From: an uncultured Muribaculaceae bacterium
GTDB taxonomy: Bacteria > Bacillota_I > Bacilli_A > RF39 > UBA660
Length of the DNA stretch: 64,000 nucleotides
Assembly: GCA_964650315.1 (NCBI GenBank)
Contig: CAZYQE010000002.1
Coordinates: forward strand, 3,534 to 67,533
Reading direction: 5' to 3'
Shown here: positions 1-64,000 of the stretch, in pieces
Layout: every line of letters starts with the position of its first letter
Position numbering within the stretch: position 1 is the first letter of the stretch
Position numbers and translations under genes: made by a program
Notes under the pieces: model-generated
The model's database searches: none
What the model was told of the DNA's origin: nothing
The model's input: the letters and a program-made list of their open reading frames with translations, nothing else

Positions 1-269
1 ACTTTACCAAGTAGTGGTACATCAACCACATTCGCATCTTTTTCAATATATTCATTTGGTACTAATACTTCAATAGTTCTATTTTTACTATTACCTTTCT
101 TTATATATCCTTTTTCCTCAAGTTTTGTTAGATGGAAATGTATAGTTGCAGGTGAATTTAAATTAGCCTCTTTACCAATTTCTCTAACGGTAGGTGGATA
201 ACCATCTCTCGCAATTAATTTCTTAATTATTTGTAATATATCCTTTTGTTTATTAGTGAGTTTATCCAT
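1..269 (-). CDS. lexA: LexA repressor, N-terminal part (gene runs off the left edge)
   Basis: Minus-strand ATG at 269-267 with GGAGGG RBS (plus coordinates 275-280). Translation is MDKLTNKQKDILQIIKKLIARDGYPPTVREIGKEANLNSPATIHFHLTKLEEKGYIKKGNSKNRTIEVL..., the typical LexA winged-helix domain. Absent from the ORF track because it is truncated. Confidence 0.85.
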   Translation of the reverse strand, partial: MDKLTNKQKDILQIIKKLIARDGYPPTVREIGKEANLNSPATIHFHLTKLEEKGYIKKGNSKNRTIEVLVPNEYIEKDANVVDVPLLGK

Positions 270-290
270 GTAATCCCTCCTTATGTAAAC

Positions 291-330
291 AGTTTAACAT
301 ATAAAATGTAAAATGTCAAACAAATGTTTT
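291..330 (-). promoter_or_regulatory. putative lexA promoter with overlapping LexA-box-like site
   Basis: The minus strand reads TTGACA (plus 314-319), a 17-nt spacer, then TAAACT (plus 291-296). AAAC-AAAT-GTTT (318-329) resembles the Firmicute GAAC-N4-GTTC SOS box and overlaps the -35. Confidence 0.45.
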
Positions 331-338
331 AATATCTA

Positions 339-367
339 TTGACACGAACAGATGTATGATATATAAT
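339..367 (+). promoter_or_regulatory. sigma-A promoter with an SOS (Cheo-like) box in the spacer
   Basis: TTGACA at 339-344, 17-nt spacer, TATAAT at 362-367. The spacer is CGAACAGATGTATG (345-358) versus consensus CGAAC-N4-GTTCG: the left half is perfect and the right half is degenerate. Confidence 0.55.
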
Positions 368-395
368 AAAAGCATAAAAGAAAGGAGTGATATAT

Positions 396-566
396 ATGAT
401 GAAAGTTAAAAGAAATATTAAGAAAGGATTTACTGTATTGCTGATATATACACTTATCACAGTTTGTTTGATGATGGCTTCCGCAAGAATTCAAAAATTA
501 GAAAATTCAAACAAAACTGATTTTAGAAATAAAAATAATAGCGTATTAGTCAATTTTAGTAAGTAA
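396..566 (+). CDS. small single-TM protein (56 aa), candidate SOS-induced division inhibitor (YneA/SosA analogue)
   Basis: Hand-translated and below the ORF-track length cutoff. AAAGGAG RBS at 380-386, ATG at 396. Protein is MMKVKRNIKKGFTVLLIYTLITVCLMMASARIQKLENSNKTDFRNKNNSVLVNFSK, stop TAA at 564-566. It is divergent from lexA and sits behind an SOS-box promoter. Confidence 0.5.
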   Translation: MMKVKRNIKKGFTVLLIYTLITVCLMMASARIQKLENSNKTDFRNKNNSVLVNFSK

Positions 567-614
567 AATTAGTTAAATATAGATTGTTATGATATAATTT
601 TACTAGGTGATACT

Positions 615-3203
615 ATGAATAAAATTATTTTAGTAGATGGTAACAATTTATTATTTAGAAGTTATTATGCAACTGCCTATCAAGGCGTAATTATGAAAAA
701 TTCAAAGGGTTTTCCTACTAATGCCTTATATGGATTTATTAATATGATGAATAAGATTATTTCAGAGGAGAACCCTTCTTATATTTTAGTAGCTTTTGAT
801 AAAGGAAAAACTTTTAGACACGACAAATATGAGAGTTATAAAGATGGCCGAAGTGAAACTCCAGATGAATTAAAAATGCAATTTCCTGAAGCAAAAAAAA
901 TATTAAAAGCTATGGGTATTAAAAGTTATGAAATAGATAAATATGAAGCAGATGATATAATTGGTACTTTAAGTAGAATTGTTGATGAAGAAGATAAGTT
1001 TATCGCGACTATTGTAAGTAGTGATAAAGACCTACTTCAATTAATATCAGATGAAGTAACAGTAAAACTATTAAAACAAAAAGGTCATATCATGATGGAT
1101 AAGAAAGAGTTTAAAGATACTTATAAAGTAGATCCAATTAGAATGATAGATTTAAAAGCTTTAATGGGGGATTCTTCTGATAATATACCTGGTGTTAAAG
1201 GTATTGGAGAAAAAACTGCAATTAACCTATTATCTAAATATGATAGTTTGGATAATTTATATAAAAATATAGATAGTGTTACAGGTAAAACTAAAGAAAA
1301 ATTAATTAATGATAAAGATAACGCTTATATGAGTTATGATCTTGCTACTATCTATAAAGAAGTACCAATCGACTTTACATTAGATGATTGTAAGTATAAT
1401 GGAGAGAATAAAGATGAGTATGTTAAATTATTAAAAGAATATGAATTTTTCTCACTACTTAGAAAACTAGATGTAAAAGAAGAAAAGAAGGAAGAAGAAA
1501 AATTAGTTATTAAAGATATAAAAGATTTTAAAGAAAAAGAATTTTCATTTTACTTAGAAACAAGAGGGGAAGTTTATAGTAAAAGTGAAATCCTAGGAAT
1601 AGGTATTTATGACGGTAAAAATGGTTATTTCATTAATAAAGATGAAATAAGTAAATATAAAGATATATTTAATAGTAAAGTAGATAAATATACATATGAC
1701 TATAAAAAGAACTTAGTTGTTTTAAATAATATAGTTAATTTTAATAATGTTTGTTTTGATACAGAGATTGCTACTTACCTACTTGATTATAATATTAAAG
1801 ATGATATTGCATTTGTCGCTAGAGTATTTGATTATGATATAGATTTATATGAAGATATTTATGGTACTTTAAAAAGGCCTAAAGAAGTAAGTCTAGATAA
1901 ACTTAAAGAAGTATGTGTAAAGAAAGCTAAATTTATATATGAAACTAAAGATAGATTAGTAAACGAATTAGAAGATAATAATGAAACTAAATTATTTACT
2001 GATATAGAAATGCCATTAACTGAAGTACTTGCTGATATGGAGTTAACTGGTATTAAAGTAGATAGAGAGTATTTAGAAAAATTAGAAAAAGATTTAAAGA
2101 AACAAATGGAAGTATTAGAAAAAGAAATTCATGAACTTGCAGGAGAAGATTTTAATATTATGTCCCCTGCACAACTTTCTAAAATTTTATTTGAGAAATT
2201 AGAAATACCATATCCAAAAAGAGTTAAGAATGGTAAATATTCTACATCTAAAGATATATTAGATAAAATTAAATTTGTAAATCCAATAGTAGATAAAGTA
2301 TTAGAATATAGAACACTTTCTAAACTATATACTAATTATGCAGTAGGTTTAATAAATGAAATAAGAGAAGATGGAAGAATTCATACTATCTTTACACAAA
2401 CTCTAACTCGTACAGGAAGATTATCTAGTATAAGTCCTAATCTACAAAATATTCCTGCTAGAAGTGATTATTCAGCGTTAATTAGAAAAGCCTTTATACC
2501 AGATGATAATTCTAAGTTACTATCAAGTGATTATTCACAAGTAGAATTGAGAATTTTTGCTTCTCTATCAAATGAAGAAAACTTAATACAAGCATTTAAA
2601 GATGGAAAAGATATACATGCTAAGACTGCTTCTGATATATACAATATAGATATAAAAGATGTAAAAAAAGATCAAAGAAGAACTGCTAAAGCAGTTAACT
2701 TTGGAATACTTTATGGAATAAGTAGTTTTGGTCTATCTGAAGATTTAGGTATAGATATGAAAACTGCTAAAGAATTTATTGATAAGTATTTAGAAACATT
2801 CCCAGGAATAAAAAAATATATGGATAATTTAATATCTGATGCATATAAGAATGGATATGTTACTACTTTAATGAATAGAAAAAGAATATTAGATGAATTA
2901 AAGAGTAAAAACTATATGGTTAGAAGTAGTGGAGAAAGAATGGCTTTAAATACACCTATTCAAGGAACTGCTGCTGATATATTGAAAAAAGCTATGGTAG
3001 AAATATATAGAGAATTTAGAGTAAGAAATTTAAAGAGTAAAATGTTAATTCAAGTACATGATGAATTAGTATTTAATGTTATAGAAGATGAATTAGAAGA
3101 AGTTAAGGAAATAGTTAAATATATAATGGAAAATACATATAAATTACAAGTACCATTAAAAGTAGATATAGAAATAGGAAGTAATTGGTACGAAGCTAAA
3201 TAG
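615..3203 (+). CDS. polA: DNA polymerase I
   Basis: 862 aa. It has a 5'-3' exonuclease N-terminus (ILVDGNNLLFRSYYA), a polymerase motif A region (SSDYSQVELRIFA), RRTAKAVNFGILYG and QVHDELVF. An extended -10 TGATATAAT lies at 590-598. Confidence 0.97.
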   Translation: MNKIILVDGNNLLFRSYYATAYQGVIMKNSKGFPTNALYGFINMMNKIISEENPSYILVAFDKGKTFRHDKYESYKDGRSETPDELKMQFPEAKKILKAMGIKSYEIDKYEADDIIGTLSRIVDEEDKFIATIVSSDKDLLQLISDEVTVKLLKQKGHIMMDKKEFKDTYKVDPIRMIDLKALMGDSSDNIPGVKGIGEKTAINLLSKYDSLDNLYKNIDSVTGKTKEKLINDKDNAYMSYDLATIYKEVPIDFTLDDCKYNGENKDEYVKLLKEYEFFSLLRKLDVKEEKKEEEKLVIKDIKDFKEKEFSFYLETRGEVYSKSEILGIGIYDGKNGYFINKDEISKYKDIFNSKVDKYTYDYKKNLVVLNNIVNFNNVCFDTEIATYLLDYNIKDDIAFVARVFDYDIDLYEDIYGTLKRPKEVSLDKLKEVCVKKAKFIYETKDRLVNELEDNNETKLFTDIEMPLTEVLADMELTGIKVDREYLEKLEKDLKKQMEVLEKEIHELAGEDFNIMSPAQLSKILFEKLEIPYPKRVKNGKYSTSKDILDKIKFVNPIVDKVLEYRTLSKLYTNYAVGLINEIREDGRIHTIFTQTLTRTGRLSSISPNLQNIPARSDYSALIRKAFIPDDNSKLLSSDYSQVELRIFASLSNEENLIQAFKDGKDIHAKTASDIYNIDIKDVKKDQRRTAKAVNFGILYGISSFGLSEDLGIDMKTAKEFIDKYLETFPGIKKYMDNLISDAYKNGYVTTLMNRKRILDELKSKNYMVRSSGERMALNTPIQGTAADILKKAMVEIYREFRVRNLKSKMLIQVHDELVFNVIEDELEEVKEIVKYIMENTYKLQVPLKVDIEIGSNWYEAK

Positions 3204-3212
3204 GAGGTTATT

Positions 3213-4037
3213 ATGCCTGAAAAACCAGAAGTATTAACAGTAGTTAAAAACTTAAAGAAAAAAATTATTGGTAAAACTATTACTGATTGTAATATATATT
3301 GGGATAATATAATAGCAAGTCCCTCTCCTAAAGAATTTAAAAAAGAAATAATAAATCAAAAAATAAATTCTATAACTACTAGAGGTAAATGGATAGTTAT
3401 AAAATTAGATAAATATAATTTATTAATTCATTTAAGAATGGAAGGTAAATTCTTTTTTAGAAAAAAAGATGATCCTAAAGAAAAACATGAACATGTAGAA
3501 TTTATTCTAGATAATAATATATCTTTTAGATTTCACGATGTTAGAAAGTTTGGAAAGATGTATTTAATAGAAAATTCTAAAGTAAATAGTGTTAAACCAC
3601 TATCTGATATTGGATTAGAATTTAATGATAAAAAACTTACTAATGATTATTTATATAATCATATCCATAAGAAAAGATTACCTATTAAAACAGTATTATT
3701 AGATCAAAGTATAATTGCAGGTATTGGAAATATTTATGATGATGAAATATTATTTATGAGTAGAATAAATCCTAATAGGAAATGTAGTAATATTAGTATT
3801 AATGATTGTTCTAATATAATTAAAAATACTAATATAGTTATGAAAAAAGCTATTAAATTAGGTGGTACTACTATTAAGAGTTTTACGAGTTCAGAAGGAG
3901 TTCATGGACTATTTCAAAATGAATTATTAGTACATGGAAAAGCAGGGGAAAAGTGTCCAGTATGTAAAACTATTATAGAAAAAACTAAAATAGGTGGAAG
4001 AGGAACACATTATTGTCCTAAATGCCAAAAAAAATAG
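3213..4037 (+). CDS. mutM: formamidopyrimidine-DNA glycosylase
   Basis: N-terminal MPEKPEV (catalytic Pro2/Glu3), an H2TH region, and a C-terminal zinc finger CPVC...CPKC. Sits immediately downstream of polA, as in Bacillus. Confidence 0.93.
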   Translation: MPEKPEVLTVVKNLKKKIIGKTITDCNIYWDNIIASPSPKEFKKEIINQKINSITTRGKWIVIKLDKYNLLIHLRMEGKFFFRKKDDPKEKHEHVEFILDNNISFRFHDVRKFGKMYLIENSKVNSVKPLSDIGLEFNDKKLTNDYLYNHIHKKRLPIKTVLLDQSIIAGIGNIYDDEILFMSRINPNRKCSNISINDCSNIIKNTNIVMKKAIKLGGTTIKSFTSSEGVHGLFQNELLVHGKAGEKCPVCKTIIEKTKIGGRGTHYCPKCQKK

Positions 4038-4059
4038 AGAAGTTATACTTCTCTTTTTT
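4036..4059. terminator. bidirectional intrinsic terminator between mutM and gmk
   Basis: Hairpin AGAGAAGT-TAT-ACTTCTCT followed by TTTTT. It lies between convergent genes. Confidence 0.7.
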
Positions 4060-4741
4060 AATCTATTTTTTCAGATATTCCCTCATTTATAAATTCTTCA
4101 TCCATTAATAACTCATGTATTTCTTCTTCTTTAGTATCTAGGTAAACTTCTTCAATACGATCAACTCTACATTTTTCTGATGTAATAATAGACTCTACTT
4201 TATTAACAGCATCTTCTAACTTATCATTAACAACTACATAGTTATATTTAGTCACTTCATTTATTTCATTATATGCAGTATGGAATCTTTTAATTATTTT
4301 ATCATTAGAATCAGTTCCACGTTTCTTTAATCTCTTAACTAACGTTTTTAAAGAAGGTGGCATTATAAATATTAATAATGCTTCAGGTATTTGTTTTTTA
4401 ACTAAACTAGCTCCTTGTATTTCAATAATTAATATAACATCTATTCCCTTATCTAAATTCTTCTTAATATATTCTTTAGGAGTACCATAATAGTTACCTG
4501 CATATTCTGCATATTCTAAAAAATAATCTTCTTTAATCTTTTCTTCAAATTCTTCTTTTGATAAGAAATAATAATCTACTCCATCTTTTTCTCCTTTACG
4601 AGGTTCTCTAGAAGTAGCAGATACTGATACCCATCTATTAGTATCATCTTTTTTCATTAATTCTCTAACAACAGTATCTTTACCTGCACCAGAAGGTGCC
4701 GAAACAATAATTAATTGACCAGTTTTTTTACTCTTAATCAT
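4058..4741 (-). CDS. gmk: guanylate kinase
   Basis: P-loop VSAPSGAGKDT, plus TTR-like SATSREPRKGEKDGVDYYF. 227 aa with a short acidic C-terminal extension. Confidence 0.9.
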   Translation of the reverse strand: MIKSKKTGQLIIVSAPSGAGKDTVVRELMKKDDTNRWVSVSATSREPRKGEKDGVDYYFLSKEEFEEKIKEDYFLEYAEYAGNYYGTPKEYIKKNLDKGIDVILIIEIQGASLVKKQIPEALLIFIMPPSLKTLVKRLKKRGTDSNDKIIKRFHTAYNEINEVTKYNYVVVNDKLEDAVNKVESIITSEKCRVDRIEEVYLDTKEEEIHELLMDEEFINEGISEKID

Positions 4742-4742
4742 C

Positions 4743-5882
4743 TTATTTCTCCTTAACTATTTTTTTATATTCTTTTTCTACTAAAGAAAAATCATCATTA
4801 CCTAAAGCATATACTTTAGTAGTTTCTAATTCATATTCCAACATATCAGGTTTATCTCTATTTATTTTACTAATAAGTTCTACATCTAAATCTTTCTTTA
4901 CACTATTTAAATATTTTCTTCCCTTATCATTAAAACCTAATATTCTAATATAATCTATATTTCTAAAACTTTTAGCTTTCTCTTTTGTAAAATTACATAA
5001 AATATGTAGTATTGTTCTAGTTAATTTATTATAAGTATATCTTTTAGTCTTAACATTATTTAAAAACTCATCATAACTATTAGAATTAATTATTTCTTTT
5101 TTTAATAATTTATCTAATCCTTCATCTACACCATGGTATATTGATAAATCATCTTCTGTAATTATTTTATATTTAATATATTTAAAATAATTATCTATAA
5201 AGTGTAAATCTTTTAAATATGGTATTACAAAACTTGGTACTGTTTTTTTAACATCTTTTTTATTCTTTAAAGCATCTCTAATAGCAGTAGCACTAGATAT
5301 TTTATTATCTATACTTTTATCATGATAACTATTAGTTCTTTTTATAGATATTGGTTCAATATTATAATTATTCTCTATTATAGTTTTTATATAACTAATA
5401 GCAAGTAAATCATTAGGATCTTTAATACTTTTATTAGTTAAGTCTTTTAATGCTTTAGAAAGTGCAGTAGGATAGTTTTCTCCTAACTTAGAATATACTT
5501 TTACTAATTTTTCAAATTCTGGATTATTTATTTGTTCTTTAGCAATTAATTTAATATCTTCTAAGTTATCACTTTCACTTCCGAAGACTAATCTTTCTAC
5601 TTTCAATTTTTCTAGTATAGTGATTGCGCCATAACTAAAATAATCAGCACTTTGAGTAGCAAATGGAAAAGGTAGTTCAATAACTAAATCTATTCCAGCT
5701 TTAAGTGCTATTTCAGTTTTTTTCCATTTATCTATAATTGACACATCACCACGTTCTGTAAAGTTACCACTAAGTACTAATATAACAGTATCATCTTTAT
5801 ACATTTCTTTAATCTTTTTTAAGTGATATAAATGTCCATTATGAAATGGATTATATTCAGCAATTATTCCGACACTTGCCAT
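4743..5882 (-). CDS. tmcAL: tRNA(Met) cytidine acetate ligase (YlbM/UPF0348 nucleotidyltransferase)
   Basis: The N-terminus GIIAEYNPFHNGHLYHLKK is the hallmark HxGH-type motif of the YlbM/TmcAL family. 379 aa. Confidence 0.8.
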   Translation of the reverse strand: MASVGIIAEYNPFHNGHLYHLKKIKEMYKDDTVILVLSGNFTERGDVSIIDKWKKTEIALKAGIDLVIELPFPFATQSADYFSYGAITILEKLKVERLVFGSESDNLEDIKLIAKEQINNPEFEKLVKVYSKLGENYPTALSKALKDLTNKSIKDPNDLLAISYIKTIIENNYNIEPISIKRTNSYHDKSIDNKISSATAIRDALKNKKDVKKTVPSFVIPYLKDLHFIDNYFKYIKYKIITEDDLSIYHGVDEGLDKLLKKEIINSNSYDEFLNNVKTKRYTYNKLTRTILHILCNFTKEKAKSFRNIDYIRILGFNDKGRKYLNSVKKDLDVELISKINRDKPDMLEYELETTKVYALGNDDFSLVEKEYKKIVKEK

Positions 5883-6061
5883 AGTATCCCTCTTTCTTGT
5901 TAAAATATTTTATCATATTAATATTTTTTTTTCAATTTAACAACTTTTATTTATTTATTGTTATCTTTATGATATAATTTGTATATAGATTATAGAAATA
6001 ATAATAGTATTATAATCTCTATGTTTTCATAAAATATAGAGATATATAAGGGGATGTTTAC

Positions 6062-7150
6062 ATGAGAGCTATTGTAGTAGCTGGAGGAACAGGTGGTCAT
6101 ATATATCCAGCTTTAGCGATTATAGATAAGATATATGAAAAAGAACCTGATAGTGAAATTCTATATATTGGAACAAGTGATAGAATGGAAAAAGATATTG
6201 TTCCACAAAGAGGTATAGATTTTGTTGGTTTAGAGATGAAAGGTTTTGATAGAAAAAATCCTTTTAAAAATATATCTGTAATAATTAAGACTATGAAAGC
6301 TTATAGAAAAGCTAAAAAGATAATAAAGAAATTTAATCCTGATATAGTTATAGGAGCAGGAGGTTATATAACTGCACCTGTTTTATATGCGGCTCATAGA
6401 TTAGGCTATAAAACTTTAGTACATGAACAAAATTCAATACCAGGAATGTCTAATAAGTTCTTAGGTAATTTTGCAAATACTTTATGCTTATCATTTGAAG
6501 AAAGTAAGAAATATTTTAAAGATGCACATTGTGTATATACAGGAAATCCTCGTAGTGAAGAAATTACTAAAGTAAAAAAAGTTAGTAAAACTAAGTTTGG
6601 TTTTTCTAAAAATAAAAAATTAATAGTTATAGTTATGGGATCTTTAGGATCTACTACTATTACTAATAAATTAAAAGAAATGATACCTAATTTTAAAGAT
6701 AAAGAATATCAAGTATTAATAGTTACAGGTAACTCATATTATAATAGTTATAATAATGTAGATGTATCTGATAACGTTAAATTAGTACCATTTTTAGATG
6801 ATTTAATTAACTTAATGAAAGATACTGACTTATTAGTATCACGTGCAGGAGCTTCTACTATTGCAGAAATCACATCTATTGGTATACCATCCATTTTAGT
6901 ACCATCTCCATATGTTACACATAATCATCAATATTTAAATGCCAAAGAATTAGAAAATAAAAAAGCATGTTTAATATTAGAAGAAGATAATTTTAATACA
7001 GATAATTTAATTCCAATGATAGATAAAGTTATTAAAGATAAAAAATTATATAAAGAATTAAGTGATAATTCATATAAATTTGGAGTTAGGGATTCTTCTT
7101 TAAGAATATATAAAGAAATTAGAAAGTTACTGGGTGAAGAAGATGGATGA
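6062..7150 (+). CDS. murG: UDP-GlcNAc:lipid I N-acetylglucosaminyltransferase
   Basis: N-terminus VVAGGTGGHIYPALA and C-terminus SRAGASTIAEITSIGIPSILVPSP...HQ..NA. An extended -10 TGATATAAT lies at 5970-5978. Confidence 0.93.
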   Translation: MRAIVVAGGTGGHIYPALAIIDKIYEKEPDSEILYIGTSDRMEKDIVPQRGIDFVGLEMKGFDRKNPFKNISVIIKTMKAYRKAKKIIKKFNPDIVIGAGGYITAPVLYAAHRLGYKTLVHEQNSIPGMSNKFLGNFANTLCLSFEESKKYFKDAHCVYTGNPRSEEITKVKKVSKTKFGFSKNKKLIVIVMGSLGSTTITNKLKEMIPNFKDKEYQVLIVTGNSYYNSYNNVDVSDNVKLVPFLDDLINLMKDTDLLVSRAGASTIAEITSIGIPSILVPSPYVTHNHQYLNAKELENKKACLILEEDNFNTDNLIPMIDKVIKDKKLYKELSDNSYKFGVRDSSLRIYKEIRKLLGEEDG

Positions 7151-8048
7151 AGTAATTAAAGAATTAGTAAAAGCAAATATTGGAAAAGTTGAAAAAGATG
7201 TATTCTTAAGTAGGTATACTACTTATAAAACAGGTGGACTTGCAAAATGTATAGTATATCCAAAAGAAGTAGAATCTTTAATTAAGACTATTAAAATATT
7301 AAATAATAATAATGTTAAATATAAGTTATTAGGTAATGGATCTAATCTATTATTTAGTGATAAAGTATATAACGGTGTTTTAATTAAATTAAATGAATTA
7401 GATAAAGTAGAATTCTTTGAAAACAAAATACATGTAGAAGCAGGTTTTCCATTAATGAAATTGTCTCATCTAGCAGCTAAACGTGCTTTAACTGGATTAG
7501 AATTTGCAGCTGGTATTCCTGGTACTGTTGGAGGAGCTGTATTTATGAATGCAGGTGCTTATAAGAGTGATATGGGATATATTACACAAGAAGTAACTGT
7601 ATTAACTCCAGATTTAAAAATAATTACATTAGAAAATAAAGAAATGAATTTTCATTATAGAACATCATTTTTGAAAACACATCCAAAATATATTTGTTTA
7701 TCTGCAGTTATTAGACTAGAACATGGTAATAAAAGCGCTATTGAAAAAGTAATTAAAGATAGAAGAAAAAGAAGACAAGCTTCTCAGCCTTTAGAATATC
7801 CTAGTGCTGGATCAGTATTTAGAAATCCTAAAGATAAATTTGCTGGACAATTAATAGAAGAATTAGGTCTAAAAGGTATGAAAAAAGGTGGCGCAATGGT
7901 TAGTGATAAACATGCTAACTTTATAATTAATAGAGATAATGCATCTAGTAAAGATATTAAAGAATTAATTGAATATGTACAAGAAAAAGTATATAAAAAA
8001 TATAAAGTCGAATTAAAAATAGAACAAGAATTTGTAAATTGGGAGTAA
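7134..8048 (+). CDS. murB: UDP-N-acetylenolpyruvoylglucosamine reductase
   Basis: FAD-binding region LGNGSNLLF, then GAGVPGTVGGAVFMNAGAY-like AAGIPGTVGGAVFMNAGAY, and C-terminal PSAGSVFRNP. The start is either GTG 7134 or ATG 7143, overlapping the murG stop. Confidence 0.93.
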   Translation: MKKMDEVIKELVKANIGKVEKDVFLSRYTTYKTGGLAKCIVYPKEVESLIKTIKILNNNNVKYKLLGNGSNLLFSDKVYNGVLIKLNELDKVEFFENKIHVEAGFPLMKLSHLAAKRALTGLEFAAGIPGTVGGAVFMNAGAYKSDMGYITQEVTVLTPDLKIITLENKEMNFHYRTSFLKTHPKYICLSAVIRLEHGNKSAIEKVIKDRRKRRQASQPLEYPSAGSVFRNPKDKFAGQLIEELGLKGMKKGGAMVSDKHANFIINRDNASSKDIKELIEYVQEKVYKKYKVELKIEQEFVNWE

Positions 8049-8050
8049 TT

Positions 8051-8740
8051 ATGGCCAAAAAATTAGTCAAAAAAAGAAAAATAAAACTATTTAGTTTATT
8101 TATAGTTCTTTTAATCTTTGGAGGACTAATTTTTATAGTGTATAGATATTTAGATACTAGTATTAAAAACATCATAATAACAGGAAATAAAAGATTAAAT
8201 GATGATTATATTATAGAACTTGCAGGTATTAAAAATTATCCTAGTTATTATTTTACTTCTACTATAAAAACAAAAGATAAATTAAAAAAATCTAAATATA
8301 TAGAAGATGTAGAAGTACATAGAAAGTTCTATCATACTTTTGAAATAGATATTAAAGAAAATAGAGCTTTATTTATAAATAATAATAAGAATGTAATAGT
8401 ATTTGAAGATGGTACAAAAGAATCTATAAATAATAGTTTTGAAACTTATAATATTCCTAGAGTAATAAATTATATACCAGATGATAAATATAAAAAATTT
8501 ATAAAGAAAATGTCTAAAATAAATGAAGATACACTATGTAAAATATCTGATATTGAATATAAACCAAATGAATTAGATAAAGGTAGATTTTTATTATATA
8601 TGGATGATGGTAACATGGTATACATAACTTTAACTAAGTTTAAAACTATTAATTACTATAATAAAGTTTTATCTCAATTAGAAAATAAAAAAGGAATTTT
8701 ATATTTGGATAATGGTAATCATTTCCAAATAAAGGGGTAA
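8051..8740 (+). CDS. divIB: cell division protein DivIB/FtsQ
   Basis: Basic N-terminus, a single TM helix, then a POTRA-like region ([17 protein letters not shown]). It occupies the murB-ftsA position. The ATG at 8051 after GGGAG is preferred over the track start at 8039. Confidence 0.75.
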
Positions 8741-8744
8741 TGCT

Positions 8745-10289
8745 ATGAAGAAAGTAGTAATTATAGGAGCAGGACCTGCAGGTTTAGCCGCAGCATACAA
8801 ACTGTTAACAGAATCAAAAGAATATAAAGTAATTATATTAGAAGAAGAGAATAAAATTGGTGGAATATCTAAAACTATTAATTATCATGGTAATAGAATT
8901 GATATTGGAGGACACCGATTTTTTACTAAAAGTAAAGAAGTATTGAATTTTTGGAAAGAGATATTACCAGTACAAGGAAAAGATTCCTTTGATGATAAAA
9001 AATTAAATAGAAAAAAAGAACTACCTAAAACAAAAATAAATCCAGATAAAGAAGATAAAGTATTTTTAATAAGAAATAGAATATCAAGAATATTTTATGA
9101 GAATAAATTATTCAATTATCCAGTTTCTCTAAACTTAAAAACTATAAAGAATTTAGGTGTTTTTAGAACTATAATATGTGGTTTTAGTTATATAAAAACT
9201 AAAATTATAAAGAAAAAAGAAAATAGTTTAGAAGATTTCTATATAAATAGATTTGGTAAAAAACTATATTCTATATTTTTTAAAGATTACACTAAAAAAG
9301 TATGGGGAAGAAGTCCTAAAAGTATATCTAAAGAATGGGGATATCAAAGAGTAAAAGGAATTTCTTTATTTGAAGTAATCAGAGATTATTTTAATAGATT
9401 ATTTAAAATAAAAAATAATAAAAAAGAAACATCATTAATAGAAGAATATTTATATCCTAAATACGGACCAGGTCAATTATATGAAGAAATAGCTAAAAAA
9501 GTTAAAAAACTTGGAGGTAAAATTTTAACTAATTCTAAAGTTATAAAAATAAAGAAAAAAAATAATAAAATTACTAAAGTAGTTTATATAAATAATAATA
9601 AAGAAATAGTTGAGTCTGCTGATTATGTAATATCATCTATGCCATTAAAAGACTTATGTAATTCATTAAATAATGTTCCTAAAAATATATTAACTATTTC
9701 TAATAATTTACCATATAGAGATTTTATAACAGTGGGTGTATTAACAGATAAATTATTATTGAAAAATAAAACTAAAATAAAAACATTTAATGATAATATT
9801 CCTGATTGTTGGTTATATGTACAAGATACTAATGTTAATTTAGGTAGAATACAAATATTTAATAATTGGTCTCCTTATATGGTAAAAGATATATATAAAA
9901 CAACTTGGATAGGATTAGAATACTTTTGTAATGAAAATGATAGCTTTTGGAATTTAAGTGATGCTAAAATAAAACAATTAGCGATAAAAGAATTACAAAA
10001 ATTAAAAGTTATAAATGACAATATATTAGATAGTTGTGTTATTAGAATAAAAAAAGCATATCCAGCTTATTTTGATAGTTATAAAGATATAGATAAATTA
10101 AAAAAATATCTAAATAAAATAGATAATTTATACTGTATAGGGCGAAATGGTCAACATAGATATAATAATATGGATCATTCTATTATGACTGCCTTTAAAG
10201 CAGTTAATAATATAATTAATAATATTAAATCTAAAGATGAAATATGGAATGTTAATATAGAAAAGAAATATCATGAGGAGGAAAAATAA
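8745..10289 (+). CDS. NAD(P)/FAD-dependent oxidoreductase (amine-oxidase/UDP-galactopyranose-mutase-like fold)
   Basis: N-terminal Rossmann dinucleotide motif [16 protein letters not shown], then GG...T......DIGGHRFF. 514 aa. Confidence 0.7.
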
Positions 10290-11752
10290 TGAAAAGTATA
10301 ATAAAAAAATTAAAAAATTATAAACCTCCAAAATATATTTGTTATTTATATTTTTTTGTTCCAATAATAGTTAGTTGTATAACTAATGTTGCGAAAGAAG
10401 AAGATATATGGTTTTTATTAAATCATGGTAAATATTTAGTTCATCATGGTTTTCCAACAATAGAACCTTTTACTATTCATACTAATTTTGCTTTTGTTAT
10501 GCAGCAATGGTTATCAGCACTAGTATTTTATATGTCTCACTTTATTTTAGGCAAATATGGATTAATATTAGTTATAGTATTAGTTAATTTATTAATATTA
10601 TATTTCTTATATAAATTATGTATGTTACTAAGTAATAATAAATATACTATTTCTACTATTGTTACTTGTGTTACTGATGTAATATTACTATTATTTATAT
10701 TACCGAGACCACAGATATTTACCTTATTATTTTTAGTAATAGTTTTATATATAATGGAGTTATTTTATAAGAATAAAAATACTAAAGCAATTTATTTTTT
10801 AATATTAATTTCATTATTACAAATAAATTTTCATGCCGCTATGTGGCCTATGATATATTTATTTATGTTACCGTATTTAGTAAATTATATTATTTTATAT
10901 TTTAAGAAGAAAGATAAAAGGTTATTTAAATTATTATCTATAATAGTAATAATGTTATTAGTGCAATTTATTAATCCATATGGAATAGAAAGTATAAAAT
11001 ATGTATTCAATTCTTATGGTAATAAATATATAAATAGAATTGTATATGAAATGAGAGCAACAACATTTGAAATATTCCAAGGACAAATATTCTTTACAAC
11101 ATTATTAATATTAATCACTATTTATATATTTTATAGAAAAAATAAAATGCAGTTAAGACATTTTCTCCTATTTATAGGAGTAGTTGTATTAGCACTATCT
11201 AATTTTAGAAATGTAATGTTATATGTAGTTGGAACAATACCATTTTTAGCTTACTATTTAAAAGATTTAATTACTGATAGTAAAAAAACTAAAATAAAAG
11301 ATAAACTATATAAAAACAAATATATAATAACAATATCATTCTTAGTAATAGTTAGTATATTATCTATGATATTTATATCACCAAGTTTTAATAATAAATT
11401 AAAATTAGATAAAGGTGTAAATTATTTATTAAAGAATAATAAGAAAGAAGATATAGTTTTATATACTGGCTATGATAATGGATCATATCCTGAATATAGA
11501 GGTATAAAAGTTTATATGGATACTAGAGCAGAAGTATTCTTAAAATCTAATAATAAAAAAGAAGATGTTTTTAAAGAATATTATTATCTTACATATGGAT
11601 TATTAGATTATGATTCATTTTTAGAAAAGTATAAATTTACTCACTTATTAATAAGTAAAAAAGAGAGATTATATTATATAATTTCAGTTAATAAAAATTA
11701 TAAAAAGATATTTAATACTAAGAAATATAGTATTTTTGAAAAAATAGACTAA
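10289..11752 (+). CDS. polytopic membrane protein with C-terminal extracytoplasmic domain (GT-C-like glycosyltransferase or polymerase suspected)
   Basis: About 12 predicted hydrophobic helices followed by a soluble tail of about 120 aa. Its start overlaps the stop of the upstream oxidoreductase (ATAATG), which suggests translational coupling. Confidence 0.45.
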   Translation: MKSIIKKLKNYKPPKYICYLYFFVPIIVSCITNVAKEEDIWFLLNHGKYLVHHGFPTIEPFTIHTNFAFVMQQWLSALVFYMSHFILGKYGLILVIVLVNLLILYFLYKLCMLLSNNKYTISTIVTCVTDVILLLFILPRPQIFTLLFLVIVLYIMELFYKNKNTKAIYFLILISLLQINFHAAMWPMIYLFMLPYLVNYIILYFKKKDKRLFKLLSIIVIMLLVQFINPYGIESIKYVFNSYGNKYINRIVYEMRATTFEIFQGQIFFTTLLILITIYIFYRKNKMQLRHFLLFIGVVVLALSNFRNVMLYVVGTIPFLAYYLKDLITDSKKTKIKDKLYKNKYIITISFLVIVSILSMIFISPSFNNKLKLDKGVNYLLKNNKKEDIVLYTGYDNGSYPEYRGIKVYMDTRAEVFLKSNNKKEDVFKEYYYLTYGLLDYDSFLEKYKFTHLLISKKERLYYIISVNKNYKKIFNTKKYSIFEKID

Positions 11753-11810
11753 AAATTTGAAAAATTAGTAATTTATTAGTATAATTAATATTAAGAATAG
11801 GAGGATTATA

Positions 11811-13052
11811 ATGGGTAATATATATACAAGTATAGATTTAGGTACTGATAGTATTAAAATATTAGTAATTGAAAAACATAATGATAATTATAATGTTTTA
11901 ACATCCGTAAGTAGTCCTTCTAGAGGTATTGATGATGGACATATAGTTGATATAAAAGAGTGTGTTTCTAGTGTTAAAAAGGCTTTGAAAAAGGCTAATG
12001 ATATGTTAGGAACTAAGATTACTAAAGTTATTGCAAGTGTAGCACCAACTTCAGCTAATTTTGATATTGCAATAGGTTCTGTTGATGTAGAAGATTATAA
12101 TAAAATAACTGGTAATGATATAAGTAATGTATTAAGAGATGCAGTTATAAATCAAATAGATGAAGAACATGAATTAATAACTGCAGTACCTATTAGTTTT
12201 ACTATAGATGAAGAAGAAAATATAAAAGATCCTAAAGGGTTAAAGGGTAAAATATTAGAAACTAAATTAGTTTTAGCTACTTCATCTAAAGAAGAATTAT
12301 ATAGATTATTAGAAGTATTAAAACTTAGTGGTGTAGAAGCTATAGATGTAGCATTTACTTCTACTGGGGATTATTATTCTATAAAGAATTCTAAAAAAGA
12401 TAAAGAAGCAGGTGCTATTATTAATATAGGTGAAAATAGTACAAATATATCTATATTCAATAAGGGTATTCAAATTAAAAATAAAGTTATTAATCTTGGT
12501 AGTAGAAGTGTAGATAGAGATTTATCTTTTGTTTTTAATACTGATATAGAAACTGCGAAAATAATAAAAGAAACTTTTGCTGTAAGTATGGAAGCTTATG
12601 CTGATGTTAATGATACTAGAGAAGTAAGAACTAAAGATGAGTCTATAAAAGAGATTAATCAAGTAGAAGTATCTAAAGTAGTGGAATCAAGAATAATAGA
12701 AATACTAAATTTAGCAAAAAAAGAAATAAAAAACTTAACAAATAGAGAAATACGTTATATAATAATAACAGGTGGACTTAGTGAGCTAGCTGGGTTCCAA
12801 TATATAGTAGATGAAGAACTTGGTTTTAAAGCTAAAGTTTGTAATATTACTGAAGTAGGAATAAGACATAATAAATATAGTAGTGTTTATGGTACTGTTA
12901 AATATTTTGATGATAAAATGAGTTTAAGAGGAAAAGATGCTACAATGATTTCTAAAGAAAGTATGAAATCAATTGTTAATTCTGAAGAAAAAGTAGTAAG
13001 TAATAATACTAATATAATAAGTAAAGTGTTTGGACATTTTTTTGATAATTAA
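11811..13052 (+). CDS. ftsA: cell division protein FtsA
   Basis: Actin-like ATPase motifs ([42 protein letters not shown]). Lies directly upstream of ftsZ. Confidence 0.92.
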
Positions 13053-13066
13053 GGAGGACTAGGTAT

Positions 13067-14188
13067 ATGTTAGGCGGATTAGAAATGGATCAATTAGCAA
13101 AAATTAAAGTTATAGGACTTGGTGGCGGTGGTGGAAACGCCGTTAATAGAATGGTAGAATCTGGTGTAAAAGGAGTAGAATTTATTGCTGCTAATACAGA
13201 TTTACAAGTATTAAATTCATCTAAAGCAGATGTTAAAATACAAATTGGAGCATCTTTAACAGATGGATTAGGAGCAGGAGCTAAACCTGAAATAGGAAAA
13301 GAAGCAGCTGTAGAATCTAAAAAAGAAATAGAAGATGCATTAGCTGGTTCTGATATGGTATTTATCACTTGTGGAATGGGTGGAGGTACTGGAACAGGTG
13401 CAGCACCAATTATAGCTGAAATAGCTCAAGGACTAGGAGCATTAACAGTAGCTATAGTTACTAAGCCATTCTCATTCGAAGGTAAAAGAAGAATGGATAA
13501 TGCTTTAAAAGGTATTGAAGAATTAAGAAAACATGTGGATACACTAATTGTTATTCCAAATGATAGATTAAGAGAAATTATAGATAAGACTACACCAATG
13601 CTAGAAGCATTTAAAGAAGTTGATAATGTACTTCGTCGTGGTGTTCAATCAATATCAGATTTAATTGCAGTTGTTGGTCTTGTTAACTTAGACTTTGCAG
13701 ATGTTAAAGCAGTTATGAAAGATAGTGGACATGCAATTATTGGAATTGGTATTGGAATGGGTGAAGATAGAGCAATTGAAGCTGCTAAACAAGCAGTATC
13801 ATCTCCACTTCTAGAAACATCAATCGATGGAGCAACAGATGCTATTATTAATATTACAGGTGGAGTTAACCTAACATTATTTGAAGCAGAACAAGCTGCT
13901 GAAGTAGTTAGAAGTGCTGCTAATACTGATATTAATACAATCTTTGGTTCAGTTATTAATGAAAACTTAAGTGATGAAGTAATAGTTACTGTAATTGCAA
14001 CTGGTTTTGATAAAAAAGAAAACAAAAAAGAACAAAAAGATCCAGTATTTAGTAATGCAGCATCTCAAAGAAGAAGTTCAAACAAAGAATATTCATCTCC
14101 AGAAGTATTAACACAAAAAGCTAAAGCAAAAGAAGAAGATGAAGATGATTTTGACTTTCCTCCATTTTTAAGAGATAGAAATTATTAA
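13067..14188 (+). CDS. ftsZ: cell division GTPase FtsZ
   Basis: Tubulin signature [10 protein letters not shown], plus [15 protein letters not shown] and NLDFADV. The disordered tail ends in [18 protein letters not shown] at 13052-13057. Confidence 0.98.
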
Positions 14189-14194
14189 AAAAAT

Positions 14195-14223
14195 AAAACT
14201 AGGAACATTCCTAGTTTTTTTTT
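14195..14223. terminator. bidirectional intrinsic terminator (ftsZ / arginase-family gene)
   Basis: AAAACTAGGA-ACAT-TCCTAGTTTT hairpin followed by a T-run, with an A-run on the other side. Confidence 0.75.
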
Positions 14224-15130
14224 AATATATTTTATCAAAATTTTTACCCTTTTTCTTAGCAGCATTTATTACCTGAGCTAATAAGTTTAAAGCAATTTGT
14301 TCAGTTTTTCTATTCTCATCTCTCAACGGATTAAAATCTAACAAATCATATGAAGTAATATCTTCAATATGTTTTAATATTTCTTCATTAATCTTCATAG
14401 CATCTTCTTCACTAATACCTTCAAACTCTGGGATAGAAACTCCGGGAGCAATATCAGGATCAATTAAGTCTAGAGAAAAACAGATATGAATACCACTAGT
14501 TTTTCTAGATACAATTTCAAATGCTTCTTTTAATACTTGTTCTATTCCTTTAGTTTTAATATCTTCTGTAGTAAATACATTTATACCTGAATATCTAATA
14601 TTATCTTGTTCACTATTTTCAATATTACGAGCACCAATAACAACAGATCTAGCAGTTTGAATTATACTACCATCATGGAAATATCTAAGTTCATGATTCT
14701 CATAACCATTAATAGCACTTAAACTTAAACCAGCAATATTACCACTAATAGTAGTATTAAATGTATTATAATCAGGATGAGCACTTAACCAAATAAGTCC
14801 AATATTCTCATTACCAAATTTCTTTGCAGTTGCTAAACTAGATGCAACTGCAATTGATTTATCTCCTCCAATAGTAATAGGGAAATATTCTTCCTTATTT
14901 TTTTCTAAAATGTTTTTATATAATTCAGTATTTAATCGTTCAATTTCATATTCATTTTTGCGCCTATCAGATAAATTTCTACTTTTAATTATATTTGGAT
15001 TTTGATTAACTGAAATAATTTCACCATCATAAAAACTTTTTAAATCTTTAATTAATTGTACTGGACCTAAAGCTGCACCATCTATGTGTACACCTAAATC
15101 ACTACCAGCACCATATATAGTAATTTTCAT
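14222..15130 (-). CDS. arginase/agmatinase/formiminoglutamase-family (ureohydrolase fold) protein with non-canonical metal-ligand positions
   Basis: Family motifs are recognisable: GGDKS (canonical GGDHS), LSAHPDYN (canonical DAHxD) and SLDLIDPDIAPGV (SxDxDxxDP). Confidence 0.7.
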   Translation of the reverse strand: MKITIYGAGSDLGVHIDGAALGPVQLIKDLKSFYDGEIISVNQNPNIIKSRNLSDRRKNEYEIERLNTELYKNILEKNKEEYFPITIGGDKSIAVASSLATAKKFGNENIGLIWLSAHPDYNTFNTTISGNIAGLSLSAINGYENHELRYFHDGSIIQTARSVVIGARNIENSEQDNIRYSGINVFTTEDIKTKGIEQVLKEAFEIVSRKTSGIHICFSLDLIDPDIAPGVSIPEFEGISEEDAMKINEEILKHIEDITSYDLLDFNPLRDENRKTEQIALNLLAQVINAAKKKGKNFDKIY

Positions 15131-15229
15131 ATTATATCACCATAATAATTTTAACATAAATTATATATCATATAAATAAAAGTATTCAATTTTATCGTAA
15201 AATAATGTATAATAAGAATAGGTGATAAC

Positions 15230-16636
15230 ATGAAATTATTAAGTGAATTATATAGTGGATATCCTGATATTGAAATTAAAGGAATTAAAATAAATTCTAA
15301 ACAAATAGAACCAGGAGATATATTTGTCTGCACTATGGGTGTTACTGCTGATAGACATGATTTTATTGATGAAGCAATTTCTAATGGTGCAAGTGCTATT
15401 GTAGTGAGTAAAGATGTAGAATGTAATGTACCAACAATAAAAGTAGAAAATACAAATGAAGAATTAAGAAAGTTAGCTAAGAAATTTTATGATAATTCAG
15501 ATGAAGACTTAAAATTGATCGCAACTACGGGTACAAATGGAAAAACTACTGTATCTAAATTAATACAAGATTTAATGGGTGAAGATATATGTGGTTATAT
15601 GGGTACTTATGGAATAATATCATCTAAATTTAGTGAAAAAATAATAAATACAACTGCGGATGCAGATAGATTATATATGTATTTTAAAAGATTTGTAGAT
15701 GCAGGATGCAAGTATTTAAGTATGGAAACATCTAGTGAAGCATATTTTAGACATAGATTAGATGATATATATTTTGATATTGGTATAGTTACTAATATTA
15801 CAGAAGATCATTTAAATATTCACAAAACAGTAGAAAACTATGTTTCTTGTAAAAAGGAAATGTTAGAACATGTTAAAGAAGACGGTTATGTAATATTAAA
15901 TACAGAAGATACATATTATGAAGATTTTAAGAAAAGTGCTAAATCTAATATAGTGACATATGGTGAAAATAACGCTGATTTCTTAATAAAAGATTTAGAA
16001 GCAACTAATAAAGATACTAAATTTACAATAAAATATAAATCTAATGATTATAAAATAGTTAGTCCATTATTTGGAGATTTTAATGCTTATAATTTAACTG
16101 CAGCGATTGCTACCTTAGTATGTTTAGGTTATAAAATAGAAGATATTATTGAAAAAATTCCAAATTTAAAACCATTAGCTGGTAGAGTAGAATTTTTAAA
16201 TTATGGACAAAAATATGACATAGTATTAGATTATGCTCATACTACAGATTCATTTTTAAAATTATATCCAGTACTACATAAAATAAAAAGAGGTAAAATA
16301 ATTACTGTAACTGGTACTGCTGGAGGAAGAGAAAAAGAAAAAAGAGGACCTATGGGGAAAGTAGTATTAGATAATTCTGATTATGTTATATTTACTATGG
16401 ATGATCCTAGATATGAAGATGTTAATGAGATTATAGATGATTTAGTATCATTATCAGATAAATCTAATTATGAAAGAATAATTAATAGAAAAGAAGCTAT
16501 TAAAAAAGCTTTTGATATGGCAGAAGATAATGATTTAGTATTAATTGCTGGTAAAGGTAATGATAATTATATGGCAATTGAAGATAAATATGAACCATAT
16601 TGTGATTTAGATGTTATAGAAGATTACTTTAAATAA
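15230..16636 (+). CDS. murE: UDP-MurNAc-L-Ala-D-Glu:diamino-acid ligase
   Basis: Mur ligase P-loop ATTGTNGKTT, central-domain motifs, and C-terminal TMDDPRYED. Confidence 0.88.
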   Translation: MKLLSELYSGYPDIEIKGIKINSKQIEPGDIFVCTMGVTADRHDFIDEAISNGASAIVVSKDVECNVPTIKVENTNEELRKLAKKFYDNSDEDLKLIATTGTNGKTTVSKLIQDLMGEDICGYMGTYGIISSKFSEKIINTTADADRLYMYFKRFVDAGCKYLSMETSSEAYFRHRLDDIYFDIGIVTNITEDHLNIHKTVENYVSCKKEMLEHVKEDGYVILNTEDTYYEDFKKSAKSNIVTYGENNADFLIKDLEATNKDTKFTIKYKSNDYKIVSPLFGDFNAYNLTAAIATLVCLGYKIEDIIEKIPNLKPLAGRVEFLNYGQKYDIVLDYAHTTDSFLKLYPVLHKIKRGKIITVTGTAGGREKEKRGPMGKVVLDNSDYVIFTMDDPRYEDVNEIIDDLVSLSDKSNYERIINRKEAIKKAFDMAEDNDLVLIAGKGNDNYMAIEDKYEPYCDLDVIEDYFK

Positions 16637-16649
16637 TAAGGAGAAACAC

Positions 16650-18062
16650 ATGAGTAAAAAGAAAGAATTAATGAAAAACACAATTATAATATTTTTAGGT
16701 AGAGTATGTACTCAATTAATTTCATTTTTCTTATTACCACTATATACTAGTTTTTTATTAACAAAAGAATATGGTCTTGTTGATTTAATAACTACGTATG
16801 TTACATTATTAGTTCCAATTATTACATTAGAACTAGAAATGAGTGTCTTTAGATACTTAATTGATGTTAGAAAGAATGAAAAAGAAACTAAAAAGATACT
16901 TAGTAATAATTTCTTAGTATTATTGGTATCTCTATTACTATTTAGTTTAGCGTATGTAATAGTAACATGCTTTTGGCATTTTGATTTTAGATGGTTAATA
17001 CTAGTTGATATCATAATATGTACATTCTCAGGAAATTTCTTACAGATTGCTAGAGGTTTAGGAAGAACAATTGATTATGCAATAAGTTGTATAATTACTG
17101 GAGTATCTACAATACTACTTAATATATTATTTATAGTAGTATTAAAAATGGGTGCCTTTGGAATGATTGTGTCAATGGCACTTGCTAATGGATTTGGAGC
17201 GTTATACTTATTTGTTAGATTAAAATTATATAATAAAATAAACTTTAAATTAAAAGATACTAAACTAATAAAGAGTATGTATAAATATTCAATTCCTTTA
17301 GTACCTAATGGAGTTAGTTGGTGGGTAGTAAATGTATCAGATAGAACTATTATATCTATAGTATTAGGTACTGCTGCTAATGGTATATATGCTATTAGTA
17401 ATAAATTCCCAACTATTATATCTAGTTTATTAGGTATATTTAACTTATCTTGGTCAGAAAGTGCTGCACTACATATAAATAGCCCTGATAGAGATAAATT
17501 CTTCACAGATGTATTAAATACAGTTACTAAACTATTTACATCTCTAGGAGTAGGAATGATAGCTTGTATGCCATTTGTATTCCCAATACTTATTAATCAT
17601 AAATATGTAGATGCATTTAACTATATACCTATCTTAATAATTGCCACAATATTTAATGTAGCTATTTGTATGTACACAGGTATTTATATAGCTAAGAAAA
17701 TGACTAAACAAGTTGCATCTACTACTATAATAGGAGCAATAATTAATATAGTAATAAACTTAATATTTATAAAATTTATAGGTATATATGCTGCAGCTAT
17801 TTCAACAGCAATTTCTTACTTCGCAATGATGGTATATAGACATATAGATTTAAAGAAATATGTAAATATTAAATATGAAAAAGGATTAATTATTAATACT
17901 ATTATAATATTCACATTTTCAATAATAATCTACTATCAACATATCTTTATATTAGATGTAATTAATTTATTAATAGTAATAATATATTCATATATAATAA
18001 ATAGAAAATTTATAAAAAATTGGAAAAATATTATCTTTAAAAAACTAGGTTTTAAACAATAA
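16650..18062 (+). CDS. MOP-superfamily oligosaccharide/lipid-linked precursor flippase (Wzx/SpoVB/MurJ-like)
   Basis: 470 aa with about 14 TM helices. N-terminus NTIIIFLGRVCTQLISFFLLPLYTSFL is typical of polysaccharide biosynthesis (PST) proteins. Confidence 0.7.
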   Translation: MSKKKELMKNTIIIFLGRVCTQLISFFLLPLYTSFLLTKEYGLVDLITTYVTLLVPIITLELEMSVFRYLIDVRKNEKETKKILSNNFLVLLVSLLLFSLAYVIVTCFWHFDFRWLILVDIIICTFSGNFLQIARGLGRTIDYAISCIITGVSTILLNILFIVVLKMGAFGMIVSMALANGFGALYLFVRLKLYNKINFKLKDTKLIKSMYKYSIPLVPNGVSWWVVNVSDRTIISIVLGTAANGIYAISNKFPTIISSLLGIFNLSWSESAALHINSPDRDKFFTDVLNTVTKLFTSLGVGMIACMPFVFPILINHKYVDAFNYIPILIIATIFNVAICMYTGIYIAKKMTKQVASTTIIGAIINIVINLIFIKFIGIYAAAISTAISYFAMMVYRHIDLKKYVNIKYEKGLIINTIIIFTFSIIIYYQHIFILDVINLLIVIIYSYIINRKFIKNWKNIIFKKLGFKQ

Positions 18063-18092
18063 TAGAGGGCATATAATTACATAGGTGATTAT

Positions 18093-18788
18093 ATGTTTTT
18101 TTCTGTTTTAAATATAATAAAAGATTTATTATTTTTTACTGGATCATATTCTAATGAAGTATTTCTAGATCCACTTTCCCCTAGTGAAGAAAAGAAATAC
18201 ATAGAATTAAAAGAATCTGGAGATAAAAATGCTCGTAATAAACTTATAGAACACAATTTAAGATTAGTTGCGCATATAGTAAAAAAATATGATAAAAATA
18301 ATATTGATACAGATGATTTAATAAGTATTGGTACTATTGGTCTAATTAAAGGAGTAGATACTTTTTCTAGTAATAAAGGAGTTAAAATAACTACTTATTG
18401 TGCTAGATGTATAGAAAATGAAATATTAATGTATTTTAGATCTAATAATAAATATAATAAAGATATATCTATTAATGAAGCAATCGGTTATGATAAAGAT
18501 GGTAATGAGATTGCTATACTAGATATACTAAAAGCTCCTAAACCAGACTTTATTGAAGATATTAATACTAAAGATAAGATTAATTTATTAAAAAACTATT
18601 TAAAAATATTAACACCAAGAGAAAAAGAAATATTAATAATGAGATATGGTTTAAATAATAGTGATGAATTAACTCAAAAAATAATTGCGAAGAAATTAAA
18701 TATATCTAGAAGTTATGTTTCTAGAATAGAAAAACGTGCTTTAACTAAAATATTAAGAGAATTTATAAAAGATAAGCAAATAGATTAG
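18093..18788 (+). CDS. sigK: sporulation sigma factor pro-sigma-K (uninterrupted)
   Basis: Hydrophobic pro-sequence followed by PLSPSEEKKYIELKESGDKNARNKLIEHNLRLVAHIVKKY, CARCIENEILMYFR and ISRSYVSRIEKRAL. From memory this closely matches B. subtilis SigK. Confidence 0.85.
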   Translation: MFFSVLNIIKDLLFFTGSYSNEVFLDPLSPSEEKKYIELKESGDKNARNKLIEHNLRLVAHIVKKYDKNNIDTDDLISIGTIGLIKGVDTFSSNKGVKITTYCARCIENEILMYFRSNNKYNKDISINEAIGYDKDGNEIAILDILKAPKPDFIEDINTKDKINLLKNYLKILTPREKEILIMRYGLNNSDELTQKIIAKKLNISRSYVSRIEKRALTKILREFIKDKQID

Positions 18789-18848
18789 TATAATACCTAG
18801 ACAACAAAGCAAAATATAAGTATAATATATCTTGTGTAGGTGGTATAA

Positions 18849-20408
18849 GTGGCAAATAGAAAAAGACAAAAGAAAAAATTTAGTAAATACAAATTAAGTT
18901 CTAAGAATTTAAATATTGATCGTATTAAAAATAAATATAAAAAACAAGATGATATAGAAATTCTAGAAGAATTTAATACTAAGAGTATTTTAACTATAGA
19001 TAATTTTAGAAAAGTATTTAAATTATTATTAGTTGGATGTATTCTAATCGCAATATTAAATATAGGAATAGTATTAACTTATAATTATATTTTAATGCCT
19101 AGAATAATATTAAATGGAAATAAGAATATTACTATTAATTATAAAGAGAAATATAAAGAAAAAGGTGCAGAAGCAATTTATCAAGGTAAGAATATTGATG
19201 ATTATTTAAGTATTAGAGGAAAAGTTAATTCTAAGAAATTAGGAAAATATAAAATCACTTATACTGTAAGATATAAATCACTTACTAGAAAATTAAATCG
19301 TTATGTTGAAGTAAAAGATAAATCTAAACCATCTATAATATTTAGACATAATAGTGACAAAGTATATGTTTGTCCAAATAAAGAATTTAAAGGTGAAAAG
19401 TTTAAGGCAATCGATAATTATGATGGAAATATTACTAAAGATGTAGATGTTGAAGTATCTAAAAACTCAGTACTTTATAGAGTGTCTGATAAAGCTGGTA
19501 ATACAGAAATTATAAATAAAAAAATAATTCATGAAGATCATGAAAAACCAAAAATAATATTTACTGATAGTGCTCCTAGATATTTAAATATAGGAGAAGA
19601 ATATATAAAAGAAGACTATAAAGCTATAGATAATTGTGATGGAAATATTACTGATAAAGTAAAAATATCAGGACATGTAGATACTAGTGTGCCTGCTGAA
19701 TATATGATTACTTATAGTGTTGTAGATAAAGCTGGTAATAAAAATGAAATTAGAAGACAAATTATAGTATCTAAATCAAGTGGTAAAGGAACAGTTTATT
19801 TAACATTTGATGATGGTCCTAATGATGGAACTACTAATGTAATATTAGATATATTAAAAGAAGAAAATGTAAAAGCAACTTTCTTTGTTACTAATAAAGG
19901 ACCAGATAATTTAATCAAAAGAGAGCATGATGAAGGTCATACAGTTGCTCTACATAGTGCTACTCATGATTATAGTTATATATATTCATCTACAGAAAAC
20001 TATTATAAAGATTTAAAATCTGTATCTGATAGAGTAGAAAGATTAACTGGTGTAGAATCAAAAATAATAAGATTCCCTGGAGGAGCTTCTAATACAATTA
20101 GTAGAAGATATAAACCAGGTATAATGAGTGAACTTACTAAGACAGTATTACAAAAAGGTTATAAGTATTATGACTGGAATATTTCTAGTGATGATGCAGA
20201 ACCATGGCCACATACAAAAGAAGAAATTTACAACAAAGTAACTAGAAGTTTAAGTAAAGATAAAACTAATATGGTTTTAATGCATGATATTAAACCATAT
20301 ACAAGAGATGCTATAAGGAATATAATTAAATATTGTAAAAAACATGGATATAGAATGGAAAGAATAACTCAATCTACTGATATGATTACACAACATGTAA
20401 ATAATTAG
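18849..20408 (+). CDS. membrane-anchored polysaccharide deacetylase (NodB domain) with two Ig-like repeats
   Basis: GTG start after AGGTGG. One TM helix. Two repeats contain KAIDN(Y/C)DGNIT. NodB motifs are LTFDDGPNDG and HSATHDY. Confidence 0.85.
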   Translation: MANRKRQKKKFSKYKLSSKNLNIDRIKNKYKKQDDIEILEEFNTKSILTIDNFRKVFKLLLVGCILIAILNIGIVLTYNYILMPRIILNGNKNITINYKEKYKEKGAEAIYQGKNIDDYLSIRGKVNSKKLGKYKITYTVRYKSLTRKLNRYVEVKDKSKPSIIFRHNSDKVYVCPNKEFKGEKFKAIDNYDGNITKDVDVEVSKNSVLYRVSDKAGNTEIINKKIIHEDHEKPKIIFTDSAPRYLNIGEEYIKEDYKAIDNCDGNITDKVKISGHVDTSVPAEYMITYSVVDKAGNKNEIRRQIIVSKSSGKGTVYLTFDDGPNDGTTNVILDILKEENVKATFFVTNKGPDNLIKREHDEGHTVALHSATHDYSYIYSSTENYYKDLKSVSDRVERLTGVESKIIRFPGGASNTISRRYKPGIMSELTKTVLQKGYKYYDWNISSDDAEPWPHTKEEIYNKVTRSLSKDKTNMVLMHDIKPYTRDAIRNIIKYCKKHGYRMERITQSTDMITQHVNN

Positions 20409-20451
20409 ACTATTTATAAAAAATAAGATATAATAAATAATAGGTGATAAT

Positions 20452-20970
20452 ATGGGTATTTTTAAACCTACAATGTATAAAAAGAACATTTATGATATTG
20501 ATTATAATAAACTAAAGAAAATGGGAAAGAAATGTCTCATTTTTGATCTTGATAATACATTAGGTTTAATAGAACATAAAAAATGTCCATTAAAAACTAA
20601 AAGATTATTAAAGAAATTACAAAAAGATTTTAAAATATTTATTGCGTCTAATAATACAACAAAAAGATTAAGACCATACATAGATGATTTAGGTGTAGAA
20701 GGAGTATCTAATTGTTTAAAACCATTAACTTTTGGATTATTAAGAATTAAAAAGAAATATAATTTCAAAAAGAAAGAAATGGTTATGATAGGAGATCAAC
20801 TAGTAACAGATGTACTTGCTGGCAAAAGATTTAAAATAATGACTGTTTTAGTAGATCCACTAGGTAAAAAAGATTTAAAAATAACAGGCTTAAATAGAAA
20901 GATCGAAAGTATGATAATAAAAAAATATGAAAAGCGTGGTCATTTCGAAAGAGGTAAATATTATGAGTAA
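20452..20970 (+). CDS. yqeG: YqeG-family HAD-IIIA phosphatase
   Basis: DLDNT motif (LIFDLDNTL) and GDQLVTDV. Lies directly upstream of yqeH, as in Bacillus. Confidence 0.85.
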   Translation: MGIFKPTMYKKNIYDIDYNKLKKMGKKCLIFDLDNTLGLIEHKKCPLKTKRLLKKLQKDFKIFIASNNTTKRLRPYIDDLGVEGVSNCLKPLTFGLLRIKKKYNFKKKEMVMIGDQLVTDVLAGKRFKIMTVLVDPLGKKDLKITGLNRKIESMIIKKYEKRGHFERGKYYE

Positions 20971-21973
20971 TATAAAAAGATGTAGTGGTTGTGGTGTTAT
21001 ATTACAAGATGAAAATATACTTCAAGAAGGTTATACCACTAGTTTAGAAAATGATATTTGTCAAAGATGTTTTCGTATGAAAAACTATGGTGAATACCAA
21101 GTAGTAACAAAAAAATATGATGAATATATTAATATTTTTAAAGAGATAGGTAAGACAAAAGATTTAGTATTATATATTACTGATTTATTAAACTTAGATA
21201 AAGATTTAGAAAGTCTAAGAGAATATATTCCTAATAAAATGATATTAGTACTAAATAAAAAAGATGCTCTACCTAAATCTGTAAAGAAGAAAAAATTATT
21301 AGAATATATTCAAAATAAAAACTTAGATTTTGAAGATGTAATAGTCGTAAGTGTAAAGAAAAATTATAATTTTGATTATTTGATAAAAAGTATTAAACAT
21401 CATCAAACTAGTAAGAACGTTTATGTAGTAGGTAATACTAATGTAGGAAAAAGCAGTTTAATTAATAAGTTAATAGATAATTATTCAGAAAATAATCAAG
21501 AATTAACTATGTCACCACTTCCTGCTACTACGCTAAACAATGTTAAAATTGAAATAAATAATCATTTAACGCTAATAGACACACCAGGTTTAGTAGAACC
21601 AGGATCAATACTTAATTATGTGGATCCTAAAATGGTAAAAAAAATATCTCCACATAAAGAGATAAAACCAAAAACATTTCAATTAAGAAAAAATCAATCT
21701 ATTGTAATAGAAGATATTGTAAGAATCGATTATATAGAAGGAGAAAAAAACAGCTTTACTGTTTTTGTATCCAATGACTTAAATGTTAAAAGATATTTAA
21801 ATTCTTCTAATAGAAAAGACTTATTAGATTTAAATAAAACTACATATGATATTAAATATGGAGAAGACTTAGTTATAAATGGTATAGGTTTTATTAAGAT
21901 AGTAGATAAAGCTAAAGTAGATGTTTATATAGATAAAAATGTATCTACATTTACTAGAAAATCATTAATTTAA
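20963..21973 (+). CDS. yqeH: ribosome biogenesis GTPase YqeH
   Basis: N-terminal zinc finger CSGCGVILQ...CQRC. Circularly permuted GTPase motifs (NKKD, then GNTNVGKSSLIN, DTPG). The ATG at 20963 is preferred and overlaps the yqeG stop. Confidence 0.88.
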   Translation: MSNIKRCSGCGVILQDENILQEGYTTSLENDICQRCFRMKNYGEYQVVTKKYDEYINIFKEIGKTKDLVLYITDLLNLDKDLESLREYIPNKMILVLNKKDALPKSVKKKKLLEYIQNKNLDFEDVIVVSVKKNYNFDYLIKSIKHHQTSKNVYVVGNTNVGKSSLINKLIDNYSENNQELTMSPLPATTLNNVKIEINNHLTLIDTPGLVEPGSILNYVDPKMVKKISPHKEIKPKTFQLRKNQSIVIEDIVRIDYIEGEKNSFTVFVSNDLNVKRYLNSSNRKDLLDLNKTTYDIKYGEDLVINGIGFIKIVDKAKVDVYIDKNVSTFTRKSLI

Positions 21974-21984
21974 TATATAAATAT

Positions 21985-22016
21985 ACTTATAAATATTAAT
22001 ATTTTATAAGTTTTTT
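21985..22016 (+). terminator. intrinsic terminator after yqeH
   Basis: ACTTATAAA-N9-TTTATAAGT hairpin followed by TTTTTT. Confidence 0.55.
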
Positions 22017-22076
22017 GTTATAGAAAAAACATCTAAAATATGATATAATATATTATAGTTTGTAGAGGGTGATATC

Positions 22077-23798
22077 ATGAATAATAATCTTATTAATGAA
22101 ATTAGATCAAAAACAGATATTGTTGATATTATTGGTGAAAGAATACCTCTAGTCGCAAGAGGGAAAAACTTCTTTGGAGTTTGTCCTTTTCATGATGATT
22201 CAAATCCCTCACTTTGTGTTTCAAGAGAAAAGCAAATATATACATGTTTTTCATGTCATGCAACAGGTAATGTTTATACATTCTTAATGAATTATGATCA
22301 TATGGAGTTTAAGGAAGCATTAAGATATTTAGGAGAAAAAGTAAATGTAGATGTTTCTAATGTTAGAGTAAATAAAAAAATAAACAAATATGATAAATTA
22401 TATGAAGCATATAATTTATCTGTAAAGTATTTTGAAAATAATTTATTATCTAAAGTAGGAGAATCAGCTCGTAAATATTTATTATCTAGAAAAATAGATA
22501 ATAAATTAATTAAAGAATTTCAAATAGGATTATCCCTAGATAAAAAAGATGATCTAACAAAACTTTTAACAAGTAAAAAATATGATTTAAAAACATTAAA
22601 TAGTATTGGACTATCTAATGATGATAGAGATATTTATAATGATAGAATAATGTTTCCATTATATGATGTTAGTGGTAAAGTAGTTGGTTTTAGTGGAAGA
22701 GTATATAAAGATACTAATACTAATAAATATGTTAATACTAAAGAAACAGATATTTTTAAAAAAGGAGAAATGTTATATCACTATCATATAGCTAAAGAAG
22801 AAGCACGTATTTCTAAGAGTGTAATAGTAATGGAAGGTTTTATGGATGTTATAAGAACTTCTTCTATAGGAATAAAAAATACAGTTGCTCTTATGGGAAC
22901 AGCTCTTACTAAAGAACAAATAAATCTATTAAAAAGACTTTCTAAAAATATAATATTATGTCTAGATGGAGATAAAGCTGGTGTTAAGGCTACTCTAAGT
23001 ATTGGAGATATGTTAGAAGCTGAAGATTTAGATGTAAAAGTAATTAGTCTACCTAATCCAGATGATCCAGATACGTATATTTTAAATAATGGAGAAGAGA
23101 AGTTTAAAAATTTAGTAGATAGTGCTATTAACTTTAGTGATTTTAAACTAGATAAATTAAAAGAAAATTATGATTTTAGAAGTGACGAGGAAAAATCTAA
23201 TTACATAAATGAAGTATTAAAAGAAACAAGAAAATTAACAGATCCAATTAGAATAGAATTAGTACTAAAAAAACTTGCAAAAGAGTTCGATATAGGTTAT
23301 AATACTTTGGAAATGCGGTTCAGTGAGTTAAAAAAACCTAAAGTAAAGAAAAATAAGGTTATTACTAAACCAAAAATAAATAAGAAAAAAACAAAGTATG
23401 AAAAAGCTATGGAACAAGTATTATATTCTATGCTAAATAATGAAGAACTAATTAACAAAGTAAGTAATGAAAAACTAATATTTCCTAATGATGAAAGTAG
23501 AATATTAGCTAGTGAAATTAATTATTATTATTTAAAGAATGGTAGTATTAATATTCCAGATTTTTATACTTATGTTCAAGATAAAGAAGAAGTTGTAGAT
23601 TTACTTAATGAGATTTTAGCGGGAAATTATATGGATAATATAAATGAAGAAGATTTTAATGAGTACTGTAAAGTAATAAAGGATTATAGTAAAAATCAAG
23701 AAATTAAAAGATTAACAGGGCTATTAAAAAAAGAGATTGATCCAATAGAACAAGCTAAAATTGCTAATGAAATAAGAAATTTACGAATGGGAGAATAA
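22077..23798 (+). CDS. dnaG: DNA primase
   Basis: Zinc ribbon [13 protein letters not shown]...CFSCH, plus a TOPRIM region ([15 protein letters not shown]). An extended -10 TGATATAAT lies at 22041-22049. Confidence 0.95.
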
Positions 23799-23800
23799 AT

Positions 23801-24892
23801 ATGGTTGTAGAGATTAAGACAATTGAAGAAAGAAGAAATAAGTTACTTAATCTAGGTAAGAAACAAGGTTATATAACTTATGAACAATTAGCCGGAGAAT
23901 TAAAAGGATTAGAAATTGATAGTGATACTTTAGATGAATTATATAACTTCTTAGTAGAAAATGATATTGAAGTAGTTTCTGAAGATGGATCTGATGATGC
24001 ATCAGGAGAAGAAATCACTCCAGAAGTAAAAGCTGAAGACTTAACTATGTCTAAAGATGTAAAAATTAATGATCCAGTTAGAATGTATTTAAAAGAAATT
24101 GGACGTATTAACTTACTTACATCTGATGAAGAGTTTGAATATGCTGGGAGAGCTGTTGAAGGTGATGAAGAAGCAAAAAGATTGCTTGCTGAATCTAACT
24201 TACGTTTAGTTGTTAGTATTGCTAAAAGATATGTTGGACGTGGAATGTTATTCTTAGATTTAATTCAAGAAGGTAATATTGGATTAATGAAAGCAGTAGA
24301 TAAGTTTGATCCAACTAAAGGTTATAAATTTTCTACATATGCAACTTGGTGGATAAGACAAGCTATAACAAGAGCTATTGCAGATCAAGCTAGAACTATT
24401 CGTGTACCAGTTCATATGGTTGAAACAATCAATAAATTAGCTAGAGTACAAAGACAATTAACACAAGAGTTAAATAGAGAACCAACAGATGAAGAAATAG
24501 CTAAAAAATTAGGAATTACTATAGAAAAAGTTAGAGAAGTATATAAAATATCTCAAGATCCAGTATCTTTAGAAACTCCAATAGGAGAAGAAGATGATTC
24601 TCATTTAGGAGATTTCGTTCCTGATGAGAGAACTATGGGTCCTGAAGAATATGCAACAATAGAAATGTTAAAAGAAGAATTACAAGGAGTTTTAGGAACT
24701 CTAACTGAAAGAGAAGAAAGAGTATTACGTTTAAGATTTGGTCTTGATGATGGACAATGTAGAACACTAGAAGAAGTTGGACAAATCTTTGGAGTAACAA
24801 GAGAAAGAATTCGTCAAATAGAAGCTAAAGCTCTACGTAAATTAAGACACCCATCTAGATCAAGAAAGTTAAAGGACTTTTTAACAGATTAA
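23801..24892 (+). CDS. sigA: primary sigma factor (sigma-70/SigA)
   Basis: Region 2 is [48 protein letters not shown]. Region 4 is [30 protein letters not shown]. Forms the dnaG-sigA operon. Confidence 0.97.
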
Positions 24893-25557
24893 TGAAAATA
24901 AATAATAGATTAAAACAAATAGGAGATTTAGTAGAAGCTAACTCTTTTTGTTTAGATGTAGGTTGCGATCATGCGCTTCTAGATATTTACTTAGTAAAGA
25001 AAAATAAAAATATAAAAGCAATTGCCTCGGATGTTAAAGAAGGACCATTAAAGAACGCTTTAGAAAATATAAAAAAAGAAAAACTTGAAGATAAAATAGA
25101 ATTAAGACTAGGTAATGGTCTAGATACTTATAGTGATGATATAAATACTGTTATTATTTCTGGTATGGGTGGTAGAAATATAATAGGTATTTTAAAAAAC
25201 AATCTAAAAATAACTAAAAAAATAGATACTTTTATAATAAGTCCAAATAATTACCAAGAAGATGTAAAAAGATTCTTAACTAAAAATAAATTTTATATAG
25301 AAAACGAAGTATTAGTAAAAGATTCTAAATATATATATCAAATTATAGTATTTAAAAAAGGTAAAAGGAAATATTCTAAAAAAGAATATTTTATTGGACC
25401 AAAGCTATTAGAGAATAAGAATAAATTATTTAAAGAATATTATTCTAAAGAATTAAAATCTAGAGAAATATTATTAGATATATTACCTAAAAACTTTAGA
25501 TTAAAAAAATATAAACTAAAAAAAGAAATAAAAATATTAAAAGAAATTTTAAACTAG
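24892..25557 (+). CDS. trmK: tRNA (adenine22-N1)-methyltransferase
   Basis: DVGCDHALLDIYL and ASDV.EGPL motifs. Sits immediately after sigA, as B. subtilis yqfN/trmK does. Confidence 0.8.
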   Translation: MKINNRLKQIGDLVEANSFCLDVGCDHALLDIYLVKKNKNIKAIASDVKEGPLKNALENIKKEKLEDKIELRLGNGLDTYSDDINTVIISGMGGRNIIGILKNNLKITKKIDTFIISPNNYQEDVKRFLTKNKFYIENEVLVKDSKYIYQIIVFKKGKRKYSKKEYFIGPKLLENKNKLFKEYYSKELKSREILLDILPKNFRLKKYKLKKEIKILKEILN

Positions 25558-25575
25558 CTATCAGCTAGTTTTTTA
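25551..25575. terminator. bidirectional terminator hairpin at the convergent gene ends
   Basis: AAACTAGCT-ATC-AGCTAGTTT followed by TTTT. Confidence 0.6.
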
Positions 25576-25922
25576 TTTATACCAGAAATAGATCCTAATA
25601 TAGAAGATGTAATAATTATAATATAATATATTAATACTTTATAACTTAATACTTCCCTAGATAACAAAGTAAATATAAAAAATAATATAATTATAATTAA
25701 ACTATGTTTAATACCTTCTATATAACCTTTTTTAGTACTATTTTTACCTAATATATATGCACTTATAAATATATTAATAATTAAATTAATTAACATAAAT
25801 ATATGATTTAAATCCTTAGATATAATATTAAAATAATAAAGAACAGTTATAAATAATAAAGTAATTATAATAGATAAACTCATCCATAATAATCTTTTTC
25901 CATATTTAATGATATAATTCAT
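25554..25922 (-). CDS. small 4-TM membrane protein (YrzE/TIGR04086-like, tentative)
   Basis: The start at MNYIIKYGKRLL (ATG 25922-25920), preceded by GAGGTG, is preferred. The 35-aa upstream extension in the track has no RBS. The protein has four hydrophobic segments. Confidence 0.5.
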   Translation of the reverse strand: MNYIIKYGKRLLWMSLSIIITLLFITVLYYFNIISKDLNHIFMLINLIINIFISAYILGKNSTKKGYIEGIKHSLIIIILFFIFTLLSREVLSYKVLIYYIIIITSSILGSISGINKKLADS

Positions 25923-25996
25923 AAATACACCTCTATTAATATTTATGTTTATGAATAGAAACTTATGAATTATAACACAATAATAATGGTGATAAT

Positions 25997-26641
25997 ATGA
26001 GTTATATAATTGTATTAAGTAAAACATTATTCTTTTATTTTTTAATTACTATAGTATATAGAATAATGGGTAAAAGAGAAGTAGGAGAATTATCTATAAT
26101 GGATTTTATAGTGTCCATCTTTATCGCAGAATTAGCTGCTATGTCTATAGATAATCATAATGAATCTATATTCATGTCTTTATTTCCAATGATAATACTT
26201 GTACTAATACAAATTGGAATAGCTAAAATATCTTTTAATAATTCTAAAATAAGAACACTTATAGACGGAGATCCTTCAGTAATTATTAATAGAGGAAAAA
26301 TAAATTTTAAAGAAATGTTAAATCAAAGATATAACCTAGATGATTTATTAGTACAATTAAGATCTAAAGGAATAAAATCTATCGAAGAAGTAGATTATGC
26401 CATATTAGAAACTAGTGGTAAATTATCAGTTTTTAAAAAAGAAGAAGATAAAAACAGGTCATATCCATTACCTATAATTATAGAAGGAGAAATACAAGAA
26501 GATACTCTAATACAAATAAATAAAGATAAAAAATGGTTAAAAGAAACTCTAAAAGATAAGAATTATATATTAGATGATATATTCTATGGCTTTTATAAAA
26601 ATAATAAGCTATTCTTAATAGAAAAAAACACTATAAAATGA
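25997..26641 (+). CDS. DUF421 (YetF/YrbG-like) membrane protein
   Basis: N-terminal 3-TM region with RIMGKREVGELSIMDFIV, then a soluble C-terminal domain. This is the typical DUF421 architecture. Confidence 0.75.
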   Translation: MSYIIVLSKTLFFYFLITIVYRIMGKREVGELSIMDFIVSIFIAELAAMSIDNHNESIFMSLFPMIILVLIQIGIAKISFNNSKIRTLIDGDPSVIINRGKINFKEMLNQRYNLDDLLVQLRSKGIKSIEEVDYAILETSGKLSVFKKEEDKNRSYPLPIIIEGEIQEDTLIQINKDKKWLKETLKDKNYILDDIFYGFYKNNKLFLIEKNTIK

Positions 26642-26685
26642 CAAAATAAACATAAAAATTAATATATATTTATATAGGTGATATT

Positions 26686-27834
26686 ATGAAAAAATATATA
26701 TTAATTTTTTTAATATTATTAGTATTTATAAATATATCTAGTAATAATAAAAAAGAACTAGAAATAAAAGAACAAAGATCTATATTTATAAGTTATATAG
26801 AATTAAAGAATTATTTAAATACTGATATAAACACTAGTAAAAAGAATATTAAAACTATGATAAAAAATATAAAAAAATATAAATTTAATACTATAATACT
26901 CCAAGTAAGAAGTTTTTCTGATTCTATATATAAATCTAATATATATCCATGGAGTAGTATTTTTACTAATGAAGAGGGTAAATATCCAGGATATGATATT
27001 CTAGATTATTTTATAAAAGAATCACATAAAGAAAATATATTATTATATGCATGGATTAATCCATATCGAGTAAGATTAAATACTGATATAAAAAGTATAA
27101 GTACTAAAAATCCTGCTTATAAATACATAAATACTGATGTTTTATATGTAAATAATGGTATATATTATAATCCTGCTAAAGAAGAAGTAATTAATTTAAT
27201 AACTAATGGAGTAGAAGAAATAGTAAAGAATTATAAAGTAGATGGAGTATTATTTGATGATTATTTTTATCCAGATAAGAATATAGATATTAAAGATTAT
27301 AATAAGTATAAGAAAAACAATAATATAACACTAAAACAATTCCACTTAAATAATGTTAATAAATTAGTAGAAAGAGTACATAAAGTATGTAAGAAATATA
27401 ATACTAAGTTTGGTATATCTCCTGATGGTAATATAGAGAATAATTACAATAAGAATTATGCAGATGTTAAATTATGGTGCAGTTCTAATAAGTATATAGA
27501 TTTTATAATGCCTCAAATATATTATGGTTTTTATAACGAAACAAAAGACTTTAGAAAAGTAATAAAAGAATGGGAAACTATAATAAAAAGTAATATAGAT
27601 TTACATATAGCTTTAGCTTTTTATAAAAGCGGTAAAGTAGATAAATATGCTAAAAGTGGATCTAATGAATGGATAGATAATAATAATATTATAATGAAAG
27701 AAATATTACTAAGTAGAAATTTAAATCATTATAAAGGATTTGCTTTATTTAGATATGATCATTTATTTAACAAAGAATATCAAACTGTAAATAGTGTAAA
27801 GGAATTAGAAAATATAGAAGATATAATAGAATAA
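26686..27834 (+). CDS. secreted glycoside-hydrolase-like family 10 (YngK/DUF187-like) protein
   Basis: Signal peptide, then motifs such as FNTIILQVR, YAWINPYRV and VDGVLFDDYFYP. Confidence 0.65.
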   Translation: MKKYILIFLILLVFINISSNNKKELEIKEQRSIFISYIELKNYLNTDINTSKKNIKTMIKNIKKYKFNTIILQVRSFSDSIYKSNIYPWSSIFTNEEGKYPGYDILDYFIKESHKENILLYAWINPYRVRLNTDIKSISTKNPAYKYINTDVLYVNNGIYYNPAKEEVINLITNGVEEIVKNYKVDGVLFDDYFYPDKNIDIKDYNKYKKNNNITLKQFHLNNVNKLVERVHKVCKKYNTKFGISPDGNIENNYNKNYADVKLWCSSNKYIDFIMPQIYYGFYNETKDFRKVIKEWETIIKSNIDLHIALAFYKSGKVDKYAKSGSNEWIDNNNIIMKEILLSRNLNHYKGFALFRYDHLFNKEYQTVNSVKELENIEDIIE

Positions 27835-27870
27835 TATATAACTTATGATATAATTAATATAGGTGATAAT

Positions 27871-28374
27871 ATGAAAAATAAAAAAGGATTTACACTAGTA
27901 GAATTACTTGCTGCTATGGTTATATTAGGTCTGATAATGGCAATAGCTATTCCTAATATCATGGGAGTATTAAAAAGTAATAGAGAAAAAATATATGTAG
28001 AAGATGCTAAAAGATTATCAGCATTAGCTGAATATAAATTTAAAGGAGATTCAACAATAGTAAAACCAACTGAAGATTATCAATGCACAGTTTTACCATT
28101 AAGTTATTTAGATAATGGCGAATTTGAAAAAGCACCTGATGGAAAACCATATGATAAAAACAAATCATTTGTTACTATAAAAAAAGAAGCTGCTAAATAT
28201 ATTTATTATGTCACTTTAGCTGATTCATCAAATAAAGGTATTGAATATAAAAAAACAGATGAATTAAATATAAACAAACCAAGCGATTTAATTACACAAA
28301 ATGTTAGTGTAACATATAATGGTGCTACTGTTTCTGGTAAATGTACTTGCACTGTAAACAATGCATGCTATTAA
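27871..28374 (+). CDS. type IV pilin / pseudopilin-like protein
   Basis: Class III signal: MKNKKG|FTLVELLAAMVILGLIMAIAIP, with Gly-1, Phe+1 and Glu+5. The C-terminus carries Cys residues (CTCTVNNAC). Confidence 0.85.
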   Translation: MKNKKGFTLVELLAAMVILGLIMAIAIPNIMGVLKSNREKIYVEDAKRLSALAEYKFKGDSTIVKPTEDYQCTVLPLSYLDNGEFEKAPDGKPYDKNKSFVTIKKEAAKYIYYVTLADSSNKGIEYKKTDELNINKPSDLITQNVSVTYNGATVSGKCTCTVNNACY

Positions 28375-28445
28375 TATAAATAATAATTGATTTTTAGAAA
28401 AAGATATGTTAATATTTAACTATAAAATAAAGGAGATGTTTAATT

Positions 28446-28934
28446 GTGAAGAAGTTAAATAAAAAAGGATTTACATTAGTAGAATTACTTGCAGTTGTAG
28501 TTATATTAGGAATTTTGATGTTAGTTGCTATCCCAGCTATTCAAAAAGCAATACAAAATTCTAAGAAGGGAACGTTTGCAGACTCAGCTAAAGAAGTTGT
28601 AAATGCAGTTAAAAATGCATATGCTGCAGATGAGTTAGGAGAAACTTGTCCTAATGGAGTGGATGGTACATATAAAGTAGATTATAGTGAAGCTCAAAAA
28701 TTATTAGAAACAGAGTTTAAAAGTCCGTTTCATCCAAAAGAAGAAATTGAAGGATACATATTGATAACTGTTACTAAAGGTAAAGCAACATATAAAGCAG
28801 AATTATATGAAAAAACTTCAAAAGCAGGAATAGATGGTTTACAGGAATTTCATAATATTAAACCTGAAAATATAAAAGATAAAGGTGTTGAACCAGTAAC
28901 TGCATCTGGTACATCATGTACAGTTTCTCAATAA
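28446..28934 (+). CDS. type IV pilin / pseudopilin-like protein (paralogue)
   Basis: GTG start after AGGAG. Class III signal KKLNKKG|FTLVELLAVVVILGILMLVAIP. The first ~50 nt after the cleavage site are nearly identical to the upstream gene. Confidence 0.85.
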   Translation: MKKLNKKGFTLVELLAVVVILGILMLVAIPAIQKAIQNSKKGTFADSAKEVVNAVKNAYAADELGETCPNGVDGTYKVDYSEAQKLLETEFKSPFHPKEEIEGYILITVTKGKATYKAELYEKTSKAGIDGLQEFHNIKPENIKDKGVEPVTASGTSCTVSQ

Positions 28935-28948
28935 AATATGTTATAATA

Positions 28949-28974
28949 AACTTAGTATTAACTAAGTTTTTTTA
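28949..28974 (+). terminator. intrinsic terminator after the pilin pair
   Basis: AACTTAGT-ATTA-ACTAAGTT followed by TTTTTT. Confidence 0.65.
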
Positions 28975-28985
28975 TGGAGGTAATT

Positions 28986-29864
28986 ATGTTATATATAGGT
29001 AGTCATGTTGGATTTAATAAAAATAGTCAATTAATGGGCAGTTTAGAAGAAGCATTAAGTTATGGTTCTAATACTTTTATGTTTTATACAGGTGCACCTC
29101 AAAATACTAGAAGATATCCAATAGATGATAAACTAACTAAAGAAGCATTAGATATAATGAAAACTAATAATATAGATTATTCTAAAGTAGTAGTACATGC
29201 ACCATATATTATTAATCTTGCTAATGATAAAGAAGAAGATAAGTTTAATTTTGCAGTTAATTTTTTAAAAGAAGAATTATCTAGATGTAATGATTTAGGT
29301 ATTAAAAATGTAGTACTTCATCCAGGTAGTCATGTTGGACTTGGCAAAGAAAAAGCTATTAGTAATATTATTAAAGGGTTAAACTTAGTACTTGGTAAAG
29401 TAGATGTTACTATTCTTTTAGAAACTATGGCTGGTAAAGGTACAGAGATCGGTTCTTCTTTAGAAGAGATTAAAGAAATAATAGATGGAATTAAAGATAA
29501 AGATCATATTGGAGTATGTCTAGATACTTGTCATTTATCTGATAGTGGTTATGATATGGCTGATTTTGATAAATTACTTGATAAGTTTGATAAATTAATT
29601 GGTATAGATAAAATAAAATGTGTTCATATAAACGATAGTAAAAATGAAGTAGGAGCTCATAAAGATAGACATGAAAATATAGGTTTTGGACATATTGGTT
29701 TTGATAAATTAATTAACGTCATTTATAACAAAAGATTAGAATCTGTTCCTAAGATTTTAGAGACACCTTATATAGATAGGGAATATCCACCATATAAATA
29801 TGAAATAGAAATGATTAGGAATAAAAAATTTGATCCAAAATTACTTGATAAAATAAGAAAATAA
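28986..29864 (+). CDS. nfo: endonuclease IV
   Basis: MLYIGSHVG, HAPYIINLA, VLHPGSH, LETMAGKG, CLDTCH and HINDS motifs. The ATG at 28986 after GGAGG is preferred over the track start at 28974. Confidence 0.92.
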   Translation: MLYIGSHVGFNKNSQLMGSLEEALSYGSNTFMFYTGAPQNTRRYPIDDKLTKEALDIMKTNNIDYSKVVVHAPYIINLANDKEEDKFNFAVNFLKEELSRCNDLGIKNVVLHPGSHVGLGKEKAISNIIKGLNLVLGKVDVTILLETMAGKGTEIGSSLEEIKEIIDGIKDKDHIGVCLDTCHLSDSGYDMADFDKLLDKFDKLIGIDKIKCVHINDSKNEVGAHKDRHENIGFGHIGFDKLINVIYNKRLESVPKILETPYIDREYPPYKYEIEMIRNKKFDPKLLDKIRK

Positions 29865-29873
29865 CTGTATAAT
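29845..29873 (+). promoter_or_regulatory. promoter of the hisS-aspS leader
   Basis: TTGATA at 29845-29850, 17-nt spacer, and an extended -10 TGTATAAT at 29866-29873. Confidence 0.55.
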
Positions 29874-29879
29874 TTAAGT

Positions 29880-30072
29880 AACTTCTAAAGAGGAGTAATT
29901 ATATTAATATTTAATAGAGAAAGTATGGTTGGTGGAAATACTAAATATTATGTAATGAAGACACTTTATTAATAGAAGTTTCGTGTAACTACGTTATAAG
30001 TTTAAGAGTATAAAATAAGGTGGCACCACGGATATATTTCGTCCTTAGTAGGTGGTCACTTTTTATTTTTTA
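29880..30072 (+). ncRNA. T-box leader (tRNA-His specifier) controlling hisS-aspS
   Basis: AGAGA (GA/K-turn) element near 29916. GGTGGAA distal-loop-like element. Candidate specifier CAC at 29962-29964 within GAAGACAC. Conserved T-box sequence AAGGTGGCACCACGG at 30017-30031. A downstream complementary segment GGTGGTCAC is followed by TTTTTATTTTTT. Confidence 0.7.
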
Positions 30073-30084
30073 GGAGGGATTTTT

Positions 30085-31434
30085 ATGATTAAAAAACAAA
30101 AAGGATGTCATGATATTTATGGAAGAGAAGCTAAAGTGTGGAAGTATGTAGATACTGTAATTGATTCTGTAATGGAAAAGTATAATTATGGGTATATTCG
30201 TACTCCAATATTTGAAGCTACTGAATTATTCCACAGAGGTGTAGGAGAAACTACTGATATTGTTACTAAAGAGTGTTATGATTTTGAAGATAAAGGTAAA
30301 AGAAAGATAACACTACGTCCAGAAGGTACTGCAGGTGTTGTTAGAAGTTATATTGAAAATAAAATGTATGGAGATAACAATCAACCAGTAAAAGTATATT
30401 ATAATGGACCAATGTATCGTTATGAAAGACCACAATCAGGTAGGGATAGAGAACTAACTCAATTTGGTATGGAAATATTAGGTAGTGATGATCCACTTTC
30501 TGATGCAGAAATTATCTCTTTAGCAGTAAACATCTATAAAATGTTAGGATTAAAAGGTTTAAAAGTAAATATTAATTCTTTAGGTGATAATGAGTCACGT
30601 ATGAATTATAGAAAAGCTTTAGTAGATTATTTTACTCCACATATAGATGAATTTTGTGATGACTGTAAGGAAAGATTAGAAAAGAATCCTTTAAGAATAT
30701 TAGATTGTAAAGTAGATAAAGATAATAAAATATTAAAAGAAGCTCCTAAAACAATAGATTATTTAAATAAAGAATCTAAAGAATACTTTGATAAAGTAAA
30801 AGAATATTTAGATATAATGCAAGTTAAATATGAAGTTAATCCTAGTATTGTTAGAGGTCTAGATTATTATAATCACACAGTATTTGAAATAGAAGCAGAA
30901 GTAGAAGGTTTTGGTTCTAATAATGTAATTGGTGCTGGTGGTAGATATAATGGACTAGTTAAAGAACTAGATGGTCCAGATACACCATGTGTAGGTTTTG
31001 CTTGTGGTTTTGGAAGATTAGTTATGGCTTTAGAATTAGAAAATATTAAACTACCAATAGTAGAAGATATAGATTTATTCTTAATGTATGTAAATGATGA
31101 AGAAAAAAAATATGCTGCATATTTAACACAAGAACTACGTATGGCAGGATTTATTGTTGAAACAGATTATCTAAATAGAAGCCTAAAAGCTCAATTTAAA
31201 CAAGCAGATAGATTAAATTCTAAATATACTGCAGTATTAAATAGTGAAGATTTAGATAATAATGAAATTAAGATTAAAAATAATAAAACTAAAGAAGAAG
31301 AAATTATTTCTTTAGATGCATTAATATATTATTTAGATGAAAAACTAAATACAGATTTAGATGAATGTGAATGTGGTGATGATTGTAATTGTGATCATGA
31401 ACACTGTAATTGTAAACATGATGAAGAGGTGTAA
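30085..31434 (+). CDS. hisS: histidyl-tRNA synthetase with Cys/His-rich C-terminal tail
   Basis: Class II motifs (RPEGTAGVVR, MYRYERPQ.GR.REL.QFG, GGGRYD-like GAGGRYNGL). The ATG at 30085 after AGGAGGG is preferred; the track start at 30052 lies inside the leader terminator. Confidence 0.95.
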   Translation: MIKKQKGCHDIYGREAKVWKYVDTVIDSVMEKYNYGYIRTPIFEATELFHRGVGETTDIVTKECYDFEDKGKRKITLRPEGTAGVVRSYIENKMYGDNNQPVKVYYNGPMYRYERPQSGRDRELTQFGMEILGSDDPLSDAEIISLAVNIYKMLGLKGLKVNINSLGDNESRMNYRKALVDYFTPHIDEFCDDCKERLEKNPLRILDCKVDKDNKILKEAPKTIDYLNKESKEYFDKVKEYLDIMQVKYEVNPSIVRGLDYYNHTVFEIEAEVEGFGSNNVIGAGGRYNGLVKELDGPDTPCVGFACGFGRLVMALELENIKLPIVEDIDLFLMYVNDEEKKYAAYLTQELRMAGFIVETDYLNRSLKAQFKQADRLNSKYTAVLNSEDLDNNEIKIKNNKTKEEEIISLDALIYYLDEKLNTDLDECECGDDCNCDHEHCNCKHDEEV

Positions 31435-31436
31435 TA

Positions 31437-32756
31437 ATGAAAAGTATTAGTATAAATAAATTAAATGAACACTTTGATGAAGAAGTAGTTATCTCTGGAT
31501 TTGTAGATAATATTAGAAATCTGCAATGGGTACAATTTGTAATAATTAGAGATGATACTTCTAAAGTACAAGTTACTATAGAAAAAAGTGAAGAAAAAAA
31601 CAAAGAAATTGTAGAGTTAATTGAAAATTTACCATTAGAAAGTACAGTTAAAATAACTGGTAAAGTAGTAGAAAGTCCTAAAGTAAAATTAAATGGTATG
31701 GAAATTATTCCTGAGAGCATTGAAGTAACTTCTAAGTCTGAAGAAGAAATACCATTTAACTTTAAAGATCTAAATAACGTTAATTTAGATACAAGATTAG
31801 ATTATAGATTTATTGACTTAAGAAATGATAAAAATATGTTAATCTTTAAAATACAAAGTGATATTACTAAATATATGAGACAGTTCTTGTATGAAAAAGA
31901 TTTTACTGAGATTCATACTCCAAAACTAATTGGGGCAGCAAGTGAGTCAGGATCTGAAGTATTTGAAGTAAAATATTTTGATGATAAAGCTTATCTAGCT
32001 CAAAGTCCACAATTTTATAAACAAATGGCTATGGCTAGTGGTTTTAATAAAATATTTGAAGTAGCGCCAGTTTTCCGTGCCGAAAATTCTAATACATCTA
32101 GACATGCTACTGAGTTTACATCTTTCGATGTAGAGATGTCATATATTGATTCATTTGAAGATGTAATGGATCTAGAAGCAGAATTAATTAATTATACGTT
32201 TGATAAAATTAGTAAAAAATATAAAGATAAAATAAAAGAAGTATTTAATATGGATATAGTAGTACCTAAACTACCATTTCCAAAGATGACTCTATCTGAT
32301 ATATATAAAGAATTAGAAGAAAGATATAATTATAAAGTAGATGAAACTGAAAAAACAGATTTAACTACAGAGGCTGAAAGGTTATGTTACAAGTTATCTA
32401 AAGATAAATTTAATCATGAATTCTTATTTGTAACAGATTATCCTGCAGATAAACGTGCTTTCTATCATATGAGAGATAAAAATGGATTATTATTAGGATA
32501 TGATTTAATTTGGCGTGGAGTAGAAATTACAAGTGGTGCACAAAGAGAACATAGATATGAAGAAATAGAAAAGAATGCTACTGAAAAGGGATTAAAAGAT
32601 GATGTTAAATTCTATTTAGAATTCTTTAAATATGGATGTCCTCCACATGGTGGATTTGGTATTGGTCTAGATAGACTTACTATGTTACTTTTAGGAATAC
32701 CTTCAGTTAAAGAATCACAATTCTTATTTAGAGGTCCAAATAGACTAAACCCATAA
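31437..32756 (+). CDS. aspS: aspartyl-tRNA synthetase, short archaeal/eukaryal type (no GAD insertion)
   Basis: 439 aa. OB-fold N-terminus, then class II motifs (FRAE.S.T.RH..EF, GGFGIGLDRL). A typical bacterial AspRS is much longer. Confidence 0.88.
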   Translation: MKSISINKLNEHFDEEVVISGFVDNIRNLQWVQFVIIRDDTSKVQVTIEKSEEKNKEIVELIENLPLESTVKITGKVVESPKVKLNGMEIIPESIEVTSKSEEEIPFNFKDLNNVNLDTRLDYRFIDLRNDKNMLIFKIQSDITKYMRQFLYEKDFTEIHTPKLIGAASESGSEVFEVKYFDDKAYLAQSPQFYKQMAMASGFNKIFEVAPVFRAENSNTSRHATEFTSFDVEMSYIDSFEDVMDLEAELINYTFDKISKKYKDKIKEVFNMDIVVPKLPFPKMTLSDIYKELEERYNYKVDETEKTDLTTEAERLCYKLSKDKFNHEFLFVTDYPADKRAFYHMRDKNGLLLGYDLIWRGVEITSGAQREHRYEEIEKNATEKGLKDDVKFYLEFFKYGCPPHGGFGIGLDRLTMLLLGIPSVKESQFLFRGPNRLNP

Positions 32757-32836
32757 CAAATATAAGTAAGCATAGTTTTATTGACATTTCAATATGAAAA
32801 TGCTAGAATATAAAAAGTTTTATGGAGTGATGGAAT

Positions 32837-33256
32837 ATGAAAGAAAAATGCATAAATTCCAAGGACATAAAAAAAAGAGAATTAAAACTTGCCAAAGAGG
32901 AATATAAAAACTTAACTAAGTTTGTTGATATTGAACTTGATAGAGGAGTAGCCCTAGCTGCTAAACATTACACTGGATTAGGAATTAGTTATATATGTTC
33001 TGGTTCAGGAATAACATATGGTATAGCATCTGGACATCCAGAAGTAATGATTGCTTCAGGTTCTATATTTGCATTAACTCTTGTTTCTACAGGCATTGAA
33101 ATTTTTGGTGGGCCTAGAAAAGAAAGGCAAGAATATCTAAAACCTATCAAAAAAGCTAAAAAAGAATACAAAAAAATGTATAAGACTAAGAAACATGAAA
33201 TAGAAGCAAATTATTTAGAAAATAAAGCTAAAGAAAAAATATTAATAAAAAAATAA
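32837..33256 (+). CDS. Lys-rich protein with Gly-rich hydrophobic hairpin, first half of a tandem duplication
   Basis: 139-aa ORF with a GGAG RBS. The central segment GLGISYICSGSGITYGIASGHPEVMIASGSIFALTLVSTGIEIFGG is flanked by K/E-rich helices. Confidence 0.6.
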   Translation: MKEKCINSKDIKKRELKLAKEEYKNLTKFVDIELDRGVALAAKHYTGLGISYICSGSGITYGIASGHPEVMIASGSIFALTLVSTGIEIFGGPRKERQEYLKPIKKAKKEYKKMYKTKKHEIEANYLENKAKEKILIKK

Positions 33257-33565
<309 letters not shown>

Positions 33566-33617
33566 TTTTTTATTTTGTCTAAATATGTTATAATCTATAG
33601 ACAGAAAGAGTGATTAT

Positions 33618-34886
33618 ATGAAAGTTGGAATATTAAGTTTAGGTTGTAAAGTAAATATGTATGAGTCTGAATTTGTAACTAATTTATTATCCAAAGCTGG
33701 ATATGAGATTAGTAGTTTTAATGATGTTTGTGATATTTATATAATTAATACTTGTACAGTTACTAATACATCTGATATTAAATCACGTAAAATGATTAGA
33801 AAAGCTATAAAGAAAAATCCAGATGCTATTGTTATTGCAATGGGTTGTTTTATAGAGGCTAATAAAGATGTAGATATTCCAGGACTAGATATAATTATAG
33901 GTAATAAAGACAAATCTAAAATAGTAGAAATAATAGAAGAATATATAAATAATAAAAATACTATAAAAAGACTATATAATGATAAAAAATATATATTTGA
34001 AGATATGTATATAGATAACTTCCCAGGTAGAACAAGAGCTTTTGTAAAAATACAAGATGGATGTGAAAACTTCTGTACTTATTGTATTATTCCATTTGTA
34101 CGTGGTAAATGTCGTAGTAAAGAAGAATCTAAAGTAATAGAAGAAGTAAAAGCATTAGTAAATAATGGTTATAAAGAAGTAGTATTAACTGGTATTCATA
34201 CTGGAAGTTACGGAGTAGATCTAGATACTTCTTTTGCAGATTTATTAGAAAAACTAGTAAAGATTAAAGGATTAGAAAGACTTAGAATCTCATCAATAGA
34301 AACTACTGAATTAAATGAAGATGTATTAAAAATATTAAGAAATAGTTCTGTAATAGTAGATCATCTTCATATACCAATTCAATCTGGATCTAATGAAATA
34401 TTAAAATTAATGAATAGAAAATATGATTTAGATTTCTTTAAAGAAAAAATTAATGAAATTAGATCTATTAGACCAAATATTTCTATAACTACAGATATAA
34501 TAGTAGGTTTTCCAAGTGAAACAGAAGAGTTATTTAATGAAAGTATTGAAACAGTAAAAGAAATTAATTTCTCTAAATTACATGTATTTCCATATAGTGA
34601 AAGAGAAGGCACTAAATCTATGGAAATACCTAATCATATTAGGGGAGATATAAAGAAAAGTCGTGCTAGAAAAATGTTAGAAGTATCTAAAGAATTAGAA
34701 ATTGATTATATGAATAAATACTTAAATAAAGAAGTAGAAATACTAGTAGAAGAATATAAAGATGGATATAGTTTTGGTCATACTGGTAATTATTTATATG
34801 TAAAAGTAAATAAGAAATTAAAGCATAATGACTTAGTAAAAGTTAAAATAACTAGTATTGATTATCCATACTGCATAGGAGAATAA
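33618..34886 (+). CDS. mtaB: tRNA (t6A37) methylthiotransferase MtaB (radical SAM)
   Basis: N-terminal MTTase domain (LGCKVNMYESE). Radical SAM motif CENFCTYCIIP. C-terminal TRAM-like domain. Confidence 0.85.
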   Translation: MKVGILSLGCKVNMYESEFVTNLLSKAGYEISSFNDVCDIYIINTCTVTNTSDIKSRKMIRKAIKKNPDAIVIAMGCFIEANKDVDIPGLDIIIGNKDKSKIVEIIEEYINNKNTIKRLYNDKKYIFEDMYIDNFPGRTRAFVKIQDGCENFCTYCIIPFVRGKCRSKEESKVIEEVKALVNNGYKEVVLTGIHTGSYGVDLDTSFADLLEKLVKIKGLERLRISSIETTELNEDVLKILRNSSVIVDHLHIPIQSGSNEILKLMNRKYDLDFFKEKINEIRSIRPNISITTDIIVGFPSETEELFNESIETVKEINFSKLHVFPYSEREGTKSMEIPNHIRGDIKKSRARKMLEVSKELEIDYMNKYLNKEVEILVEEYKDGYSFGHTGNYLYVKVNKKLKHNDLVKVKITSIDYPYCIGE

Positions 34887-34887
34887 C

Positions 34888-37074
34888 ATGAAGAAATATA
34901 TAAAGGGTAAGTATAGAAAAAGTATTTATGAAAATGATAATGGATATAAAATAGGTCTATTTAAAGTAGTAGAAACTAATCATGAAGATGTAGAAGATTA
35001 TCTAGATAGAATCATTACTTTTACAGGTTATTTCCATGAACTTAATGATATGGATACATATATGTTTTATGGTGATTTAGTAAATCATCCTAAGTATGGA
35101 GAACAATTTAATGTAGAAAGTTATGATAGAGTAAAACCAGATGAAAAAGAAAGTATAATAGAATTTCTAACTAGTGGACTATTTAAAGGTATTGGAGAAA
35201 AGAAAGCTAAAAAGATATATGATACTCTAGGTAAAGATACTTTTAATATTATATTAAATAATCCAAATAATTTATTATTAATCCCAACTATTACACAGAA
35301 GAATGTAGATACACTACATAATAAATTAAAGGAATATGAATCTAGTTATGAAATAATTATTTATTTAAATGAATTAGGTTTTAATACTAAAGATTCTATG
35401 AGTATATATAACTATTATAAAAATGATACTAAAAGTATTATAGAAAAGGATATTTATAGATTAGTTAAAGATATAAATGAGTTAAGTTTTAAAAAAATAG
35501 ATTATATTGCATTACAAAGTGGTATTAAAAAACTAGATATTATTAGAGTAAAAGCTTCTATATTATATTTAATGAATGAAATATCTAATTTATATGGACA
35601 TAGTTATATATTTAAAGATGAAATTATTAATACACTTCCTAGAGTTCTTTTAGAACGTATTGAAGATTATTTAGTTAATGATGCATTAATTTCTTTAGAG
35701 AAAAACTTAGATATAGTTAAAGTTAATGATAAGTATTATTTAAGGGATATGTATGATTCTGAAGTATTAATTTCTAAAAGAATAAAAGTATTAAATAATA
35801 AAGAATTAATAAAAGTTAATAATATTAATGATGAAATAAAATTATTAGAAAAAGATTTAAATATTAAATATAATACTGATCAAATAAAAGCGATTAAAGA
35901 AAGTATAAAAAATAATTTTTTAATTATTACTGGAGGTCCAGGTACAGGTAAAACTACTATTATGAAGGCAGTAGTAGAGTTATATAGAAATATTAATAAA
36001 TTAAGTTATAAGAATTTATTAGAAGATATTGCATTACTTGCCCCTACAGGTAGAGCAGCTAAAAGAATGAGTGAAGCAACAAATACACCTGCATCTACTA
36101 TCCATAGATTTTTAAAATGGAATAAAGAAACAAATAAATACCAAGTAAATGAATATAATAAAAGTAAAGTAAAATTAGTTATTATAGATGAATCTTCTAT
36201 GATAGATACATATTTATTTGCTAATCTATTAAAAGGAATTTCTAGTAGTTGTAGAATAATTATGGTAGGAGATTATTTCCAATTACCATCAGTTGGACCA
36301 GGACAATTATTACATGATTTAATTACTAGTGATATTTTAAATGTAGTAGAATTAAAAAAGTTATATAGACAAGAAAAAGATTCAGATATATTAAGTTTAG
36401 CTTATGATATTAGAAATGGTGAATTAAATAAAAGTATTTTAAATAAAAATAGTGATCTTACTTTTATAGAATGTTCTAATGATGAAGTAATGTCTAATAT
36501 TATAGAAATATCTAATACATATAAAGACTTATCTTATAAAGATTTTCAAATATTAGCGCCTATGTATAAAACTATTAATGGTATAGATAATATTAATATG
36601 AATTTACAAAAACTATATAATAAAAAATCTAATTCTAAAAAAGAAATTATTATTGGAGAGACAATATACAGAGAAGGAGATAAAGTAATAGAACTTTCTA
36701 ATATGCCTGATGAAAATATATATAATGGTGATATTGGTATTATTAATTTAATAAAGAATAAACCTAAAAAAGAAATATATATAGATTTTGATGATAATAT
36801 AGTTAAATTTACTCCAGCAAACTTTAATAAATTTAAACTAGCATATTCTATATCTATACATAAAGCTCAAGGTAGTGAATTTGATGTAGTAGTTATTCCG
36901 TTAGTTAGAAACTTTAATAAAATGCTATATAGAAAACTTATATATACTGCAGTTACTAGATGTAAAAAGAATTTATATTTAGTTGGAGATATAAATGCTT
37001 TAAATATAGCGATTAATAATAATTCTAGTGAAATTAGAAGAACTACTATTAAAGATTTATTAATTAATGAATAA
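34888..37074 (+). CDS. recD2: RecD2-type ATP-dependent DNA helicase
   Basis: 728 aa. Walker A GGPGTGKTT, motif II IIDESSM, MVGDYFQLPSVGPG, and C-terminal SIHKAQGSEFD..V. Confidence 0.9.
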   Translation: MKKYIKGKYRKSIYENDNGYKIGLFKVVETNHEDVEDYLDRIITFTGYFHELNDMDTYMFYGDLVNHPKYGEQFNVESYDRVKPDEKESIIEFLTSGLFKGIGEKKAKKIYDTLGKDTFNIILNNPNNLLLIPTITQKNVDTLHNKLKEYESSYEIIIYLNELGFNTKDSMSIYNYYKNDTKSIIEKDIYRLVKDINELSFKKIDYIALQSGIKKLDIIRVKASILYLMNEISNLYGHSYIFKDEIINTLPRVLLERIEDYLVNDALISLEKNLDIVKVNDKYYLRDMYDSEVLISKRIKVLNNKELIKVNNINDEIKLLEKDLNIKYNTDQIKAIKESIKNNFLIITGGPGTGKTTIMKAVVELYRNINKLSYKNLLEDIALLAPTGRAAKRMSEATNTPASTIHRFLKWNKETNKYQVNEYNKSKVKLVIIDESSMIDTYLFANLLKGISSSCRIIMVGDYFQLPSVGPGQLLHDLITSDILNVVELKKLYRQEKDSDILSLAYDIRNGELNKSILNKNSDLTFIECSNDEVMSNIIEISNTYKDLSYKDFQILAPMYKTINGIDNINMNLQKLYNKKSNSKKEIIIGETIYREGDKVIELSNMPDENIYNGDIGIINLIKNKPKKEIYIDFDDNIVKFTPANFNKFKLAYSISIHKAQGSEFDVVVIPLVRNFNKMLYRKLIYTAVTRCKKNLYLVGDINALNIAINNNSSEIRRTTIKDLLINE

Positions 37075-37114
37075 AAACAAATATAATTACCATACTAATT
37101 TTAGAGGTGATTAT

Positions 37115-37282
37115 ATGAAAAAGAAAACTAAAAATAAAATGATGTGGGCTGCTATTCTAGGAGGTATGGGAGTAGCAGGTTATATGTATATGAAAAAGAA
37201 TCCTGAAGCTATTGATAATATGAAAGAAATGGCTAAGGATATGGCAAAAACTACATATAATAAGTTAGAAGATGTAAACTAG
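37115..37282 (+). CDS. small YtxH-like membrane-associated protein
   Basis: ATG at 37115 after AGAGGTG. Protein is MKKKTKNKMMWAAILGGMGVAGYMYMKKNPEAIDNMKEMAKDMAKTTYNKLEDVN. Confidence 0.55.
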   Translation: MKKKTKNKMMWAAILGGMGVAGYMYMKKNPEAIDNMKEMAKDMAKTTYNKLEDVN

Positions 37283-37303
37283 AGAACAAAGTTCTCTTTT
37301 TCT
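37281..37303 (+). terminator. intrinsic terminator isolating the downstream operon
   Basis: AGAGAAC-AAA-GTTCTCT followed by a TTTTTCTTT run. Confidence 0.7.
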
Positions 37304-37314
37304 TTACATATAAA

Positions 37315-37344
37315 TTGACTTGTATATTGTTTTTAAGATATAAT
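37315..37344 (+). promoter_or_regulatory. sigma-A-type promoter of the SipW/fibre operon
   Basis: TTGACT at 37315-20, 18-nt spacer, TATAAT at 37339-44. AAGGAGG RBS at 37358-64 precedes the ATG at 37374. Confidence 0.55.
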
Positions 37345-37373
37345 TAGTATATATAATAAGGAGGATTTAATAT

Positions 37374-37913
37374 ATGCAAAAGAAATCAAAAACATATTTA
37401 ATAGTAGTAACAATATTAATATTAATTGTTGGAATTAGTATTGGATATGCAGCGTTGTCTGCTACACTAAATATTTCAGGAAGAACTGCAATTAAAAAAG
37501 CAGCTTGGGATATACATTTTACAAATTTAAATGTTAAAGAAGGAAGTGTAAGTGAGATTTCACCTACTGTAATTAGTGATTCTAAAACTGATATTAGTTA
37601 TAGTGTTAATCTTGCTAAACCAGGAGATTATTATGAATTTACTGTCGATGTAGTAAATGCTGGTTCTATACCTGCTAAAGTAGCAGCTTCTCCAACTTTA
37701 TCTGGATTAACAGATGCACAAAAACAATATATAACTTATACAGTTACATATGATGATGGAACTGTCATAGCAGAAGGAGATAGATTAGGAGCAGATCATA
37801 CTAAAACTGTAAAAGTTAGAGTAGAATTTAAAAAAGATATTACAGCTGATAAGTTACCATCTGCAGATCAAGATTTAAACCTAACATTTGCTATGAATTT
37901 TGTACAAGAATAA
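37374..37913 (+). CDS. secreted beta-rich protein with SipW-cognate-like signal peptide (TasA/BsaA-like candidate fibre subunit, paralogue 1)
   Basis: The N-terminus MQKKSKTYLIVVTILILIVGISIGYA|ALSATLNISG resembles the TasA-class signal (GTxA|xF.D). The mature part alternates beta-strand-like segments and contains KPGDYYEFTVDVVNAGSIPAKV. It is paralogous to 40548-41111. Confidence 0.6.
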   Translation: MQKKSKTYLIVVTILILIVGISIGYAALSATLNISGRTAIKKAAWDIHFTNLNVKEGSVSEISPTVISDSKTDISYSVNLAKPGDYYEFTVDVVNAGSIPAKVAASPTLSGLTDAQKQYITYTVTYDDGTVIAEGDRLGADHTKTVKVRVEFKKDITADKLPSADQDLNLTFAMNFVQE

Positions 37914-37945
37914 TATAAAACAAACATATAAGTATAGGAGCTAAA

Positions 37946-39094
37946 ATGAATAATAATAGGGTTATAAAAAATTTTGTTTGTGTTTCATTATTTATAATCT
38001 ATATATTCTTATATAGATTATTTATCGTGACTAAACTATTAAAATATACTGAATTTATTACAGCTTCTTTTATGCTTATAATGACTTTTATTGCTATATT
38101 ATTTTATGGTTATAGAAAAGATAAAATTAATCCATTAAAAAAGAATGTATATATAATTACTATTATTCAGATACTATTCTTTTTTGCCATATCCTATGGT
38201 CTAGGATTAGTAGTAGGATTTTTAAAAAATTCTTATTCTTTAACACCATTTTCGATACTAAATAATATATTTGCACCTATAATAATTCTAGTTTGTATAG
38301 AAATATTTAGGTATGTTGTACTTAATAATAATTCTAGTAGTAAAAAAAGCATATATTTAATTACATTAGTATTAATTGCTTTTGAATTATCAATTAGCAT
38401 TAATACAATTAATACAGTTAACTTTGCAGAAATATTTAAATTAGTAACTGCAATAGTTATACCAATAATTATAAAAAACTGTGTATTTAGTTATTTAACA
38501 TTACATGTAGGATATAGACCTGCATTAATGTATAGATTAGTTATTGATTTACATGTATTTGTTATTCCTATAATTCCTAATCTTGGAGAATATTTAAATT
38601 CTATGATTGGTATTGTATTTCCGTTTATATTATACTTATATACATCTAGAATAATAAATGAACATTACAACGGAATAGAATTTGAGGTAAAGAAATCACC
38701 GTTTAGATTAATTGATATTCCAATAATAACTTTTATAGTTATATTTATAGGTTTAGTATCAGGAATTTTACCATACTATTTAGTGGGTATTGCTACTGGT
38801 TCTATGACTCCTAAGATAAATAAAGGTGATGCAGTATTTGTACATAAGATAAAAAAAGATAAAGATATTAAAATAGGAGATATCATTGTTTATAATGATG
38901 AAGGAAGAAATATAGTACATAGATTAGTAAAGATTGAAAAAAAGAAGAAAAAACGTTATTATATAACTAAGGGTGATGCTAATAATACGGTTGATGATGT
39001 AGATATAAATTTAAAGGATATAAAGGGTGTTGTAATATTTAAAATACCTGCTATAGCTTATCCAAGTATATTTTTAGAGGAAAAACTAAGATAG
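37946..39094 (+). CDS. SipW-type (S26B, Ser/His) signal peptidase I fused to an N-terminal ~8-TM domain
   Basis: The C-terminal ~110 aa contain GIATGSMTPKINKGDAVFV (catalytic Ser box), IVHRLVKI (His box) and ITKGDANNTVDD, as in SipW/Sec11-type peptidases. Residues 1-250 form about 8 additional hydrophobic helices. Confidence 0.75.
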   Translation: MNNNRVIKNFVCVSLFIIYIFLYRLFIVTKLLKYTEFITASFMLIMTFIAILFYGYRKDKINPLKKNVYIITIIQILFFFAISYGLGLVVGFLKNSYSLTPFSILNNIFAPIIILVCIEIFRYVVLNNNSSSKKSIYLITLVLIAFELSISINTINTVNFAEIFKLVTAIVIPIIIKNCVFSYLTLHVGYRPALMYRLVIDLHVFVIPIIPNLGEYLNSMIGIVFPFILYLYTSRIINEHYNGIEFEVKKSPFRLIDIPIITFIVIFIGLVSGILPYYLVGIATGSMTPKINKGDAVFVHKIKKDKDIKIGDIIVYNDEGRNIVHRLVKIEKKKKKRYYITKGDANNTVDDVDINLKDIKGVVIFKIPAIAYPSIFLEEKLR

Positions 39095-39105
39095 AGGTGT
39101 TATTT

Positions 39106-39609
39106 ATGAGAAAAGGAACTAAATCAATTATATTACTATTACTATTATTTATAACAATAAGTAGTTCAATAGTGTTATATATGGCAGAATTATATGAATA
39201 TTTAATAATAGATATATCAGTATTATTAATAGTGTTGGTACTATTACTTTTACACATATTTAAGAAAACTGATGATTTTTCTATATATAATAGTAATCTA
39301 AAGAAAATGTTAAAAAGATATGATACTATTTTAGTAGAAACTAGTACTATACCTGATTTAGATGGCAAAAATGTAATGATAATTACTAATATTGAAGATT
39401 TAATAGATGCATCAGTAGAAATTAGAAAACCAATTTACTATAAAAAAGAAAAGACTTATTGTAATTTCATACTATTAGATAATCAAGATGTTAGTATATA
39501 TTTATTAAAATTATATGATAGAGAAACACCTATTGAAAAGTTTATTAAAGATAAAAAACAAAATATGGAAGATTTAATTGATAAAGCAAAAGGTTTAAGG
39601 ACAAGATAA
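39106..39609 (+). CDS. two-TM protein with cytoplasmic alpha/beta domain, unknown function (operon member)
   Basis: ATG at 39106 after AGAGGTG (track start GTG 39097). Protein begins MRKGTKSIILLLLLFITISSSIVLYMAELYEYLIIDISVLLIVLVLLLLHIF, followed by a soluble domain of about 110 aa. It is tightly packed against the peptidase gene. Confidence 0.55.
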   Translation: MRKGTKSIILLLLLFITISSSIVLYMAELYEYLIIDISVLLIVLVLLLLHIFKKTDDFSIYNSNLKKMLKRYDTILVETSTIPDLDGKNVMIITNIEDLIDASVEIRKPIYYKKEKTYCNFILLDNQDVSIYLLKLYDRETPIEKFIKDKKQNMEDLIDKAKGLRTR

Positions 39610-39628
39610 ATGTATAGGGGGTAATCCT

Positions 39629-40534
39629 ATGAGTAGATTTAGCAAAACTACTATTTATGGAATAGCAATCCTAATAACTATAGTATTTATAGGCGTTGGA
39701 TATGCTTTTTTAAGTAGTGATTTAAGTTTAAATGGCCTTGTTAGTGTTAAAAAACATGAAAAAGATGAAGAAGAAAGTAAGATAGTATGTAAAAGAGCAG
39801 AAAATCTTCATGAAGAAATATGTAATAGTGAAGATGGTAATGGTTGTAAAGCTGTGGGATATAATGCTGGGGATAAAATTACATACGGATCTTTAGGTAC
39901 TAAAGGAACATTTAAAGCAGGAGATGCTTTTGATTGTGATGTTAATGGTGATAAAGAGTATAATCCATCAACAGAAAGATTTTATTATATTAGTGATTTA
40001 AATACAGATAATAATTATGCAGTATTAATATATTACAATAATATATCTAATGGAGTTCCAACTAATAATGCATCTTACGCTTATGATAAGAGTAATAAAC
40101 CTAGAACAAATGGTCTTATTACTGCTTTACCTCAATTAATATCTACTAGTACTTGGTCTAATATATCATTATCTAGTACAACTAGAAAATTAACAGATGA
40201 GAAAGGCACAGAATATATGGATTTTAATTATGAAGGGCGTGTTACTAGATTACCAACTTATAATGAAATAGTTAATGCCTGTGGAAGTGGTAATATAACT
40301 GCAAAAAATTATTTAAACAATTGTATATATTTAGCAGAAAATACTAAATATACAGATAATTCATTGCTATATGGTTATTGGTTAGAAAATCTTTCTGCAT
40401 CGTATGCTTCTCAAGTATGGCGTGTTAGTGGATATGATCGTAATTTGAATGTACGTAATGCAAATAGTGTAGGAGCAAAAGGTTATGCAGTAAGACCTGT
40501 AATAGAGGTTAAAAAGTCAGAAATATCATATTGA
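39629..40534 (+). CDS. secreted Cys-rich 301-aa protein with the same SipW-cognate-like signal (candidate accessory/adhesive subunit)
   Basis: The N-terminus MSRFSKTTIYGIAILITIVFIGVGYA|FLSSDLSLNG matches the other two substrates. The mature part has 8 Cys. Its C-terminal module is GYWLENLSAS...VWRVSGYDRNLNVRNANSVGAKGYAVRPVIEV. Confidence 0.6.
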   Translation: MSRFSKTTIYGIAILITIVFIGVGYAFLSSDLSLNGLVSVKKHEKDEEESKIVCKRAENLHEEICNSEDGNGCKAVGYNAGDKITYGSLGTKGTFKAGDAFDCDVNGDKEYNPSTERFYYISDLNTDNNYAVLIYYNNISNGVPTNNASYAYDKSNKPRTNGLITALPQLISTSTWSNISLSSTTRKLTDEKGTEYMDFNYEGRVTRLPTYNEIVNACGSGNITAKNYLNNCIYLAENTKYTDNSLLYGYWLENLSASYASQVWRVSGYDRNLNVRNANSVGAKGYAVRPVIEVKKSEISY

Positions 40535-40547
40535 AGGAGATATTAAT

Positions 40548-41111
40548 ATGTCAAAAGTAAGAAGAAAGAGTTTAATTGGTACAAGTAAACATTCTATATT
40601 TTTAGTTATATTATTCTTTATGGCTATTTTTATTGGAGTAGGTTACTCTTATTTAAATAGCGCTCTATCAGTAAATGGTATGACTAAAATATCAAAGAAT
40701 ACATGGAATGTTCATTTTGATAATATACTTGTAAAAGAAGGCAGTATACCTGATGGACATGTTACTATTACTAATGATGAATCAACAATTATTAATTTCC
40801 AAGTACCATTACAAAAACCGGGTGATTTTTATGAATTTAGTGTTGATGTAGTAAATAGTGGTACAATAGATGCTAAAATAGGAAGTATTATTAATACTGG
40901 TCTAACTGAAGATCAAAAAAAATACTTAGATTATACCGTTTTTTATGAAAATGGTTCTCAAATAAAAGAAAATGATCTATTAAAATCAAATAAAGATTCT
41001 AAAATAGTAATTAAAGTTAAATATAGAGATGATATTACAGAAAGTAATCTACCTACTGAAGATCAAAATATCAATTTAACATTTAATATTAATTATATAC
41101 AAGCTGATTAA
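40548..41111 (+). CDS. secreted beta-rich protein with SipW-cognate-like signal peptide (paralogue 2)
   Basis: N-terminus ...IFLVILFFMAIFIGVGYS|YLNSALSVNG. The mature region aligns with 37374-37913 along its full length (W.VHF.N..VKEGS, KPGD.YEF.VDVVN.G.I.AK, GLT..QK.Y..YTV.Y, DIT...LP..DQ..NLTF). Identity is roughly 40-50% by eye. Confidence 0.6.
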   Translation: MSKVRRKSLIGTSKHSIFLVILFFMAIFIGVGYSYLNSALSVNGMTKISKNTWNVHFDNILVKEGSIPDGHVTITNDESTIINFQVPLQKPGDFYEFSVDVVNSGTIDAKIGSIINTGLTEDQKKYLDYTVFYENGSQIKENDLLKSNKDSKIVIKVKYRDDITESNLPTEDQNINLTFNINYIQAD

Positions 41112-41220
41112 AATAATTCTTAATGGATTATTTTTATTTACGTAAAATTAAGTAAAGTATAATTGAAAAACCCTTTATTTTTCGGTATAATAATAGATGT
41201 GAGTATAGGAGTGATAATAA

Positions 41221-43122
41221 ATGGCTTTAAAATATGACGACTCATCAATTAAAATATTAGAAGGATTAGACGCAGTTAGAAAAAGACCTGGTATGTATAT
41301 TGGTTCTACTGATAAAAGAGGTCTTCATCATTTAGTGTGGGAAATTGTAGATAATTCTATAGATGAAGCTATTAATGGTTTTGGTGATTACATTAAAATT
41401 ACAATTCACTCTGATAAATCAATAAGTGTAGAAGATCATGGTAGAGGACTTCCTACTGGAACACATAAATCAGGTAAGTCTACACCAGAAGTAATATTTA
41501 CAGTATTACATGCTGGAGGTAAATTTGAATCAGATGGTTACAAAGTATCTGGAGGACTTCATGGTGTTGGATCTAGTGTTGTTAATGCACTTTCTAAATG
41601 GATGGAAGTAACTATTAAAAGAGATAAAAAAGAATATTTTATAAGTTTTAAAAATGGTGGACATGTAGATAAATCATTAAAACAAGTTGGTACAACAAAT
41701 CGTACAGGTACAGCAGTAAGATTTATGCCAGATGATGAAATATTCTCATCTACAAATTTTTCTTTCACTACAATCTGTGAAAGAATGCAAGAATCTGCAT
41801 TCTTATTAAAAGGTATTACTATAGAAGTAGTTGATGAAGAAGATGAAAGAAGTGCTAAATTCCATTATGAACGTGGTATAGAAGAATTTGTAGAAGATAT
41901 TAATAAAGGTAAAAATACTTTACACAAAGTATTATCTATAAATGGTAAAAAAGATAAAATTGAAGTTGATATAGCACTTCAATATACAGATAAATATAAT
42001 GAAAATATAGTTAGTTTTGTAAACAACGTTAAAACTATAGATGGTGGAACACACGAAGTAGGATTTAAAACAGCTTTAACTAAAGTATTTAATGATTATG
42101 CAAAAAGTAATGGTTTTATTAAAGGAAAAGAAAAGTCACTTGAGGGTAGTGATGTACGTGAAGGATTAACTGCAGTAATTAGTTTAAAAATACCAGAAGA
42201 ATTATTACAATTTGAAGGACAAACTAAAGGTAAACTTGGTACTCCACAAGCAAGAGTTGTAGTAGAAAATATAGTTAGTGATAATTTAAGAGTATTTTTA
42301 GAAGAAAATAAATCTATTGCTACTGAATTAATTAATAAAAGTTTAAAAAGTAAAATAGCTAGAGAAGCTGCTCGTAAAGCAAGAGCTGAAGCTAGAAAAG
42401 GTAGTAAGAAAAATGCTAAAGAAAGAAGTCTTTCTGGTAAACTTGCTCCTGCACAGAGTAAAGATAAAAAGAAAAAGGAATTATTCTTAGTCGAGGGTGA
42501 TTCTGCAGGAGGTTCTGCTAAACAAGGTAGAGATCGTAAATATCAAGCAATCCTTCCACTTAGAGGTAAAGTTTTAAATACAGAAAAGACTAAAGAAGAA
42601 GATATATTAAAAAACGAAGAAATAAATACAATGATTTATACTATTGGAGCTGGTTATGGTCCTAACTTTGATATAAGTGATTGTGAGTATAATAAAGTAA
42701 TTATAATGAGCGATGCTGATGAAGATGGTGGACATATTCAATGTTTACTTTTAACATTCTTCTATCGATATATGAGACCATTAATAGAAGATGGAAGGCT
42801 ATTCGTTGCACTGCCACCACTATTTAAAATACAAAGTGGTAAAGAGATAGAATATGCTTATACAATAGAAGAAATGAAAGAAAAATCTAAAGGAAAAAGA
42901 TGTGATATTCAAAGATATAAAGGTCTTGGTGAAATGAATGCCGATCAATTATGTGAAACAACTATGAGACCAGGATCAAGAACATTAATAAGAGTTAATA
43001 TTGAAGATGCACAATTAGCAGAAAAACGTGTTTCTATACTTATGGGAGATGATGTACCTCCTCGTAAGGAATGGATAGAAGAGAATGTAGAATTCTCATT
43101 AGAAGATGATTATCAAATTTAA
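41221..43122 (+). CDS. parE: DNA topoisomerase IV subunit B
   Basis: GHKL ATPase motifs (LEGLDAVRKRPGMYIGS, VDNSIDEA, GGLHGVGSSVVNALS) and a TOPRIM region (EGDSAGGSAKQGRDR, DADEDGGHI). Assigned to Topo IV because the partner gene is ParC-like. Confidence 0.8.
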   Translation: MALKYDDSSIKILEGLDAVRKRPGMYIGSTDKRGLHHLVWEIVDNSIDEAINGFGDYIKITIHSDKSISVEDHGRGLPTGTHKSGKSTPEVIFTVLHAGGKFESDGYKVSGGLHGVGSSVVNALSKWMEVTIKRDKKEYFISFKNGGHVDKSLKQVGTTNRTGTAVRFMPDDEIFSSTNFSFTTICERMQESAFLLKGITIEVVDEEDERSAKFHYERGIEEFVEDINKGKNTLHKVLSINGKKDKIEVDIALQYTDKYNENIVSFVNNVKTIDGGTHEVGFKTALTKVFNDYAKSNGFIKGKEKSLEGSDVREGLTAVISLKIPEELLQFEGQTKGKLGTPQARVVVENIVSDNLRVFLEENKSIATELINKSLKSKIAREAARKARAEARKGSKKNAKERSLSGKLAPAQSKDKKKKELFLVEGDSAGGSAKQGRDRKYQAILPLRGKVLNTEKTKEEDILKNEEINTMIYTIGAGYGPNFDISDCEYNKVIIMSDADEDGGHIQCLLLTFFYRYMRPLIEDGRLFVALPPLFKIQSGKEIEYAYTIEEMKEKSKGKRCDIQRYKGLGEMNADQLCETTMRPGSRTLIRVNIEDAQLAEKRVSILMGDDVPPRKEWIEENVEFSLEDDYQI

Positions 43123-43144
43123 ATAACAAATAGTAGGTGATATA

Positions 43145-45685
43145 ATGCCAAAAAAACAAACTAAAATTGAGGAAGTTATAGAAAAGATATTTGACTATAC
43201 ACTAGAAGATATTATGGGTGAACGTTTTGGATCTTATTCTAAATATATTATTCAAGATCGTGCTATACCTGATGCAAGAGATGGATTAAAACCTGTACAA
43301 CGTCGTATATTGTATTCTATGAATAAAGAACGTAATACTTATGACAAAGGATATAGAAAAAGTGCTAAGACTGTTGGAGACGTTATAGGTAATTACCATC
43401 CACATGGTGATACTTCTATATATGATGCTATGGTTAGAATGTCACAATCTTGGAAGACAAGACTCCCATATATTGATATGCATGGAAATAATGGATCAAT
43501 AGATGGAGATTCTCCTGCTGCATATCGTTATACAGAAGCAAGACTTTCTAAAATTAGTAATGAAATGCTTAAAGATATAGATAAAGATACAGTTGAATTT
43601 TCTCCTAACTTTGATGATACTACAACAGAACCAACTGTATTACCTGCAAGATTTCCAGCCTTATTAGTTTATGGATCTCAAGGTATTTCTGCAGGATATG
43701 CAACAAATATACCACCTCATAATTTAAATGAAATAATAGATGCTACAATACATAGAATAGATAATCCTAACTGTCAGTTAGATACTTTAATGAAATATGT
43801 AAAAGGTCCAGATTTTCCTACAGGAGGAATTGTAGAAGGACTTGATGGTATTCGAAGTGCATATGAAACAGGTAAGGGTAGAATTATAATTAAAAGTAGA
43901 TATGAAATAGATGAGAAAAAGAAACAAATTATAATTACAGAAATTCCATATGAATCTAATAAAGCTAATATGGTTAAAAAAATAGATGATATTAGAATAG
44001 ATAAAAAAATAGATGGAATTAGTGAAGTTAGAGATGAATCTGCTTCAGATATTAGAGTAGTAATTGATTTAAAGAAAAATGCTAATATAGATTTAGTAGT
44101 TAACTATTTACTTAAAAATACTGATATGCAAATAAGTTATAACTTTAATATGGTATCTATTGTAAATAGAAGACCTAAATTATTAGGATTAAAAAAAGCA
44201 TTAGATGCATTTATAAATCATCAAAAAGAAGTAGTACGTCGTCGTACTGAATTTGATTTACGTCATGCACAAGCAAGATATCATATAGTTGAAGGTTTAA
44301 TTAAATGTTTAGCTATCTTAGATGAAGTAATTAAAGTAATTAGAGCATCTAAAAATAAAAGTGATGCTAAAGAAAACTTAGTAAAAGAATTTGATTTTAC
44401 TATGGAACAAGCAGAAGCTATTGTAACATTGCAATTATATAGATTAACTAATACAGATGTAGTTGCTTTAGAAGAAGAAAAAGCTGCACTAGAGAAGAAA
44501 ATAGAAGCTCTACAAGCGATTCTTTCTAGTGAAGATGCTTTAAAATATGTAATGAAAAAAGAATTAAAAGCAGTTAAAAAAGAATATCCAACTCCAAGAC
44601 TTACTGATATTAAAGAAGAAATAACCGAAATTAAAATAGATACTACTGCAATGATACAAAAAGAAGATGTAGTAGTTGTAGTAACTAAAGATGGATATAT
44701 AAAACGTACTTCGTTTAGATCTTATAAAGCTTCTAATATGGAAGATTTAACTATTAAAGAAAATGATTATGTAATAGGTTTATATGAAATGAATACTACT
44801 GATACTTTATTAGTATTCACAACTAAAGGAAATTACTTACATATTCCAGTACATATAATACCTGATTTAAAATGGAAAGATATGCCTAAACATGTAAGTA
44901 ATATAATAGAAATATCTTCTGATGAAGATGTTATTTCATCTATTCCTGCATATGATTTTAAATCTGATAAGAATATAATTATTTCTACTCATAATGGTAT
45001 GATTAAACGCAGTAAATTATCTGACTTTAAATTACTTAGATATTCTAAACCAACTAGTTGTATGAAATTAAAAGATAACGACTATGTAATTGATGCCTTT
45101 ATAGAAGAAAAAGATACTGTCTTTATTACTACTGATTCTGGATATGGATTAAGTTTTAAAACTAATGAAATTCCAGTAGTAGGAGTAAAAGCTAGTGGTG
45201 TTAAAGCTATTAAATTAAAAGATGATCATGTAATATCTGTTAATAACTTTGATTATAATGAAGATGAATTTATTTCTGTTATTACTGATAAAGGTACTGG
45301 TAAAAGAATTAGATTAACAGAATTTGAATTATCTACTAGATCTAGAAGAGGATTAGTATTATTAAGAGAAGTAAAAACTAACCCATATAAAGTACTAAAA
45401 TCATTTATAACAAAAAACAATAATTATATAGGATTAAAATCTAATAAAATAAAATATATTAAAGTAACTGAATTATCTATTAATGATAGATATTCTACTG
45501 GTACACAAATATCAAAACAAAAATTAGAAGATGTATTTATAAAAGTAGATTTATTATCTAAAGAAACATCTAAAAAGAAAGAAACTACTGAAGTTAAAGA
45601 GGAGAAAAAAGAAGAGATTAAGAAAACTGTTTCTCTAAAAGAAATAGATGATAGATTAATGACTATAGATGATTTCTTAAAATAA
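43145..45685 (+). CDS. parC: DNA topoisomerase IV subunit A
   Basis: The N-terminus LEDIMGERFGSYSKYIIQDRAIPDARDGLKPVQRRILYSM matches the ParC-type start from memory (GyrA has LDYAMSVI). Active-site region AAYRYTEARL. No GyrA-box (QRRGGKG) is visible in the C-terminal domain. Confidence 0.8.
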   Translation: MPKKQTKIEEVIEKIFDYTLEDIMGERFGSYSKYIIQDRAIPDARDGLKPVQRRILYSMNKERNTYDKGYRKSAKTVGDVIGNYHPHGDTSIYDAMVRMSQSWKTRLPYIDMHGNNGSIDGDSPAAYRYTEARLSKISNEMLKDIDKDTVEFSPNFDDTTTEPTVLPARFPALLVYGSQGISAGYATNIPPHNLNEIIDATIHRIDNPNCQLDTLMKYVKGPDFPTGGIVEGLDGIRSAYETGKGRIIIKSRYEIDEKKKQIIITEIPYESNKANMVKKIDDIRIDKKIDGISEVRDESASDIRVVIDLKKNANIDLVVNYLLKNTDMQISYNFNMVSIVNRRPKLLGLKKALDAFINHQKEVVRRRTEFDLRHAQARYHIVEGLIKCLAILDEVIKVIRASKNKSDAKENLVKEFDFTMEQAEAIVTLQLYRLTNTDVVALEEEKAALEKKIEALQAILSSEDALKYVMKKELKAVKKEYPTPRLTDIKEEITEIKIDTTAMIQKEDVVVVVTKDGYIKRTSFRSYKASNMEDLTIKENDYVIGLYEMNTTDTLLVFTTKGNYLHIPVHIIPDLKWKDMPKHVSNIIEISSDEDVISSIPAYDFKSDKNIIISTHNGMIKRSKLSDFKLLRYSKPTSCMKLKDNDYVIDAFIEEKDTVFITTDSGYGLSFKTNEIPVVGVKASGVKAIKLKDDHVISVNNFDYNEDEFISVITDKGTGKRIRLTEFELSTRSRRGLVLLREVKTNPYKVLKSFITKNNNYIGLKSNKIKYIKVTELSINDRYSTGTQISKQKLEDVFIKVDLLSKETSKKKETTEVKEEKKEEIKKTVSLKEIDDRLMTIDDFLK

Positions 45686-45687
45686 TA

Positions 45688-45714
45688 AAAAGAGAAAATT
45701 ATTTCTCTTTTTTT
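45688..45714 (+). terminator. intrinsic terminator after parC
   Basis: AGAGAAA-ATTA-TTTCTCT followed by TTTTTT. Confidence 0.7.
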
Positions 45715-45737
45715 CATATACTTAAATAGGTGATATT

Positions 45738-46067
45738 ATGTCAAAAGAATCATTTAAAAACTTTGCTAGAAATCATACAGAATTAGCTAATCAAATAATA
45801 GAAGGTAAAACTAGTTGGCAGAAACTATATGAATTATATGAAATATATGGAGAAGATTCTACTATCTGGAATGAATATTTAAACACTAAACAAACCACAA
45901 TATCAGATTTTATAAGTACTATAAAAAATATAGACATGAATTCTATTCAATCAGGAATTAAAAATATTCAAAAAACAATTAATTTACTACAAGAAATAGG
46001 ATTAGGTTCTAATAATACAAATAATAATTATGAACCTAGACCAATGTATAAATATTTTGAGGATTAA
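45738..46067 (+). CDS. YlbD-like (putative spore coat) protein
   Basis: SFKNFARNHTELANQIIEGKTSWQKLYELYEIYGEDSTIW resembles the YlbD N-terminal motif (...ATWQELYE.W.LLGE...) recalled from Bacillus. The gene order ylbD-ylbE-ylbF-rsmD is retained. Confidence 0.5.
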   Translation: MSKESFKNFARNHTELANQIIEGKTSWQKLYELYEIYGEDSTIWNEYLNTKQTTISDFISTIKNIDMNSIQSGIKNIQKTINLLQEIGLGSNNTNNNYEPRPMYKYFED

Positions 46068-46068
46068 T

Positions 46069-46290
46069 ATGGATAAACACACAATAAATATAATTAAGAA
46101 TAATCCTAATATATATAATTATTTAAGAGAAAATTCATATTGGTATAAAGAATTAAATAGAGATATACAATCTATAAAAAAACTAGAACAAGAAATGAGA
46201 CAGAAATACAAACAAACTACTATAGATAAAATAGATACTTTAACAAGAAATATCAATTTAATTTCTACATTTATAGATGTATTAAAATAA
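46069..46290 (+). CDS. YlbE-like small protein
   Basis: The start at ATG 46069 (MDKHTINIIKNNPNIYNYLRENSYWYKELNR) is preferred over the track start at 46030, which overlaps the upstream gene. The motif REQPMWYR-like SYWYKEL supports the call. Confidence 0.45.
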   Translation: MDKHTINIIKNNPNIYNYLRENSYWYKELNRDIQSIKKLEQEMRQKYKQTTIDKIDTLTRNINLISTFIDVLK

Positions 46291-46308
46291 TTATGATAAA
46301 ATATACAT

Positions 46309-46590
46309 ATGGAAGAATTATTAGAAAAGATAGACAATTTAAAAACATCTTTAAATAATGAAGAAGTTATTATAAGAATTAATAAATTAAATAAAGAAGT
46401 AGAAAAAGAAAAAGACCTATTAAATTTAATTAATGAATACAAACTAAATAATAAAGAATCTATAAAAAAAGAAATATATAATAACGAATTATTTAAAAAG
46501 TATAAAGAATCTGAAACAGATTTAAATCTTTTAATAATGTCTATTAATACAAAACTAAAAGAAATAAACAAAGGGAGAAAATGTCAGTGA
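46309..46590 (+). CDS. YlbF/YmcA-family-like small helical protein
   Basis: A 93-aa coiled helical protein in the ylbF position upstream of rsmD. Confidence 0.4.
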   Translation: MEELLEKIDNLKTSLNNEEVIIRINKLNKEVEKEKDLLNLINEYKLNNKESIKKEIYNNELFKKYKESETDLNLLIMSINTKLKEINKGRKCQ

Positions 46591-47132
46591 AAGTAATTAG
46601 TGGTAAGTATAAAGGAAGAAAAATATTAGGTTTTGATATTGATGGTACAAGACCTACAATGGATAGAGTAAAAGAAAGTCTGTTCGCTATGATACAAGAC
46701 TATATAAATGAATCAGTAGTATTAGATTTGTTTTCTGGTAGTGGTAATCTAGGAATAGAAGCTTTAAGTATGGGTTCCAAATATGTCTATTTTGTTGATA
46801 ATAATAAAAAAGCATATAATACAATAAAGAATAATATAGTAAATATTGGTATAGAAAACTTTAATATTTTAAATACCGATTATAAAAAAGCATTAAATTA
46901 TTATAAAGAAAATAATATAAAATTTGATATTATCTTTTTAGATCCACCATATAATACAAATTATATAGAAAAGAGTATTGAATTAATAGATAAATATAAA
47001 TTATTAAATAATAAAGGAATTATAGTTGCTGAAAGTAGCGATATTAATAAAATAATATATCCTAAAAATTACAAAGTGATTAAAGATAAAAAGTATAATG
47101 ATAAATGGGTAGTAATATTAAAACAATTATGA
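46581..47132 (+). CDS. rsmD: 16S rRNA (guanine966-N2)-methyltransferase
   Basis: VISGKYKGRKI, RPTMDRVKESLF, LDLFSGSGNLGIEALS and FLDPPY motifs. The true start may be GTG 46587, which has better RBS spacing. Confidence 0.88.
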   Translation: MSVKVISGKYKGRKILGFDIDGTRPTMDRVKESLFAMIQDYINESVVLDLFSGSGNLGIEALSMGSKYVYFVDNNKKAYNTIKNNIVNIGIENFNILNTDYKKALNYYKENNIKFDIIFLDPPYNTNYIEKSIELIDKYKLLNNKGIIVAESSDINKIIYPKNYKVIKDKKYNDKWVVILKQL

Positions 47133-47159
47133 TAGAATTATTTTAAGATAGGTGATACT

Positions 47160-48137
47160 ATGAAAAGATTAAATAATAAGGGATTTGCTATATCAACACT
47201 ATTATATGGATCAATATTAATAATATTTCTAATAGTAGTAGCTTTAATGGCTACTTTAGGAACTACTAGAAAAAATACTAAGAATTTGATGTATCAAATA
47301 GATGATGAGTTAAATAGATATTCTAATATTAATCAACATTTTGTATATGATCAAGATATAGATGACGAAGCAGGAAGAAAAATATTTATATTAGAAGATG
47401 GCTGGTATTTAATAGAACTATGGGATACAACAAATAAATTTTCAGGAGTTGCATATTTTAAAAAAGATGAAAAGATAAATGTATATTTAAAAGCAAAAGA
47501 TGCAGATGAAGTTTCATATATAACTTTTGGTGAGAATCCAAATGAAGCTGATATCAAACATTTTTCAGCTGTTAAATATACAGCCGAATCAAAAACTAAT
47601 TCAGAATTTAAAATATCCAAATTATCAAATGATCCTGAAAACAAAGTGCCAATTCCAGAGCAAGAAACAAAATTAAATAATGTTCAATATATAAGAGACT
47701 GCATGAATAGTATTAATAATAATTCTTGGGTATTTTGGACTGAAATTCAAGCTTATGATAACAACAACAATAAAATAGACTTATCATCAAAAACTTGGGA
47801 ATTTGATAATAAAGGTGGGACAACAGGTTCTGGTGGAATCGATGCACAAAAAGTAATATTTGATAATAAAATATCAAAACAAGAAAGTGGAACTTATTTC
47901 GGAGTTAAAAATACTGATACTTCAAAAAGTTTATGTATAACAATAAATTTAGGTAGCAAATATAATCTAAGCGAGATAGCAGTATGGCATTTCCACGAAG
48001 ATTTTAGAAAGTATCCAAATCATAAAATATCAGTTTCAGAAACTAATGAAGATGGATCTTTTAGAGAAGTTTACAGTGGCTCTAGAAAGGAAACTTTACT
48101 TGGTATTAGATATGCAGATAGATATATAATAAATTAA
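47160..48137 (+). CDS. pilin-like (Glu5-less class III signal) protein with C-terminal discoidin/F5-8-type-C-like domain
   Basis: The N-terminus MKRLNNKG|FAISTLLYGSILIIFLIVVALMA is minor-pilin-like. The C-terminus (...WTEIQAYD..., LCITINLGSKYNLSEIAVWHF....YPNHKISVSETNEDGSFREVY) follows the galactose-binding-like/discoidin pattern. Confidence 0.55.
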   Translation: MKRLNNKGFAISTLLYGSILIIFLIVVALMATLGTTRKNTKNLMYQIDDELNRYSNINQHFVYDQDIDDEAGRKIFILEDGWYLIELWDTTNKFSGVAYFKKDEKINVYLKAKDADEVSYITFGENPNEADIKHFSAVKYTAESKTNSEFKISKLSNDPENKVPIPEQETKLNNVQYIRDCMNSINNNSWVFWTEIQAYDNNNNKIDLSSKTWEFDNKGGTTGSGGIDAQKVIFDNKISKQESGTYFGVKNTDTSKSLCITINLGSKYNLSEIAVWHFHEDFRKYPNHKISVSETNEDGSFREVYSGSRKETLLGIRYADRYIIN

Positions 48138-48153
48138 CAATAAAAATAAAAAA

Positions 48154-48181
48154 ATTAGCACTATATAGTTGACAAGTGCTA
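48154..48181 (+). promoter_or_regulatory. CIRCE operator 1 (HrcA binding site)
   Basis: TTAGCACTA-N10-AAGTGCTAA versus consensus TTAGCACTC-N9-GAGTGCTAA. It overlaps the -35 box. Confidence 0.8.
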
Positions 48182-48196
48182 ATTTTTTGTATACAA
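48168..48196 (+). promoter_or_regulatory. sigma-A promoter of hrcA-grpE-dnaK-dnaJ
   Basis: TTGACA at 48168-73, 17-nt spacer, TACAAT at 48191-96. Confidence 0.7.
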
Positions 48197-48200
48197 TATA

Positions 48201-48227
48201 ATTAGCACTCATATAAATAAAGTGCTA
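48201..48227 (+). promoter_or_regulatory. CIRCE operator 2
   Basis: TTAGCACTC-ATATAAATA-AAGTGCTAG, a 9-9-9 architecture, located between the -10 and the RBS. Confidence 0.85.
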
Positions 48228-48240
48228 GGAGGGTTTGCTT

Positions 48241-49227
48241 ATGTTAACTGATAGACAGAATAAGATTTTGAAGTTAATAGTTGAACACTATATTAAGTTA
48301 GCTAAACCAGTAGGTTCTAAATTAATTAGTAAAAAATTAAAATGTTCTAGCGCAACTATTCGTAATGAAATGGCTGCTTTAGAGGATCAACAACTATTAG
48401 AAAAAACTCATACTTCTTCTGGCAGAATTCCTAGTGAAAAAGGTTATCGTTATTATGTAGATAATCTAATGGAAACTAAGAAAATGACTGGAGAAGACAT
48501 GTTAAGACTTCAATTAGTATTTCATAATCAGCAACTTGCCTTATCTGATGTAATAACTAAGAGTTTGCAGGTTATATCAGATATGACTAATTATGCTACT
48601 GTAGTACTTGGTAGTACTTCTCATGAGAATCTTCTTAAAAAAATAGAAGTAGTTCCGATTGATGATGTTAGTATGATAGTAATTATAGTTACTGACAAAG
48701 GACATGTAGAACATAAAAATATTCAACTTAAAGAAGTGTCTTTAGAAGAAATTAAGAAAACTGTTGGACTAATTAACAAGTTAATTGTAGGTACTCCTAT
48801 AGATGAGATTTCTACTAAATTAGAGTATGAAATCAAGCCAATTATAGGCAAATATGTAAAACAGCATGAACAATTATATAATGCCTTCTATCATGTGTTT
48901 AATGATTTTACAAATCATGATGTTAATGTTGTAGGTAAATCTAAGTTCTTAAATCAACCAGAATTTAGTAATGTTGATAAGATTAAGAATGTCTTTAATA
49001 AATTAGAAGATGAAGACTTACTTCAAAATATTGAAGAAGATTCTGATAATAACATTAAAGTATATATTGGAAAAGAATCTAATATAGATGATGATGTTAC
49101 AGTTATTAAAACTAAATTTAATGCTGGTGGAGAAGAAGGAACTTTAGCGATTATAGGTCCTAAAAGAATGGAATATGATCGAGTTGTTTCAATGTTAGAA
49201 TACATGAAAGAGAATATAGAAAGGTAG
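48241..49227 (+). CDS. hrcA: heat-inducible transcription repressor HrcA
   Basis: MLTDRQNKILKLIVEHYIKLAKPVGSK. ATG at 48241 after AGGAGGG (track start TTG 48235). First gene of the dnaK operon. Confidence 0.93.
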   Translation: MLTDRQNKILKLIVEHYIKLAKPVGSKLISKKLKCSSATIRNEMAALEDQQLLEKTHTSSGRIPSEKGYRYYVDNLMETKKMTGEDMLRLQLVFHNQQLALSDVITKSLQVISDMTNYATVVLGSTSHENLLKKIEVVPIDDVSMIVIIVTDKGHVEHKNIQLKEVSLEEIKKTVGLINKLIVGTPIDEISTKLEYEIKPIIGKYVKQHEQLYNAFYHVFNDFTNHDVNVVGKSKFLNQPEFSNVDKIKNVFNKLEDEDLLQNIEEDSDNNIKVYIGKESNIDDDVTVIKTKFNAGGEEGTLAIIGPKRMEYDRVVSMLEYMKENIER

Positions 49228-49232
49228 GTATT

Positions 49233-49766
49233 ATGGCAAAAGAAAAAGTAGAGACTTTAGATGAAGAAATTAAAGTTAAGAAAAAATCTAAAAAAGATGT
49301 TAATAAAGAAATGTTAAAGATAGAAGAAGAAATTTCTAAATTAACAGAAGAAAACAAAGTATTAGATGAAAAAGTTAGATTAGCTCAAGCAGAATTAATA
49401 AATTATCGTAAAAGAAAAGATGAAGAAACTGCTAATATATTAAAATTTGCTAATCAAGACTTAATATCTGAATTACTTCCAGTAATAGACAATTTTGAAA
49501 GAGCAATCGCTGCTAATAGTGAAGAATCAAAATTTGTTGATGGAGTAAAATTAATATATCAAAATTTAATGAATATATTAGAAAAAGCTGGAGTAGAAGT
49601 AATTAATAGGGTTGGAGAAGAATTTGATCCTAATTTAGAAGAAGCTTTAGTAACAGACTGTATAGAAGATAAAGATGATGATATTGTTCTAGAAGTTTTA
49701 GCTAAAGGTTATAAATTAAAAGGTAGAGTTATTAGACCTGCCTCAGTAAAAATAAATCAAAAATAA
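49233..49766 (+). CDS. grpE: nucleotide exchange factor GrpE
   Basis: Coiled N-terminus, RLAQAELINYRKR, FDP..HEA-like FDPNLEEAL, and operon position. Confidence 0.93.
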   Translation: MAKEKVETLDEEIKVKKKSKKDVNKEMLKIEEEISKLTEENKVLDEKVRLAQAELINYRKRKDEETANILKFANQDLISELLPVIDNFERAIAANSEESKFVDGVKLIYQNLMNILEKAGVEVINRVGEEFDPNLEEALVTDCIEDKDDDIVLEVLAKGYKLKGRVIRPASVKINQK

Positions 49767-49777
49767 AGGAGAGATGA

Positions 49778-51595
<1,818 letters not shown>

Positions 51596-51657
51596 AATAT
51601 CAAGGAGTAGTATTTACTACTTCCTTAATATTGTTAATATAAGCTAGAGGTGATTAT

Positions 51658-52812
51658 ATGGCAGAAAAAAGAGACTATTATGACGTATTAGGAGTATCTA
51701 AAGATGCAACTGATGCTGAAATTAAAAGTGCATTCCGTAAAAAAGCAAAAGAATTTCATCCGGATTTAAATAAAGATAATCCAGATGCCGAAAAGAAATT
51801 TAAAGAAGCACAAGAAGCTTACTCTGTCCTTTCTGATGCAAATAAAAGAAAATCTTATGATCAGTTTGGTCATGCAGGAGTAAATTCTGGAGGACCAGGT
51901 GGAGCAGGAGGATTTAATGGCTTTGGAGGAGCTGGATTCAACTCAGCTGATTTTGACTTTGGAGATATATTTGATTCTATCTTCGGAGGAGGATCAGGAT
52001 TTGGTGGAGGATTTGATTTTGGAGGATCTTCCCGTACTAGAGCTACTCGTGGTAGTGATATCTTAATGAGAATGGATTTATCTTTTGACGAAGCAGTTTA
52101 CGGTACTCATAAAAAATTTGATTTAGATGTAGTTGAAGACTGTGAAGAATGTACTGGAAAAGGTGGATTTGATGAAGAAACATGTTCTACATGTCATGGT
52201 AGTGGTACTATAACACAAGAACAAAGAACTATTTTAGGTTCTTTCATGTCAAAAAGTACTTGTCCAGAATGTAATGGTCTTGGTAAAACATATAAAACAA
52301 AATGTTCTACATGTCGTGGTAAAGGGAAAGTTAAAAAGAACAAAACTATTACTGTTAATATACCTGCTGGTATAGATACTGGTGATAGATTAAGAGTTAG
52401 TGGAAAAGGAAGTCCTGGTACAAACGGAGGTCACAATGGAGATCTATACTTAGAATTTGTAGTAGGTAAACATAAATATTTTGAAAGAGATAATGATGAT
52501 ATTTATTTAGAAGTACCACTTACCCTTGCAGAAGCAGCTTTAGGTTGTAAAAAAGACATTCCTACATTATATGGTAATGTAAAATTAAATATTAAAGCTG
52601 GTACTAACGGTGGAGATAAACAACGAATTAGAGGTAAAGGTATAAACAACAAACACAATAATCATAAAGGAGATATGTTTGTAATGTTTAAAGTTTATAC
52701 TCCTAAGAAATTATCTAAAGAACAAAAAACTTTAATAGATAAACTATCAAAAACTAACTTAGAAACTTCTGAAATAAATAAGTTTAATAAGTTTACAAAA
52801 GACAATAAATAA
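51658..52812 (+). CDS. dnaJ: Hsp40 co-chaperone DnaJ
   Basis: J domain with HPD (EFHPDLNK), a G/F-rich linker, and four CxxCxGxG zinc-finger repeats. Confidence 0.98.
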   Translation: MAEKRDYYDVLGVSKDATDAEIKSAFRKKAKEFHPDLNKDNPDAEKKFKEAQEAYSVLSDANKRKSYDQFGHAGVNSGGPGGAGGFNGFGGAGFNSADFDFGDIFDSIFGGGSGFGGGFDFGGSSRTRATRGSDILMRMDLSFDEAVYGTHKKFDLDVVEDCEECTGKGGFDEETCSTCHGSGTITQEQRTILGSFMSKSTCPECNGLGKTYKTKCSTCRGKGKVKKNKTITVNIPAGIDTGDRLRVSGKGSPGTNGGHNGDLYLEFVVGKHKYFERDNDDIYLEVPLTLAEAALGCKKDIPTLYGNVKLNIKAGTNGGDKQRIRGKGINNKHNNHKGDMFVMFKVYTPKKLSKEQKTLIDKLSKTNLETSEINKFNKFTKDNK

Positions 52813-52838
52813 GAAACTTTAAAAAAGTTTCTTTTTTT
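52811..52838 (+). terminator. intrinsic terminator after dnaJ
   Basis: AAGAAACTT-TAAAA-AAGTTTCTT followed by TTTTT. Confidence 0.75.
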
Positions 52839-52890
52839 GTTGACATTATATATAAATAGCGTATAATAGTTGTTCCCGGAGGTAATAGAA

Positions 52891-53346
52891 ATGAGTAGAA
52901 AAGTAAAAAATCATTATGGAGATAATTTTGAAATTGAGGAAAGAGAAGACTTAATTTATGATAAAGTAGAAAAAATAAAAAGAGAAAATGTATGGTCAGA
53001 TGATTCTGATGATATAGATATATTTGATGAAGCTTTTAAAGAAAGTCATGGATATAGAGAAGCTACTACATTATTAGGAAATCTAATTTGTAAAATAACA
53101 AGCAATGATGATATAAAAGCTAATGATGATGCATGGACTATAGTGTTTGAAGCATATCAAACACTAGTTTCTAGAGATACTTTAGGAGCTTTTGAAAAAG
53201 GTGAATTAGAATCTTGGTGGTTAAGACAATTAGATAAAAGAATACCTGATCCAGAGATTCCTGATCTAATTATAAATCCACTTGAATTATATACTGAATA
53301 TGCTGAAGAAGAAAAAGAAAAAAAGCTTACTCTTAAAATAAAGTAG
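52891..53346 (+). CDS. acidic 151-aa protein of unknown function
   Basis: ATG at 52891 after GGAGGT (track start TTG 52870). Own promoter: TTGACA at 52840-45 and TATAAT at 52862-67. The protein is D/E-rich with no recognisable motif. Confidence 0.55.
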   Translation: MSRKVKNHYGDNFEIEEREDLIYDKVEKIKRENVWSDDSDDIDIFDEAFKESHGYREATTLLGNLICKITSNDDIKANDDAWTIVFEAYQTLVSRDTLGAFEKGELESWWLRQLDKRIPDPEIPDLIINPLELYTEYAEEEKEKKLTLKIK

Positions 53347-53404
53347 TAATGCTTTTTTCTTGACTAAATTAATAAATAATATATAATATTAACAGGTGAT
53401 TTGA

Positions 53405-54586
53405 ATGATAAAAAGATTTAATTATGATAGAATTAATATTGAAAAAATAAAATTAGGAGAAAACTTTATAAGTTTAAACAACTTAACTTATCCAGAAGTA
53501 AAACACAATAGAAAAAAATTATTAAATAGAAATAATGATCCAATTGGTACAAAAGGAGATATGTATACAAAAATAATATTGAATAAAATATTAGAAAAAG
53601 GTACTTTAGATAGAAATCCTCGTCCTCAATATGAAGATTTCTATGAAAATGCCACTTATAATATGAAAAAGAATGTAATATGGACAAAAGAAGATTATGA
53701 AATAAAAGTTGCTCCTAATGATCAAATAATAAAAGAAAATAATGGTATAAAGCATTTAGTACCTGCTCATACTTTAAGTGTTAATAGTGGAATAGAATGT
53801 AACTATGATTTATCCAAAGGTGAGTCTCCATTAATAACGCTAAGACCAATCGCAACAAAAGCAGCTATTGCTGAAATATTATGGATATATCAAAAACAAA
53901 GTAATGATTTAGTAGAATTTGATGAATTATTAGGAAATAATACTTGGGATACCGATCATAGAATAAATAATTGGTGGAAAGATTGGGCATTAAAAGATAA
54001 ATCAGGTAATTATATATTAAATGATAAAGGACATCCTACAATAGGTTCTTGTTATGGAGAAACAGTTAATAAATATAATATGTTAAAAGAAGAAGTAATA
54101 AATAATATCAAAAATAATATAGATAATAGAAGAAATATAACAAGCCTATGGCAAGAGTCAGATTTCTTAGATCCACATGGTCTAAAACCCTGCGCTTTCT
54201 TAACTATATGGAATGTAAGACACGAATGGGATGGATGTGACTATTTAGATATGACTATGGTACAAAGATCAAGTGATTTCGCAACTGCCGGTTGCATTAA
54301 CCAAGTTCAATACGTAGTACTACAAAAAATGGTTGCTAGAGAATTAGATTTAATACCAGGTAAATTTACATGGAAACCAATAAATGTTCAAATATATGAT
54401 AGACATATTAATCAAGCCATAGAAATGTTAAATAGAGAACCAATAAACTGCGAACCTAAAATAGAATTAAATAAAGATATTAAATACTTTGACGATTTTA
54501 AAGTAGATGATATTAAAATAGAAGATTATCCAAAAGAAGAAATAAAAGTAAAAAATAAACAATTAAAATTCCCATTAGGAATCTAA
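53405..54586 (+). CDS. thymidylate-synthase (ThyA) superfamily enzyme, long and divergent
   Basis: The ThyA-family blocks appear in order: AEILWIYQKQSND (ELLWFL.G), WWKDWA (IWDEWA), NRRNITSLW (SRR...AWN), LKPCAFL (catalytic PCH block) and MVQRSSDFATAGCINQVQY (YQRSxD..LGxPFNIASY). It is 393 aa with an N-terminal extension and insertions. Confidence 0.65.
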   Translation: MIKRFNYDRINIEKIKLGENFISLNNLTYPEVKHNRKKLLNRNNDPIGTKGDMYTKIILNKILEKGTLDRNPRPQYEDFYENATYNMKKNVIWTKEDYEIKVAPNDQIIKENNGIKHLVPAHTLSVNSGIECNYDLSKGESPLITLRPIATKAAIAEILWIYQKQSNDLVEFDELLGNNTWDTDHRINNWWKDWALKDKSGNYILNDKGHPTIGSCYGETVNKYNMLKEEVINNIKNNIDNRRNITSLWQESDFLDPHGLKPCAFLTIWNVRHEWDGCDYLDMTMVQRSSDFATAGCINQVQYVVLQKMVARELDLIPGKFTWKPINVQIYDRHINQAIEMLNREPINCEPKIELNKDIKYFDDFKVDDIKIEDYPKEEIKVKNKQLKFPLGI

Positions 54587-54619
54587 TAAGAACAAGTTAT
54601 AAATACTTGTTCTTATTTT
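54585..54619. terminator. strong bidirectional terminator
   Basis: A 13-bp stem AATAAGAACAAGT-N7-ACTTGTTCTTATT followed by TTT. It lies between convergent genes. Confidence 0.8.
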
Positions 54620-54848
54620 CATCATAGATTAATATAATTTTATTATATAATTCATTACTAATCCTAGATCTTAATTTATCAAATACACTAGTATTTTTAT
54701 TTAAAATATCTTCATAATAATTTAATATAAAGTTAAATATTATATTAACTTCTTCATTAGATAAATTAATATTTTTACTCTTCGCATAATTATAAATATC
54801 ATTAGGAGTTAAATTTTTTATATATTTTAAAGCTAATTCCTTATACAT
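54597..54848 (-). CDS. small helical protein (DUF2624-like, tentative)
   Basis: An 83-aa ORF with an AGAGGTG RBS on the minus strand. Protein begins MYKELALKYIKNLTPNDIYNYAKSKNINLSNEEVNIIFNFI... Confidence 0.45.
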   Translation of the reverse strand: MYKELALKYIKNLTPNDIYNYAKSKNINLSNEEVNIIFNFILNYYEDILNKNTSVFDKLRSRISNELYNKIILIYDENKNKYL

Positions 54849-54922
54849 AATTCACCTCTTTATAAAATATATGAAATAAGTTATAAAAAATGTGATAAAC
54901 TATATATAGAAAGGATAATTCC

Positions 54923-56971
54923 ATGAAAAAGAATATAAAGAAAAAGAAGTTTAATTATGACAAAATTATTAATCAGAGATTAATAGTGTTTTTAGGTGGA
55001 ATAATTTTATTATTTGTAATTATATTTATAGAGTTATATAAAGTAATGATAATAGATAATAATAAATATAAAGAAAATATAAAAGAATTAGCTAATACTA
55101 AAATAGAAGGTACTTCTTCTCCTAGAGGAAGAATATATGATAGAAATTATAATATTATAGTTGATAATAAAGCAGTTAAATCAATAGTATTTAAAAAGAG
55201 TAAAGGATATTCTAATGAAAGATTAATTAATTTAGCTTATGAAGTATCTCCTCATATAGATTTAGATTATAGCAAAATAACTTTAAGAGCAAAAAAAGAG
55301 TTTTTCTTAGCTAAATATCCTAAAAAATGTAATAAAAAAATAACTGAAGAAGAAAAAGAACAATTAAAAACTAGAAAATTAACTATAAAAGACTTAGAAG
55401 AATTAAAAATAAATAGAATAACTGATAAAGATTTAGAAATATTTAATAATAAAGATATAAAAGCAGCTTATCTATATTATTTAATGAATAAAGGTTATAC
55501 TTATGATGAAAAAACCATTAAAAATAATGTAAATGATGTAGAGTATGCTTATATTGCTGAAAATAATGCTAAACTAGATGGTTTTAATACTAAATTAGAA
55601 TGGGAAAGAGTATATCCATATGGAGATGTATTTAAAACTATGCTAGGTAATGTATCTACTACAACACAGGGATTACCACAAGAAGAAAAAGCTAAATATT
55701 TAAAAAAAGGATATGCTCTAAATGATAGAGTTGGATTAAGTTATATTGAAAAGGAATATGAAAAATATTTAAAAGGTACAAAAGATAAATATGAAGTAAT
55801 TAATTCTCATGAATTAAAATTAATAAAGAATGGTAAAAGAGGCAATGACATAGTTTTATCTATAGATATTAATTTACAAAAACAAGTAGAAGATATATTA
55901 ACAGAAGAAGTAATAAGAACTAAGGGTGAAGCAAATACTGAGTATTATGATCATTCAAGTGTAGTTATACAAGATCCAAATACTGGAGAAATACTTGCTA
56001 TGTCATCTAAAAAAATAGTTGGAGATAAAATAGTAGATTCAACTTCTTCTATATTAACTTCTCCAATTACCCCAGGTTCTGTAGTAAAAGGAGCTTCTAT
56101 GTTAGTTGGATATAATACCGGAGTTATTAAAATGGGAGAATATATGGTAGATGAGTGTATAGAAGTAGCAGGAGTACCAGAAAAATGTTCTTCACATACA
56201 TTAGGAACTATCAATGATATAACAGCCTTAGCTAAAAGTTCCAATGTATATCAGTTTAAAACAGCAATTAGAGTAAATGGACAAGAGTATTTTCCTGGAA
56301 TGAAATTAAATTTTAATAAAAAAGCTTTTAATACTTATAGAAGTATGTATAATTCATTTGGACTAGGAGTAAAAACAGGTATAGATTTGCCAATAGAAAG
56401 TACAGGATACTCATCACAAGATAAAAAAGCAGGTAACTTATTAGATTTTGTCATGGGACAATATGAAACATATACACCAATACAATTGTCTCAATATATA
56501 TCTACTATTGCGAATAATGGTACCAGATTAAAACCACATTTGTTAAAAGAAGTACACGAAGGAACTAATACTAATAAACTTGGTAAAGTTATATTAAGAA
56601 TAAAACCAAAAAAACTAAACCAAATTAAAACTAAAAAAGAATTTATGGATAGAATACATGAAGGATTCTATGCAGTAACACATGCACCTGGTGCTTATGG
56701 AGTAGGCTATATGTCAGATGAATATAATCCAGCTGGTAAAACAGGTACATCGCAAAGCTTTTTAGATACTGATAATGATGGAGTAATTGATACAGAGACT
56801 ATAACTAGTTCATTCATAGGCTATGCACCATACAATAAGCCAAAAATGTCAATTATTGTAACTTCTCCAGATTCATCTAGACCAAGTAGTAGTGATTTTG
56901 CAAGCCTAGTTACTTATAGAATAACGCAAAAAGTAACAGATGCTTATTTTAATTTAAATAAAAAATATTAA
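54923..56971 (+). CDS. class B penicillin-binding protein (PBP2B/SpoVD-type transpeptidase)
   Basis: N-terminal TM anchor and dimerisation domain. Transpeptidase motifs SVVK (SxxK), SSN (KSSNVY) and KTGT (AGKTGTSQ). Confidence 0.9.
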   Translation: MKKNIKKKKFNYDKIINQRLIVFLGGIILLFVIIFIELYKVMIIDNNKYKENIKELANTKIEGTSSPRGRIYDRNYNIIVDNKAVKSIVFKKSKGYSNERLINLAYEVSPHIDLDYSKITLRAKKEFFLAKYPKKCNKKITEEEKEQLKTRKLTIKDLEELKINRITDKDLEIFNNKDIKAAYLYYLMNKGYTYDEKTIKNNVNDVEYAYIAENNAKLDGFNTKLEWERVYPYGDVFKTMLGNVSTTTQGLPQEEKAKYLKKGYALNDRVGLSYIEKEYEKYLKGTKDKYEVINSHELKLIKNGKRGNDIVLSIDINLQKQVEDILTEEVIRTKGEANTEYYDHSSVVIQDPNTGEILAMSSKKIVGDKIVDSTSSILTSPITPGSVVKGASMLVGYNTGVIKMGEYMVDECIEVAGVPEKCSSHTLGTINDITALAKSSNVYQFKTAIRVNGQEYFPGMKLNFNKKAFNTYRSMYNSFGLGVKTGIDLPIESTGYSSQDKKAGNLLDFVMGQYETYTPIQLSQYISTIANNGTRLKPHLLKEVHEGTNTNKLGKVILRIKPKKLNQIKTKKEFMDRIHEGFYAVTHAPGAYGVGYMSDEYNPAGKTGTSQSFLDTDNDGVIDTETITSSFIGYAPYNKPKMSIIVTSPDSSRPSSSDFASLVTYRITQKVTDAYFNLNKKY

Positions 56972-56988
56972 TAAAAAAGTGTAAAATA

Positions 56989-57017
56989 TTGACAAGTAAA
57001 CGTTTTTGTGGTATAAT
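56989..57017 (+). promoter_or_regulatory. promoter upstream of 57077 ORF
   Basis: TTGACA at 56989-94, 17-nt spacer, extended -10 TGGTATAAT at 57009-17. Confidence 0.6.
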
Positions 57018-57076
57018 ATGTTTACTTTGATGGTACAGGGGTTCAAAGAAAATATTCACAGGGGGGTTGAATATAT

Positions 57077-57496
57077 ATGGAAAAGACTTATATATTTGAA
57101 TACTTGGATGAAAATGATTTTAGAAAAAAAGAAAGATCAGTAAGAAAGTATAATATGTTAGCTTATAAGAAGTTAACATTCGATTATTATCCAGAAATAA
57201 GAAAAGGTAATTTCCTAGGTGCTGAAGTATCAAAGAATGATAAAGATAAAACAATATCTTTTGAATTAAAATTACCTACAGATGAGTTATTTGCTAAAGT
57301 ACATGGAGAAATAATCTTACATTATACAGTTTATACTGAAAAAGGTATTATTCTTTTAACAAACATAACTCCAGAAAATATATTAGATGAAGGTCATAGA
57401 GCAGAACTTTCTACATATAAAGGAGTAATGATTTCTAAAACAAATCCAGAGAAGGATGTATTTAAGATTAATTTATTAAATATGTTAGAGAAATAA
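57077..57496 (+). CDS. hypothetical 139-aa protein
   Basis: ORF with a GGGGGG/GGGGTTG purine-rich RBS region. No recognisable motif. Confidence 0.5.
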   Translation: MEKTYIFEYLDENDFRKKERSVRKYNMLAYKKLTFDYYPEIRKGNFLGAEVSKNDKDKTISFELKLPTDELFAKVHGEIILHYTVYTEKGIILLTNITPENILDEGHRAELSTYKGVMISKTNPEKDVFKINLLNMLEK

Positions 57497-57521
57497 AGTA
57501 GTTAAAATACTTTATTTTTTT
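57493..57521 (+). terminator. intrinsic terminator
   Basis: ATAAAGTA-GTTAAAA-TACTTTAT followed by TTTTTT. Confidence 0.55.
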
Positions 57522-57543
57522 ATTGAAAACAATAAAAAATTGG

Positions 57544-57572
57544 TTGCAACATTTAATAATATATGTTATTAT
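57544..57572 (+). promoter_or_regulatory. promoter of the tRNA pair
   Basis: TTGCAA at 57544-49, 17-nt spacer, extended -10 TGTTATTAT at 57564-72. tRNA 5' end at 57584. Confidence 0.5.
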
Positions 57573-57583
57573 TAAATGGTCAT

Positions 57584-57660
57584 GGACCCTTAGCTCAGTT
57601 GGTTAGAGCATCCGGCTCATAACCGGACGGTCATTGGTTCGAGTCCAATAGGGTCCACCA
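57584..57660 (+). tRNA. tRNA with CAT anticodon, most likely tRNA-Ile2 (lysidine-modified) rather than elongator Met
   Basis: Cloverleaf readable by hand: acceptor GGACCCT/AGGGTCC, anticodon stem CCGG/CCGG, loop CTCATAA, encoded CCA. The 5' half GGACCCTTAGCTCAGTTGGTTAGAGC resembles Firmicute tRNA-Ile(CAU) from memory. Confidence 0.85.
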
Positions 57661-57669
57661 TTTTTATAT

Positions 57670-57753
57670 GCGAGTATGGCGGAATTGGCAGACGCGCTAG
57701 ACTTAGGATCTAGTGTCTTAGACGTGCAGGTTCAACTCCTGTTACTCGCACCA
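57670..57753 (+). tRNA. tRNA-Leu (anticodon TAG)
   Basis: Acceptor GCGAGTA/TACTCGC, anticodon stem CTAGA/TCTAG, loop CTTAGGA, long variable arm, encoded CCA. Confidence 0.92.
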
Positions 57754-57763
57754 ATTAAAAATA

Positions 57764-57793
57764 AACTCAAGTATTACTTGAGTTATTTTTTTT
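57764..57793 (+). terminator. intrinsic terminator after the tRNA pair
   Basis: AACTCAAGT-ATT-ACTTGAGTT followed by ATTTTTTTT. Confidence 0.8.
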
Positions 57794-57830
57794 ATTTTGA
57801 TATAATAATAATCAAATTTAGAGGTGAATT

Positions 57831-58259
57831 ATGAAAAAGAAAGATATTTATATTGGTACTATACTAAAAAATGAAAATAAAGAAGTAAAAACATTCCAAG
57901 AATATAATCAATTATTAGATATTGGTAATGGATACTATATAAATTTAGATTGGATAAAATCTTTAAAAGATAAAATTAAATTATATAAAGGATTAGTAAC
58001 TAATAAATATAGTGATGAATTAGTTATCTATAATATGCCTCCAGAATATGGTATATTTGTAGATCAAGAATCATTAGTACCTTATTATAAAGAAGACAAA
58101 GATAAAAATATTGGAGTTAATACGGCTCAAAAAGATAAATTAATGGATGTTCGTATTCCAGGTGGTGTAGAAGTTAATGTCAGTGAAGGAACAACAAGCT
58201 ATTATCATAGAGAAGGAAATCCAAACAAACATAAAACAATTAAAGTAAAGACAAGATAA
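57831..58259 (+). CDS. hypothetical 142-aa protein
   Basis: ORF with an AGAGGTG RBS. No recognisable motif. Confidence 0.5.
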   Translation: MKKKDIYIGTILKNENKEVKTFQEYNQLLDIGNGYYINLDWIKSLKDKIKLYKGLVTNKYSDELVIYNMPPEYGIFVDQESLVPYYKEDKDKNIGVNTAQKDKLMDVRIPGGVEVNVSEGTTSYYHREGNPNKHKTIKVKTR

Positions 58260-58282
58260 TCAATCCATACGATTGATTTTTT
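58258..58282 (+). terminator. intrinsic terminator
   Basis: AATCAATC-CATAC-GATTGATT followed by TTTT. Confidence 0.65.
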
Positions 58283-58315
58283 GCTTTACATATGAGAAAA
58301 TAAATTCAATAAAAA

Positions 58316-58786
58316 GTGTCGTTGGGAGGTGAAAGTATTAAAAAAGTATTACTTATATTAATGGTATTTTGTTGTGGTATATTACTAATAGGTTGTGCTA
58401 AAGAAAAAACTAAAGATAATAAAAAGACAGAACAAAAAGATAAAATAATAAATAAAGTAGTAGTTGAAGGTGACAAAATAACAATTGATGGAGCTATTTT
58501 AAAGGATATGGATATAATCAATCTTAATAATGTCTTTAACTTATCAGTAGTTTTTGATAATAGTAATAATGATTTGGTTAAACTAGATATGGGTAAATTT
58601 ATAGTTAAAAAAGATAATAAAAAAATGACTGTATTTACTTCAGATATTGCAAAGATCAAAGCAAATGAATCATATACACAACTAGGATATCCATTAAAAG
58701 ATACTGATGAGTTGAAAACTGGAGACGAAGTTGACATATATTATGGTAAAACAAAATTAGGAACTACAACAGTAATTGAAAGATAA
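58316..58786 (+). CDS. putative lipoprotein
   Basis: Lipobox LLIGC in ...KKVLLILMVFCCGILLIG|CAKEK. The exact start is uncertain (GTG 58316, TTG 58322 or ATT 58337 after GGGAGGTG). Confidence 0.6.
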   Translation: MSLGGESIKKVLLILMVFCCGILLIGCAKEKTKDNKKTEQKDKIINKVVVEGDKITIDGAILKDMDIINLNNVFNLSVVFDNSNNDLVKLDMGKFIVKKDNKKMTVFTSDIAKIKANESYTQLGYPLKDTDELKTGDEVDIYYGKTKLGTTTVIER

Positions 58787-58801
58787 AAGAAGGAGTAGAT
58801 T

Positions 58802-59890
58802 ATGAAAAATAAAAAATATTTATTAAGTATATTATTTATAGCAGTTGCATTTATATTTGTAGCAATCAACGCAAGTGCTAAAGGACTTACTACAGCAGGA
58901 GATGTAGTAACACAAAAAGGTAAATTTGATTCAGTTAAATTACTTTTTGGTAAAGATGTTACTAATAAAGCAGATGTAAATGGTATTTCATTTGTTGCTG
59001 GTGACAAAGTAACACTAGAAGGTAAAGCACCATATGGATTCTATGGTGGTAACACAGTTGATGTAAATGAAAAAATTACTACTGATGCTTTTATAGCGGG
59101 TAGATATATTACATTAACAAATAATGCTTTCATAGGAAGAGATGCATTCCTAGCTGCTAGTACAATAAAAGTTAAATCTATAATTGGAAGAGACTTAAGA
59201 GCAGGAGCAGAAACAATAGATTTAAGTGGAGCAACAATTAAAGGTGATGCTTATATCGATGCAGAAAACATAATATTAGATGATAATACTAGAGTATTAG
59301 GTAAATTAACTTATTCTAAAGGTACTAAAGTAACTGGATTAAGTAAGAATAATATTAAAAATATAGTAATTACAAAAGAAAAAGTAAAGCAAGAAAAGAA
59401 AGATACTGCTACTATTATATTAGAAAAAATTGTTGATACAATATTTGCAATTATAACTGCATTTATTACTATGGTAGCAATATTATGGTTATTACCTAAA
59501 TTAGATAAGAAATTAACAAAAGAAGAAATTAAAGCTTCTATTATAGCTAAAAAATCTTTGATTGGTTTAGGAGTATTCTTCATAGTACCAATAGTTGCAT
59601 TATTTGCGGTATTTACTGGATTATTTACACCAATTTCACTAATGACAGTTGCCGTATATGCAATAGCTCTATACATCGCAAGTTTATTTGTATACTATAT
59701 AGTTGGTAATGCAATTGACAAAAAATGGATGAAGAAGAAAAATAAATATTTATCATTATTAGTTGGTATTACAGTAGTAAAAATTGTAAGCTTAATTCCA
59801 GTACTAGGAGGATTAATCGGTTTGGTAGTATTCCTATATGGATTAGGATTAGTATTTAACTATATTAATTCAATTAGAAAGAATGCATAA
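58802..59890 (+). CDS. membrane protein with bactofilin-like (polymer-forming, beta-helical repeat) domain and C-terminal multi-TM region
   Basis: Signal/anchor MKNKKYLLSILFIAVAFIFVAINASA. Repetitive segments follow (DAFIAGRYITLTNNAFIGRDAFLAASTIKV.. GRDLRAGAETIDLSGATIKGDAYIDAENIILDD), then about 5 TM helices. Confidence 0.5.
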   Translation: MKNKKYLLSILFIAVAFIFVAINASAKGLTTAGDVVTQKGKFDSVKLLFGKDVTNKADVNGISFVAGDKVTLEGKAPYGFYGGNTVDVNEKITTDAFIAGRYITLTNNAFIGRDAFLAASTIKVKSIIGRDLRAGAETIDLSGATIKGDAYIDAENIILDDNTRVLGKLTYSKGTKVTGLSKNNIKNIVITKEKVKQEKKDTATIILEKIVDTIFAIITAFITMVAILWLLPKLDKKLTKEEIKASIIAKKSLIGLGVFFIVPIVALFAVFTGLFTPISLMTVAVYAIALYIASLFVYYIVGNAIDKKWMKKKNKYLSLLVGITVVKIVSLIPVLGGLIGLVVFLYGLGLVFNYINSIRKNA

Positions 59891-59908
59891 ATTTTAGATG
59901 TGATGTAT

Positions 59909-59935
59909 AAAACTCAAACTATATGTTTGAGTTTT
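59909..59935 (+). terminator. intrinsic terminator
   Basis: AAAACTCAAAC-TATAT-GTTTGAGTTTT. Confidence 0.7.
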
Positions 59936-59985
59936 CTTATGTATATATAATAAGTAAATATCCATACTATAATTAGGAGGATATT

Positions 59986-60426
59986 ATGAATAAAGAAAAT
60001 ATAAGTGCATTAGATGAAGTAAATAAAGGTGCATGTATGGGTATGGATGCAGTTGATTTTTTATTAGATAAAGTAAAAGATAAAAATTTAAAACAATTAC
60101 TAAAAGATAGCTACAATCAATATGAAGAAGTATCAGAAGAAGCAAATAAATTATATAAAAATTATAAATCTGATAAGGATGAGGAAGCAAAGGACTCTAA
60201 TATAATGACTAAAGCTATGACATGGTCAGGAGTAGAAATGAAGACATTTACTGATAAGAGTAATTCTAAAATTGCAGAAATTATGCTTCAAGGAGTAAAT
60301 ATGGGAGTTATAGAAGGTAGAAAACTACTTAATAATAAAAAAATAGATAAAGAAGTAAATAGTTTAATATCAAAGTTTGTTAATATGCAAGAAAAACTAG
60401 TAGAGGATTTAAAGAAATTTCTTTAA
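59986..60426 (+). CDS. helical-bundle protein of unknown function (DUF2383/ferritin-like, tentative)
   Basis: A 146-aa ORF with an AGGAGG RBS, predicted all-helical. Protein begins ALDEVNKGACMGMDAVDFLLDKV. Confidence 0.4.
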   Translation: MNKENISALDEVNKGACMGMDAVDFLLDKVKDKNLKQLLKDSYNQYEEVSEEANKLYKNYKSDKDEEAKDSNIMTKAMTWSGVEMKTFTDKSNSKIAEIMLQGVNMGVIEGRKLLNNKKIDKEVNSLISKFVNMQEKLVEDLKKFL

Positions 60427-60464
60427 GTTCTTTTTTATGATATAATTTATATAGAGGTGGGTTC

Positions 60465-61370
60465 ATGAAAATATTAGTAGTTGGTGGTAGTTATTTCGTA
60501 GGTAGAGTATTTACTATAGTTGCTTCTCCTAAACATGATTTAACTCTTCTTAATAGAGGAACTTATTCTATGAAAGAGTTAGGAGTTAACGAAATAAAAG
60601 GAGATAGACATGATAAGAATATATTAAAAACTATCACTGGAGATTATGACTGTATAGTTGATTTTTGTGCCTATAAAAAAGATGATATTAAAACTATATT
60701 AGATAATACTTCTAATAATATTAAAAAATATATATTTGTAAGTACATGTGATGTTTATGATAGAGAAGATAGAACCCTAAAGAATGAACATTATAAATTA
60801 AATTATAATACTAACAACTATCCAAAAGAATTAAAAGAATATATAGATGGTAAAGTAATATTAGAAGATGAACTTATAGAAAACTCATTAAAAAAGAATA
60901 TTGACTATACCAGTGTTAGACCAGGTATGATATATGGACCATATAATTATGCTGAAAGAGAAAGTTTATATATAAAAAGTATAGTACAAAATAAAAAAGC
61001 TATATATCCAAACGATTCTGATAGTTATTTTCAAATGATATATGTAAAGGATATTGCTAATGCATTACTTGAATTATGTGAAAGCTGCGATAATAAACAT
61101 GTATATAATTTAATATCTAATGAAGTAATGAATTATAATAAGTTTTCTAAAATATTAAATAAAGTATCTGATATAGATTATAACGAAATATTTATGAATA
61201 AAGAAAATATAATTAAAAATAATATAGAAACACCATTTCCATATAGTTTAGAAGAATCTCAATTTTATGATGGATCATTATTTGAAGATGAGTTTGATTT
61301 TGAATATACACCACATAAAGAAGGTTTACAAAAAACGTATACTGCCTTTAAAAATATCTATAAAAAGTAA
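60465..61370 (+). CDS. NAD-dependent epimerase/dehydratase (extended SDR) family protein
   Basis: N-terminal Rossmann motif KILVVGGSYFVGR. 301 aa. An extended -10 TGATATAAT lies upstream. Confidence 0.7.
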   Translation: MKILVVGGSYFVGRVFTIVASPKHDLTLLNRGTYSMKELGVNEIKGDRHDKNILKTITGDYDCIVDFCAYKKDDIKTILDNTSNNIKKYIFVSTCDVYDREDRTLKNEHYKLNYNTNNYPKELKEYIDGKVILEDELIENSLKKNIDYTSVRPGMIYGPYNYAERESLYIKSIVQNKKAIYPNDSDSYFQMIYVKDIANALLELCESCDNKHVYNLISNEVMNYNKFSKILNKVSDIDYNEIFMNKENIIKNNIETPFPYSLEESQFYDGSLFEDEFDFEYTPHKEGLQKTYTAFKNIYKK

Positions 61371-61417
61371 GATAAACACTAAATTATGTTATAATATATA
61401 AGTAAGGAAGTGATATT

Positions 61418-63409
61418 TTGATTACTACTATACGTGAAGCATCTGAAATAGATGAAAACAAAATAATAGATCAAATTAGATCTATTGGTATTGATATGAT
61501 AAATGAAGCAGGTAGTGGACATCCTGGTATTGTATTAGGTGCTGCCCCTATAATATATAGTTTATATGCTCACCATATGAGAATTGATACTAAGGATCCT
61601 AATTATTTTAATAGAGATAGATTTATAATGTCTGCAGGACATGGATCTGCATTATTATATTCGACTTTATACATGTCAGGCTTTGATTTAACTGTAGCTG
61701 ATTTAAAAGATTTTAGACAGTTAGGTTCTAAAACACCAGGTCATCCTGAATATGGAGTTACTCCAGGTGTAGATGCTACTACTGGACCTCTAGGACAAGG
61801 ATTAGGTATGGCTGTTGGTATGGCTATTGCAGAAGCAAATCTTAGAAGTAGATTTAATAAAGATAAAAATGAAGTAATAGATTTTAATACTTATGCTTTA
61901 TGTGGAGATGGAGATCTAATGGAAGGTATTTCCTATGAAGCATTAAGTCTTGCTGGAACATTAAAATTAAATAAATTAATAGTATTATATGATTCTAATA
62001 ATATTTCTTTAGATGGAGATACTAATTTAACATTTACAGAAAACATAGAAGAAAGATTTAAATCTATGGGTTGGAATTATCTATTTGTAGAAGATGGCAC
62101 TAATCCAGTATTAATAAGTGAAGCAATAGAAGAAGCAAAGAAAAGTGTCTCTAAACCAACTATAATAGAAATTAAAACTACTATTGGTAAGTATTCTATG
62201 TTAGAAGGTACTAATGAAGTACATGGTAAACCTCTATCTACAGAAGATATTACTCAAATTAAAGAAAAAATGGATATTAGAGATATACCTTTTGTAATAA
62301 CTAAGACTACTAAAGATGATATGGAATTCTTCATAGATAGTAGATGTAAAAATATAAAGAAGAATTTTGAAAAATCTATTGATAATTTAGATGATCAACT
62401 AAAAGAAGAATTAAAATATCTAATGAATGATGATAAAAAATTAGATATAACTGAATTAATATATGATGCACCTAAGGATAATAAAGAAGCTCCTAGAGAA
62501 ACATCTCATAAGATATTAAATTCTATTGTAAATAGTTGTGATAATATTTTAGGTGGAAGTGCTGATTTATTTGGAGCTTGTAAAAATTATATAGATGACA
62601 AAGGTAATTTCTCTTTTGATAATTATCTAGGTAAAAATATATATTTTGGCGTAAGAGAACATGCTATGGGTGCTATATTAAATGGTATTTCTCTATGTGG
62701 ATATAAAACATATGGTTCGACATTCCTAAGTTTTAGTGACTATATGAAAGAGCCGATTAGATTAGCAGCCATGATGAGGTTACCTGTTACATATATATTT
62801 ACACATGATTCTATAAGTATTGGACAAGATGGTCCAACACATCAACCAATAGAACAGTTAGCATCCCTAAGATCTATACCAAACCTAGAAGTATTTAGAC
62901 CAGCAGATGCTAATGAAGTAATTGGTACATATAAATTAATAACAGAAAAATCTGATTCTCCATCAGTTATTTCACTTTCTAAAACAAATTTGCCAATACT
63001 TAAAACTACAAAAGTAAATGAAGTATCTAAAGGTGGATATGTAGTATATGATTCTGGTAGAAAACCAGCTGGAATTATAATTGCTACTGGTGAAGAAGTA
63101 CATCTAGCTACTAGAGTTGCTAAAAGACTTCAAGGTAGGGGAATAGATATTAGAGTAGTATCTATGCCATGTATATCTAGATTCTTAGAACAAAGTGATG
63201 AATATAAAGAAGAAATACTACCTGTTGAAGTTAAAAAAATAGTCATAGAAGCAGCTTCTTCTATGTCTTGGAATAAACTTATATTTAATGATAAATATCT
63301 CCTTACAGTAGATGAATTTGGTTCTAGCGCTACTAAAGAAGGAATATATAAACATTTTGGTTATGATATAAAAACTTTAGAAAATAAAGTAGAAGAATTA
63401 TTAAAATAA
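61418..63409 (+). CDS. tkt: transketolase
   Basis: TTG start after AAGGAAG. Motifs GSGHPG, RDRFIMSAGHGSALLY, CGDGDLMEGIS and GQDGPTHQPIE. Confidence 0.96.
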   Translation: MITTIREASEIDENKIIDQIRSIGIDMINEAGSGHPGIVLGAAPIIYSLYAHHMRIDTKDPNYFNRDRFIMSAGHGSALLYSTLYMSGFDLTVADLKDFRQLGSKTPGHPEYGVTPGVDATTGPLGQGLGMAVGMAIAEANLRSRFNKDKNEVIDFNTYALCGDGDLMEGISYEALSLAGTLKLNKLIVLYDSNNISLDGDTNLTFTENIEERFKSMGWNYLFVEDGTNPVLISEAIEEAKKSVSKPTIIEIKTTIGKYSMLEGTNEVHGKPLSTEDITQIKEKMDIRDIPFVITKTTKDDMEFFIDSRCKNIKKNFEKSIDNLDDQLKEELKYLMNDDKKLDITELIYDAPKDNKEAPRETSHKILNSIVNSCDNILGGSADLFGACKNYIDDKGNFSFDNYLGKNIYFGVREHAMGAILNGISLCGYKTYGSTFLSFSDYMKEPIRLAAMMRLPVTYIFTHDSISIGQDGPTHQPIEQLASLRSIPNLEVFRPADANEVIGTYKLITEKSDSPSVISLSKTNLPILKTTKVNEVSKGGYVVYDSGRKPAGIIIATGEEVHLATRVAKRLQGRGIDIRVVSMPCISRFLEQSDEYKEEILPVEVKKIVIEAASSMSWNKLIFNDKYLLTVDEFGSSATKEGIYKHFGYDIKTLENKVEELLK

Positions 63410-63455
63410 GACAATAATAGACACTCATATTATATATACTAATTATGGTGATAAT

Positions 63456-63875
63456 ATGAGAGTCTATTTTATTTTTTCTATTAAATTAGAATTTATTAAT
63501 CTATATTATAATAATAAGAACATATTATATTCTATTCTAAAACAAATATATTATTTAGATTCAAATGAATTAAAATATGGTTATAATATATATAATCAAT
63601 TAATAAATGATATTGATAAAAATGATTTAGATAAATTCTTATATATAAAACTACATAGAAATATACCATATTCTAAAAGAGAAAACATCCATATATATAA
63701 TAATTTGTATAAAGATGAAGTATCTAAACTAATAGTGAAAAGATCATATATTAAATTAGAAACAGAAAATAACTATTCATCATTTTTTAAATACTTAAAA
63801 GAATATAATAATTCATTATTTGTATGTGATTTTAAAAATCAAGATTATTTTTTTCTTAAAGATTATAATTACTAG
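63456..63875 (+). CDS. SirA-like (sporulation inhibitor of replication) protein, tentative
   Basis: It sits directly after tkt and before yneF, as B. subtilis sirA (yneE) does. The N-terminus MRVYFIFSIKLEFINLYY is comparable with the recalled SirA start ...YYTYLIKEEFANHYF. Similar size. Confidence 0.4.
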   Translation: MRVYFIFSIKLEFINLYYNNKNILYSILKQIYYLDSNELKYGYNIYNQLINDIDKNDLDKFLYIKLHRNIPYSKRENIHIYNNLYKDEVSKLIVKRSYIKLETENNYSSFFKYLKEYNNSLFVCDFKNQDYFFLKDYNY

Positions 63876-63925
63876 TTGTATTATTTATATATATTTAGTA
63901 AAATATTATTAAGGAAGGTGATATA

Positions 63926-64000
63926 ATGTTACATGATATTTTAATGATATTAATTGGCCTTATAGTAGGAGCTGTAGTAGGATTCTTCTTAGCAAGATAT
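63926..64000 (+). CDS. yneF: UPF0154 (YneF-like) small membrane protein, N-terminal part (runs off the right edge)
   Basis: AAGGAAGGTG RBS, then ATG at 63926. MLHDILMILIGLIVGAVVGFFLARY matches the YneF-family TM helix ending in FF.AR. Confidence 0.65.
   Translation, partial: MLHDILMILIGLIVGAVVGFFLARY

Follow-up and report, generated by a model that had tools for sequence, protein, structure and literature searches.

A divergent abpX-like operon in uncultured gut Bacilli that may encode a donor-strand fibre

What does a compact operon encoding one signal peptidase and three secreted proteins make, and has such an arrangement been described before? The locus studied here lies on the + strand at 37374-41111 of a 64-kb stretch of DNA (the window) from an uncultured, mesophilic gut member of the Bacilli belonging to a very low-GC lineage. 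A sequence-only reading had claimed five ORFs here, between recD2 and parE, and had proposed that a dedicated SipW-like peptidase and polymerising subunits build a fibre. All five ORFs were found at the positions given, and the features of the unit are as follows.

37281..37305, + strand: intrinsic terminator that ends the small gene upstream and sets the unit's 5' limit (7-bp stem, 3-nt loop, T-run)
37315..37344, + strand: sigma-70-type promoter candidate, TTGACT-18-TATAAT (11/12 consensus matches)
37374..37913, + strand: g1, AbpX-like protein of the TasA superfamily, putative major subunit of the fibre, 179 aa (AF2, hhalign)
37946..39094, + strand: g2, ER/archaeal (SipW)-type signal peptidase I, 382 aa (TIGR02228, 83.1 bits; threshold 51.85)
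39106..39609, + strand: g3, short member of the DUF5305 family, putative accessory subunit of the peptidase (PF17231, 34.1 bits; threshold 29)
39629..40534, + strand: g4, donor-strand-only, Cys-rich Lcl-C/C-type-lectin-like protein, 301 aa (profile and fold match)
40548..41111, + strand: g5, AbpX-like paralogous minor subunit, 187 aa (profile match, identity to g1)

The genes are tightly packed, with gaps from g1 to g5 of 32, 2 (or 11), 19 and 13 nt, each containing a Shine-Dalgarno-like sequence; none overlaps, as some had been thought to. The terminator stem spans 37281-37297 and is followed by the T-run. In the orthologous loci L001 and L012, from two other species, the same hairpin occupies the equivalent position, and in L001 it carries a compensatory A-T to G-C change. 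The promoter position is also kept (TTGACA-18-TATAAT, 12/12, in L001; TTGACT-17-TATAAT in L012). Promoter-like matches showed no enrichment, with 34 in this AT-rich region where 43.5 would be expected, yet terminator and promoter recur at the same place in both other species, and the claim that a terminator and the unit's own promoter precede the genes is upheld, the latter as a sequence candidate. On the + strand, no intrinsic terminator was found inside the operon or in the g5-parE interval. The flanking genes encode RecD2 (TIGR01448, 724 bits), ParE (TIGR01058, 976 bits) and ParC. The suggestion that the operon was inserted between recD2 and parE was not supported, because its GC content equals that of its surroundings and the cluster sits at the same site in species whose g1 orthologues are just 73 % and 54 % identical. 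Mapping of the neighbourhood, which the sequence-only reading had proposed, showed the order of subunit(s), peptidase, DUF5305 protein and further subunit-type genes to be repeated in about 30 loci from many species and in varied genomic contexts, with the peptidase gene strictly linked to subunit genes.

The peptidase g2 was correctly described as SipW-type with a large polytopic domain. Its catalytic domain occupies residues ~255-382 (nt 38708-39091), with Ser286, His325 and Asp344/Asp350. Comparison with SEC11A/C (E 7e-10) aligned the GSMxP, HR and KGDxNxxxD motifs and, with them, the catalytic Ser, His and Asp. The N-terminal part is a membrane domain of about 250 residues with 9-10 hydrophobic segments by hydropathy. 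In length and domain order g2 matches the 380-aa peptidase adjoining abpX of Pyrodictium abyssi, and the two catalytic domains are 32 % identical; between the polytopic parts, hhalign found no significant homology (1 %, E 0.056).

The next gene, g3, had been labelled an uncharacterised two-TM protein. It does have two adjacent TM helices, followed by a C-terminal domain of about 110 residues, but it belongs to the DUF5305 family, with a match that covers profile positions 126-211 of 217 and without the extracellular beta-sandwich found in longer members. The likelier start is ATG 39106 (167 aa), which stands behind AGAGGTG and equals the start called in the L001 orthologue; the frame is also open from GTG 39097 (39097-39609, 170 aa). 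In the ~30 related loci a DUF5305 gene follows the peptidase gene, and the encoded proteins range from 138 to 363 aa.

The three secreted proteins, g1, g4 and g5, do share one unusual N-terminus, as had been noted: a long hydrophobic helix, G-[IV]-G-Y-[AS], then x-L-[SN]-x-x-L-[SN]-[ILV]-[SN]-G. They are the sole ORFs with this motif in the window. The assignment of these signals to the TasA/TapA class was rejected. Apart from one sub-threshold DUF11-repeat match on g1, NCBIfam held no model that matched any of the three at E <= 1, and in the Pfam search PF12389 missed g1 and fell below its cut-off on g5 (15.9 against 22.5 bits); the signals align instead with the signal and donor strand of AbpX. 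Across 241 family sequences the small-x-small motif (G-Y-A) at the helix end is nearly invariant (181 + 29 + 16), and conservation peaks in the strand after the predicted cleavage site, in which hydrophobic and polar residues alternate (L6 in 234, I8 in 230 and G10 in 231). [quoted passage not shown] The g1 family thus lacks both residues (aromatic 2, acidic 4) on which calcium-mediated strand complementation in AbpX is said to depend critically, and that form of complementation would not be expected here.

In g1, the signal peptide comprises residues 1-26 and is predicted to be cut at GYA26|A27; residues 27-40 (ALSATLNISGRTAI, nt 37452-37493) make up the predicted donor strand and residues 47-178 a beta-sandwich. 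The AF2 model (pLDDT 88) has a helix at 4-28, a floppy segment at 29-45 in which the strand is unplaced, and a confident sandwich. Set against the TasA fold, as the sequence-only reading had suggested, the sandwich was borne out by the model, whereas matches to TasA-superfamily structures were weak (all E > 1e-3; AbpA TM 0.37). Among the weak matches, donor-strand pilins were over-represented (PapG pilin domain, FimI, FimA and PapK), with chaperone-usher pilins ranking at the top, and AbpA (7ueg) was also present. In chaperone-usher pili (Fim, Pap), each Ig-like subunit is incomplete until a neighbour lends it its N-terminal strand, and an adhesin sits at one end. The similarity of g1 to these pilins is below significance; unlike those systems, this one has no periplasmic chaperone or usher, and the host carries peptidoglycan-synthesis and division genes in the window.

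By hhalign, the g1-family profile matched the AbpX family with 93.5 % probability (E 2.3e-7, 147 columns), the AbpX alignment consisting of five close sequences only. The match begins where the signal peptide ends and takes in the stretch that serves as donor strand in the cryo-EM structure of AbpX. The relationship was not detectable by BLAST (E 0.14) or by a word-based search. At the level of sequence profiles, then, the g1 family is distantly homologous to AbpX, a fibre protein that uses donor strands, and the homology covers the donor strand. The paralogy of g5 to g1 was confirmed (41 % identity; 215 bits to the g1-family profile over residues 13-186). It has the same sandwich, and its junction reads GYS|YLNSALSVNG; its N-terminal region is longer and basic, a feature also seen in subunits encoded 3' of DUF5305 at other loci. 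Both subunits are acidic in their mature form (pI 4.98 for g1 and 4.68 for g5; 13-14 % Asp+Glu).

The g1 family comprises at least 7,600 clusters (7,607) and is without a Pfam model. Most of its best 150 representatives are 230-920 aa long and join the N-terminal module to varied C-terminal domains; the passengers are DUF285, BspA-type LRR, ricin lectin, DUF6273 and NAGPA, and such fusions to adhesin-like domains are widespread in uncultured gut and rumen Bacilli. Dozens of the long genes are solitary, several per genome, and lie far from any peptidase gene. This pattern counts against a fibre, since passenger fusions and solitary genes would fit a plain export or display signal as well. By contrast, the five tandem short copies in L006 and L014 have no passenger.

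The fourth protein, g4, had been listed simply as a Cys-rich secreted protein. Its six Cys are real and invariant throughout its family, but it combines a donor strand with a lectin-like domain. Its match to the g1-family profile is confined to the signal and donor strand (residues 5-44), and its AF2 model (pLDDT 89.5) is disordered at residues 30-47. The best PDB fold match was the C-terminal domain of Legionella Lcl (8q4e; prob 0.96, E 8e-3), a domain reported to bind glycosaminoglycans. Homologues of g4 form 2,040 clusters with a DCDVNGD motif, and domains of this type are also found joined to type IV pilin N-termini, a sign that they are displayed where filaments end. TapA gives its N-terminus to TasA while its own fold is complete (PMC10151520), and a comparable role has been proposed for AbpB (PMC9245690). 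With its donor-strand motif only and its Cys-rich lectin-like domain, g4 is a putative fibre initiator or tip adhesin of this kind.

Together, these data make it likely that the operon encodes a fibre system that is self-contained, needs no chaperone, belongs to the TasA superfamily and is closest to AbpX-type loci. In such a system, g1, g4 and g5 would be exported by Sec and held at the membrane by their signal helices until g2, probably together with g3, cleaves after G-Y-A/S. Cleavage would release the amphipathic strand (A-L-S-x-T-L-x-I-x-G), which could then enter the open beta-sandwich of an adjacent subunit and so build a linear polymer, mostly of g1 and to a minor extent of g5. Having a strand and no acceptor sandwich, g4 would cap only the groove end of the chain, where, like TapA, it probably starts assembly and may display its disulfide-bonded domain as an adhesin. 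Of the original fibre proposal, the peptidase (TIGR02228) and the homology to AbpX, donor strand included, are supported; polymerisation is what we infer, along with the cleavage site, the subunit order and the adhesive role.

The same genes could be read as a dedicated sorting and processing system that makes no fibre. The N-terminal segment (G-Y-A and A-L-S-x-T-L-x-I-x-G) would then be a peptidase tag, like those of sortase/LPXTG or exosortase/PEP-CTERM, and the sandwich a stalk or wall-binding module on monomeric surface proteins or adhesins. The long members with varied passengers, the lone genes and the inferred nature of the polymer speak for this, but we hold it to be unlikely. In AbpX, the segment homologous to the tag region is seen to join subunits as a donor strand, and short g1, g5 and the tandem copies of L006 and L014 have no passenger to sort. 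Moreover, 14 conserved residues are retained on the mature protein; signal peptidase I normally reads just positions -3 and -1, so these residues need another role.

We think it quite unlikely that the subunits polymerise into a matrix, sheet or para-crystalline lattice embedding the cells, with g4 as a cross-linker or polysaccharide binder rather than a pilus tip. AbpX does form para-crystalline networks and hydrogels (bioRxiv 10.64898/2026.01.04.697558), TasA-superfamily fibres bundle, and the acidity of mature g1 and g5 and the Lcl-like fold of g4 would suit such a material; however, the calcium-binding residues that drive AbpX assembly are missing, g4 fits one chain end only, and its domain type also occurs on pilins. 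That g1, g4 and g5 are uncleaved type II membrane proteins, with g2 serving general secretion, seems very improbable indeed. Cleavage is a prediction and the hydrophobic helices are long, but the helix ends in a nearly invariant G-Y-A, the peptidase gene is strictly tied to subunit genes across species, and deletion of the linked haloarchaeal peptidase stops processing and fibre formation (PMC11821415).

The fibre system that we favour shares features with several known ones. Like tapA-sipW-tasA of B. subtilis, it encodes an ER-type signal peptidase beside its substrates; TasA polymerises via an N-terminal donor strand (PMC9674648), as g1 probably does, and g4 has the architecture of TapA, a donated strand plus a complete fold of its own (PMC10151520). 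Unlike TasA, g1 does not match PF12389 and g5 is under the cut-off; unlike SipW, g2 has the polytopic extension and scores 52.5 bits against an equivalog cut-off of 190, and DUF5305 is absent from the described three-gene operon. Haloarchaeal Tat-fimbriae (tafi; TafA/C/E, TafD, TafG) likewise combine a donor-strand fibre, a linked signal peptidase I, TafD, needed for processing and fibre formation (PMC11821415; PMC12337348), and a DUF5305 protein. Their subunits use the Tat pathway, whereas no twin-arginine motif was found in g1 or g4, and TafD, with four TM helices and an N-terminal peptidase domain, has the opposite domain order to g2. The sipW-bsaA-bsaB-bsaC operon of C. perfringens also pairs a SipW-type peptidase with TasA-like subunits; in the available part of its published account, these form membrane-anchored donor-strand oligomers locked by isopeptide bonds in BsaA, and the operon has a von Willebrand A protein rather than a lectin-like g4, and no polytopic peptidase or DUF5305 protein (PMC11580942).

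The closest resemblance is to abpX-like loci, and for this reason the view that the arrangement was not a described system did not hold. A January 2026 preprint described such loci in Bacillota and archaea with the same parts list: a major subunit, a ten-TM signal peptidase I, a DUF5305 accessory, a tip protein and minor subunits (doi 10.64898/2026.01.04.697558). As in abpX loci (AbpX, P. abyssi), a small acidic beta-sandwich subunit has an x-Y-A signal with an amphipathic donor strand directly after it, a signal peptidase I of about 380 aa with a large polytopic N-terminal part is encoded alongside, and the DUF5305 accessory, minor subunit paralogue and tip-type protein lie in one cluster. 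Unlike those loci, the present one has subunits without the calcium-binding strand residues, a DUF5305 protein shortened by its extracellular domain, and no linked LPXTG or SLH anchor, sortase or regulator genes. Given that the gene layout had already been described, the operon is most likely a divergent new abpX-like locus and not a new kind of system; it differs further in its mesophilic, very low-GC gut Bacilli host, among whose relatives the subunit module is widely fused to passengers.

The five-gene unit described between recD2 and parE by the sequence-only reading proved to be real, as five open reading frames (g1 to g5) lie on the + strand at 37374-41111. These genes and the elements upstream of them are as follows:

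37281-37297, + strand, hairpin with T-run, upstream of g1
37315-37344, + strand, promoter candidate TTGACT-18-TATAAT, upstream of g1
37374-37913, + strand, g1, putative major subunit, 179 aa
37946-39094, + strand, g2, peptidase, 382 aa
39097-39609, + strand, g3, DUF5305 protein, 170 aa from the GTG, more likely 167 aa from the ATG at 39106
39629-40534, + strand, g4, Cys-rich, putatively lectin-like protein, 301 aa
40548-41111, + strand, g5, paralogue of g1, 187 aa

The ATG start of g3 has AGAGGTG upstream and is also the start called in an orthologue. Of the earlier wording "tightly packed or overlapping", only the packing held: the intergenic gaps are 2-32 nt, all positive, and there is a ribosome-binding sequence in each. 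Promoter-like matches were not enriched in this AT-rich region (34 found versus 43.5 expected). We took the hairpin and promoter as real because both recur at the identical position in the loci of two other species, in agreement with the claim that the unit has its own terminator and promoter. The promoters of those species are TTGACA-18-TATAAT and TTGACT-17-TATAAT, and a compensatory pair (AGGGAAC...GTTCCCT) is present in the hairpin of an other-species locus. Searches for terminators inside the operon and in the g5-parE interval found none. A separate promoter-like site precedes parE (41163-41191), and transcription of the operon may read through into this gene.

The genes flanking the operon encode MtaB, RecD2 (TIGR01448, 724 bits), ParE (TIGR01058, 976 bits) and ParC. 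The placement of a cluster between recD2 and parE was common to the window, to a species whose g1 orthologue has 73 % identity and to a species at 54 % identity; in the last of these DUF5305 is full-length and the genes that follow it differ. As the site is shared and the genes after DUF5305 are not, the recD2-parE site is old and the genes for the end pieces evolve fast. The GC content of the operon (0.20-0.29) is no different from that of its neighborhood. Based on this composition and the retention of the site across species, a recent horizontal insertion was rejected, and the description of the unit as "inserted" was dropped.

Several other features of the window were noted. A small ORF (37067-37282, +) lies between recD2 and the terminator; its orthologue was called as 55 aa, corresponding to the ATG at 37115 here, and its product is short, contains a single hydrophobic stretch (MMWAAILGGMGVAGYMYM) and matched families below threshold only. 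The products of two adjacent genes (27871-28374 and 28446-28934, +) resemble type IV pilins or pseudopilins (prepilin N-terminal cleavage/methylation domain TIGR02532, 32.3 and 31.6 bits, cut-off 16.3) and also have partial ComGC/GspG-like matches, and a 325 aa protein with a similar KGFA-hydrophobic N-terminus and no family match is encoded at 47160-48137 (+). The N-terminal sequences of other window proteins were judged to be MurG-, FtsA- and FtsZ-like, which makes it probable that the organism is walled.

No significant match to g1 was identified in Pfam or NCBIfam. An indexed search for its family returned 110 clusters, every one of them unnamed or "hypothetical", and an exhaustive profile search returned 7,607 clusters at E <= 1e-3, 1,777 of them at E <= 1e-30. 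The AlphaFold2 model of g1, built from a 45-sequence alignment (pLDDT 88), has a helix at residues 4-28 and, after an unstructured segment of low confidence (29-45), a beta-sandwich predicted with high confidence (47-178, pLDDT > 90). When the full-length model, signal helix included, was searched with Foldseek, all matches were weaker than E 1e-3, with AbpA (7ueg) at rank 48 (TM 0.37) and both TasA and AbpX outside the top 50. The signal helix probably degraded this search.

The assignment of g5 as a paralogue of g1 was borne out by their 41 % identity and by the 215 bits that g5 scored against the g1 profile. Similarly, g1, g4 and g5 do share one N-terminal signal: the motif G-[IV]-G-Y-[AS], then x-L-[SN]-x-x-L-[SN]-[ILV]-[SN]-G, occurs in these three and in no other protein of the window. 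The further claim that these signal peptides resemble the TasA/TapA class, and a placement of g1 and g5 with the camelysins, were not sustained by profile searches. In the NCBIfam release used, g1, g4 and g5 matched no model for a SipW-cognate signal or substrate (E <= 1), and the sole NCBIfam match among the three was a sub-threshold DUF11 repeat on g1. The TasA/camelysin family PF12389 (Peptidase_M73) gave nothing for g1 at E <= 1, scored g5 at 15.9 bits (cut-off 22.5) and was found at E <= 0.01 in only one of 45 g1-family members. A twin-arginine (Tat) signal was also sought: g1 (MQKKSKTY) and g4 (MSRFSKTT) have no RR, and g5 has VRRKS but its orthologue in L001, one of the related loci in other genomes, has IRKKS.

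The cytoplasmic n-region is longer and more basic in subunits whose genes lie downstream of DUF5305 (e.g., MSKVRRKSLIGTSKHS, MAFKRRLKFDKRIKHKKKM) than in the major subunits upstream. This n-region was seen in g5 (window 40548-40640) and in the downstream subunits of L001, L012, L013, L021, L034 and L082, and some of these n-regions contain RR. In three loci, proteins of 148-154 aa that match the subunit profile are encoded after DUF5305 (L021:11982-12437, L029:4002-4466 and L033:11487-11933). Their signal peptide differs and the canonical donor-strand motif is missing (they read MVKYI...SNAYENKGIYYDNV); they could be acceptor-only chain ends.

A literature search on DUF5305 led us to a January 2026 preprint on AbpX, a TasA-superfamily fiber subunit of Pyrodictium abyssi that polymerizes by donor-strand complementation (doi 10.64898/2026.01.04.697558). 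Comparison by hhalign of 45 g1-family sequences (alignment A1) with five AbpX sequences from Pyrodictium (A3) gave a probability of 93.5 % (E 2.3e-7, 147 columns), and comparison of the g1 family with the single AbpX sequence gave 72.5 % (E 3e-5). BLASTP by itself gave no significant match between g1 and AbpX. The AbpX profile is shallow because a word-indexed search seeded with AbpX returned only five Pyrodictium-like sequences, with no bridge to bacterial AbpX homologues. The g1-family profile searched against PDB sequences gave only chance FN3/titin matches (E >= 0.04) and missed AbpX (9sj2, 9rhp), which was in the library.

The g1-AbpX alignment begins at the end of the signal peptide and spans the PG...N-x-G-[ST]-I-P-A core, placing GYA and ALSATLNISGRTAI of g1 against TYA and QWSETLSLSATI of AbpX. 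In AbpX the signal peptide ends in L-T-Y-A and is followed by the donor strand Q-W-S-E-T-L-S-L-S-A-T-I; at the same junction g1 has I-G-Y-A and then A-L-S-A-T-L-N-I-S-G-R-T. Based on this alignment, the predicted cleavage site of g1 follows Ala26. The predicted mature N-terminus of 241 family members has the consensus A-L-S-T-T-L-N-I-N-G-T-S, with L6, I8 and G10 kept in 95-97 % of them and hydrophobic and polar positions alternating. Alignment and conservation thus gave g1 a putative amphipathic N-terminal donor strand directly after a predicted signal peptidase I site, as in AbpX. The calcium-motif of AbpX (aromatic at position 2, acidic at 4), a feature of calcium-mediated strand complementation, was not found: 222 of the 241 sequences have L or I at position 2 and 12 have an aromatic residue there, while T, S and A predominate at position 4, with no acidic residue among the six commonest. 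In the operon itself these positions are L2 and A4 in g1 and L2 and S4 in both g4 and g5. Mature g1 (pI 4.98, 13.1 % Asp+Glu) and mature g5 (pI 4.68, 14.4 %) are acidic, but AbpX is more so (pI 4.05, 14.9 %), the AbpX-type feature being a pI of ~4 with ~15 % Asp+Glu.

The second gene, g2, had been read as a SipW-type peptidase fused to a polytopic domain. The polytopic part was confirmed, with 9-10 hydrophobic segments in residues 1-250, and the peptidase was of the ER/archaeal type, as residues 260-380 scored 83.1 bits against TIGR02228 (archaeal-type signal peptidase I, cut-off 51.85); the SipW equivalog model gave only 52.5 bits (cut-off 190). Human SEC11A/C matched g2 at E 7e-10 with GS286M-x-P, H325-R and K-G-D344-x-N-x-x-x-D350 in register, and these residues, with a Ser-His-Asp rather than a Ser-Lys catalytic set, were invariant in 26 homologues. 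The peptidase beside P. abyssi abpX has 380 aa, with its catalytic domain at the same position and 32 % identity to g2 there (E 5e-16).

The AbpX-linked peptidases have ten TM helices (doi 10.64898/2026.01.04.697558). No Pfam family was identified for the polytopic part in g2 (residues 1-250) or in the 26 homologues, and hhalign of this part of g2 with the P. abyssi enzyme was co-linear but not significant (probability 1 %, E 0.056), so homology of the membrane parts is unproven. In a MAFFT alignment G87, G91, E119, R122, Y196, P208 and P211 (window 38200-38580) align between the two enzymes. These seven residues are invariant in the 26 homologues, P. abyssi included, a pattern which suggests that the membrane domain may hold a functional site. 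CPBP-like metalloproteases have an EExxxR motif; a reading of E119/R122 in these terms was rejected, as their spacing is unlike it and the membrane part has no invariant His.

The third gene product, g3, has the two TM helices noted previously, which are adjacent, and was found to have a family: it passes DUF5305 (PF17231) at 34.1 bits (cut-off 29), over profile positions 126-211 of 217 only. Full-length DUF5305 members have an extracellular sandwich (doi 10.64898/2026.01.04.697558), which g3 lacks, since it matches the C-terminal end of the family only. In AbpX loci and in loci for tafi, the haloarchaeal Tat-fimbriae, a role as accessory to the signal peptidase has been proposed for DUF5305, which is sometimes fused to the peptidase (PMC11821415; doi 10.64898/2026.01.04.697558). 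Here and in about 30 loci its gene is immediately 3' of the peptidase gene. One contig has two such gene pairs ~7 kb apart (L011:242-2447 and L011:9641-11220), an arrangement like the duplication of tafD/tafG that has been reported for some haloarchaea.

The g1 profile matched only residues 5-44 of g4, that is, its signal and donor strand. The other ~250 residues form a separate family of 2,040 clusters with a G-D-A-F-D-C-D-V-N-G-D motif, a C-terminal V-R-P-x-I-E-V and six invariant Cys, in keeping with the earlier description of g4 as Cys-rich. In the AlphaFold2 model (pLDDT 89.5, pTM 0.81) residues 30-47 are disordered, and the best PDB match by Foldseek was the C-terminal domain of Legionella Lcl (8q4e; probability 0.96, E 7.8e-3, TM 0.48 on target), followed by weak C-type-lectin/FGE-like folds. 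Among the Lcl C-terminal/DUF1566/DUF6273 lectin-like domains, PF07603 scored 12.2 bits on g4 (cut-off 34.9); against DUF6273 (cut-off 23.5) the g4-domain homologue P0209 passed (27.4 bits) and P0169 fell just under (22.7). The match ranked second in the fold search was the IgA peptidase of Thomasclavelia ramosa (9qa6; 286 columns, TM 0.38 on query, E 0.097, not significant), and this surface protease, from a gut member of the Erysipelotrichales, may have a related domain pair.

N-termini were classified for the best 120 of the g4-domain homologues (2,040 clusters). The domain follows a lone donor strand, as it does in g4, in eight, a complete AbpX-like module in 31, a "VYAA" N-terminal module in 29, a type IV pilin N-terminus in four, a TasA-type signal in two and an unclassifiable N-terminus in 46. 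A type IV pilin N-methylation motif (PF07963) or a classical camelysin/TasA-type signal (PF12389, 39-40 bits) precedes a g4-type domain in P0169, P0188, P0190 and P0195 and in P0157 and P0230, and one end piece is therefore common to three filament systems. Because it is placed repeatedly on filament-subunit N-termini, the most fitting reading of the g4 domain is that of an end piece which is displayed and probably binds carbohydrate. As g4 would donate a strand and has no acceptor, only the groove end of a chain is possible for it. The same logic applies to TapA of B. subtilis, whose own fold is complete and whose N-terminus is donated to TasA (PMC10151520), and an identical role has been proposed for AbpB (PMC9245690).

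A scan of species-representative genomes gave 285 confirmed stretches, the best 80 of which were from uncultured "Bacilli", "Tenericutes", "Erysipelotrichaceae" and "Bacillales" gut or rumen MAGs and Clostridium sp. CAG:417. In about 30 loci, in differing contexts, the order was subunit(s), a 374-410-aa peptidase, DUF5305 (138-363 aa) and further subunit-type genes. In many other loci a single gene encodes a protein of 300-1,350 aa that has the g1-type module N-terminally; the passenger domains included DUF285, BspA-type LRR, DUF6273, ricin lectin, NAGPA and an ALK/LTK glycine-rich domain, and most passengers had no Pfam match. Scattered module genes with no peptidase nearby were seen in L035, L036, L038, L046, L056-L058, L071, L073, L079, L085 and others, with at least eight such loci in the MAG RGIG5711 and at least six in RGIG6854.

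Together, these data make it probable, in our view, that the operon builds a donor-strand fiber. The analysis itself shows the homology, the predicted folds, the catalytic residues and the synteny, from which cleavage, polymerization and adhesion are inferred. Sec would export the g1, g4 and g5 precursors, and g2, probably with g3, would cleave them after G-Y-A/S. The freed strand would then enter the sandwich of the subunit that follows; g1 would be the major and g5 a minor subunit, and g4 would prime or cap the groove end and present its lectin-like domain. We conjecture that such a fiber would grow tip-first from its base, anchored by the newest, uncleaved subunit, an order that fits these parts and the membrane anchoring reported for oligomers of C. 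perfringens BsaA (PMC11580942).

The main rival to a donor-strand fiber is that the segment conserved after the signal peptide is a mere sorting tag, with the dedicated peptidase serving to display monomeric surface proteins. A tag of this kind would accommodate the single-gene module proteins; the alternating strand and its register with the AbpX donor strand point to complementation, and we regard the rival as unlikely. In a variant of the fiber model the product takes the form of a matrix or lattice, not of discrete pili, and to this we give slightly less weight still. A broader proposal extends the donor-strand fiber to the gut and rumen low-GC Bacilli, in which the AbpX-like module would be a calcium-independent display platform: one polytopic peptidase/DUF5305 machine per genome would process many diverse proteins that have the donor strand and sandwich in common, would couple cleavage to strand insertion and would mount these proteins as interchangeable adhesin units (BspA-type LRR, DUF285, ricin, Lcl-like lectins) on a common membrane-grown fiber. 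We offer this as speculation that is somewhat doubtful at present. If it is true, the platform would be a signal-peptidase-built, Gram-positive counterpart of chaperone-usher or sortase pili.

The sequence-only reading did not recognize this arrangement as a described system. It has in fact been described, since the parts list is the same as that given for abpX-like loci (doi 10.64898/2026.01.04.697558). Unlike AbpX, the g1 branch lacks the calcium-motif of the donor strand; unlike TasA/SipW, the operon falls outside Pfam Peptidase_M73 and the SipW equivalog family; and the Tat signal of tafi subunits is missing from g1 and g4. The operon is thus best classed, within the TasA superfamily, with the AbpX-type systems, as a divergent branch of these that has no calcium-motif. 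To our knowledge, bacterial AbpX-type loci are known from genome comparison only and no bacterial member has been studied experimentally.

Fibers of the TasA superfamily are emerging as a cross-domain route to biofilm matrices and surface filaments. The g1 branch is very large, with at least 7,600 clusters (50 % identity) and 285 representative-genome matches, and unannotated, as Pfam has no model for it. It is concentrated in uncultured Bacilli of the gut and rumen, in which many adhesin-like domains are fused to it. If its members polymerize, the compact five-gene operon would be a minimal system suited to asking how a peptidase with a ten-helix membrane domain and its DUF5305 partner couple cleavage to assembly, and if strand complementation works without the AbpX calcium site. 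The branch would then probably be one of the chief ways in which these gut bacteria adhere to hosts, to glycans or to one another.

Follow-up and report, generated by a model that had tools for sequence, protein, structure and literature searches.

An S26B-type signal peptidase with a conserved eight-helix membrane domain in a putative surface-fibre operon of gut Bacilli

Fibres of the TasA/AbpX type hold the biofilms of single-membrane bacteria and archaea together. The window, by which we mean the whole stretch of 64,000 nucleotides analysed here, contains a gene for a signal peptidase next to genes for putative subunits of such fibres, and the catalytic part of this enzyme is preceded by a long region of hydrophobic helices. 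The locus raises the question of whether this region truly belongs to the enzyme, what kind of domain it represents, and what it may contribute to the processing of the fibre subunits.

The fusion protein and its catalytic domain

The protein is encoded by a single open reading frame, which is divided into the following features:

37946..39094, forward strand: fusion signal peptidase ORF of 382 aa, with an ATG start and the sequence AGGAG 8 nt upstream
37946..38701, forward strand: unclassified eight-helix membrane domain (aa 1-252, with the helices within aa 1-241), from hydropathy and AlphaFold2
38300..38311, forward strand: codons of Glu119-Ile-Phe-Arg122, the E-x-x-R-[YF] signature motif in helix 4
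38717..38773, forward strand: the peptidase's own membrane anchor helix (aa 258-276), from hydropathy and AlphaFold2; the TIGR02228 match begins at aa 260
38774..39094, forward strand: S26B signal peptidase I catalytic domain, then a short C-terminal helix (aa 277-382), from TIGR02228, Pfam and Foldseek
38801-38803, 38918-38920, 38975-38977 and 38993-38995, forward strand: codons of the catalytic-domain residues S286, H325, D344 and D350, respectively

The initial annotation had proposed about eight hydrophobic helices ahead of the S26B domain and suggested a topology prediction, which we performed by hydropathy analysis and AlphaFold2 modelling. Both methods gave eight helices, followed by the anchor helix of the peptidase. 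The hydropathy plot placed the eight helices at about aa 10-28, 37-55, 67-92, 104-126, 136-154, 163-181, 192-210 and 219-237 and the anchor at aa 258-276, and the full-length AlphaFold2 model (mean pLDDT 82.9) agreed with these positions, showing helices at aa 3-30, 32-54, 63-90, 101-128, 133-151, 160-188, 191-206, 214-241 and 257-272. Nine helices are clear in total, and a short one near the C-terminus (aa 372-381) is marginal as a tenth. The N-terminus of the eight-helix domain is predicted to lie in the cytoplasm, and a cytoplasmic linker would join the eighth helix to the anchor helix.

The C-terminal part of the protein scored above the cut-offs of the Pfam S24/S26 families and matched the model for archaeal/eukaryal-type signal peptidase I (TIGR02228) over aa 260-380 with 83.1 bits (cut-off 51.85, E 1.8e-23). 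The S26B boxes recognised in the initial annotation (GSMTP, VHRLV and KGDAN..D) are all present and extend to ATGSMTP (with S286), IVHRLV (H325) and TKGDANNTVDD (D344 and D350). The concern that the catalytic Ser or His might be missing upon proper alignment proved unfounded, as both are invariant across 101 homologues, together with D344 and D350. The spacings of 39, 19 and 6 residues between these four positions are Sec11-like, and the enzyme is of the Ser-His type, as opposed to the Ser-Lys type of S26A. Judged from its sequence, the ORF product is an S26B (Sec11/SipW-type) signal peptidase I with intact catalytic residues. In Foldseek searches with the full-length model, the best matches were human SEC11C (7p2q, E 2.7e-4) and SEC11A (7p2p, E 6.4e-4), and a search against viral structures yielded S24/S26 and LexA-type matches only. 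A further match was the LepA-like pilus assembly protein SipA of Streptococcus pyogenes (4n31, E 5.9e-3), which shares the signal-peptidase fold and is likewise devoted to surface-fibre assembly. In SipA, which serves as a chaperone, the catalytic residues are missing, whereas Ser, His and Asp are all intact in the window protein.

The previous assumption that the C-terminal domain alone would represent a normal SipW, a protein of about 190 aa in Bacillus subtilis, holds only in part. Like SipW, which is encoded in the tapA-sipW-tasA operon, the window protein is an S26B Ser-His enzyme sharing an operon with genes for predicted TasA-family fibre subunits, and its catalytic domain is clearly SipW-like. 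Because it reached only 52.5 bits with the SipW equivalog model NF046067 (cut-off 190), covering model positions 29-136 of 189, it should not be regarded as a SipW orthologue. Moreover, the TIGR02228 match ends at position 136 of the 158-position model, suggesting that the C-terminal membrane helix typical of SipW and Sec11 is reduced to the short helix at aa 372-381. Compared to SipW, the protein carries eight extra N-terminal helices, lacks the full C-terminal helix, and has a DUF5305 protein instead of TapA as neighbour.

Conservation of the fusion

Because the two parts might have been joined by an assembly or sequencing error, as already considered in the initial annotation, we analysed how the fusion is conserved. 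No in-frame start codon occurs between aa 221 and 279, and among the matches listed there are at least 120 homologues of 316-390 aa (nearly all of about 380 aa), which cover 93-100% of the query with 42-79% identity. A survey with a profile of the N-terminal domain retrieved at least 1,230 protein clusters (clustered at 50% identity) at E <= 1e-3 and 718 at E <= 1e-10; among the best 150 clusters, nearly all are 370-390 aa long. An S26 domain was found in 119 of 137 diverse representatives of the domain. The eight-helix domain and the peptidase are one conserved polypeptide and not the product of a mis-join. An artefact might still be suspected from the split versions occurring elsewhere (loci L015-L018), in which a gene for the N-terminal domain lies directly upstream of the peptidase gene and a DUF5305 gene follows them. 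However, the genes of L015-L017 are split at an A-run, which appears to be the derived state, and the hundreds of independent full-length homologues and the junction without a start codon refute the idea of an erroneously joined ORF, to which we assign practically no credence.

It had also been asked whether the extension ever occurs as a separate gene. It does, but rarely: apart from the split upstream genes, we found a single stand-alone copy (P0255), whose relatives are exclusively fusions, and a separate stand-alone family was therefore rejected. Four other candidates were discarded: P0198 and P0256 derive from low-coverage contigs and are probably broken genes, and P0212 and P0267 are fragments of full-length cluster members. 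Because the halves of broken fusions stay adjacent and are followed by DUF5305, and because the relatives of the lone copy are fused, the gene arrangements indicate that the eight-helix domain and the peptidase work together. The enzyme represents a widespread type of signal peptidase with a conserved, unclassified eight-helix domain containing one invariant buried glutamate. Its carriers include abundant Bacilli of the gut as well as Saccharibacteria.

The operon and its counterparts in related loci

The fusion gene is part of a five-gene operon (37374-41111), which codes for three AbpX-like (TasA-superfamily) subunits, the fusion peptidase and a DUF5305 protein. Its remaining features are:

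37281..37297, forward strand: terminator-like hairpin at the end of the upstream gene, taken as the 5' boundary of the operon (consensus scan, pattern match only)
37315..37344, forward strand: promoter-like site TTGACT-18-TATAAT with 11/12 matches, upstream of the first subunit gene (pattern match only)
37374..37913, forward strand: AbpX-like (TasA-superfamily) fibre subunit of 179 aa, from hhalign of the family profile A7
39097..39609, forward strand: DUF5305 protein of 170 aa with two membrane helices, short form (PF17231)
39629..40534, forward strand: protein of 301 aa with an AbpX-type signal, the junction GVGYA↓FLSSDLSLNG and a larger, Cys-containing body (A7 profile, E 1.2e-7)
40548..41111, forward strand: second AbpX-like subunit of 187 aa, about 40% identical to the 179-aa subunit (A7 profile, E 1.1e-72)

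Promoter-like sites are no commoner in the operon region than in shuffled sequence. The 179-aa subunit starts with a Lys-rich segment and a long hydrophobic stretch, which are followed by the conserved junction GYA↓ALSATLNISG (the arrow indicates the predicted cleavage site) and a beta-sandwich region; its predicted mature form has a pI of 4.98 and contains 13% Asp+Glu. The AbpX-like junctions follow the consensus GYA↓xLSxxLxIxG with an invariant G-Y just ahead of the predicted cleavage site, and the junction of the 179-aa subunit (GYA↓ALSA) resembles that of TasA (TWA↓AFND). Alignment of profile A7 with AbpX of P. abyssi by hhalign resulted in a probability of 88.9% (E 2.4e-6, 150 columns) and paired GISIGYA↓ALSATLNIS with IGLTYA↓QWSETLSLS. 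Searching Pfam and NCBIfam with the AbpX-like profile gave weak beta-sandwich and camelysin matches only, with weak camelysin/TasA Pfam matches in 3 of 16 relatives, and a PDB sequence search with the same profile returned nothing significant. By these profile comparisons, the three neighbours are assigned to the AbpX/TasA superfamily, whose members are known to form polymers through donor-strand complementation, and the 301-aa protein is a candidate for a minor or tip subunit. The DUF5305 protein matched PF17231 with 34.1 bits (cut-off 29) over model positions 126-211 of 217 only. Its soluble C-terminal part is placed in the cytoplasm by analogy to the DUF5305 architecture given in a recent preprint (10.64898/2026.01.04.697558).

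The fusion ORF is the only S26B gene within the window. Because it is located in one operon with genes for AbpX-like subunits and a DUF5305 protein, it is reasonable to regard the fusion peptidase as dedicated to processing the subunits of a surface-fibre system. The same role as a dedicated fibre-subunit peptidase had been proposed before, and it agrees with the fibre-subunit-like substrates predicted from the flanking genes.

We retrieved nine related genome loci using a 6-sequence alignment. A DUF5305 homologue follows directly after the peptidase in eight of them, and the order AbpX-like, peptidase, DUF5305 is present in seven. The exceptions are L007, where the contig stops short of the DUF5305 position, and L009, which has no AbpX-like gene upstream. 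The order AbpX-like, peptidase, downstream membrane protein was also found on a contig with a peptidase that falls into a cluster with a protein of Nanosyncoccaceae (Saccharibacteria), and arrangements of this kind occur in both gut Bacilli and Saccharibacteria. The contig of a Clostridiales member was too short for its gene order to be read, and an outward search from this member added one further relative only.

The novelty of a many-helix peptidase had been overstated in the initial annotation, as AbpX-associated signal peptidases with ten helices have been mentioned by Sleutel et al. (bioRxiv 10.64898/2026.01.04.697558, January 2026), in one sentence that gives no function, family definition or conserved residues. 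The examples in the preprint come from Thermoproteota, Clostridia-type Bacillota and Chloroflexota and include WP_338249487.1 (P. abyssi), A0A2R7Y7S8 (Zestosphaera) and A0A1M6GRN4 (C. amylolyticum). The window protein fits their description, which we compared together with the genomic context, in having about ten helices (the tenth being marginal) around a TIGR02228 domain and AbpX-like and DUF5305 proteins as neighbours; it differs by its origin from low-GC gut Bacilli and by its nine clear helices with a short C-terminal one. Similarly, the tafi loci of haloarchaea carry genes for the peptidase TafD and the DUF5305 protein TafG, and in tafD deletion mutants the subunits stay unprocessed and fibres are absent (PMC11821415). 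These tat-fimbriae loci share with the window operon a dedicated S26 peptidase paired with DUF5305 and subunits of the donor-strand type, but TafD has four helices, an extra C-terminal outer domain and substrates of the Tat pathway (PMC11821415), and it lacks the eight-helix domain.

The eight-helix domain and its possible role

No match to the eight-helix domain was found among the Pfam, NCBIfam or PDB sequences; the PDB search with the domain profile returned AlgM1 at E 1.4, which is a chance match only. Foldseek analysis of a domain-only model against the PDB yielded no fold match either (best E 2.2, TM-score <= 0.25). An internal duplication of 4+4 helices was rejected after hhalign of the two halves gave a probability of 0.5%. 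Because current annotation says no more than 'signal peptidase I', the domain deserves its own family model.

Conservation within the domain concentrates on membrane-embedded charged residues and two outer loops, and within the membrane it is strongest in the cytoplasm-facing half rather than at the outer face. Glu119 is present in all 137 diverse representatives and is the sole fully invariant residue of the whole protein; it is buried in the membrane and followed one turn later by Arg122, which is present in 136 of the 137. Further conserved charged residues are found inside helices 5-7, and there is no conserved His, Cys or Ser in the domain among these representatives.

The eight helices and the membrane-embedded Glu with a nearby Arg are reminiscent of the intramembrane glutamic proteases of the CPBP/Rce1 (type II CAAX protease) superfamily, of which the domain might be a degenerate member. 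The Glu-x-x-Arg of helix 4 loosely recalls the EExxxR motif, a Foldseek search with the full-length model matched Rce1 of M. maripaludis (4cad) with E 0.18, a probability of 0.95 and a target-normalised TM-score of 0.49, and PF02517 was matched by one of 21 members at E 0.2. However, the Rce1 match disappeared with the domain-only model, and PF02517 was neither matched repeatedly in 137 members nor present among the top-listed families. In line with the initial annotation, which had found no convincing match, CPBP motifs are missing: FxxxH and HxxxN are absent, and Glu and Arg are spaced by +3, as compared to four residues between the second Glu and the Arg of EExxxR. In addition, the termini of Rce1 lie on the non-cytoplasmic side (PMC5874806), but the eight-helix domain must begin in the cytoplasm, resulting in an opposite predicted topology. 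A synthetic CPBP consensus aimed at Rce1 found no match among PDB sequences, and no CPBP-like ORF was found in the window or the related loci. We therefore rejected a CPBP/Rce1 relationship, which appears very improbable.

The conserved Glu-Arg pair may alternatively belong to a second enzyme, giving a protein with two active sites, in which the domain could act either as an intramembrane protease clearing or re-cutting the cleaved signal peptide or as a transferase modifying the subunit. This is suggested by the conservation of Glu119 and Arg122 and of the charged residues in helices 5-7, and by the fact that the domain can be a separate polypeptide. Because there is no invariant His, Cys, Ser or second acidic residue, the chemistries of the known intramembrane protease types do not fit, and no enzyme family was matched by sequence or fold, which makes a second enzyme rather unlikely. 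Another reading is that of a novel intramembrane machine built on the buried Glu-Arg pair, such as a glutamic intramembrane peptidase or an insertase-like groove, which would couple a second step to cleavage; this step could be signal-peptide removal or the handover of the donor strand to the growing fibre. We consider it unlikely as well, but if it were true, the protein would be an enzyme with two sites that both processes and assembles TasA-type fibres in Bacillota, Saccharibacteria and possibly archaea.

We give about an even chance to an accessory subunit that is fused to the enzyme and docks the cognate signal peptides. Its role would resemble the one that non-catalytic subunits play in the signal peptidase complex of eukaryotes (SEC11A/C with SPCS1-3). 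The catalytic domain of this complex matches that of the window protein most closely in structure (7p2q, 7p2p), and the complex offers the model of an S26B enzyme surrounded by non-catalytic membrane subunits. These accessory subunits are separate there, whereas in the window protein the enzyme and its additional membrane part form a single polypeptide. SPCS1-3 are small proteins with one or two helices each, and we know of no detectable similarity between them and the eight-helix domain. The subunit precursors would enter the membrane through Sec and be kept anchored by their long hydrophobic signal segment, which the eight-helix domain would bind along a conserved membrane-spanning path. The cytoplasmic part of this path would consist of a polar cluster of Glu119 and Arg122 (helix 4), Lys177 and Asn178 (helix 6), and Arg197 and Asp201 (helix 7), a clustering that is read from helix positions only, and its outer part of the conserved loops GFLKNxYS and PIxPxLGxY. 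Binding would present the conserved GYA↓ALS junction to Ser286/His325, and cleavage would free the N-terminal donor strand ALSATLNISG for insertion into the next subunit. The DUF5305 protein, for which a function as a signal peptidase accessory subunit similar to those of the eukaryotic complex has been proposed (10.64898/2026.01.04.697558), may be a further partner in the same complex. It speaks against the docking model that SipW, with two membrane helices (10.64898/2026.01.04.697558), is able to process TasA and its closely similar signal peptide, so that cleavage in itself does not require the additional helices. Moreover, a catalytic or ion-coupled site could explain a buried, invariant Glu near an Arg just as well as a binding site could. 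The domain and its Glu119 provide a concrete experimental target for studying how subunits are handed over from the membrane to the fibre.

In the initial annotation, the module was suggested as a possible link between cleavage and the export, membrane retention, polymerisation or anchoring of the substrates. The domain might also serve mainly as a membrane platform anchoring the base of the growing fibre or nucleating its polymerisation, replacing the TapA, LPXTG or SLH anchors of other TasA/AbpX loci. The window operon contains no gene for a sortase, LPXTG or SLH protein, although bacterial abpX loci often encode such anchors (10.64898/2026.01.04.697558), and the conserved outer loops could hold a subunit. 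A platform appears quite improbable to us because the strongest conservation lies in the cytoplasmic half of the membrane, and because the larger AbpX-like proteins of the operon are equally good candidates for an anchor or tip.

The fused signal peptidase

The following gene of the window was analyzed as a potential fusion of a membrane domain and a signal peptidase:

37946-39094, + strand: fusion peptidase, 382 aa, ATG start with AGGAG 8 nt upstream

Hydropathy placed eight hydrophobic helices at aa 10-237 and a ninth at aa 258-276, and an AlphaFold2 model based on an alignment of 101 homologues (mean pLDDT 82.9, pTM 0.70) reproduced this helix set, with a beta-rich domain behind it. The C-terminal part matched TIGR02228 with 83.1 bits (cut-off 51.85) and Pfam S24/S26 above the cut-offs, and represents an archaeal/eukaryal-type signal peptidase I. 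The closest structural matches of this domain were human SEC11C and SEC11A (7p2q, 7p2p), and S286, H325, D344 and D350 were invariant in the 101 homologues. The S26B peptidase behind about eight extra helices noticed in the initial annotation is confirmed. Its designation as SipW-type holds for the intact S26B catalytic domain, but the protein scored only 52.5 bits with the Bacillus SipW equivalog model (cut-off 190), and only a short helix (aa 372-381) remains of the C-terminal membrane helix of SipW and Sec11, as indicated by a TIGR02228 alignment ending at model position 136 of 158. Given the location of the catalytic domain and the pattern of positive charges, a cytoplasmic placement is predicted for the N-terminus and for all even-numbered loops, including the linker at aa 238-257.

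The initial annotation had also considered a mis-joined separate gene with an internal start. This is refuted by the full-length homologues, the lengths of the N-domain clusters and the lack of any in-frame start codon (ATG, GTG or TTG) in the stretch from aa 221 to aa 279. Among the matches listed from a search of 5.8 billion proteins, at least 120 homologues had a length of 316-390 aa and 42-79% identity, nearly all of them being about 380 aa long with 93-100% query coverage; named entries carry the designation "signal peptidase I". When the N-domain profile (aa 1-252) was used in an exhaustive HMMER search, 1,230 clusters, defined at 50% identity, were obtained at E <= 1e-3 and 718 at E <= 1e-10. 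The best 150 matches were nearly all 370-390 aa long, shorter ones were mostly fragments or located on low-coverage contigs, and 119 of 137 diverse representatives of the family contained an S26 domain. A survey for separate genes returned these cases, the fusion being otherwise usual:

L015:2738-3875 (also L016, L017): split fusion, eight-helix and SipW-like genes
L018:3287-4383: split fusion, eight-helix and SipW-like genes
L010:1982-2689 (also L011, L012): stand-alone eight-helix protein P0255, 235 aa

In the loci L015-L017, from three independent samples, an eight-helix protein (247 aa) and a complete SipW-like protein (143 aa) are encoded by adjacent genes whose frames overlap at an A-run. 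The SipW-like gene starts with a ribosome-binding site and ATG of its own (GAGGA-ATG), a DUF5305 gene comes next, and L018 is similar. The split could represent a fixed frameshift or slippage-dependent expression. P0255 from three samples adjoins a spore-coat Coat_F gene and a gene for a copper-amine-oxidase-N-domain protein, and no peptidase gene is close by; P0255 retains the E-x-x-R motif and is a database singleton whose sole relatives are fusions. Because of the homologue lengths, the start-less junction, the split loci and the relatives of P0255, the fused protein is regarded as the normal state, and both parts stay together after splitting. Another homologue, P0228 (812 aa), carries about 430 extra residues after the peptidase domain, which resemble a metallophosphatase/5'-nucleotidase (GNHEFD motif); it may be a genuine three-part fusion or a gene-calling artefact.

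The fibre operon and related loci

The fusion peptidase gene is the second of five close-packed genes (37374-41111; gaps of 32, 2, 19 and 13 nt), and pattern matching alone indicated a terminator-like hairpin and a promoter-like site upstream of the set. Genes 1 and 5 (179 and 187 aa) are paralogues with about 40% identity, and the N-terminus they have in common recurs in gene 4 (301 aa). Sixteen relatives, drawn from the window and related loci, all begin Lys-rich, continue with a hydrophobic segment of about 18 residues and then carry an invariant G-Y, followed by [AS]-x-L-x-x-x-L-x-I-x-G...W-[DNS]-[IV]-H-F. By profile alignment, the subunit profile matched AbpX of Pyrodictium abyssi, a TasA-superfamily fibre subunit whose sequence was taken from the supplement of a preprint (doi 10.64898/2026.01.04.697558), with 88.9% probability and an E-value of 2.4e-6. 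Because GISIGYA|ALSATLNIS of the window subunit pairs with IGLTYA|QWSETLSLS of AbpX, cleavage would be expected after GYA, with ALSATLNISG as the likely donor strand. The predicted mature subunits are acidic (pI 4.7-5.0, Asp+Glu 13-14%), as likewise described for AbpX homologues (doi 10.64898/2026.01.04.697558). Judged by sequence and gene context, the fusion peptidase is a dedicated S26B peptidase with intact catalytic residues in an AbpX-like fibre operon, permanently joined to its eight-helix module and accompanied by a DUF5305 protein. The 301-aa AbpX-type protein (39629-40534) contains six Cys and a large insertion without family match, its counterparts in related loci reach up to 416-458 aa, and it is a candidate for a tip or adhesin subunit.

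Gene 3 scored 34.1 bits with PF17231 (cut-off 29):

39097-39609: DUF5305 protein, short form, 170 aa, matching PF17231 model positions 126-211 of 217

Its relatives in other loci comprise 191-358 aa. The preprint proposes DUF5305 as an accessory subunit and describes an extra outer beta-sandwich domain (doi 10.64898/2026.01.04.697558), which appears to be missing in the window lineage. In the tafi system, a DUF5305 protein (TafG) accompanies the peptidase TafD, and the dedicated peptidase is experimentally needed for subunit processing (PMC11821415).

The order of AbpX-like gene(s), peptidase and DUF5305 was found in seven of nine genome loci, and larger AbpX-like proteins often come next; of the other two, L007 breaks off at a contig edge ahead of where DUF5305 would be, and L009 is without an upstream AbpX-like gene. 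The records are titled "Bacilli bacterium", "Clostridium sp. CAG:417", "uncultured Tenericutes" or "Erysipelotrichaceae", and several derive from animal or human gut samples. The system would extend beyond Bacillota, because on a further contig (L019:2139-4480), where an AbpX-like gene precedes the fusion peptidase gene and one for a membrane protein comes after it, the peptidase falls into a cluster with a "Candidatus Nanosyncoccaceae" (Saccharibacteria) protein. In a Clostridiales assembly (L020:1493-2932), the fusion peptidase gene is followed by one for a GGDEF diguanylate cyclase, matching the reported link of bacterial abpX loci to c-di-GMP enzymes (doi 10.64898/2026.01.04.697558).

The eight-helix domain and its possible role

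The eight-helix domain gave no sequence match to Pfam, NCBIfam or PDB in searches with the single sequence, with a profile and with individual members, and no internal duplication was found. Structural searches with the full-length model returned one weak match to Rce1 (4cad, E 0.18), which disappeared with a model of aa 1-252 alone (pLDDT 81, pTM 0.80; best match of any kind E 2.2, TM-score at most 0.25). CPBP motifs are lacking, in line with the initial annotation, which had seen no convincing match. Moreover, the termini of Rce1 lie on the non-cytoplasmic side (PMC5874806), whereas the eight-helix domain necessarily starts in the cytoplasm. For these reasons, a CPBP relationship was rejected and the domain, which is widespread, is treated as unclassified.

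Among 137 representatives with 25-45% identity to the window protein, Glu119 in helix 4 is the sole invariant residue of the whole protein, and Arg122 is kept in all but one (136/137). G87, G91, P208, P211 and P226 are each conserved in more than 93%, and D/E147 (helix 5), K/R177 and N178 (helix 6), and R197 and E/D201 (helix 7) in 70-85%; the domain contains no conserved His, Cys or Ser in this set. From the helix positions, the membrane half towards the cytoplasm probably holds the conserved charged residues, and GFLKNxYS (loop 3-4) and PIxPxLGxY (loop 7-8) would face outward, as does the peptidase active site.

Ordinary SipW cuts a very similar junction without extra helices, and the module is therefore not required for catalysis as such. 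With moderate confidence, we propose that it is an accessory subunit joined to the enzyme, which would dock the signal segments of cognate subunits and thereby place the GYA|A junction at Ser286/His325. Only fibre subunits would then be cleaved, each at one defined position, and cleavage would free the donor strand for polymerisation. A second enzymatic role is possible in view of the buried invariant Glu-Arg pair, but known protease chemistries do not fit; this, the conserved residues on both membrane faces and the adjacency of the split parts favour docking. Alternatively, the module may serve as an anchoring or nucleation platform.

The peptidase-plus-helices architecture is no longer new, given the preprint on ten-helix signal peptidases beside abpX genes, in which the extra helices are given neither a function nor motifs or a family definition (doi 10.64898/2026.01.04.697558); the literature searched contained no other mention of them. 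Judged by the description of the published examples, the window protein, which comes from low-GC gut Bacilli, would be a new member of this noticed but unstudied class.

Two further regions of the window contain small genes. A 71-aa membrane protein without family assignment (37067-37282) is encoded overlapping the end of a 728-aa helicase-like gene and shares 80% identity with a copy at the same position in the related locus L001. Two small ORFs at 32837-33565 (139 and 59 aa) have Gly-rich hydrophobic cores between very Lys/Glu-rich tails, and one of them carries a EIKEIKEIKEKKK repeat.
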